NCBI RefSeq assembly: GCF_000017845.1
Contig: NC_010547.1
Location: 330,001 to 362,000 of the forward strand
Source: Crocosphaera subtropica ATCC 51142
GTDB lineage: Bacteria > Cyanobacteriota > Cyanobacteriia > Cyanobacteriales > Microcystaceae
DNA length: 32,000 bases
Direction of reading: 5' to 3'
In this document: piece by piece, positions 1-32,000 of the stretch
How positions within the stretch are numbered: position 1 is the stretch's first letter
Layout of the letters: every line of letters starts with the position of its first letter
Translations under genes and position numbers: made by a program
Notes under the pieces: model-generated
What the model was told of the DNA's origin: nothing
The model's input: the letters and a program-made list of their open reading frames with translations, nothing else
The model's database searches: none

Positions 1-810
1 TCTCTTCGAGATCGCACAAAACCTTGGGTTTCATGCGCCTGAGATCCCGTAGCACTGACTTAATATTATCAAACTTAAAATATTTACTCAAAGAGCCAAT
101 TCGATGATTATATTTTCTGTAGCGATGCTTAAAATAATATTCTACATTGCCTCTATGCGGCCAAAATCCTAACCCTTTAATTGATACAGAGGAGAAGTAT
201 TGTGCCAAATCCCGCTTAATTTCAGGTATTCGTTGTTCTAAGTCTCTAGTGGTGACACCAATTTTGTGATAGATTTCCTCATCAGCTTTAATCTCTAGAA
301 AATACAAACTGTTGCTTAAAATTCGTCGATATTGAAGTAAATAAAGCTGATAATCTGTAATTTTTTCTTGTATTTCTTGCTTAGCTTTGGGTATAGCTTG
401 TTCAAAAAACTGATTTGTGGATTGAGTTGCTATAAAATCTTTCTTGTCTAAAATTGATCGTTCGATTGATCTGAATTTTTCGATAATTCTCGGTTCTTGA
501 ATTTGGTTAAAAAGCATTAAAGATAAATCCCCTAGAACCATTTTTCCTAAGTTAGTGTATTGCCATGCCCCCCTTCCCCTGGCTGCATATTCGTTATACT
601 CAGTTATGCATTCTTGACATAATTACAAGTATCGCCAGCGTGTGCAAAGTGATGAGCTTTAATTTTGCCCTTTTTGGCGATCAATTCACCTTGGCAATAA
701 GGACAATATAAGTCACTTCTCCCTCTTGGGACTTCAGTGATAGACACATATTCCCTATCTCGATTTAGAGCATATTCTAACCACATAACAGTACCCTTTT
801 TTTGATACAC
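1..810 (-). pseudogene. CoiA-like zinc-finger / T5orf172 (GIY-YIG-like) family gene split by a frameshift; 3' end runs off the left edge
   Basis: 604..810 encodes CPYCQGELIAKKGKIKAHHFAH (CoiA-type N-terminal finger) and stops at 604. A second frame is open from 622 down to base 1 and encodes ...EIYHKIGVTTRDLEQRIPEI...HRGNVEYYFKHRY... The two frames overlap only at 604..622. Confidence 0.5.
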
Positions 811-829
811 TCTATGGCATACATTATAA

Positions 830-1265
830 TCACTGTTGTCCTAAGCCACACCAAGCCGTGTAAGCAACAGCGATCGCATCGACTTCTTGGTTTAATAATA
901 TACTTTGTAAATTGAACAACTCCTCAACGATCGCAGTAAGGTCTTCTCTATCGGCCCGAGGATGATCAAGATTACTCTTCCAAGTAGCCGGATAGATCAT
1001 CGTAGGAAGACAACCATGACGATAAGCGATCAAATTAACCACTCCTAATACCTGATTTAGAAATACTAGGCTTGATTCCGAGCCATCGAGGGATCTGGGT
1101 GGTATGGTTAGGATTATGGTCTAAACTACGAGTATAACTTATTATTTCATCGATAAAACATTCAGGAACTCGAATAGGTTTAGTGGGCAAGTGATTCCAG
1201 TTAGGTTTTTGTCGAATCAGGTTTTTATATCGGGCGTTCTGGATAGCCATATTACGAGTGTACAC
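830..1265 (-). CDS. Two overlapping small ORFs (1035..1265 and 830..1042, the latter with a GTG start); the downstream one has a RuvC-like tail; possibly one frameshifted gene
   Basis: The frame of the downstream ORF is open from 1120 and reads ...LDGSESSLVFLNQ...IYPATWKS...RADREDLTAIVEEL...EVDAIAVAYTAW. This resembles the E...K...D-A-x-A-x-A C-terminal two thirds of RuvC-fold resolvases. No convincing N-terminal catalytic Asp segment is present. Confidence 0.3.
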
Positions 1266-1618
1266 TCGAATAGAGATAAACTTAACTAAATTAATAAAAT
1301 TCTTATTTTATCATTCCATGACTAAATGAATTATTGATAGAAAGATATAGAAAAAACTCATAATTTAGGTCTATTGTTGATTAATATTAATGAGTAGATA
1401 TTTTTCAGAAAAAAGAAAAACAGAGCAAAAAATACTATATCTAGCTAATCTTGAATCTAGGTAAGATTAAGAAATTATTAACAGTTTTCTGAGAAAAATA
1501 TTAAAGGTTTTAACAATTTAGTTAATTCGTTAAGAAATGTTGCGATTGCTGTTGAGGGGTTGCTAGGCTGTGAATGAACCAAGATTGATAAGTGTTTATA
1601 CTTGTCGGAGGCTCCATT

Positions 1619-1732
1619 ATGACTACTGATTTTTTACCGGTTATTTTAGTTTTAGTTGTTGGCTGGTTATTAGCTGCTACATTAGGGACTTGGGCTTATT
1701 TTGCCAATGAGAAAAACACAGAATCAAACTAA
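1619..1732 (+). CDS. 37-aa single-pass membrane micro-protein (MTTDFLPVILVLVVGWLLAATLGTWAYFANEKNTESN)
   Basis: ATG preceded by GGAGG about 8 nt upstream; hydrophobic core of about 20 residues followed by a polar tail. It lies in a 650-bp otherwise non-coding AT-rich gap and is absent from the ORF track because of its size. Confidence 0.4.
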   Translation: MTTDFLPVILVLVVGWLLAATLGTWAYFANEKNTESN

Positions 1733-1767
1733 ATAATCCCTAAAGTTTCTAGTATTTAGTATAGATA

Positions 1768-1828
1768 GCCATTAGGTTTTAAAGTAAGTCATTTTTAGCT
1801 AATTTAGACGGTTTTAAAACTTAATGGC
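1768..1828. repeat. Long inverted repeat (16-nt arms, 15/16 complementary, 29-nt loop)
   Basis: gccattaggttttaaa at 1768..1783 pairs with tttaaaacttaatggc at 1813..1828. It lies between the micro-ORF stop and the stop of the convergent gene 1912..2685. No adjacent U-run. Confidence 0.7.
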
Positions 1829-1911
1829 AATATAATTTTGATTTAAACGAAGCTAACCAATAAAAAAGACACTACAAAAGAAGAAAACGGGGTGTATGTG
1901 GTGGGATTAAT

Positions 1912-2685
1912 CTAGCGGAGCATTTCTAAAAACTGACTACTGTTGAACAAAAGCCCAATTGTGCCGATAACACCTAACATTACCAGCACCCAATTTCCTA
2001 AAGTCACTCCGACCATTGTCGCAGCAATAATAGTAAACAGGGAGAAAAAGAAGGCTATCCTCACACCAAAAATCACACTTATTGTGGGAACACCTGCAAG
2101 ACGATCGCCTGGTGTATCTCTGATGTCATTCAGATTCGCAATTGATGCTATCATGAGACTTTCGTAGAGGATTCCTCCGATGATTTGAAAGCTCCAGTGG
2201 ACACCACTTACTGTCATTGGGATGAGAAAGGTAAGAATGACCCAGAGGACGACTATGAGAGCGGTTTTAACCCCTGGTATTTTTTTAAGGCTTTTACCAT
2301 CCGGAAGAATGGGAAGACTATAGGCAAATGCGAGTCCTATGGTACTGATAATAGGAAAGATTGCAGCTGGTCGTAACAGCATTGCGATGAGGCTGATGAC
2401 CACTGCCATCGCACACAAGTAAACCATAAAGGTATAATTCGCTCGCAACCAATTGGTTCGTTCTAGCGAATTTATGATGTCTGATTCCTCACCTAAATCG
2501 TGCATACGGTCATAACTATAGGTCAAAAATCCTAATAGACCAGTCAGGACGAGTACCACACTATCCGGCTCACGTTCTGCCAAAGAGTAAAAGAGCAGAG
2601 TGTAAAGTACAGCCAAGATGATGACAATCCCATTGCCATATCGTAAAAAATCCCTAATAAATGTTCCAATGCTTCTAAAATTCAT
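1912..2685 (-). CDS. UbiA-superfamily-like integral membrane prenyltransferase
   Basis: Multi-pass hydrophobic protein with two Asp-rich motifs: YDRMHD (DxxxD) and NDIRDTPGD (DxxDxxxD) followed by GVPTISVIFG. Confidence 0.6.
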   Translation of the reverse strand: MNFRSIGTFIRDFLRYGNGIVIILAVLYTLLFYSLAEREPDSVVLVLTGLLGFLTYSYDRMHDLGEESDIINSLERTNWLRANYTFMVYLCAMAVVISLIAMLLRPAAIFPIISTIGLAFAYSLPILPDGKSLKKIPGVKTALIVVLWVILTFLIPMTVSGVHWSFQIIGGILYESLMIASIANLNDIRDTPGDRLAGVPTISVIFGVRIAFFFSLFTIIAATMVGVTLGNWVLVMLGVIGTIGLLFNSSQFLEMLR

Positions 2686-2913
2686 GAACTTTCGTGAAAA
2701 AAATATGATAACTCACTGTTCGCTCAAATTTCTGAACCATTTATAATTATAATGGCTAAAAACCTTCGACAAGAAAATGACTATCTCAGAATTCGTTAGG
2801 AAATAATTGGAAGCTGGTGGATATTAGTGAAATGGTTGAAGTGCCGAAAATACCAAGGGAATAATGATATTTTTTTTGCGAGTTAAGGGAAGACTAAAAA
2901 TATAAACTTATTA

Positions 2914-2965
2914 ATGGTGATGTTGTAGATTTGTTACTCAGCTAAGAAATCTACAACATCACCAT
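2914..2965. repeat. Perfect 19-bp stem hairpin with a 14-nt loop
   Basis: atggtgatgttgtagattt (2914..2932) and aaatctacaacatcaccat (2947..2965) are exact reverse complements. Confidence 0.85.
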
Positions 2966-3117
2966 GCGCCAGTGCCGTGAGATAACTTTTAAGTCTTACC
3001 AGTAATCTTTCTACGGCGCACGAGGCGCAACCACATAAATTTAGTCCCACAAGTCCCTTGACGGGGTTTTTTGAGGGGTACAATGGCGTTGCTGTGTGTG
3101 GTAATAACCTTTACGTT

Positions 3118-3555
3118 TTACATGGCGAAGTACAACGAGCGAGTGAATGAGAACCGTAGGCAAGTGAAACATAGAGCGATCGCATATTTATCTAATTTTA
3201 GTAAATAACGTTGTTGTAAAGATTCATGAGCTTGTTTGCGTTGAGGGAATGTTTTTTTTTGAAAGTAGAGATTAAATCCTGAAAATAGTAAAAGAGTCAC
3301 TAAACCTAAGCTAATAGTAAAAGCTCCTAAAGTTGAATTAAACAAGCTTAAAAATAAACCTAAGAATAAAGCAGTTCCTAATCCAATAATACCTTGAACA
3401 ATTAATAATTGAATATTGAAAGGTTGAGGTTCGGGAGGTAAACGGGGTAATGGTTGAGGTCGTTTAGGATAAGTTGGTTTAATCGGTTTTGCTATTGGTT
3501 CTCGTTGAACTTGTTGGAGAACATCAGGAATCAAAATAACAGGATAATAACTCAT
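3118..3555 (-). CDS. Hypothetical membrane protein (Pro-rich N-terminus, two TM segments)
   Basis: ORF with PKRPQPLPRLPPEPQP followed by two hydrophobic stretches; last gene of the co-directional cluster 3118..6938. Confidence 0.55.
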   Translation of the reverse strand: MSYYPVILIPDVLQQVQREPIAKPIKPTYPKRPQPLPRLPPEPQPFNIQLLIVQGIIGLGTALFLGLFLSLFNSTLGAFTISLGLVTLLLFSGFNLYFQKKTFPQRKQAHESLQQRYLLKLDKYAIALCFTCLRFSFTRSLYFAM

Positions 3556-3588
3556 AACTTAGTCCACGTTCGGATGCAGATATTAAAT

Positions 3589-4092
3589 TTAACCCATTAT
3601 CCCATTAGCGTAAGCATCATTAGGAAACCCGTATTTTAAGAACGAGTAACCTTCTAAATGATTACATTCAAGTAAACTTAAATAATTACTTCCTTTATTT
3701 TCTTCTCTTTCTTTGAGAATTGACTTGATAAATGTAGTGGAAAAAGCAATCCCTAGATAGGCTCGTCCTGGTTCTTCCCAAGTAACTTCTATCACTGTTC
3801 CTGATTTATCTAATAACCAAGCATGAGAAGCAGGAAAATCGATGGTATTAGGAATGGCAAACCCTTCACAGTAAGTTAATTCAGGCTCCATAAAAGCCAA
3901 AGCTTGACAATTACCATAACAGTTTTTACGTTGCCCTGTTAACTCCTTTGATGTTCTTGCTGGCTTCATTTCCTGTCCTAATTCTAAGACTAATTCGTAA
4001 AAGCTCTTATATTTGTAGTTAGAATTTTTCTTAGAATGTTTAAATAACGCAGTATTATCTTGAAGAAATTGTTTTAACATTGTAATTGACAT
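3589..4092 (-). CDS. Hypothetical protein with a candidate transglutaminase/papain-like Cys-His-Glu core; paralog of 8426..8977
   Basis: The motifs CYGNCQALA, YCEGFA, SHAW and IEVTW are shared in the same order with 8426..8977 (CYHNCLSM, YCEGFA, QHAW, IDVTW). Confidence 0.6.
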   Translation of the reverse strand: MSITMLKQFLQDNTALFKHSKKNSNYKYKSFYELVLELGQEMKPARTSKELTGQRKNCYGNCQALAFMEPELTYCEGFAIPNTIDFPASHAWLLDKSGTVIEVTWEEPGRAYLGIAFSTTFIKSILKEREENKGSNYLSLLECNHLEGYSFLKYGFPNDAYANGIMG

Positions 4093-4093
4093 A

Positions 4094-4579
4094 TTAATAA
4101 CTTTGACATTCTAAATTTTTTAATTTGTTGAGTTTACGAATCAATAATTGAGAATTGGTTTCAGGTTTTCCATCTTCAGTATACCATCGTTCTTCTTCTA
4201 ACCACTCAATAAGTTCACTAGGTGGACGGAATGACCAAATCGGATTTTTCTGCTCATATTTAGCTTTTGATTCTTCAATAATTTTACCATTTTTAGCATC
4301 CCATTTTTGTTGAGATGTTCGATTAGAATTTTCATCAATTGACGGAACTTCGGGCATGATTTCTATTTTAAGATAACCACATCTTTCCCGACGGTAAGAC
4401 TTCCATCGTCTTTGATAATAATCAAAGTTTTTCTCGGCTCCTCTTTTCGTTTTCCAACGTTTACACCAATAAAATAGATCAGGATTCGTTGTCCAATTTA
4501 ATTCTAACTCTTTATGGGTTGTATAAAACCAACCTAACGCTTCATTATCATTTGTATAACATCGATATCCGTAATACAT
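4094..4579 (-). CDS. Hypothetical protein (Trp/Arg-rich, no recognised domain)
   Basis: 161-aa ORF with a 1-nt gap to the next gene and a 5-nt gap from the previous one. Confidence 0.55.
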   Translation of the reverse strand: MYYGYRCYTNDNEALGWFYTTHKELELNWTTNPDLFYWCKRWKTKRGAEKNFDYYQRRWKSYRRERCGYLKIEIMPEVPSIDENSNRTSQQKWDAKNGKIIEESKAKYEQKNPIWSFRPPSELIEWLEEERWYTEDGKPETNSQLLIRKLNKLKNLECQSY

Positions 4580-4584
4580 AATTG

Positions 4585-5007
4585 TTAATCCTTAATCGGT
4601 TTGTGTTTCTTCATATAATCAATTAAAAGTTCATTAATTTCAGATTCCATGACCTCCCAATGACCGTCAACATCTGCATAATAACCATGTTGATTAAGGA
4701 CTTCAAAAGCTTTTTGAGTAGCAGTTCGAGCAATCGTTTTTTGTTGATCTCGCTTTTTTTTCTTTTCTAAGGCTCGCTTTTCTTTTTCTGCAATGATAGC
4801 CTGAGCTTCTTCAAGAGAGATTAACCGTTCCTGATCTTGAAAAGGATTGGAACCCATTATTTGACCACGGTTATTAAATCGCTTATCACCAATGACAACT
4901 TGACCAGTGGGTGTGACCTTATCAATGGTATGAATAGAAGCTTTCATAATTCGTCCTTGTTTAGCTACTCCTATTTGTTGTCCAGGTTGTAATAGTTTAG
5001 TATTCAT
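4585..5007 (-). CDS. Hypothetical protein with a central Lys/Glu-rich helix
   Basis: 140-aa ORF, 3-nt gap from the upstream gene; no recognised domain. Confidence 0.55.
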   Translation of the reverse strand: MNTKLLQPGQQIGVAKQGRIMKASIHTIDKVTPTGQVVIGDKRFNNRGQIMGSNPFQDQERLISLEEAQAIIAEKEKRALEKKKKRDQQKTIARTATQKAFEVLNQHGYYADVDGHWEVMESEINELLIDYMKKHKPIKD

Positions 5008-5010
5008 AAC

Positions 5011-5268
5011 TTATTTGGATTGCCAATAAGCAAACATAATTTGTTGACAGAAATCAAACTCTTTTTGACAACGTTCTTGAAAATCACTTAAAGCTTCGTC
5101 ATAAGTTTGAAAGTAATGACCTTGACTATAACAATCATTCAAACTACTGTCTAAATCTTCATGACAAGTTGAATAGTTAGCATTAGGATCATTCGTAAGT
5201 TTTCTTAGAACAAGAGCGCGGTTTCTTATTCCTGCTTGTTTAGGTAATCTGAAACTAATAGTAATCAT
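5011..5268 (-). CDS. Hypothetical small protein
   Basis: The ORF is open to 5322, but that start overlaps the upstream gene by 32 nt. The ATG at 5268 (MITISFRLPKQ...) lies 22 nt after the upstream stop. Confidence 0.45.
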   Translation of the reverse strand: MITISFRLPKQAGIRNRALVLRKLTNDPNANYSTCHEDLDSSLNDCYSQGHYFQTYDEALSDFQERCQKEFDFCQQIMFAYWQSK

Positions 5269-5290
5269 TTTCAATTTTCCAACAGACAAT

Positions 5291-5917
5291 TTAATTCTTT
5301 TCATCTTTAGTATTCCAGTCATTCCAAACTTTTTGGAATTCTGGATTTAACTCATTAATAATCTCTTGGGCTTTACCCATTGCTTCTGATAATGAGTCAA
5401 ATTCAACCTCCCATTCTTCACCTCCATCTATTTTAAAATTTATATGTCCTGAATTTCTGTCATAAAAAGTAACAGTTGTTCCGTAATTTCCTCCTGTTTG
5501 ATTGAAGGGTTTTAATATCTCGAATACATCCTCATGAGTGACATTAGGAAATAATTTGTTATAAGGAATTTTCTCTTCTAGTGGAGTGATTTCGCTGATG
5601 TATCCGTAATGTATCCCCTCATTCTTATTATCAGAATCAAAGTAAATTTTATCTCTCAAGATTTTGGTTATGATGCCTGTACACTCAAAACCTAAATCAC
5701 TACTGAATAGTATCCTTTGACCTATATAAAAATTCATATCAGGAAGTGGGGTTATACCATTGACATCCACACAACGTAAATCGTTATCTCTATCCGTCCA
5801 AAAGCAGACTTCATTTTCTGTAATAGAGGAAATAATACCAGTCATATCTATCTTTACCATATCACCTCGGTATAAGATTCTCTGACCAACGTATAAATTC
5901 ATTAGTTTTTGACTCAT
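5291..5917 (-). CDS. Hypothetical protein with two tandem ~53-aa repeats plus a C-terminal domain
   Basis: MNLYVGQRILY...TGIISSI...ITPL and MNFYIGQRILF...TGIITKI...ITPL are clear internal duplicates. Confidence 0.6.
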   Translation of the reverse strand: MSQKLMNLYVGQRILYRGDMVKIDMTGIISSITENEVCFWTDRDNDLRCVDVNGITPLPDMNFYIGQRILFSSDLGFECTGIITKILRDKIYFDSDNKNEGIHYGYISEITPLEEKIPYNKLFPNVTHEDVFEILKPFNQTGGNYGTTVTFYDRNSGHINFKIDGGEEWEVEFDSLSEAMGKAQEIINELNPEFQKVWNDWNTKDEKN

Positions 5918-5927
5918 CTTATCTTTA

Positions 5928-6380
5928 CTAACTTTGATAATTTAGCCAATAAGACGCATCAGATGAGGGTGAAAGAACGATTGTTCTGACAGTCATCCTC
6001 TTAAATTTTCTTTGTCTAGATAGTAGTAAGTCCTGGAAGTGGAAGCCATTTAAAGTTGATAATTTATTAAGATTTTCTAGTTTTAAATGACCATTAACAA
6101 AGTTAATCGTTGTGTACAATTTTTGCTTACCATCGATAATATTCTCATTACTATCTATGACGATATTAAGGACAGGTAAACCCATCAATAAAGATTCGAT
6201 AAAATAAGATTGCTGTCTAGTATCCCAATTAAGCTCATCATCAATTTGTTTTTGACTAATCTGTTCAATGAAAAATTCAAGGGGATATTCTACCGTGTTG
6301 TAATCAACTTTTTTACGACCTTCCTGAATATCCGTTTCTATTAGTTCTTGTTGTTTAATCTTATCTGATTGTAAGTTCAT
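5928..6380 (-). CDS. Short DUF262 / ParB-Srx-fold-like protein with a degenerate DGQQR motif
   Basis: NWDTRQQSYFIESLLMGLPVLNIVIDSNENIIDGKQKLYTTINFVNG matches the DUF262 N-terminal pattern (W...Q..LIDS...G.P......IDGQQRL.T...F), with DGKQK in place of DGQQR. Confidence 0.5.
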   Translation of the reverse strand: MNLQSDKIKQQELIETDIQEGRKKVDYNTVEYPLEFFIEQISQKQIDDELNWDTRQQSYFIESLLMGLPVLNIVIDSNENIIDGKQKLYTTINFVNGHLKLENLNKLSTLNGFHFQDLLLSRQRKFKRMTVRTIVLSPSSDASYWLNYQS

Positions 6381-6407
6381 AATAGTTGTCTCCTAATAAA
6401 GATAAGT

Positions 6408-6938
6408 TTAGTGAAAAGCAGTCAAGGTATGTTCTAATTCTGTCCAAAGTTGTTGAGAAAGCGGACTATTTGAATAAGCTTGTAAAGCCTGTTCAAAATC
6501 TTTTTGTTCCTTAGCATATATCTTGAGTTTTTGAGAATTATATAATCGAGAAGCTCTTAAATTAGCAATTCTATCAGCTAATTTAAGGATAATTGCTTTC
6601 TCATTTTTCCTTGTTTTAGCATAGGTCAAAGCTTTACGTTCTTTGCGATTTCTTCCTGGTTCATCAGTTACAGCTTCAACAATATCAGCAACTTCTTGAC
6701 CAAATCGATTAAGGATTAAGTCATAGGTTAAACTGGTATCTTCAACACTATCATGTAACCAAGCAGCGATAAGAATGAGAGCAGTTTCAGGGTTATTTAA
6801 AGTGGCTCCAAACTCAATCAAAACATTAACCACTTCTTGAAGATGATGATGATAAGGAAAGTTCCCATATTGTTCTCCTTGATGTGCTTTTAATGCCATC
6901 AATTCTGCTGTTTTAAATTGTGCTTCCCAATCAGTCAT
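6408..6938 (-). CDS. Stand-alone HD-domain protein of the RelA/SpoT (Mesh1-like) (p)ppGpp-hydrolase type (small alarmone hydrolase-like)
   Basis: HHHLQEV, AAWLHDSVEDT (HDxxED) and KLADRIANLR are the diagnostic hydrolase-domain motifs. At 176 aa it has no synthetase domain. Confidence 0.8.
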   Translation of the reverse strand: MTDWEAQFKTAELMALKAHQGEQYGNFPYHHHLQEVVNVLIEFGATLNNPETALILIAAWLHDSVEDTSLTYDLILNRFGQEVADIVEAVTDEPGRNRKERKALTYAKTRKNEKAIILKLADRIANLRASRLYNSQKLKIYAKEQKDFEQALQAYSNSPLSQQLWTELEHTLTAFH

Positions 6939-7150
6939 ATTACTTAATTCCTAAACGTTAAGATCGTCGCATAAATCCATCAATCCATCGATTGTCTTCA
7001 ATGCAGTTATAAACAAAATCACCTAATCTTTGCCAACGATGAGAATGTTCACCGTCAACGACAATAGACATCTCCAAGAATCCATAACCCAGTTACAGCA
7101 ATGAAAACAGGCAGATTAAACTTGAAGTCAAAATTAGCCTTCAGAACGAA

Positions 7151-8195
7151 TTAATAAGGGGTTGAAGGAATTAACTCTAATTTGGACATAAAACTATGGC
7201 TCATTATAACGTCAATTACCTCTCCAGATTGGGAGGATTCTATTATTTTCAAAATCAAGGAACTAATTCTCAACCGAACTAATCCACAAACGGTTAACAA
7301 AACCGATTTATATCGACTCTTATGTAAGCGAAATCTTTCTTGAACTACTTTAAATACTTTGACAACTCGAATTAAATGCTCAACAAAAATCCGATTAGAT
7401 GATAAAGCTTTATTTTCTTTTATTTGAGCTTCAGTTAATTCTCTTTTCTTAGTTTTTTTATGCGGAGTGATAATTTGAGTCTCTCCAATGTAGGCTTTAT
7501 CAGCACTAAAAGTTTGGTTTATCTTGAATTTATTTAAAGTTTGCCGACAGATGTTAATGTCACTTGTCGGCCCAGGTTTTCCAATTACTACATCAATAAT
7601 ATCTTCAGCTTTTGGCAAGACAACGAATTGACTTTTTAAAGTATGTCTTTTCTGCTTACCCTGTCTCTTGGTGCGCGTTCCCTAGGCGATTACGAATCGC
7701 CGGGGTCGCACCGCAATAATATTTTTTTTGTTCTTGATAATCTGAAGGTCTTTCAATAGCCTGTTCTGCGCTGTCTACAATCAATTCATAATCAGTTAAC
7801 ATTTCAAGAACTATTTCTTTTTCTTCTTGAAACTTTTTTATTTGTTCTAATAAACTTGGTGGTAACTCTCCTTCAAAAAGTGTTTGCCAATAAGTAAAAA
7901 TATTATGAGCCGTTGACTCACTTACTTGAAAAAGTAGTCCTAAGAGTTGAAAACTTATATTATGTCTTAAATAAACTAACGTTAGAACAATTTGTTCTTC
8001 TTCTGCTAATAAAGATGGACTTCCCGCACCAGGTTGATTAATTCTAATTTTTGTTTTTTCGTTCTCTTCTTTTTTTTTCTGATGAAGAAGCTTCCCTAGA
8101 GCAATCAATTGTTCCAATTGATTGTCATCAATTCCTAATAATCTTTTGGTTTGTTTAGGATATTTTTTTAGATAGCTCCAAGTGTAAGTTTCCAT
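7151..8195 (-). CDS. IS transposase in two frames: HTH_Tnp_4-like N-part 7656..8195; DDE C-part 7151..7660 (first ATG at 7618)
   Basis: N-part: EEQIVLTLVYLRHNISFQLLGLLFQVSESTAHNIF and IVDSAEQAIERP...QKKYYCG. C-part: GKQKRHTLKSQ..., SADKAYIG, SSNRIFVEHLIRVVKVFKVV. This is the typical DDE_Tnp_4 order D...D...E. Confidence 0.85.
7658..7709 (-). other. 52-nt GC-rich hairpin-forming insertion inside the transposase ORF (copy 1)
   Basis: The sense strand reads tat tat tgc GGT [gcgaccccggcgattcgtaatcgcctagggaacgcgcaccaagagacagGGT] aag cag aaa aga cat. Deleting the bracketed 52 nt restores YYCGKQKRHTLK in one frame. ggtgcg/cgcacc, ccc/ggg and ggcgatt/aatcgcc pair to give a stem of about 16 bp. Confidence 0.75.
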
Positions 8196-8425
8196 TCTTT
8201 TTTGAACTAATTATTCATTTTATTATACTATATTTCTTGATTTTATTAAATTATGGAGATGTCTATTACTTATTGTGTTGAACAAGGTTATCGACCTCCT
8301 TGTACGTTAGCTCAATATCATGAATATGTAGAAGCGATCGGCATTCCTTTGATAGAAGCAGATAACCCTAATTATCCTGATTATTGTTTCAGAGCCGCCC
8401 AAATGGTTATGAATTATTAAACTGA

Positions 8426-8977
8426 TTAACAAGAATAATTATGTAGTGCTTCATCAGGTAAACCATGTTTAAGAAGATTGATAGTAAAAGGAGATTCATA
8501 GTTAAAGAAATTGACTTTAGGATCTTTATTAGTTTGTCTTTCAAGTCGTTTTTCAATAATCCATTGACGATTAAAAGCTATTCCAAAATAACAAGGACTT
8601 AATTGATTCCAAGTCACATCAATTACTTGTTCTTCAATATAAACCCAAGCGTGTTGAACCGGATAAACATTCACTTGATCCGATAAAGCAAATCCTTCAC
8701 AATATAGTAAATCGTCAGGGTTTTCAGGTTCAAATAACATACTTAAACAATTATGATAACATTGTTGAGGAATACCAATTTGTTGAGCTTGCCCTCCTTC
8801 CATAAATTGTCCATACTCTAGTATAATTTCTTCAATACAATGATATTTCCAGTCTGCTTTGTAGGGATCAGCTTCTGCTCTTACTCCTTCAACAATACCC
8901 TGTAAAAAAGTTAACATTAATTGTTGATAATTTTCAGTCGTTGGTCGATATTGGATTTTAGATAAGATATCAAGCAT
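8426..8977 (-). CDS. Paralog of 3589..4092 (candidate Cys-His-Asp transglutaminase/papain-like fold)
   Basis: Shares the motifs listed for 3589..4092. The start is set at MLDILSKIQ (ATG at 8977), preceded by AAGGAAAG. The track ORF extends to 9079 with no support. Confidence 0.6.
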   Translation of the reverse strand: MLDILSKIQYRPTTENYQQLMLTFLQGIVEGVRAEADPYKADWKYHCIEEIILEYGQFMEGGQAQQIGIPQQCYHNCLSMLFEPENPDDLLYCEGFALSDQVNVYPVQHAWVYIEEQVIDVTWNQLSPCYFGIAFNRQWIIEKRLERQTNKDPKVNFFNYESPFTINLLKHGLPDEALHNYSC

Positions 8978-9040
8978 AGTTCTTTCCTTGGTGTTACTGT
9001 TTAGTATTCCCAAGGATGGGGGGATGATATCAGTAGGTAA

Positions 9041-9300
9041 ATGTCTGAGATGAAAAAGCTTACATTCAATAAATGTCAAAAATACGCCAGTTCAAAGGGT
9101 TTGATTTTATCAAGGATCACTCCACTACCTTATATTTCTTGCTTAATACAGCCGAAATATTTTCTAGAATCAACTTCAGGCGAAGCTATTGGCTCTTTCT
9201 TCAAATTAAAGGAAGTTAAGAATAAAATAGATCGCTATTATCATTATTAAATTACCGTGATGATTGTTTTAGAGCAACACAAATGATTATAAATTATTAA
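9041..9300 (+). pseudogene. Degenerate, frameshifted paralog of the IS-interrupted small gene
   Basis: The frame ending at 9300 encodes ...NYRDDCFRATQMIINY*, compared with NYPDYCFRAAQMVMNY* at 8420. The upstream part (LTFNKC..., EAIG) is in another frame (9041..9250). Confidence 0.35.
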
Positions 9301-9361
9301 TATTTGAACTATCAATATCATCTTGGAACTCGAATATTTTGAGAACATTCCCTTGAATAAC

Positions 9362-10252
9362 ATGAAGAGAATTATCATTAAGTTACTTTTGTTTCATCTT
9401 CTTCTCACTTCTTGCCAAACGAGATCAGAATTAGATAACTTATCAAACAATCCAATCAACAGTAAGCAAGTTCAATCTCGTCCTCTGGTTCACAAAATTC
9501 ATGAACTTCCTACAGCTAAAGTTCATACTCTATTAATTCCTTCTGAAAGTAATTTTAAAATTGATGTAGCTGTTTCTGAAACCTTAAAAACTGTAGAAGA
9601 TTTTGCCCAAGAAACTGAAGCAATCGCCGTCTTAAATGGGGGGTTCTTCGACCCAGTAAATAGCCAAACAACTTCTTATGTCATTAAAGAAGGAGAGGCC
9701 ATTGCTGACCCTTCAAATAATCCAAGATTGATGGATAATCCGCAGTTAGAACCTTATCTTAAACAAATCCTCAATCGTAGTGAATTTCGCCGTTATCAGT
9801 GCAATGAACTGACTCGTTATGCCATTACTTACCATCAAGAGCCGGTACCAGAAAATTGTCAACTCACCGAAAGTATTGGCGGTGGTCCACAATTACTCCC
9901 TAATCTTAGTGCAGAAGAAGAAGCTTTTTTTGAGTCTGTTAATGGTCAAGTCACTCGTGATCCTTTGGGACTTGAAAGAGCTAATGCACGAACGGCGATC
10001 GCCATTACTTCATCAGGAGATGTTCTCTGGATTATGGTCGAGCAAACATCACCATCAACCGGATTATCGTTATTAAAATTGAGAGAGTTTTTAGAAAGTT
10101 TAGATGTTACTTCAGCTATGAATTTAGATGGAGGAAGTTCTTCGTCTTTCTTTTATCAAGGTGATAGTTTTTATGGAAAACAATCAACAGATGGCAATGT
10201 AATTAAACGTCCCATTAAATCAGTTTTATTTATTGTTAAGCCTGTTCAATAA
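9362..10252 (+). CDS. Phosphodiester glycosidase (DUF2233/NAGPA-like) family lipoprotein or secreted protein
   Basis: AVLNGGFFD, ARTAIAITSSGDVLWIMVE and SAMNLDGGSSSSF motifs. N-terminal MKRIIIKLLLFHLLLTSC resembles a lipoprotein signal. The track start at 9323 is TTG; the ATG at 9362 is preferred. Confidence 0.75.
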   Translation: MKRIIIKLLLFHLLLTSCQTRSELDNLSNNPINSKQVQSRPLVHKIHELPTAKVHTLLIPSESNFKIDVAVSETLKTVEDFAQETEAIAVLNGGFFDPVNSQTTSYVIKEGEAIADPSNNPRLMDNPQLEPYLKQILNRSEFRRYQCNELTRYAITYHQEPVPENCQLTESIGGGPQLLPNLSAEEEAFFESVNGQVTRDPLGLERANARTAIAITSSGDVLWIMVEQTSPSTGLSLLKLREFLESLDVTSAMNLDGGSSSSFFYQGDSFYGKQSTDGNVIKRPIKSVLFIVKPVQ

Positions 10253-10281
10253 GAGATAATGAGTAGCTTAATAGAATCTAT

Positions 10282-10497
10282 TTATTCGTCAAGTTCCTCA
10301 ACTTTTCCTGTTTCTCTATTATAGTAATGAGTCGGCTTATCTTTACTATGTTTTAATTCGTGTACGACATAAACAATTACACCAAAAGTAAAAAGAATAA
10401 CAAGAATTAATAAGCCTACATCTTCCCAATTTGTCCAGTCAAATTCAATACCTGGATCAATAATATCTAAAGCGTCAATCGTCTCATAATTATTCAT
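10282..10497 (-). CDS. Small single-TM protein, translationally coupled to the DsbA-like gene
   Basis: ATGA start/stop overlap with 10494..11069; one hydrophobic helix (LLILVILFTFGVIVYVV). Confidence 0.5.
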   Translation of the reverse strand: MNNYETIDALDIIDPGIEFDWTNWEDVGLLILVILFTFGVIVYVVHELKHSKDKPTHYYNRETGKVEELDE

Positions 10498-11069
10498 AAG
10501 AGGGAATTAATTTTGTCTTGCCAGTCTTGTAAATTAGATTGAGATGATAAATCTGTTGTCTGTGCGCCATTAATAAAAAAGGTGGGAGTAGACCATACAC
10601 CTCGTATTGCGGCAAAACGAGCAGGTATTCTAGCTTGATTATATATTTCTTCGCTGTTTAGTAACTGAATAAATTTTTCTCTTTTATTCCAAAGATTACT
10701 ATCTAGCGCATAATCTGCTAGTAAATTATGCCAATCTGTTTGAGTTTTATCTTTAAAAGCTTTCTCATTAAATTCTGACTGATGGTCAAAAAGATAACTA
10801 ACAAAATCAACAAACTTCTCTGCGTTATCTTGTGCCACGGTCATGGCCGCTTTAGTTGCATCCCAACTTTGACGATGGTTGCTCAATGTCATTGGTTGTA
10901 AAATTAAATAGATTGTTTCAGCGTCGTATGCCTTAAGCACTTTGAGAATTGTTTGCCAACCTTTTTTAGAAAAAGGACATTCGAGATCGAAAAACATCTC
11001 GATTTGTATAGGTGCGTTACTGCTACCTAATCTGTAACCACTGGGACGTTTAGGAATAGGAATCGACAT
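10494..11069 (-). CDS. DsbA-family thioredoxin-fold protein with a monothiol CPFS motif
   Basis: FFDLECPFSKKGW at the expected active-site position and VWSTPTFFINGAQ (cis-Pro loop region). Confidence 0.7.
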   Translation of the reverse strand: MSIPIPKRPSGYRLGSSNAPIQIEMFFDLECPFSKKGWQTILKVLKAYDAETIYLILQPMTLSNHRQSWDATKAAMTVAQDNAEKFVDFVSYLFDHQSEFNEKAFKDKTQTDWHNLLADYALDSNLWNKREKFIQLLNSEEIYNQARIPARFAAIRGVWSTPTFFINGAQTTDLSSQSNLQDWQDKINSLL

Positions 11070-11098
11070 TTGATTGACTTTGAGGATTACTCAATTCA

Positions 11099-11767
11099 AT
11101 GTATCACTTAATTAATCGCATTACCTCTATCTTTAATCTGAAAATGTTTCATGAAAATCTATTTATCAATTACCCTAATGATTTCTTTGTAAAAGGAAAA
11201 CTATCTGATGGCGATCATCCTAATGAGTGTTTAATTTTTCAAGATGGTATTGCTTTTTGGCTCCAACCTCATCAACTCGCTATTATTATCACAACTATCC
11301 GACTTACTGATGAAGATATAGAACAATTATCTAGTCAGATTATCCCTTTGATGAGACAAGAATCTTTAGAAGAAAGTCAAATGGACGCAGAACAATTACT
11401 CCGTAAATATCGAAATCGCTCATTTGAACAAGTAATTGCTGATGGTTCACTTAGTCTTTTATCCCATCATCTACAAAAAGGTTATGGTGAAATTTATCTT
11501 GATTTTGCTCAACAGAGAAAAACTTTTACTAGACACCATATTCAAAAACTAAGTATGAAATGCTATTCCCTCGAAGCTACATTTTTTAATAAAATAGCTG
11601 TGACTCATTGCAATGCACCTACTTATATTAATCAGAGAATTAAATTCCTAAAATTGACTCAAAAAAACTTAGAACAACTTCTTAAAATCAATATTCAAGA
11701 CTCTAATACTTGGGACTTAGATATTTATTTAAAACTATGGGTATCAAAATCAAATTATCTTCTCTAA
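11099..11767 (+). CDS. Hypothetical protein
   Basis: 222-aa ORF; no recognised motif. Confidence 0.45.
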   Translation: MYHLINRITSIFNLKMFHENLFINYPNDFFVKGKLSDGDHPNECLIFQDGIAFWLQPHQLAIIITTIRLTDEDIEQLSSQIIPLMRQESLEESQMDAEQLLRKYRNRSFEQVIADGSLSLLSHHLQKGYGEIYLDFAQQRKTFTRHHIQKLSMKCYSLEATFFNKIAVTHCNAPTYINQRIKFLKLTQKNLEQLLKINIQDSNTWDLDIYLKLWVSKSNYLL

Positions 11768-12192
11768 ACTGAGTCATCAATCCAACCGCAACTAGGACAA
11801 TCCCAATGAATTAAAGGGGGATTATTCTTATCAAATTTATGGTTACATTGAGGACAAACGCCAGTAAAAATAGGATGATAATTAATTAATTCTAATAGTT
11901 CTTCTTGAGTATAGGGTGATGGTTTAGTAACAACTAATTCCCCATCATAATAGTTTAAAATATAACCGTCAGGATGATTATCATCGTCATCGTTGGTTAT
12001 TCGTTGTAAGTCCCCATTCTCATCAAAAGCGTACCCTTCAGGACTCCAAACTTCTCCTAGGATTTCCTCGTTCTCAGGATCTTGTCTAAAATCTATACAA
12101 TAGTTTTCATGTACTCCATAGGGGTGTACTGGACAGACGATATAAGAGTTATGGGAGTAGAAGAGACAGCGATCGCACTGAGGTATTTTCAT
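11764..12192 (-). CDS. Cys-rich hypothetical protein (two CxxC pairs at each end, acidic centre)
   Basis: CDRC...C..HP at the N-terminus and CPQC...CPSC at the C-terminus suggest zinc ribbons. Confidence 0.55.
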   Translation of the reverse strand: MKIPQCDRCLFYSHNSYIVCPVHPYGVHENYCIDFRQDPENEEILGEVWSPEGYAFDENGDLQRITNDDDDNHPDGYILNYYDGELVVTKPSPYTQEELLELINYHPIFTGVCPQCNHKFDKNNPPLIHWDCPSCGWIDDSV

Positions 12193-12205
12193 GTTTAGTC
12201 CCTTC

Positions 12206-12964
12206 CTACATTATTGAATTAAAAAGTTGCTTCCAATCAATAACGGCGGGTCTTACTCCTGAATTAATGATATCAATAGCTTGATTAATAGTTACGTCAT
12301 AATTCAAACACTCAACGCAAACATTGGCCACATCAATACGGCTCGTTTCTCCATTTAGAGTATCGCCAGTTCCCAGAACAACAGCTTTCTTTCCATCAGT
12401 TTTGGCTCTCAGTAAAGTATTCAGATCATAAGAAGTGTACGGACCATCGATTAATCGTCCAGGTCTGATAATTGTATAAGGTAATCCCGAACTTTTAAGT
12501 GTATTTTCTGCATAGAGTTTAGCATCAAGTACCCCAAAGGTATTAAGAATATTAAAAGGTAATTTATCTTTCCTTAACACACCGCAAGAAGAGACAAACA
12601 CAAATCGTTTGAGGTTTTTAGGAGTAGCTAAAATCAAGTTTTTTACTCCTTCTCCATCCACAGCTTGAGGTGTATTTTTAGGGTCAAATAAGTTAGCAAA
12701 ATCCCATCGTTGTGAAGGAAAAGCCGTGGTTCCTGTACAACAAATAATGTGAGTGACATCTTTCGTGGCTGTCCTCAGAGTATCAGGATAACGAATATCT
12801 CCGACCACAATATCAACTTTATTATCAAACATCTGTTGGGCTTTGTCTTGATTTCGAGTTAAAGCACGAACAGAAAGATTTTTTTCTAATAATTTAGCTA
12901 CCACTAATTGACCGACACCACCGGTAGCACCTGCCACTAAAATTAAATCTGAATTATTTAGCAT
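12206..12964 (-). CDS. NAD(P)-binding atypical SDR / NmrA-like family protein
   Basis: N-terminal ILVAGATGGVGQLVV Rossmann motif (GxxGxxG); length and layout are typical of NAD(P)H-binding SDR proteins. Confidence 0.8.
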   Translation of the reverse strand: MLNNSDLILVAGATGGVGQLVVAKLLEKNLSVRALTRNQDKAQQMFDNKVDIVVGDIRYPDTLRTATKDVTHIICCTGTTAFPSQRWDFANLFDPKNTPQAVDGEGVKNLILATPKNLKRFVFVSSCGVLRKDKLPFNILNTFGVLDAKLYAENTLKSSGLPYTIIRPGRLIDGPYTSYDLNTLLRAKTDGKKAVVLGTGDTLNGETSRIDVANVCVECLNYDVTINQAIDIINSGVRPAVIDWKQLFNSIM

Positions 12965-12996
12965 TTATTTTTGTTAAATAGATGTAATACAACAAT

Positions 12997-13186
12997 AGCA
13001 GTGACGGGACTCGAACCCGTGAGTTACCCATATATCTCCTCAACGCGCTTCCCTTGTTCAACCTTTCTATCAAACTCGGTGCATCCGCAATATTGATACA
13101 TGGCTCCCCGTTACTCCTCATGGGACTGGCGGGGTATCCTTCCCCTTCAACGTTGGGGGACGCTCTACCTTCTGAGCTACACTGCT
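12997..13186 (-). tRNA. tRNA-like gene with about 120 extra nt in place of the anticodon loop; isotype undetermined
   Basis: Sense strand: AGCAGTG TA GCTC AGAAGGTA GAGC G TCCCC [126 nt] GGGTA ACTC ACGGG TTCGAGT CCCGT CACTGCT. Perfect 7-bp acceptor stem, canonical D arm and GTTCGAGT T arm; TCCCC/GGGTA pair at 4 of 5 positions. No CCA encoded. Confidence 0.5.
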
Positions 13187-13618
13187 TTGTAATACAATCG
13201 TAAGACATTGAGGAGGAAATGTCTTCAATTGAGGGTTAAATTCATAATAAAATAAATGAGCAGGACAATTACAATCTGATGACCCAAACTTCTTAATAGG
13301 AATACTTGACTGTTCATCTTCAAATAATAACTCAGCCCATTGACATTCTTGCTTAATAGTATCAGTTGAATAGTAGATATTAAGAGGAGTTAAATGAGAT
13401 ATAAGATAATCAAGATGCCAATGATGACGTTTATTAATTTGTAAATGTCTATTAATTCTTGATTTGAGTCCTCCTTGTCCAAAGGCACTACCAATATAAC
13501 AATAATAACCAGGGTTGATTTGATAAGTTCCTAGTTTTCCGATGGTCACTGGTGATGAAGTAGAACAAGAAAAAACTAAACAATAAGTTCCTGGTTGAGA
13601 TGGTAAATCAATAGTCAT
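13118..13618 (-). CDS. DUF123 / GIY-YIG (Uri) superfamily endonuclease-like protein
   Basis: GYYCYIGSAFGQGGLKSRINRHLQINKRHHWHLDYL matches the DUF123 signature. The ATG at 13618 lies 1 nt after the upstream stop. The last ~23 codons read into the tRNA-like gene. Confidence 0.7.
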   Translation of the reverse strand: MTIDLPSQPGTYCLVFSCSTSSPVTIGKLGTYQINPGYYCYIGSAFGQGGLKSRINRHLQINKRHHWHLDYLISHLTPLNIYYSTDTIKQECQWAELLFEDEQSSIPIKKFGSSDCNCPAHLFYYEFNPQLKTFPPQCLTIVLQSSVAQKVERPPTLKGKDTPPVP

Positions 13619-13619
13619 T

Positions 13620-14015
13620 TTATCTTCGCATAATAGGACTACCATGATGATGAACTAAGCACCATTTCTGTGCCATTTTTCTAAAACTATTAGTGGCTAT
13701 TGATTGTGCTTCTAATCTTCGCCCTTGATTGATTTGTGTGACTTTTTCAATGAGTATAATATTAGCAATTTCTTGACCTAGTTCAATATTAATAATTTCT
13801 GTATCAATTTCTAAATAATCAGTGTTTTTAAAGATAGTTTCCCAAGAATGACGAATCATATCCCATCCTTTAAGAACATTACCCCCAGGATGAATACAGG
13901 TACAGCTTGAACCTTGCCACCATAATTGACTCATTGTTTTAATATCTCGTTTCTCAAAAGAACGATAAAAAGCATCATTAATGGCAGTTAATTGTGATTT
14001 CTCATCAGTAGTCAT
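13620..14015 (-). CDS. SnoaL-like / NTF2-fold family protein
   Basis: 131 aa. N-terminal AINDAFYRSFEKRDIKTMSQLW and C-terminal WCLVHHHGS are typical of DUF4440/SnoaL_3-type proteins. Confidence 0.65.
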   Translation of the reverse strand: MTTDEKSQLTAINDAFYRSFEKRDIKTMSQLWWQGSSCTCIHPGGNVLKGWDMIRHSWETIFKNTDYLEIDTEIINIELGQEIANIILIEKVTQINQGRRLEAQSIATNSFRKMAQKWCLVHHHGSPIMRR

Positions 14016-14082
14016 ATAATTATGCCTCGAATAATTAAAGAGTGTAACTGTACAATATTAAAAGCTCAGATTCTTAAGTTTT

Positions 14083-14495
14083 ATGTCTTGGACTAATCTA
14101 CGTTATCATCGTCTTCAACAAATTCAACAACTAGATCCAGTTAATGACCGCAGAACTTTGTTTATTCCGATAGCAATCGTCGTGTAGGAGAATCAAGAAT
14201 TAATTTATTTCTCAGTTGGTTTCCCTATTTTAGTCGTCAGATAATTAAACCCTGTGTTTATGCAATGTTTGATGACTTAACTTTGACGGCTTTTGGTAGC
14301 CCCCATCCTCCAGGTTTTGTTTGTCACTTCGTAGAAAATAGTCTAAAGTTACGTGGTTACGTTTCGAGATGGCTTTTACCTAGAAGAAAACCTGATTTTT
14401 TTACTGATAGTAAATTGAGAAGTTATCCTAATGGCTATAGTCTCTCGGATATCGGACCTACAAAAATGCTTAAAGAGCTTAATCGTAATAATTAG
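14083..14495 (+). pseudogene. Remnant of an MpaB-family oxygenase-like gene (N-terminal ~25 codons and C-terminal ~75 codons, centre missing)
   Basis: 14083.. encodes MSWTNLRYHRLQQIQQLDPVND. 14265..14495 encodes ...FGSPHPP...LKLRGYVSRWLLPRRKP...YPNGYSLSDIGP, which I recall as the start and end of ~400-aa MpaB/DUF2236 proteins. The two parts are in different frames. Confidence 0.35.
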
Positions 14496-14509
14496 ATTAT
14501 AACTAATTT

Positions 14510-14698
14510 ATGAAAATTATTAATTATCTTTTATGTCTCCTTTCACTCAATGCTTTTATGTTAGGATTGCCGAATAGAATCCTCGCTGCTGCAAATATTG
14601 AGATTGAAGAAGATACTCCATTTACTGATAAAATTATCCAATCTGGAGCCATTAAAGTCTCTGTTAGTTATACTCCAAAGGTAAAATTAATAAGCTAA
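14510..14698 (+). CDS. Small secreted hypothetical protein
   Basis: 62-aa ORF with an N-terminal signal-like segment (IINYLLCLLSLNAFMLGLPNRILAAA). Confidence 0.35.
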   Translation: MKIINYLLCLLSLNAFMLGLPNRILAAANIEIEEDTPFTDKIIQSGAIKVSVSYTPKVKLIS

Positions 14699-14862
14699 TC
14701 ATTAATGATGATGTTCCTACCTTTAGAACGAAAAAGTTACTCTAGTTTAGGATATCATTATGATTAAAATTTATCTAATCAACAAGAAATGGTTTTTATT
14801 AAATAATAAATTTACATTTTGTTGATTTAATAATTAGCTCTTGTTGGCATAACGATTGTCCC

Positions 14863-15273
14863 ATGAAAATTATTGTATTTACATTTTTAACTTTTTTGCT
14901 GAGTCAAAACCCCCTATTAGCCAAAGAACGACGATGTGGCTGGTTATTTAACCCAACTCCTAGTAATTGGTGGTTAATTGATGCTAACGATCAGTGGGTT
15001 CTTAGTTTACAAGGTAGTCATCAAGCAACAGGAGTACATATTCGTAATTTCGAGTCAGATGAATGGATGTATGCTTATCCTGGCGGTTCACCCAGTTATG
15101 GTTACGGTTGCGCTTGTCTTGATGTTATCGTAGATTATCAAACTAAGTATATTCTATCAGTTGAGAATGGCTTTTATCAAAAATTAGATGTTTGTAAAAC
15201 TGATCCTCATTTGCCTCCTCCTCCGTTTGAAAATCCATCACAATTAAAATATTTATCGATCAAAGAATACTAA
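14863..15273 (+). CDS. DUF4087-like secreted protein
   Basis: Signal peptide followed by RRCGWLFNPTPSNWWLIDANDQWVLSLQG, the pattern I recall for DUF4087. Confidence 0.55.
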   Translation: MKIIVFTFLTFLLSQNPLLAKERRCGWLFNPTPSNWWLIDANDQWVLSLQGSHQATGVHIRNFESDEWMYAYPGGSPSYGYGCACLDVIVDYQTKYILSVENGFYQKLDVCKTDPHLPPPPFENPSQLKYLSIKEY

Positions 15274-15860
15274 TGAAACAACTTAACCTATTTAATAATA
15301 ACTCATCTTCTCTGACTCCCAAAAAAGAAAATCTCATTATGGATAGAGAAGCGTTAATAAAATGGAAAAAGAGAATATTTAAGTATCAAGAAAGTCTAAA
15401 AAATACTCAACCTCAACAACAAACTTTATTCGAGATGCCTAAAACTTCATGGCATACAGTTGATGATATTAAGCCCTTTGAGTTACCAATCCACAACTGC
15501 TTATTTTGGAGAATGCCAGAACCTAAGAGTCAGTTTACTGATGAAAGTAATAAAGGTTATCTATATTTTATAATTGATAATACTTTACCTATTTTATTAT
15601 ATTGCGGAGAGACTCGACTAACTGTAAATAAGCGGTGGTCTGGAGTTCATGACTGTAAAGATTATATCAGAAATTATATTCAATTACATCGTATTCATAA
15701 GGTTGATGTTGGAGTTGTTTCTGCCTTTTGGGAACATATTCCCCCAGATAAGAAAGTATTGTTAGAATGGGAAAGGCAATTAATACTAAAATATAGAAGT
15801 CCTTTTAATAAGGAAAATTGGAAATATTGGGGGCAACCGTTTCAGAAAGAATGGAAATAA
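15273..15860 (+). CDS. Hypothetical protein with a weak GIY-YIG-like motif
   Basis: TAATG stop/start overlap with the previous gene. KGYLYFIIDNTLPILLYCGETRLTVNKRW resembles GIY...YIG. Confidence 0.5.
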   Translation: MKQLNLFNNNSSSLTPKKENLIMDREALIKWKKRIFKYQESLKNTQPQQQTLFEMPKTSWHTVDDIKPFELPIHNCLFWRMPEPKSQFTDESNKGYLYFIIDNTLPILLYCGETRLTVNKRWSGVHDCKDYIRNYIQLHRIHKVDVGVVSAFWEHIPPDKKVLLEWERQLILKYRSPFNKENWKYWGQPFQKEWK

Positions 15861-15889
15861 ATAAGAATCAAATTTTAGGATAAAAGAAA

Positions 15890-16285
15890 ATGAACTTAAC
15901 ACAATTGTCCGAAACCACCCTTTCTAAAATCAAAACCGTTCGTTGGGATAGGATTATCGAGAAGCATGAAGGCCCTGAAGATTGGGAGTCAGTGTTTCGG
16001 TACTCATCCCCTGAATTTATGGAGATTGAAGGGCGTTGGGTATTACTCCCAGTAGAAAGTTCAAGCCATGCTAACATCACCATTCTACGGACGATTTGGA
16101 GCGAAAATGGTAATTCAGTAACGCTCTTTCTCAAAGATACTACTTACGACGATGATCCTTTCTTCTCTGGTTTTTTGGCTGTCTGTGATCGCTTGATTGG
16201 AGAAGACTTTTATCTAGCGGTTGTTTACCATGAATGGTTCATTATTAGACATCTCCAAGAATCCATAACCCAGTTACAGCAATGA
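15890..16285 (+). CDS. Hypothetical protein whose 3' end is replaced by IS copy 2
   Basis: From 16247 the reading frame runs through IS sequence (RHLQESITQLQQ*). Removing 16248..17446 restores ...EWFIIIDNRLTTH* ending at 17472. Confidence 0.55.
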   Translation: MNLTQLSETTLSKIKTVRWDRIIEKHEGPEDWESVFRYSSPEFMEIEGRWVLLPVESSSHANITILRTIWSENGNSVTLFLKDTTYDDDPFFSGFLAVCDRLIGEDFYLAVVYHEWFIIRHLQESITQLQQ

Positions 16286-16331
16286 AAACAGGCAGATTAA
16301 ACTTGAAGTCAAAATTAGCCTTCAGAACGAA

Positions 16332-17376
16332 TTAATAAGGGGTTGAAGGAATTAACTCTAATTTGGACATAAAACTATGGCTCATTATAACGTCAATTAC
16401 CTCTCCAGATTGGGAGGATTCTATTATTTTCAAAATCAAGGAACTAATTCTCAACCGAACTAATCCACAAACGGTTAACAAAACCGATTTATATCGACTC
16501 TTATGTAAGCGAAATCTTTCTTGAACTACTTTAAATACTTTGACAACTCGAATTAAATGCTCAACAAAAATCCGATTAGATGATAAAGCTTTATTTTCTT
16601 TTATTTGAGCTTCAGTTAATTCTCTTTTCTTAGTTTTTTTATGCGGAGTGATAATTTGAGTCTCTCCAATGTAGGCTTTATCAGCACTAAAAGTTTGGTT
16701 TATCTTGAATTTATTTAAAGTTTGCCGACAGATGTTAATGTCACTTGTCGGCCCAGGTTTTCCAATTACTACATCAATAATATCTTCAGCTTTTGGCAAG
16801 ACAACGAATTGACTTTTTAAAGTATGTCTTTTCTGCTTACCCTGTCTCTTGGTGCGCGTTCCCTAGGCGATTACGAATCGCCGGGGTCGCACCGCAATAA
16901 TATTTTTTTTGTTCTTGATAATCTGAAGGTCTTTCAATAGCCTGTTCTGCGCTGTCTACAATCAATTCATAATCAGTTAACATTTCAAGAACTATTTCTT
17001 TTTCTTCTTGAAACTTTTTTATTTGTTCTAATAAACTTGGTGGTAACTCTCCTTCAAAAAGTGTTTGCCAATAAGTAAAAATATTATGAGCCGTTGACTC
17101 ACTTACTTGAAAAAGTAGTCCTAAGAGTTGAAAACTTATATTATGTCTTAAATAAACTAACGTTAGAACAATTTGTTCTTCTTCTGCTAATAAAGATGGA
17201 CTTCCCGCACCAGGTTGATTAATTCTAATTTTTGTTTTTTCGTTCTCTTCTTTTTTTTTCTGATGAAGAAGCTTCCCTAGAGCAATCAATTGTTCCAATT
17301 GATTGTCATCAATTCCTAATAATCTTTTGGTTTGTTTAGGATATTTTTTTAGATAGCTCCAAGTGTAAGTTTCCAT
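16332..17376 (-). CDS. IS transposase in two frames (16837..17376 and 16332..16841), identical to copy 1
   Basis: The ORF translations are identical to those of copy 1. Confidence 0.85.
16839..16890 (-). other. 52-nt GC-rich hairpin insertion inside the transposase ORF (copy 2)
   Basis: Same sequence as 7658..7709, shifted by 9181. Confidence 0.75.
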
Positions 17377-17477
17377 TCTTTTTTGAACTAATTATTCATT
17401 TTATTATACTATATTTCTTGATTTTATTAAATTATGGAGATGTCTATTGATAACAGATTAACAACACATTGAAATGA

Positions 17478-17831
17478 CTAACCCAAAGGAACATCAGTAA
17501 TAGGAATGTCCAAGAACGTTCCCTCTCCTGTGGGGGGATAAATACGAATGTGAGCCGTCTTAAGCCATTTGTATAATACCGTAGCTAAGGGCATTAATTG
17601 TTTTAAAATTAACCAATTTGTGACTTGCTCGTTACAAGTGATAACTAAAGTCGGCTCCTCAAAAAAGCTAGATAAATACCACCCACAATGAGAAAGCAGC
17701 TTTTGCGTTGACGGCTCGCAGTCTTGATAAAAATATTGGCTGGCCACATCATCAAGTTCTCGTCCTAAATCCCAATCTAGAAATACAGGAGGCAGAGAGT
17801 TATTTAAGGAAAAAAATTGATTTTTACTCAT
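17478..17831 (-). CDS. Hypothetical protein
   Basis: The ATG at 17831 (MSKNQFF...) is preceded by GAAGGA. The track start at 17855 is GTG. Confidence 0.5.
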   Translation of the reverse strand: MSKNQFFSLNNSLPPVFLDWDLGRELDDVASQYFYQDCEPSTQKLLSHCGWYLSSFFEEPTLVITCNEQVTNWLILKQLMPLATVLYKWLKTAHIRIYPPTGEGTFLDIPITDVPLG

Positions 17832-17984
17832 GTTTTTATCCTTCTTTCTTATCACCCTACTTCTTATTTTATCTAATTTAAAAAGAAAAGAAAATAAAGT
17901 TAACCAGACTTTACCATTAGAAATAGCTCTTTTCTCGGAGAAGAGTCATAATAAAGGTAGAGAAATAAGTAGGGGAAAATAGCT

Positions 17985-18566
17985 ATGAATACCCTGTTAA
18001 CAAATAAAGCCTCTCCTCTCGATTTAGATTGTCTAAAAAAAGCCAAAGTCATTATTCGTAAAGCGACCCTTGATGATCTTCAACAAATTTATCAACTTTA
18101 TAAAACAGTAGCTCAAGACTGTCCAGGCAATTTAACTCAAGAAGACTCAGAAATTAGTTGCTCTTATGTTAAGCAAGAAGTCAGCCAAGGATTAACAAGA
18201 GGACTCATTTTAGTCGTAGAAAATCAGGGGACAATTATTGGTTATCTCAAAGCATTCACCTCTAAGTTTCATTGTCAAACTCATGTGTTAACTCACGCCA
18301 CGATGATGATACATCCTTTATGGCAAAATCAAGGGTATGGAGGGAAACTACTTGACAGTTATCTCGAAGAAATAAAACAAAATATGCCGTGGATTCTCCG
18401 CTTTGAATTATTACCTCATCAAAGTAATACTAAAGCCATTCGCTTCTATACAAGACATGGATTTATCATTGAAAGTTTAGCGCACCAAAAAATTAGAAAT
18501 CGAAGAAGAAATTTTGAAGATGAAGTCACAATGGTTTGGTTTAATCCTAATTTTACCAATCATTGA
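17985..18566 (+). CDS. GNAT-family N-acetyltransferase
   Basis: IIRKATLDDLQQIYQLY and the acetyl-CoA motif A, QNQGYGGKLLDSYLEEI (Q/RxxGxG). Confidence 0.85.
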   Translation: MNTLLTNKASPLDLDCLKKAKVIIRKATLDDLQQIYQLYKTVAQDCPGNLTQEDSEISCSYVKQEVSQGLTRGLILVVENQGTIIGYLKAFTSKFHCQTHVLTHATMMIHPLWQNQGYGGKLLDSYLEEIKQNMPWILRFELLPHQSNTKAIRFYTRHGFIIESLAHQKIRNRRRNFEDEVTMVWFNPNFTNH

Positions 18567-19318
18567 GAACGTCTCCAATCCCACGGGGGTATAGGATTCC
18601 CTGCCCATATTCCCCGTTTCCCTTGCTGTGCTTGTTGTTGAGCTTGTGCGATCGCATTCCATGAAGGACAATCCGACTTATATTTGTCATTCCCCCAAAC
18701 CATCCCATCTTGTACTTGTCGAAGTTGTACTAATTCCCCTGCGGGTGTATATAATTCAGCAACAGTACGACCATAGCGGTCATTAGTAATGGCGTTAACC
18801 TTGACTTGATTACCTGAGTTATTAAGTAGCGATCGCAAATGGTCACGGGCTTCTATTCCCCCTGCTTGCTTGGCTTCCGGTGCGTCTATGCAAGCAAAGC
18901 GGATCTTAATTTCTTGGCCATTACACAAAACCCGTAAAGTATCTCCATCATAGACACTTCCTGCTTTGACCGAACAAGTGGGAAGGTTAGCAACTAATGA
19001 GTTATTAATGACGGCTGGTGGTGACGGTAATGGTTGAGAATTGTTAGCGATCGCCTGACGTGGTAAAGATTCACAAGCAATGCCATCAGAATTACTATCA
19101 AGTCGATGAGGGTCATTCTTGAAGGCATTGAAGACGGCCTGTGCTTCTTGTTGGGTAGCAAAGTCTGAGCAATCACAATCTGAATTGACACAGTTGGGTA
19201 ATGCAGTTTCAGTAGGGGCTATAGAAGGAGGAGAAGGAGTGATGAGGGTAATCGGTTCACGCTGTGAGAAACAGCTTGATAAAGCCAAAGCAATGAAAGT
19301 GAGAGCTAGTTTTCTCAT
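18560..19318 (-). CDS. Secreted lipoprotein: Excalibur Ca-binding domain plus staphylococcal-nuclease (thermonuclease) domain
   Basis: Lipobox LALSSC. CSDFATQQEAQAVF...LDSNSDGIACESL (Excalibur). VYDGDTLRV...IRFACIDAPE...NDRYGRTVAEL (SNase). Confidence 0.85.
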   Translation of the reverse strand: MRKLALTFIALALSSCFSQREPITLITPSPPSIAPTETALPNCVNSDCDCSDFATQQEAQAVFNAFKNDPHRLDSNSDGIACESLPRQAIANNSQPLPSPPAVINNSLVANLPTCSVKAGSVYDGDTLRVLCNGQEIKIRFACIDAPEAKQAGGIEARDHLRSLLNNSGNQVKVNAITNDRYGRTVAELYTPAGELVQLRQVQDGMVWGNDKYKSDCPSWNAIAQAQQQAQQGKRGIWAGNPIPPWDWRRSQ

Positions 19319-19506
19319 GGGTTAACTGGGACTTTAGGGTTATTATGCCCAGTTTTTTGATAAGTTCTTTTAAGTTGCAGATTTAGTGACTTAATGATTT
19401 TCATCTTAAGAAATTAATTCTTATGAGTTTTAATCAAGGATATCCAAAACATTATTTAATTCAATTTGTTTTGAGGGTAAATTAAGAGAATAACCTAATT
19501 GTATTG

Positions 19507-20868
19507 CCAGGGTAAGCTCATCTAAAATGGTATAAAATGTACTTGACTAAGAAAGTAAAGTCTAGGTGAGGCAAAAAGGGACTTAAAATAAAAAAACAAA
19601 GTACAATTAGGACTTTCGTAATTATGGAATCAGAACATGGCCAAGGGGTTTGCAGACCAAAAACAATCTAGTAAGAAAAAAAAGGAAAAGGGAAATATAG
19701 CATCTATTGATGAAATCCAAAACAATTTATTAGGCTATGTCAAAGAAATAGAAGATCCTAGAGTACAAAGAAGCAAAAAACACCTCCTTAAAGATGTATT
19801 GGCGATCGCTATATTGGCAGTCATTGCAGGGTCCCAAGGTTGGGAAGATATGGAGAACTATGGTATCGCAAAACAGGAGTGGTTATCAGAGTTTCTAGAA
19901 CTCCCTCACGGAATCCCGAGTGATGACACATTTAGAAGAGTTTTTGAGAGAATTGATCCAGAATCGCTGCAAAAATGCCTACAAAAATGGGTTCAATCTA
20001 TAATGAATTCAATTCAAGGAGAAATTATCCCCATCGATGGCAAAACATTAAGGGGTTCTTACGATCGCAACGCCGGACAGTGCGCTTTACATACGGTCAC
20101 AGCGTGGGCATCCCAGCAGAGTCTGGTGTTAGGACAAGTCAAAGTTGAAAACTACTCCAATGAAATTACGGCCATTCCTGCCTTACTCGAACTATTAGAC
20201 ATTACAGGCTCGATCATTACCATTGATGCAATGGGAACTCAAACCAGCATTATCCAACAAATTTGTCGGCAAAAAGCTGACTACATTGTTACTCTCAAAG
20301 CTAACCATCCTACTTTATTTTCTCAAGTCAAGCAATGGTTTACTGATACCCAAAACAATGGCTGGGATGGCATTGAACATGATTACTACAAAAGTGTAAC
20401 CAAGGGCCACCACCGCACCGAGAAACGATACGTTTGGGCTATACCAGTAGCAGCTATGGGAGAGCTTTACCAGCAACAACAATGGCATGGACTGCAAACT
20501 ATTGTCGTAGTCGAACGCATCCGTCACTTGTGGAACAAGACTACCCACGATATTCAGTTTTATCTGACCTCTTTACCTCCCAATGCCCAATTCCTTTGCC
20601 ATGCGATCCGCACCCATTGGAGCATTGAGAATAACCTTCATTGGACACTCGATGTCACTTTTTCTGAAGATCAATGCCGTATTCGGTCAGAATATAGTCC
20701 ACAGAACTTTGCTCTTCTAAGACGATTGGCTCTTAATGTTCTCCATCAAGAAAAAACATTTAAACGTAGTCTTCGCCAGAAAATGAAGCAAGCTGCTATG
20801 AACAACAACTATATGATGACTGTTCTCAATTCCTTCTGTCAAGCGGATTTTAGATGAGCTTACCCTGG
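19507..20868 (+). mobile_element. ISAs1-family insertion sequence
   Basis: Perfect 22-bp terminal inverted repeats: ccagggtaagctcatctaaaat (19507..19528) and attttagatgagcttaccctgg (20847..20868). They enclose a single transposase ORF. Confidence 0.85.
19637..20857 (+). CDS. ISAs1-family (H-repeat-associated) DDE transposase
   Basis: N-terminal DPRVQRSKKHLLKDVLAIAILAVIAGSQGWEDMENYG and C-terminal HWSIENNLHWTLDVTFSEDQCRIR are hallmark ISAs1 motifs. Confidence 0.85.
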   Translation: MAKGFADQKQSSKKKKEKGNIASIDEIQNNLLGYVKEIEDPRVQRSKKHLLKDVLAIAILAVIAGSQGWEDMENYGIAKQEWLSEFLELPHGIPSDDTFRRVFERIDPESLQKCLQKWVQSIMNSIQGEIIPIDGKTLRGSYDRNAGQCALHTVTAWASQQSLVLGQVKVENYSNEITAIPALLELLDITGSIITIDAMGTQTSIIQQICRQKADYIVTLKANHPTLFSQVKQWFTDTQNNGWDGIEHDYYKSVTKGHHRTEKRYVWAIPVAAMGELYQQQQWHGLQTIVVVERIRHLWNKTTHDIQFYLTSLPPNAQFLCHAIRTHWSIENNLHWTLDVTFSEDQCRIRSEYSPQNFALLRRLALNVLHQEKTFKRSLRQKMKQAAMNNNYMMTVLNSFCQADFR

Positions 20869-21191
20869 ATTTCTTCGGGGGGTGCGGATTCAAGATTAAG
20901 TTGTTCGTCTTGATGATGAACTAATCCGTTAGGGGGGTTATCATTAGGTGAACTGTTAACAGGTGGTTCTTCTTTTATGGTGGCAGGAGGAAACCTATCG
21001 AAACCGTCATGCTCCTTGATGTGAGTAGCAAACTGGTCAAATAATTCTATTTGTTCGTCTGAGTATAAACTACTTTGTCCTTGACGTTGAGGTTCCATGT
21101 CATATCCCAATGTTTTGAGATGATTACGCCATTGATAAAATTGGGTTTTTCCTATTTCATATCTTTTAGGTAGTGCGGAAGCTTTTAACAT
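20850..21191 (-). CDS. HTH DNA-binding protein whose 3' end is altered by the ISAs1 insertion
   Basis: N-terminal KRYEIGKTQFYQWRNHLKTLGY is HTH-like. The last 5 codons and the stop (QGKLI*) lie inside the IS right end (20850..20868). Confidence 0.5.
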   Translation of the reverse strand: MLKASALPKRYEIGKTQFYQWRNHLKTLGYDMEPQRQGQSSLYSDEQIELFDQFATHIKEHDGFDRFPPATIKEEPPVNSSPNDNPPNGLVHHQDEQLNLESAPPEEIQGKLI

Positions 21192-21344
21192 GATTATTAT
21201 TGTGAGGAGTTTTCTCTATTATGCCAACATTAAAATGAGATTAATAATAGTTTCTTAACAGTTTTTAATATTGCTACAACCTAGTGACAGAGTGCTTTAC
21301 AAGTGTTTGACATATGCTATTATTAAGAAATAAAGATTAGGTTA

Positions 21345-21560
21345 ATGTTAATGAGTAAGTCACAAATTGGGGTGAGGATTCCTAATACTCTACTGAATGA
21401 ACTTAATAGTTATGTTGAGAAAACTGGGACTAATAAAACTCAGGTAATAGTGAGTGCGATCGCTGAATATTTGGGGTGTGCTGATAATATACCATTGAGT
21501 AAAAGGGTTGCTGAATTGGAGAGAAAAATAGCTGTGTTGGAAGCTAAAGAAAAGTTATAG
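21345..21560 (+). CDS. Ribbon-helix-helix (CopG/Arc-like) DNA-binding protein
   Basis: SQIGVRIPNTLLNELNSYVEKTGTNKTQVIVSAIAEYL is a typical RHH pattern, followed by a short coiled coil. Confidence 0.7.
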   Translation: MLMSKSQIGVRIPNTLLNELNSYVEKTGTNKTQVIVSAIAEYLGCADNIPLSKRVAELERKIAVLEAKEKL

Positions 21561-21593
21561 TTAGGGGGGTTAAACAGAAATCACAAAAAAACC

Positions 21594-22097
21594 ATGAAGA
21601 AAAAATCACAGTTTGGTAGTCTTTCTCCTCAATTTGGTTTTATGCTTAATCCTTACCCTGACCAAAGGATTTCCCGTTGTCCTTTGTGTGAGAAAAAAAC
21701 AAGACAACGTAAAAAACCGCTATTAATTCATGTTGATCTAAATCAATTGGTTGCTCTAAACTATACTTGTCGTTATTGTTTAGATTGTGATTTGTTGATT
21801 GGTCACAAGCACGAAATTGAGCATTTACTAACAGAGTGGTTTCGCCAAGATGCGCCAGAAATTATTGGTAATAACTATCTAATTCTTGGTACAGTAGATA
21901 AGAAAAGATGGCGAGAAGGATTAGAGAAGTCTCTTCCCATAGATAAGATACGTGAGTATGTAAGTGATTTTGAATCTTATTATGAAGAACTGCGATTCAC
22001 TCGACCTGGTTATTATTTACCTGACCAAGAACCACCAATTATGGAACCGCCACTTTCACAAGAATGGATAAAAAATAAAAGGGTATTCTTTCCGTAA
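21594..22097 (+). CDS. Hypothetical protein with a Cys4 zinc-ribbon-like motif
   Basis: CPLC...CRYCLDC in the N-terminal half; 167-aa ORF. Confidence 0.5.
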   Translation: MKKKSQFGSLSPQFGFMLNPYPDQRISRCPLCEKKTRQRKKPLLIHVDLNQLVALNYTCRYCLDCDLLIGHKHEIEHLLTEWFRQDAPEIIGNNYLILGTVDKKRWREGLEKSLPIDKIREYVSDFESYYEELRFTRPGYYLPDQEPPIMEPPLSQEWIKNKRVFFP

Positions 22098-22107
22098 ATT
22101 ATCATAA

Positions 22108-22788
22108 TTATAACCCCAATAGACTCCCAAGCTTTCTAACACTTTCCTGTTGATTAATTAGCGATTGATTTAATAACAATTGTAACTTTTCTTGTTTCTC
22201 AATACTAGCTAAATAGGACTCTGTTGAACTACCACCAAACCGATAATCAATCTCAACCACGTTACTTAATATACTCTGATTTTCGACTTGAGTTAATAAT
22301 ACCTGTTGTTGTCTACTTTCCCGTTCATAACTTAATACTAAGGTTAAGATTTCTGCCTTTAAAGTCCCTTCAACTTCTGCTTTTCTTCTCGTTAAGTCTG
22401 CCCCATAAGCTTCTAATTGAGACTTCTTAATTTCTAGGTCAGTAATAGCAATTTCTGAGCGTTGATAATTACCACCGCCAAAGATATTCTGTATGAATCC
22501 TACGGGGTTAGTCATAGGATTTTCAAGCAGGTTTACCCATTGATTAGAACGAGTATAATCAATGCGATCGCTTAACAATTCATCCCTGTCTCCTAACATC
22601 CCAATTTGACCATTAAGTGCCTCTATTTCTAAGGAATTATTAACCGCTAATTCCGTTAGTTGATCAACACATTTAGCACTACTATCAAGACAAGGTAAGT
22701 TATTACTCAGTGTTTGACTCTTCACTAACTGAGGGTTCATGAACATCGAGAGTAACGGTAACATTAAGAGTATGGTCAGTTTGCCCAT
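22108..22788 (-). CDS. Secreted coiled-coil protein resembling half of a TolC/OEP outer-membrane factor
   Basis: Candidate signal peptide MGKLTILLMLPLLSMF (start at 22788; the ORF is open to 22881). The C-terminal DYRFGGSSTESYLASIEKQEKLQLLLNQSLINQQESVRKLGSLLG resembles the OEP repeat end motif. It overlaps the upstream gene by at least 38 nt whichever ATG is used. Confidence 0.4.
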   Translation of the reverse strand: MGKLTILLMLPLLSMFMNPQLVKSQTLSNNLPCLDSSAKCVDQLTELAVNNSLEIEALNGQIGMLGDRDELLSDRIDYTRSNQWVNLLENPMTNPVGFIQNIFGGGNYQRSEIAITDLEIKKSQLEAYGADLTRRKAEVEGTLKAEILTLVLSYERESRQQQVLLTQVENQSILSNVVEIDYRFGGSSTESYLASIEKQEKLQLLLNQSLINQQESVRKLGSLLGL

Positions 22789-24226
22789 CCCATTTAACTT
22801 TTTTAACGGTTCCATTGTAAGGTATTTTAACGGTTGAAAGTTGGTTAATTGCATTGTCAATTTCAATAAGTTTGGCTTCAATTTGAGTTTTACTGTATTC
22901 TTGCTCTTGTAATTGTCCGGCTCTGATGGTGCGTTGTCGTTCTAATTCTAAGCTTTGTTGTTGGAGTGCGAGCGCCCGTCTATTATTCTCAAGATAAAGT
23001 TGATGTTCTGCATATCTGCGTTGCTCTTTTGCCGTCTCTAACTGACTTTTAGCTACTTGCAATTCTTGTTCAGCTTTGGCTTGATTTCCTTTTAATTGGT
23101 TAAGTATTACCGTTTCATGTTCAATAATAGCTTTCAGTTTACTATTATAATTAGTGGGTTGATTGTTAGATTGTGAAGTTTGATTATTACTGACTATCTC
23201 AGGATTTTGAGATTGATTAGAAACTTGAATCTTTTGATTAGAATCTATATCAATGGTTAATGTTTTCTGATTATAATTAATCGGTTTAGCATTGGCATCA
23301 ACATAATTGAGTTGAGGTAATGGTAATTGATTAGCTTCGTTGACTCTTTCTCCATTAAGTAACGATTGGCTATTAATTGATGAGCGATGACCGACCCCTG
23401 ACAATTGACTTAAACTCTCTATTTTTTGTTGTTGGTTACTAACTGCTTGTACAGCTTCATTTAATTGTTGTTCTTTAAGGTTAATATTGGCCTGTTCTTG
23501 CTGATAAGAAATCGGAGGTAAATTAGGCAGTTTAGCGATAGTTGAGGGTGCTTGTATATTAGGAATAGGAATGGTAAGCTTTTTAAGAGATAATTCGAGT
23601 TGCTTTCGTTGATTGAGTAATCGCTGTCTTTCGGTTGTGCGATCGCTAATTATTTGTCCTTTAACAACTTCATCTCCTGGTTTAACTTTCAAGTCAGAAG
23701 GATCAGTAATAGTAAGATTAATTTTGATGCGGTTGGGTTCAACTGATTTAGGTTTAGGTTGATAATCAAAGAGAGGAGTGGTTAACGTAGTCGGAGGTTC
23801 AGCAACCGCTAATTTAACTGTTGAATCTTGAGGCGTTAAACTAAAATTAGCAACTAACAAAGTAGCGGTTAACCCAATAATATTACCGACTTTCTTTAAC
23901 CATTTAGGAATAGTAACCTGAGACTCACTTTCATTAGTTAATAATGATTCATATTCAACAATAATAGGTAATTCTTGTACTTCCTTTTGAGCATTGATTA
24001 CTGGTAACTGCTCACTAAGGACTGATTTTTCGGTTTTCCATTTGCTGATTAATTTTCGTGAGCATCCTTTACCCGTCTGTTGCTTTACCCATTCCATTAA
24101 CTGGGAGTATGAGTAATCATCAGGAGCTTTGTCTAATGCCATGTACACGGCAATGGTACGCCTCCAGTGTGGTTTACCTTCTAAATGACTATATTTATTC
24201 TTATTCAGAACATTAGAACTAACCAT
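22703..24226 (-). CDS. HTH - TM - HlyD/membrane-fusion-like (lipoyl and coiled-coil) fusion protein
   Basis: N-terminal HTH-like YSQLMEWVKQQTGKGCSRKLISKWK. TM segment IIGLTATLLVANFSL. LKVKPGDEVVKGQIISD lipoyl-type motif. Long Q-rich coiled coils. IPYNGTVKKVKW beta-barrel end. Confidence 0.55.
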   Translation of the reverse strand: MVSSNVLNKNKYSHLEGKPHWRRTIAVYMALDKAPDDYSYSQLMEWVKQQTGKGCSRKLISKWKTEKSVLSEQLPVINAQKEVQELPIIVEYESLLTNESESQVTIPKWLKKVGNIIGLTATLLVANFSLTPQDSTVKLAVAEPPTTLTTPLFDYQPKPKSVEPNRIKINLTITDPSDLKVKPGDEVVKGQIISDRTTERQRLLNQRKQLELSLKKLTIPIPNIQAPSTIAKLPNLPPISYQQEQANINLKEQQLNEAVQAVSNQQQKIESLSQLSGVGHRSSINSQSLLNGERVNEANQLPLPQLNYVDANAKPINYNQKTLTIDIDSNQKIQVSNQSQNPEIVSNNQTSQSNNQPTNYNSKLKAIIEHETVILNQLKGNQAKAEQELQVAKSQLETAKEQRRYAEHQLYLENNRRALALQQQSLELERQRTIRAGQLQEQEYSKTQIEAKLIEIDNAINQLSTVKIPYNGTVKKVKWDGQTDHTLNVTVTLDVHEPSVSEESNTE

Positions 24227-24638
24227 TAGTCTTTATATGTTAATCATTGACTATTGTGTTAGTATTCCCAAAATATTTCCCAAAAATACCAGATCCTCGT
24301 ATACGTCTAGTAACCAAATGATTTGGTAGTCAGTTTGCTAGATCAGACAAGGGTTTAGATGAATGCAGCGCCCGTTAAGGTGAAGCCTTGATGGGCAGGG
24401 GGTGCAGAGGGTGCCGTTCTCAAAGATCATCTCTAGATTTAAGGTGTTATTGAAAACAGAGATTTTCTATAACAACTTGATTTTTGTAACCATTTTTTCA
24501 ATCTTTATTTATAAAAGGTTTTAGTTATACTTTCTTGACAAGTTTTTTAAAATAAGTTAACATCCAACCGTAATATATGGCTTTTTCAATATTTAAAAAT
24601 TGTCTAAGCTACAAAATTTTGAAATGATAAATAAATAA

Positions 24639-25667
24639 ATGAAACAATACTTGTTACCTTTAGTTTTAGGCACAATTATTGCCAGTATTGGTCATGCCCC
24701 CAGTTCAGCATCACAGTTGGTGTGGACTGATACCGAAGAAGATGCTTTGTATCGCTCTAACTTAGATGGTAGTTCGGTAACAAAAATTCTTGACCTAACT
24801 ACTATAGAAGGAGAATTTCGAGACTATGACCCCTTTGGAATTACAACGGACGGAAATAAGCTTTTTTGGACAGATCGTACATTAGAAGCTATTTTCACTT
24901 CTAATCTTGATGGTACTAATGCCGCTGAACTTATTGACTTTAATGCTGCATTTGGTAATTCTGATTATCGTGCTAGAGAAATTACTACGGACGGTCATCA
25001 GTTATTTTGGGTTGATCATTCACAGGATAGTGTCTATCGTGCGAATTTGGACGGGACAAATGCCATACAATTAATTGATTTAGAGGCTACATTTGGTAAT
25101 ACAGGCTCAACGAGTGGTTATACACCTCTAGGTATTACTAATAACGGTTCTCAAATATTTTGGACTGATGCTATCACGGACTCTATTTATCAAGCAAATT
25201 TAGACGGGACTGGAGCAACGCAATTAATTAGCTTGGATAGTGCTTTAGGTGATGCAATTTATGTTCCAAGGAGTATTACTACTGACGGCAATAGCTTATT
25301 TTGGACAGACAGCTTTTTCTCTAACGAGGATATTTATAGTGCTTCAATCGATGGTACAGGAGTAACAAAAATTACAGAATTAGGGCCTTCTGTAAATCCC
25401 ACAGGTATCACTACTAATGGAAGTAAATTATTCTGGCTGGCTGCGGTGGGACAAACCGTCAACATTGCTAATTTAGATGGGACGGGAATTAGCACAATTG
25501 TTGATTTAGAGGCTGAATTTGGTATGGCTAATTATTCACCACAAGCCATAACTATTATTCCAGATACGAATGTTGTTCCTGAACCTCTAACCATCCTTGG
25601 AGCAGGAACCGCCGTAGCCTTTGGAACAGGATTCAAACGGAAATTGGCGAAAACTAAGAAAAAATAG
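24639..25667 (+). CDS. Secreted six-bladed YWTD-type beta-propeller protein with a PEP-CTERM sorting signal
   Basis: Signal peptide. Six repeats of ...LFWTD....IY.ANLDGT.... C-terminal VPEPLTILGAGTAVAFGTGFKRKLAKTKKK (PEP motif, TM helix, basic tail). Confidence 0.85.
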   Translation: MKQYLLPLVLGTIIASIGHAPSSASQLVWTDTEEDALYRSNLDGSSVTKILDLTTIEGEFRDYDPFGITTDGNKLFWTDRTLEAIFTSNLDGTNAAELIDFNAAFGNSDYRAREITTDGHQLFWVDHSQDSVYRANLDGTNAIQLIDLEATFGNTGSTSGYTPLGITNNGSQIFWTDAITDSIYQANLDGTGATQLISLDSALGDAIYVPRSITTDGNSLFWTDSFFSNEDIYSASIDGTGVTKITELGPSVNPTGITTNGSKLFWLAAVGQTVNIANLDGTGISTIVDLEAEFGMANYSPQAITIIPDTNVVPEPLTILGAGTAVAFGTGFKRKLAKTKKK

Positions 25668-25725
25668 AATTTAACACCAAACCTGTATTTGAAGTCCTCT
25701 GCTAGATGTGGGGGATTTTTTTTAG

Positions 25726-26838
25726 CTAATTAATTCTCTGATAATAAGGTAAAATCTCAACGTATTCCGCTTTAGTACCAAACCGACATAAAGCAGTTAA
25801 TTGAGTCAAGGAAGCCACTTTTTTCTCGGCTAATCTAAACTTACTAGATACTTTCTTAACTTCAGTTTGGTCAACGGGTAATACTATTTTTGTACTAGAG
25901 TTCCCAATAACATCCGGTGAGAGGTGACGTTCTGATTGAGAGGCTAAAACTAACCCTAACCCGTATTTACGACCATCAGCAATGATTCGGTCACAAGCTG
26001 GTGATTTCTTTAATTCCTTAGCTTCATCAATAAACAAGTAAGTTTTAGGTAATTTATCCCCGGCTTCTCCCATTAATCGATGTTGATTCATCAGTTGAAG
26101 GGCTAAAGATTCCGCAGCGATCGCTCCAATTTCTGGGGGTAATTTTGATAAGTCAATTCTAATATGTTTCTCTTTAAAAGCTGGTTGTTCTCGACTGAAA
26201 ACACCATATTGAAATGTAGCAGCTAATTTAAGTAACAGTTTTTGAGATTCTTTACAACCGTCTTCAATTCTATCTTTTATCTCTTGTTCAAGGTTAACAA
26301 AATTAGGAGGTATTTTCATCCAAGTCTTACTATCACTTTGAAATATCCCTTTAGTTTCATAACATTGACTGAGGATTTCTAACATTAATCCTTCTTGGTT
26401 GGGACCGAATCTCAGGGATTTTTTGAGAGTAGCCGTCACAGCGATCGCTTGTAAATTGGGGCCTCCCCCTTCAGGATCTAAGTTAACCGTTAACGGGTTA
26501 ATACCATGAGGACTGGCCATGTGTAAAGGATAGACGGTTTCTCCCGCTATTTGTTGATCACCATGAAAGTCAATAATGAATAATTGAATATTAGGATAAG
26601 TCTGTCTTAATGAGTAGGCGATCGCTTTGAGAGTTTGAGTTTTACCGCTTCCTGATGCACCAATGGCAACAATATGACCATTGGGTAATGAGGTCGGATT
26701 CCAATAACAATCTTTTCGGTCAGTTTCCCCTAAGAAAATACCATCGGTTAACTGTTTATTATCTTCTTGAACTTGGGAATCATCAACGGTTAAAATGGCA
26801 GATGGTAAGGGTTTTTCTTTTGATTTGAAGTTAAACAT
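25726..26838 (-). CDS. HerA/FtsK-superfamily (DUF87-like) P-loop ATPase
   Basis: Walker A IGASGSGKTQT; Walker B TYLFIDEAKEL; GLGLVLASQSERHLSPDVIGNSSTKIVL. Confidence 0.7.
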   Translation of the reverse strand: MFNFKSKEKPLPSAILTVDDSQVQEDNKQLTDGIFLGETDRKDCYWNPTSLPNGHIVAIGASGSGKTQTLKAIAYSLRQTYPNIQLFIIDFHGDQQIAGETVYPLHMASPHGINPLTVNLDPEGGGPNLQAIAVTATLKKSLRFGPNQEGLMLEILSQCYETKGIFQSDSKTWMKIPPNFVNLEQEIKDRIEDGCKESQKLLLKLAATFQYGVFSREQPAFKEKHIRIDLSKLPPEIGAIAAESLALQLMNQHRLMGEAGDKLPKTYLFIDEAKELKKSPACDRIIADGRKYGLGLVLASQSERHLSPDVIGNSSTKIVLPVDQTEVKKVSSKFRLAEKKVASLTQLTALCRFGTKAEYVEILPYYQRIN

Positions 26839-26840
26839 GA

Positions 26841-26868
26841 TTAATAGTTAATAGTTAATAGTTAATAG
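26841..26868. repeat. Heptanucleotide tandem repeat (TTAATAG)x4
   Basis: Four perfect units followed by ttaaaaa. The array begins 2 nt upstream of the ATPase start codon (in the gene sense, CTATTAA x4 then tcATG). Confidence 0.9.
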
Positions 26869-26925
26869 TTAAAAATTGACATTTGGTGGTTAAGAATTGA
26901 TAGTCTTTTCCTCTTCAATTATTCA

Positions 26926-27372
26926 CTATAAACTAATAATGTTTTGAGGACGAAGGATAGTAATGTTAGGAATAGGAATAAAGTCAGTAGGATTAAAAGT
27001 TAATAAATGAGTGATTTTATAAGTTTTCATAACCGCTAGTAATCTGATGTCATGGATACGTTTTCCTTTAATCTCATATTCAGTTACCAGATTTAACCAA
27101 AACAGAAATATATCAGCAGTTTCTGTTAATAAAGGAAATTGAGCTAAAAACTCCTCAATTTCTTTTTGAGTTTTCTTGACTGTCCATCCTAAACCATTAA
27201 CATCAGTTGGGCGTGTTGCTACTACCCAAAATTCCACTAATACCTGGGATGTAATATAACAGTTTCCTCCTTCCTCTATAATCTTATTTACAGCATTTCT
27301 AGCAAGAGAATAACTTGAAGAATTAGGGTCTACTGACCGTAATAAAATGTTAGTATCTAATAAATAGTTCAT
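26926..27372 (-). CDS. vapC: PIN-domain toxin (VapC-like)
   Basis: MNYLLDTNILL (Asp6), VLVEFW, IHDIRLLAV and TFNPTDF are the conserved acidic positions of PIN domains. 2-nt gap to the upstream antitoxin gene. Confidence 0.8.
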   Translation of the reverse strand: MNYLLDTNILLRSVDPNSSSYSLARNAVNKIIEEGGNCYITSQVLVEFWVVATRPTDVNGLGWTVKKTQKEIEEFLAQFPLLTETADIFLFWLNLVTEYEIKGKRIHDIRLLAVMKTYKITHLLTFNPTDFIPIPNITILRPQNIISL

Positions 27373-27374
27373 TA

Positions 27375-27611
27375 TTAATCTTCATACATAGTATCTCGGT
27401 GTAAAGCGGATTCTGGTAACGGAGGATTATTTGATGAGTGACTATCAACAAATTTACGCCATTTTTCGGCTCTTTCTTTTGGTGTAAGATTAGGGTCAGG
27501 AGAAGGAAGCGAGTGCGTTTTTGTTAGAGTTTCTGTAAAGTTTAAAACTTCTTGCTGTTTCTCTATGGGAAGTTTCCTTAAGTTTTCAATTACCGCTTGT
27601 TCAATATTCAT
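27375..27611 (-). CDS. Cognate antitoxin (DUF2281-like)
   Basis: NLRKLPIEKQQEVLNFTETL is the pattern I recall for DUF2281 antitoxins. The ATG at 27611 is preferred over the TTG at 27623. Confidence 0.6.
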   Translation of the reverse strand: MNIEQAVIENLRKLPIEKQQEVLNFTETLTKTHSLPSPDPNLTPKERAEKWRKFVDSHSSNNPPLPESALHRDTMYED

Positions 27612-27657
27612 TGTTGTTTTCAACTCCTTTTAACATAATCTAAATTGTGAAAATCAA

Positions 27658-28143
27658 TTAATTAACCCCAGAAAGGTTTTTCATTTGAGCAAATAATTGA
27701 TGCAATTTGTCAGGATTCATTGCTTGTTGATACTGGTTAGCCATTTCAGGGGTTAAGAGTTCTAACATGACGGTATTTTCAATCCAAAATTCCATCACTT
27801 CAAACAATCCTTCTCGACTACAATGAATGACTCGCCATCCTTCTTTTTGTCCAATTTCTTCAATTTCTTTTTGACTTAATGGCACAGAAATTGCTGCGTG
27901 AGTAGCAGTAAATTGAGAACTAGAATCATTTTGTTTAAACTGTAATTCGTCTTGGTTAGTACCAGGGGTTAATTCTGTTCCTTTGGGATAAACTTCAATC
28001 GCTGTCCCATACTCATCAAAAGCAAAACTCATATAACTTCCAGGATGGGGCGGAAATTCCGTAAATTCTCCTTTAAAGACTTCTGCTAAAACAGACGCAA
28101 CATGCTTGGGATTATCAACCGCAATAGATAAGTGAAATATCAT
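27658..28143 (-). CDS. Glyoxalase/VOC-fold-like protein
   Basis: MIFHLSIAVDNPKHVASVLAEVF...GTAIEVYPKG resembles VOC family N-termini; assignment is tentative. Confidence 0.5.
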   Translation of the reverse strand: MIFHLSIAVDNPKHVASVLAEVFKGEFTEFPPHPGSYMSFAFDEYGTAIEVYPKGTELTPGTNQDELQFKQNDSSSQFTATHAAISVPLSQKEIEEIGQKEGWRVIHCSREGLFEVMEFWIENTVMLELLTPEMANQYQQAMNPDKLHQLFAQMKNLSGVN

Positions 28144-28269
28144 ACTTTTTTAAAAAATAATGATTAGTTTTATTATACTTTTAATTAACCTTAATTATCC
28201 TCACAATTAAACTACCACTAACATAATAATCACCTAATAAGTTAGCCACTTGTTGGGGACTAGCAGAAG

Positions 28270-28806
28270 TCAAACGTGCATAAGCCACTTCCCCTGGTTG
28301 TAAGGTAATGGTGTCAAAGGTTTCAACATGACACTATTAATATTGATGCTGATGACGGCGATCGCTACTAAAATCATCAATAAAAACCATTCTGCATTGC
28401 TACGAGTGGCTAACCGTAACCGAGGATTCCGAGGAATGATTAACCGGCCATGACTGGGATAAAATGCCTCAACACCTGATTTAGTGAAGACATCCCCAAA
28501 CCACCCGAAGAAATAACCTAAAATTAGACCATGCCAAACATGAGGATAACCATAAAGTGCAATAGGGTAACTTACTAAGGTAATGACACCGGTGGCAAAG
28601 AAGCTGTGAGTGATCCCTCTGTGTACCGTATTATTTTCTAACCACCGACTCAAAGGAAAGAACAAACGTCCTATAAATGATTTACTGGTGTCAATATCAG
28701 GAATGAGAGATGCGATCGCAGCCACCCCCAATAATTCTAAGTTAGCGGTTCCCGTCATGAGAGAAGTCATCGCTAGACTAAAGGTAATGTGGGTAGGGGT
28801 CATCAT
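28270..28806 (-). CDS. YdjM/DUF457-type membrane-bound metal-dependent hydrolase, probably frameshifted near its 3' end
   Basis: PTHITFSLA, IPDIDT and HRGITHS motifs. A second frame open from 28333 to 28181 encodes a protein-like tail. Confidence 0.65.
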   Translation of the reverse strand: MMTPTHITFSLAMTSLMTGTANLELLGVAAIASLIPDIDTSKSFIGRLFFPLSRWLENNTVHRGITHSFFATGVITLVSYPIALYGYPHVWHGLILGYFFGWFGDVFTKSGVEAFYPSHGRLIIPRNPRLRLATRSNAEWFLLMILVAIAVISININSVMLKPLTPLPYNQGKWLMHV

Positions 28807-28919
28807 GGTTAATAGTTAGAGGTGTTAACTGGTAACTGTATAATCTTATGATTCCCCAAGATAAAGATATTCTAGACTTCTAAAACTAAAAAAGAGAAAA
28901 AAGCTCTCTCAGAAGTTAG

Positions 28920-30191
28920 TTATAGCACCTGACGATTAAGAAAAGAAATGGGAACACCTTGACGTTGTGCCTGAGTTTTCGTGTAACGAACCCGATCTAC
29001 TCGTCTTCTGTTCCCTTGTCCCTCTTTGGGTTTTTCATAAAGGACAATCACACCACCTTGGTTAGATAACATCAAAGGATTGAGGGGTTGTATTCTCACA
29101 GATTCACCAGGGAGTAACATTAAATCTGATAGAACATTATTGAGAATTAAGGGGTCTCGTTGGCCATCAGATAAAGTCCAGTCGGATAAATCAATGATTT
29201 CAGGGGAAAGATTAATTAATGATACCCATTCCCCTTCTCGTTCATTCCCTGATGGATTAACCATAGCCGCAGCAATGAATACAGGAATTTGGTCATCGAG
29301 GATAGTTTCTCTGGGTTCATTGGCTGAAACAAGGTCTGATGGTTCATCTACCTCAATTTCTTCAGGGAAACGACCAATGTTTAATCGTTCACGGGCTTCT
29401 GCATCTTCATTAAAAAGAAGAGGGTTCTTCTCATAAATAGCATCTTCAAATTCCAACCCAGTCAGGTTTTCAATCTCTGTAATCGTCACTTGATATCGTT
29501 GAAAGTTGAACAAGCGATTTCCCAATTTATCTCTTAACGCGAATTCATCCTGAAGCATCAAAAAAGCTCGCACATCGAGTTCATTGGTTGCTTTGCTAAC
29601 AAAACAAACAACTTTAAAAAAAGCGGAGGGAATTAAAGCAGATTCTCGACCAACAGGAGAAATCGTACGAGGAAACTCTCCATAAATGGGTCCGCTAAAG
29701 ACGGTGATTTTGCCATTACTATCGAGGTCTAGGTTAAATACCCAGTTTTCTAATGCCAGCCATTCATCTTGGTTGAAGTTTTCGTGTTGTAGGGTCGCAT
29801 TAGAGAAGTAGAAAGTTTCATCAGACGCTTTTTGCGCTTCCCTTCTATTTTCTCCCCAAGCAACACTAGCTCGTCGCGCTAAATGTCCTCTATCCCAAGG
29901 ATTACTACGATAATAGTCATTATCTAGCTGAAATTGTGCGCCAATACGGGTATCAATCCGCCAATTGTCATTTCTGTTCGTTCCTTTCAATAAATTCTGA
30001 TTAATGTTAAGAGCCGCTAGAATAGGAGAGCGTTTTTCTTGATTGGTAATAATACTGTAGTTGACGTAATCTGCTAAGATATTGTCTCTTAAGCGAGGGT
30101 TACTAACCACCAATCCGGCTAAAGAGGGAGCAAAACGGGGTAAAGGTAGTATTATTCCTTCCCCAAGGAAGTTGGGATCATAACCAGTCAT
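28920..30191 (-). CDS. DNA/RNA non-specific (NucA/Endonuclease_NS, beta-beta-alpha-Me) nuclease fused to a C-terminal lamin-tail domain
   Basis: NPWDRGHLARR ... FYFSNATLQHENFNQDEWLALENWV (DRGH...N...N motif). C-terminal GEWVSLINLSPEIIDLSDWTLSD...LSNQGGVIVLY (LTD pattern). Confidence 0.8.
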   Translation of the reverse strand: MTGYDPNFLGEGIILPLPRFAPSLAGLVVSNPRLRDNILADYVNYSIITNQEKRSPILAALNINQNLLKGTNRNDNWRIDTRIGAQFQLDNDYYRSNPWDRGHLARRASVAWGENRREAQKASDETFYFSNATLQHENFNQDEWLALENWVFNLDLDSNGKITVFSGPIYGEFPRTISPVGRESALIPSAFFKVVCFVSKATNELDVRAFLMLQDEFALRDKLGNRLFNFQRYQVTITEIENLTGLEFEDAIYEKNPLLFNEDAEARERLNIGRFPEEIEVDEPSDLVSANEPRETILDDQIPVFIAAAMVNPSGNEREGEWVSLINLSPEIIDLSDWTLSDGQRDPLILNNVLSDLMLLPGESVRIQPLNPLMLSNQGGVIVLYEKPKEGQGNRRRVDRVRYTKTQAQRQGVPISFLNRQVL

Positions 30192-30431
30192 CTTGATTAC
30201 CTCTGTTTTAGGATTTTTTGTAACGAAACTTACTAAAATAAATCATAGATTTTTTGATAACAATTAAGATTAATTGTATTATTTCTTATGATCCCTAAAC
30301 CTATATTCAGCCACAAATATATGGTTAATAGGAGGTTAAAAAAGGTTGATAATCTGGACAAAAGAATCTCTAATTGTTGAAGTTCGATAAGCTAATAAAG
30401 TAACAAAAACGGACGGTTTAAGTATTAACTC

Positions 30432-31367
30432 TTACTGTCCTAATCTTCCGCCTTGACGGGGTAAAGAATAAATCATTATTCTTATTATTCCTACTGCAAC
30501 AGTCATAATTCCACCCAGTAAGTAAAGTGACGTATTATTAAACCCGAGGCCAAGAAACCGCATGATCATAAAACACATCAATGCAGCAATAAGAAATGGT
30601 GTCCCATCAATCCACTGAGTATGATCCAAAGCATGGCCATCTAACCCTAAATATTCTTCTCTGACAACACGACGAGCTAACATCGGATTACCGCCGGTTC
30701 TCTGCTGTAATTCTGCCATTTGTCCTGGTTTTAACTCAATACCTAAGTTAACCGCCTCATCTTCCATAATTTCCCTAATGGCATGATTCGGCAACGGTTC
30801 AAGTTCAATCCTGGGAAGTTTGATAAAGATGTCCCGCGCAGGAGGATAAGTGGCCAGTAATAACATCGGTTGCCCTTGTTCATGCAGTTTCTCTAACCAA
30901 CAGCGAATAGACACAGGGAAACGGTGAGCATCATCAAGAATAAGAAAGGCCGTATTATTAGATAACCAGTCTGCGATTGCCTCTTGTAATTGCTGGCTAG
31001 TCATGGCCTTCCCTTCGATAGTTTCCGTGTCAATTCCTAAGTCATCAGCAATGGCCATAAAAGTTTGTTTCGCTGTCCCACTACTGGGGGCTGACACTAA
31101 AAATCCTTGTTCTATTACTTCTTGGGTTATCAGTTGTGCGAGGAAACTTTTACCACTTCCCGGTTCACCGATGACCAATAAAGATGAATTAGCCAGTAGG
31201 GCAGCTGCAATTCTTTTTTTTTCTCTGCTTCTATAGCAGATAATTGAATCAGAATCGGAACCAGTACGAATCGATAGCGATCGCCTTTGACCGTTGGGCA
31301 TGACTTGATACGTATAGATGCGTTCTTCGCCGTTTCTGAGTTTACGACGATGGCGTTCAATGGTCAT
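30432..31367 (-). CDS. AAA/P-loop ATPase (TniB/ExeA-like) with a C-terminal double-TM anchor
   Basis: Walker A GEPGSGKS; Walker B AFLILDDAH. C-terminal GTPFLIAALMCFMIMRFLGLGF and LYLLGGIMTVAVGIIRIMIY. Confidence 0.65.
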   Translation of the reverse strand: MTIERHRRKLRNGEERIYTYQVMPNGQRRSLSIRTGSDSDSIICYRSREKKRIAAALLANSSLLVIGEPGSGKSFLAQLITQEVIEQGFLVSAPSSGTAKQTFMAIADDLGIDTETIEGKAMTSQQLQEAIADWLSNNTAFLILDDAHRFPVSIRCWLEKLHEQGQPMLLLATYPPARDIFIKLPRIELEPLPNHAIREIMEDEAVNLGIELKPGQMAELQQRTGGNPMLARRVVREEYLGLDGHALDHTQWIDGTPFLIAALMCFMIMRFLGLGFNNTSLYLLGGIMTVAVGIIRIMIYSLPRQGGRLGQ

Positions 31368-31382
31368 TTTATTAGTTCCGAT

Positions 31383-31466
31383 TTAGATTAAGACAATGAA
31401 AACTAAACAAATAGCAACTCCTAATAAGGTAGTGGTGGCTTCTTTACATAATCCAAAGAAATTCAT
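31383..31466 (-). CDS. 27-aa hydrophobic micro-ORF immediately upstream of the AAA ATPase
   Basis: MNFFGLCKEATTTLLGVAICLVFIVLI; AGGAGA about 8 nt upstream of the ATG; the stop lies 15 nt before the ATPase start. Confidence 0.35.
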   Translation of the reverse strand: MNFFGLCKEATTTLLGVAICLVFIVLI

Positions 31467-31574
31467 CTTAATATTCTCCTAATTTTCCTTAGTATGCCCT
31501 AATTGAGTGAATAGATTTAAAATTGTGAGTTTTAGGGGATTAAGTTTGAGAGGTCACTAATAGAGTATGATGGG

Positions 31575-31634
31575 CTGTATAGCTGGTTGACCATTTAACT
31601 TGTCAACAAGTTATACAGTAAACAAGTCAACCAG
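31575..31634. promoter_or_regulatory. Cluster of GTCAAC/GTTGAC-centred repeats upstream of parA (candidate operator or centromere-like site)
   Basis: ctggttgac (31583..31591) and gtcaaccag (31626..31634) form a perfect 9-bp inverted repeat. A third gtcaac lies at 31602..31607. ctgtata/tatacag are at 31575..31581 and 31612..31618. Confidence 0.45.
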
Positions 31635-31648
31635 TTAAGTTATCAAAT

Positions 31649-32000
31649 ATGATTATTGCGATCGCTAATCAAAAAGGTGGGGTGGCCAAAACCACATCGA
31701 CTATCTGTTTAGGGGGACTATTAGCACAAACAACATCATGTTTGGTGGTGGACTTAGACCCCCAAGGAAACTTAACGGTGGGTAATGGGGTAAACATTGC
31801 TGATGACCAGTTAAGCGTTTATGAGGTAATCACAGAACAAGTAGAAGTCAAAGAAGTTGTTGTTAAAACAAAATCAGGTTTACATTTACTGCCCTCTGAC
31901 ATCTCTTTAGCTAAAGGAGAAACAGAAATACTCACCAAAGTGGGAAACTTTCTGATTCTTAAAGAACGCCTGGAAGTGGTAAGTCATGAATATGACCAAA
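31649..32000 (+). CDS. parA: ParA/Soj-family partition ATPase (5' part; continues beyond the window)
   Basis: MIIAIANQKGGVAKTTSTICLG (deviant Walker A KGGxxKT) and VVDLDPQGNLT. Confidence 0.85.
   Translation, partial: MIIAIANQKGGVAKTTSTICLGGLLAQTTSCLVVDLDPQGNLTVGNGVNIADDQLSVYEVITEQVEVKEVVVKTKSGLHLLPSDISLAKGETEILTKVGNFLILKERLEVVSHEYDQ

Follow-up and report, generated by a model that had tools for sequence, protein, structure and literature searches.

The GC-rich hairpin that interrupts the transposase gene of an insertion sequence (IS) in the window, i.e. the whole 32,000-nt stretch of DNA that was analysed, is a copy of a dispersed hairpin that inserted into a Ser codon, and the split IS is most likely defective and was copied with a transposase supplied from outside; we put the probability of this reading at roughly 0.7. 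Rather than being read by ribosome hopping, the transposase gene is probably disrupted. The hairpin itself is a small, non-coding, structure-defined dispersed element. What appeared to be a recoding signal would then be one parasite lodged in another, the mini-element having inactivated the transposase gene or, at the least, divided it.

Two identical IS copies carry the same split transposase gene

The window contains two copies of an IS5-family element, both on the minus strand and with 100% identity across 1203 nt (Table 1). A GC-rich hairpin splitting the transposase gene in both copies had been predicted, and this proved real; in the window, the hairpin was found only within the two IS copies. 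The GC content of the hairpin core was 0.67, compared to roughly 33% for the IS element. The expected stem of about 16 bp in an AT-rich element was also recovered, as a fold of 6+3+7 = 16 bp with -23.9 kcal/mol, whose z-score of -2.2 is weak alone. A 70% repeat at 28130-28179 was considered as a remnant of the IS and rejected, being an AT-rich intergenic stretch. The exact IS had no copy in the PLSDB plasmid collection.

The predicted frame change was likewise present, with ORF A ending at a TAA and the DDE part continuing in the +1 frame as GKQKRHTLKSQ.... ORF A crosses the hairpin in element frame b as CGATPAIRNRLGNAHQETG and ends with ...QKKYYCGATPAIRNRLGNAHQETG before the stop TAA at 7656-7658. 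ORF B (155 aa), defined by the first possible start, TTG at 7618, is without the N-terminal part of the DDE domain. The open window shared by ORF A and the +1 frame is 7681-7656. Each of ORF A and ORF B exactly matches a protein of Crocosphaera subtropica ATCC 51142 with at least four accessions, and this strain carries at least four identical split copies; no intact 330-aa relative from ATCC 51142 was found among the clusters returned. Gene pairs of the cce_5133/5134 type should be annotated as one interrupted gene.

Table 1 Positions of the two IS copies, their hairpin units, and the split reading frames in the window.
Feature	Position	Strand	Remarks
IS copy 1	7065..8267	-	IS5-family element
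Terminal inverted repeats of IS copy 1, TAGACATCTCCA	7065-7076 and 8254-8265
51-nt hairpin unit, IS copy 1	7664..7714	-	Covariance model 71.5 bits, E = 2e-19
Hairpin core, 48 nt, GCGGTGCGACCCCGGCGATTCGTAATCGCCTAGGGAACGCGCACCAAG	7667-7714	-	Tail AGA at 7664-7666
3' junction C-A-GGG	7659..7663	-	C-GGG in empty sites (alignment of L194 and L195)
ORF A, 179 aa	7656-8195	-	HTH_Tnp_4 and start of DDE domain to ...KKYY
+1 frame, remaining DDE domain (GKQKRHTLKSQ...)	7151..7681	-	Open just past the TAG of the element (7682-7684)
IS copy 2	16246..17448	-	Same hairpin and same surplus base as copy 1
51-nt hairpin unit, IS copy 2	16845..16895	-
3' junction, IS copy 2	16840-16844	-
ORF A equivalent, IS copy 2	16837-17376	-
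+1 frame equivalent, IS copy 2	16332-16862	-

The hairpin lies within a Ser codon

Deletion of 52 nt gave one 330-aa ORF. The fused ORF matched HTH_Tnp_4 (PF13613; E = 2.8e-18) and showed a single DDE_Tnp_4 match (PF13359; E = 8.9e-30) covering profile positions 1-157 of 158. HTH_Tnp_4 and DDE_Tnp_4 in one transposase, together with the terminal inverted repeats, are the features of IS5-family members, and the relatives of this transposase, which are single 330-aa ORFs, are labelled 'IS5 family transposase' in the database sources. The block YYCGKQKRHT expected from the deletion was not upheld: an intact protein (P0001) that is identical to the fused ORF at 329 of 330 residues, and every close homologue, read YYSGKQKRHT. 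Of the two comparisons that had been proposed as a check of the insertion point, the one with the domain profiles gave the single DDE_Tnp_4 match of the fused ORF, and the one with intact homologues, together with the empty sites, moved that point to the Ser codon.

Empty sites read TATTATT|CGGGTAAG. In two of them (L194 and L195) the sequence is AAATATTATT|CGGGTAAGCAG and Ser-Gly is TCG GGT, these ancestral codons being taken from relatives with 86-89% identity and not from the DNA of P0001. The order in the window is TATTATT-[48-nt core 7714..7667]-AGA-C-A-GGGTAAG, and the unit consists of the core GCGGTGCGACCCC-[7-bp stem, 3-nt loop]-TAGGGAACGCGCACCAAG followed by the tail AGA. The hairpin is inserted after base 1 of the Ser codon in ...KKYY-S-GKQKRH. 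The first GGT lies within the invariant GCGGT at the 5' end of the element, and the second is the Gly codon of the host. The insert is inside the Ser codon, and the symmetry of two GGT codons bounding 52 nt, from which the original prediction had delimited the insert, is a coincidence.

One surplus base follows the 51-nt unit, so that the net gain is +52 instead of the in-frame +51, and the transposase is therefore cut into the HTH-bearing ORF A and the +1-frame ORF B. Judging from the alignment with the empty sites, the surplus base would most simply be the A at 7662. A 1-nt indel was found at the same place of the junction in 3 of 6 high-identity filled/empty pairs. Compared with P0001, the split gene had no disabling change outside the junction; this fits a very recent event and also continued function.

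The hairpin belongs to a dispersed family conserved in structure

The unit of the family is a 48-nt core with an A(C/G)A tail, giving 51 nt. In sequence, the two arms are conserved (GCGGTGCGACCC and GGAACGCGCACCAAG), and the apex, a stem of 7 bp closed by a loop of 3 nt, is hypervariable, its stem always remaining paired. Across 89 distinct cores, paired cells reached 97.6% versus 78.5% in shuffles, and both-sided changes occurred at 10 pairs, with 0 of 500 shuffles reaching the observed values. At stem pairs 13-18, there were about 16 G-U cells versus at most two A-C cells. The number of G-U cells, well above that of A-C cells, indicates that one specific strand folds. This unusually clean covariation in the stem recommends the family as a model in which to study structure-specific recognition of DNA or RNA.

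Members were present in Crocosphaera, Lyngbya, Stanieria, and Chondrocystis, and plasmids of the latter two genera carry copies. A narrow apical pattern gave 69 genome matches, of which 16 were cyanobacterial and shared the whole element, and an arms-only pattern gave at least 120 metagenome loci and one viral contig; these copy counts, like the intergenic/genic split given below, rest on biased samples rather than whole genomes. The family is abundant across marine and benthic cyanobacteria. No description of it was found in the literature searched by sequence strings and keywords.

Related sites, orthologous or paralogous, differed by the presence or absence of the element. The net difference was +51 in about 10 filled/empty pairs and +48, +50, +52, or +53 in others, and pairs in coding sequences mostly showed +51. 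The usual target was directly after a run of A (or T) with an A-rich 5' flank, position -1 being A in 109 of 129 copies, T in 18, and never C. The orientation of the element relative to its own sequence was always one, and its tail was ACA or AGA in 101 of the 129 copies. Tandem arrays with a period of 51 nt and nested copies at stem-TA^GGGAAC were also found, and no clear target duplication was seen at family insertions. A small palindromic mobile element had been among the explanations first offered for the insert, and the dispersed family, the covariation, and the filled/empty sites show that this was correct.

Other roles of the hairpin were considered and set aside. We considered whether '...GCGCACCA' could be tRNA-like or a minihelix and rejected this, since its CCA falls within the basal stem and it does not match the T-loop consensus. 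The A-rich 5' flank prompted a reading as a reverse-strand intrinsic terminator (hairpin and T run). The window copy was not terminator-like, and this reading is weakened by the A run being already present in empty sites. A guide-like role of the apex was unsupported (recurrence of the apical stem in the flanks, 9 versus 4 in the control, of 136).

Many insertions leave the host reading frame open

Approximately 36% of the evaluable copies were located in long ORFs that are open across them; transposase genes, TnpB in particular, account for half of this fraction. In 59 ORFs, the frame crossed the element without a stop and extended for 30 codons or more to either side; 18 of them matched OrfB_IS605 and about 13 matched DDE transposase families. 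The hosts include TnpB, DDE transposases, an AMP-binding/PKS-like ORF, SMC_N, and an integrase, two of them being annotated plasmid CDSs; read-through ORFs were seen for TnpB, IS4-like, and non-transposase genes. Two to three sense frames of the element are without stops. Because 51 nt equal 17 codons and these sense frames are open, the reading frame of the host usually stays open. Copies read in frame a have CGC or CAC loops, by which the TAA of a CGT loop is avoided. Other transposase genes are also broken by the element, by a TAG or a frame shift. When the translations of the four open frames were used as peptide queries, only three candidate hosts were returned, the word index being ill-suited to 17-aa queries. 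The fixed length of 17 codons with open frames lets the element persist in genes, and the element inflates and fragments the gene calls of TnpB and other transposases.

Mobility of the hairpin and fate of the split IS

We propose that the hairpin moves as a folded single 'top' strand handled by some enzyme and that the surplus base may have arisen during integration. A precise HUH-type single-strand transposase is not expected to make one-base junction errors, which counts against the proposal. Identification of the mobilising enzyme would extend the few known systems of hairpin-directed mobility by one with a new, minimal substrate. The hairpin-bearing IS would be non-autonomous, and its identical copies would have been made by transposase from an intact copy. 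One intact copy, P0001, is present in related populations; in ATCC 51142, its counterpart would have been lost or would have escaped annotation. Internally deleted IS copies in which no transposase coding is possible keep the hairpin at different loci (L009 and L058), and ATCC 51142 has a truncated copy, cce_1100. These hairpin-bearing deletion derivatives at different loci indicate that the lineage was mobilised in trans. A dead copy mobilised in trans, another of the explanations initially listed, is the most likely consequence of the insertion.

An alternative is that the IS is still autonomous and that a few ribosomes shift +1 at ACA-GGG-UAA-G, the peptidyl-tRNA-Gly slipping from GGG to GGU with the stop in the A site. 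This would yield a full transposase with a 17-residue insert (...YYCGATPAIRNRLGNAHQETGKQKRH...) and the junction peptide ...GNAHQETGKQKRHTLK, and ORF A alone would serve as a shortened DNA-binding regulator of the kind found in IS1 and IS3. We kept this option in view of the apparent source genome, in which each of the identical split ORFs has several accessions and no intact copy was observed. GGG-UAA-G is present, two of three positions would stay paired when the tRNA moves from GGG to GGU, and one +1 event would fuse the overlapping frames; the identical window copies have no other defect relative to P0001, and the element peptide of the same frame occurs within an open IS4-like ORF (L049 and L149). 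However, prfB-type sites have a Shine-Dalgarno-like stimulator about 3 nt upstream and are conserved in relatives, and neither was found: CACCAAGAGACA upstream of GGG-UAA is without a GGAGG-like motif, and the site is confined to the hairpin-bearing lineage, the relatives being single ORFs. In addition, UAA-G is an efficient stop context, and +52 is not conserved or recurrent, other hosts having +50, +52, +53, and in-frame TAGs, as random damage predicts. The deletion derivatives show trans mobilisation anyway. The prfB-style shift named in the original prediction is formally possible, and we consider autonomy by frameshifting unlikely. A TAG within the element closes the +1 frame there, which excludes a rescue of the gene by transcriptional slippage at the A8 run upstream. 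A broader proposal, that the 51-nt hairpin is an uncatalogued, ultra-small, frame-neutral mobile DNA recognised by its shape, moved as a folded single strand by some enzyme and preferring transposase genes (especially TnpB), while the IS perhaps depends on rare +1 frameshifting at GGG-UAA, appears improbable as a whole; if this dependence were true, it would account for several identical hairpin-bearing copies without an intact copy seen in the genome.

It is also conceivable, though doubtful, that the IS burst came first, that the hairpin together with the extra base was then gained by a single copy, and that the lesion reached all copies through gene conversion. Gene conversion is common between dispersed identical repeats, and the identity of all copies and the lack of an intact one among those seen in the apparent source genome agree with it, but many conversions would be needed, including into the deletion derivatives, and copying of a hairpin-bearing template is more parsimonious. 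Far less credible is a bypass from GGT to GGT of the T4 gene 60 or mitochondrial byp type, the option with which the original prediction began, or RNA-level removal of the 52 nt; the bypass would give the junction peptide ...KKYYCGKQKRHTLK. A GC-rich, mobile hairpin of about 50 nt flanked by identical GGT codons in an AT-rich gene resembles such cases, and byp elements and the gene 60 cassette are likewise mobile inserts (10.1101/2022.08.31.505936). Nevertheless, the hop places Cys (YYCG) where all homologues have Ser (YYSG) and empty sites have TCG GGT, and the two GGT codons have different origins, one being part of the invariant 5' end of the element and the other belonging to the host. The take-off GGT is followed by GCG ACC CCG..., open for 17 codons, with no stop or hungry codon. 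Elsewhere, frames stay open through the element, including frame a with its TAA-avoiding loops, and the bias toward net +51 in coding sequence would be irrelevant if the insert were skipped or spliced out. A search of positions 7500-7900 of the window against the Rfam 15 covariance models gave no relevant match at E up to 10. Insertion of a dispersed hairpin followed by copying of the defective IS in trans is the reading that we prefer.

Comparison with known systems

Nostoc small dispersed repeats (SDR) of 21-27 nt are said to have been described by Elhai and colleagues in 2008 in heterocystous cyanobacteria; reportedly, these very small mobile repeats nest in each other and in other mobile elements. 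To our knowledge, the size and sequences of SDR do not match those of the hairpin family. Rickettsia palindromic elements (RPE) have a length of about 100-150 nt. They resemble the hairpin family as dispersed palindromes that lie in-frame in genes, adding a peptide without closing the ORF, and also occur in intergenic regions (Ogata et al. 2000, cited in PMC3733652 and PMC3184786). The hairpin family behaves in the same way in the 59 ORFs open through it, with some copies breaking the gene. RPE differ in being longer, alphaproteobacterial, and marked by a CGTC tag (PMC3733652), whereas the hairpin family has a fixed 51-nt unit, other arms, a hypervariable apex, an A-run target, and tandem and nested copies, with no sequence relation.

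REP/REPIN sequences, mobilised by RAYT of the Y1/HUH type, likewise form short, imperfect, GC-rich hairpins in which the unpaired ends are conserved and the stem covaries, with G-T pairs that suggest folding of one strand; they form many dispersed copies, and some REPs are within genes (PMC3733652). By definition, a REP is a palindrome of 20-40 nt that bears, at one of its ends, the tetranucleotide GTAG or CGTC (PMC3733652). In contrast, the 48-nt consensus core of the hairpin family (GCGG...CAAG) has no GTAG/CGTC tag on either strand, its members measure 48-51 nt, and they form head-to-tail tandems and not inverted doublets. None of the element peptides was found in the supplementary text files of PMC3733652, including the list of intragenic REPs. 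In L063, a hairpin copy lies immediately next to the 5' end of a tnpA of the IS200 type; this tnpA is a host gene and not a RAYT. MITEs carry the inverted repeats of a parent IS and a target-site duplication; in the nested and filled/empty comparisons, the hairpin is an exact 51-nt insertion with no duplicated flank, and no parent IS with matching ends was seen. As the arms pair together, inverted repeats alone are ambiguous for a MITE.

The T4 gene 60 cassette and byp elements are similar to the hairpin in that a mobile hairpin of about 50 nt is inserted in a coding gene. In bypass, the take-off codon matches the landing codon, joining the two restores the native protein, and a stop or hungry codon stands at take-off; the gap contains a Shine-Dalgarno sequence, and the nascent peptide provides a further signal (10.1101/2022.08.31.505936). 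The hairpin-bearing IS differs, since these defining decoding signals are absent and family members elsewhere are in open frames; joining the codons did not restore the native protein, and no stop or poorly decoded codon is at the take-off site. The two-ORF transposases of IS1 and IS3 likewise have an upstream DNA-binding ORF and a catalytic ORF in another frame. However, they use a -1 shift at an A-rich slippery heptamer with a downstream structure, conserved throughout the family, whereas the relatives of the hairpin-bearing IS have a single ORF and its split is a recent lesion needing a +1 shift.

Split transposase genes in the two IS copies

The two IS5-family elements in the window are 100% identical to each other and end in the inverted repeats TAGACATCTCCA. 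In both, ORF A stops and the transposase continues in the +1 frame as GKQKRHTLKSQ..., in agreement with the original prediction. ORF A contains the HTH domain and the N-terminal DDE portion, including what would be the first catalytic Asp, in ...LIVDSAEQ. The remainder of the DDE domain is in ORF B, whose earliest start codon is a TTG at 7618. Neither product alone should be active. ORF A and ORF B correspond exactly to cce_5134 and cce_5133 of Crocosphaera subtropica ATCC 51142 (at least four accessions each), and cce_1100, a truncated relative in the same strain, likewise ends in the hairpin peptide.

Between the two frames lies a GC-rich stretch, confined within the window to the two IS copies, which folds into a stem of 6+3+7 bp (-23.9 kcal/mol; z-score -2.2, modest for a single sequence). 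The predicted GC-rich hairpin with a stem of about 16 bp, identical in both copies, was thus confirmed. Removal of 52 nt yielded a 330-aa ORF with HTH_Tnp_4 and a single unbroken DDE_Tnp_4 match.

Features of the window discussed in this study
Feature	Position	Strand	Remarks
IS copy 1	7065-8267	minus	1203 bp
IS copy 2	16246-17448	minus	1203 bp
ORF A	7656-8195	minus	179 aa; C-terminal end ...QKKYYCGATPAIRNRLGNAHQETG*; present in both IS copies
Hairpin element, copy 1	7664-7714	minus	51-nt unit
Hairpin element, copy 2	16845-16895	minus	51-nt unit
GmrSD_N (DUF262) and HD_4 proteins	5928-6938		adjoin IS copy 1
HerA-like ATPase, PIN-domain toxin, small antitoxin-like ORF	25726-27623		labelled by eye from translations
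HIP1 site (GCGATCGC)	near 8343
Empty-site homologue	20542-20661		ca. 71% identical to hairpin-bearing host gene of metagenome locus L094; no insert

The surroundings of the IS copies are defence- or addiction-type genes, the HerA-like, PIN and antitoxin-like members putatively so.

Insertion point and surplus base

A protein search identified P0001, which is encoded by a single ORF in a JGI metagenome and shares 329 of its 330 residues with the fused ORF. The sole difference falls at the junction, where YYSGKQKRHT stands in P0001 and in all close homologues. Deletion of the 52 nt between the GGT codons therefore restores the ORF and its domain, but leaves YYCGKQKRHT in place of the native motif. 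At the empty site, the intact relatives L194 (86% identical) and L195 (89%) read AAATATTATT|CGGGTAAGCAG (TCG GGT), and the window reads TATTATT-[GCGG...CACCAAG]-AGA-C-A-GGGTAAG; thus, the insert interrupts the Ser codon behind its first base. This comparison with intact relatives contradicts an insert bounded by GGT codons. The two flanking GGTs are unrelated, one being the invariant 5' GCGGT of the element and the other the host Gly codon, and the junction Cys codon is a chimera of host T and element GC. The net gain at the window site is 52 nt, made up of the 51-nt unit and a single surplus base, which most simply would be the A at 7662, or a G if the Ser codon of P0001 were TCA, with one base too many either way.

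The hairpin belongs to a dispersed family

A single scan of the genome collection with the apical stem of the window copy as the pattern returned 69 loci, of which 16, all cyanobacterial, shared the whole 48-nt core beyond the pattern. Carriers of the full core were Crocosphaera watsonii WH 8501, Crocosphaera chwakensis, four Crocosphaera MAGs, 'Unicellular cyanobacterium SU3', two Lyngbya genomes, and a cyanobacterial MAG. Plasmids of Stanieria PCC 7437 and Chondrocystis NIES-4102 have copies with other apical stems. A pattern of the arms only matched at least 120 metagenome contigs and one IMG/VR viral contig. The consensus is GCGGTGCGACCC(C/T)-[7-bp stem, 3-nt loop]-N-A-(G/A)GGAACGCGCACCAAG, followed by A(C/G)A; the core is exactly 48 nt long in 122 of 126 cores, and 77 distinct apical sequences occur among 129 instances.

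We tested a 16-pair model on 89 distinct cores against 500 shuffles and slid registers. Standard pairs filled 97.6% of cells (78.5% after shuffling), and ten pairs had changed on both sides (255 cells); none of the 500 shuffles and no slid register came near these values. Among these changes, pair 13-33 alternates between C-G and U-A, and the basal stem rarely switches from GGTGCG/CGCACC to GGTCAG/CTGACC. Invariance of the arms is uninformative, being fixed by the search pattern. The hairpin structure is under selection; it has no match in Rfam. G-U pairs occupy ca. 16 cells, against at most two of the A-C type in stem pairs 13-18, so the strand as written, ssDNA or RNA, appears to fold rather than a symmetric duplex. 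Our confidence in this one-strand folding is moderate, several G-U cells coming from one sublineage.

Insertion behaviour

The base before the core was A in 109 of 129 instances (T 18, G 2, C 0), and positions -5 to -2 were likewise A-rich. The A run is already present at sites lacking the element and therefore reflects a target preference, not element sequence. In comparisons of related sequences with and without the element, the net gain was 51 nt in about ten cases; others gained 50 (two), 48 (two), and 52 or 53 nt (two, in A runs), and a copy with a longer core (L178) gained ca. 53 nt. No target-site duplication was evident. All six pairs with 85% identity or more had a clean 5' junction, and three of them were off by one base at the 3' junction, a pattern that the window's surplus base fits. 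Presence or absence of the element distinguishes L078 from L063 at 95% identity, as it does the window IS from P0001, which shows recent mobility. The small palindromic mobile element suggested in the original prediction is therefore real: the repeat is dispersed, and close sequences differ in its presence.

Copies also occur nested at a fixed point, stem-TA^GGGAAC (L037, L086, L096, and L166), and head to tail with a 51-nt period in the viral contig L193. The L193 arrays (1404-1502, 2116-2265, and 12721-12870; 2, 3, and 3 units with an exact period) are read in frame within a 205-aa ORF (at its C-terminus) and a 359-aa DHH/DHHA1-like ORF (at its N-terminus); thus, the element also inhabits a putative phage genome. 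A common context at many loci is AAAAA|GCGGTGCG. A run of at least six A gives A_AAA_AAG followed by the stem, formally a dnaX/IS3-type -1 slippery heptamer with a downstream hairpin, which may affect translation of host genes.

Host genes

Of 106 evaluable metagenome copies, 38 were in ORFs with 40 or more open codons to each side, compared with 52% of positions drawn at random from these loci; the element thus shows no specificity for genes. Lowering the threshold to 30 codons gave 59 host ORFs, which were compared with Pfam. OrfB_IS605 (TnpB) was the commonest host (18/59), and DDE transposase families (DDE_Tnp_1, 1_3, 1_4, ISL3, DDE_3, IS1, and ISAZ013) made up ca. 13; the remainder include an AMP-binding/acyl-CoA dehydrogenase/PP-binding megaprotein, SMC_N, phage integrase, response regulator, and CobN. 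Insertion positions in TnpB genes (L008, L012, L014, L037, L052, L066, L076, L095, L109, L118, L160, L161, L170, L186, and others) recur, for example ...MVKN^RKLAK... and ...SRKQK^GSNN..., and apical stems differ between genes. Two hosts are apparently functional non-mobile genes: an open 1294-aa AMP-binding/acyl-CoA-dehydrogenase/PP-binding ORF (L074:1881-5762), with the element just before ...FLRTGDLG, and the N-terminal region of an SMC protein (L147:182-847).

Two sense frames of the element are open (KRCDP...RERAPR and (C/S)GATP...GNAHQ), and the third (AVRP...GTRTK) opens where CTAGGG becomes CAAGGG or CCAGGG. Copies read in the first frame have CGC or CAC loops; a CGT loop would create TAA. 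The loop choice indicates that the frame across the element is important and the element itself not skipped. In P0108, a transposase of this IS family from Moorea sp., 17 residues (EVRPVANLIRQRKAHLR) are inserted in frame between DKAYL and EPQIRTP; they resemble a diverged variant of the element occupying a second site.

Of the 44 copies that have 70 or more open codons to each side, 17 contain the in-frame TAG or lie between two different frames; damaged hosts include IS1-like, IS630-like, ISL3, and ISAZ013-like transposase genes. The window IS is one case of this gene-damaging class. In L063 (5797-5847), the hairpin lies four codons into an IS200-type tnpA (MSQQ^...RKTSHTVSLINYHFVW...) and appears to break its frame by net length.

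Fate of the split IS

We favor, with a probability of ca. 0.7, a reading in which the mini-element inserted into the transposase gene, a one-base junction error split the gene, and transposase from an intact copy, since lost or present in related cells, would have made the identical split copies. A dead copy mobilised in trans, which was among the original proposals, is the most likely consequence of the insertion. In SU3, internally deleted IS derivatives at two different loci (L009:956-1681 and the end of L058) retain the hairpin and surplus base, with the left end and 5' UTR fused directly to ...ELIVDSAEQ and most of ORF A gone; they behave as MITE-like non-autonomous copies. Being unable to encode transposase, they show that the lineage is mobilised in trans. 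The donor itself is inferred: among the clusters returned, intact copies came from metagenomes only (P0001 and P0129), and no intact 330-aa relative from the 4.93-Mb chromosome of ATCC 51142 was in the best 120 clusters or in the ORF A and ORF B clusters.

A +1 shift at GGG-UAA-G, fusing the frames within the open overlap 7681-7656, would account for a genome with split copies only, a small but real puzzle; however, the site has neither a stimulator nor conservation, and we consider this unlikely. Gene conversion spreading the lesion among pre-existing IS copies is equally doubtful. Bypass from GGT to GGT, or removal of the insert from RNA, is highly improbable, because the junction would encode Cys where Ser is native, gene-60-type signals are absent, and frames are open through family members in other genes. 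Thus, a bacterial byp-like bypass does not survive, and the cause of the split is an element family that looks uncatalogued. By insertion of the mini-element, the split IS is an interrupted gene, an ordinary outcome for an IS.

Comparison with known systems

No published description of the hairpin family was found in the literature searched, which is weak evidence given its limited coverage, and the element peptides were absent from the supplementary files of PMC3733652 available as text, including its list of intragenic REPs. The family is apparently uncatalogued. It resembles REP/RAYT and IS200/IS605 systems in one-strand folding, fixed orientation, a short A-rich target, the lack of target duplication, and related A-rich sequences at the target and the element 3' end. 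Movement of the hairpin may be single-stranded and hairpin-directed. The tail varies within one apical subfamily, and this variation, together with the imprecise 3' junction, would fit better with a copying or repair step. Cyanobacterial SDR families, at 21-27 nt, are much shorter. The closest in behaviour are Rickettsia palindromic elements, which are palindromes lying in frame inside genes, and REP elements, although the hairpin differs in size from both and lacks the tags of REP elements. We therefore rate the family as small palindromic dispersed repeats, not as a new category.
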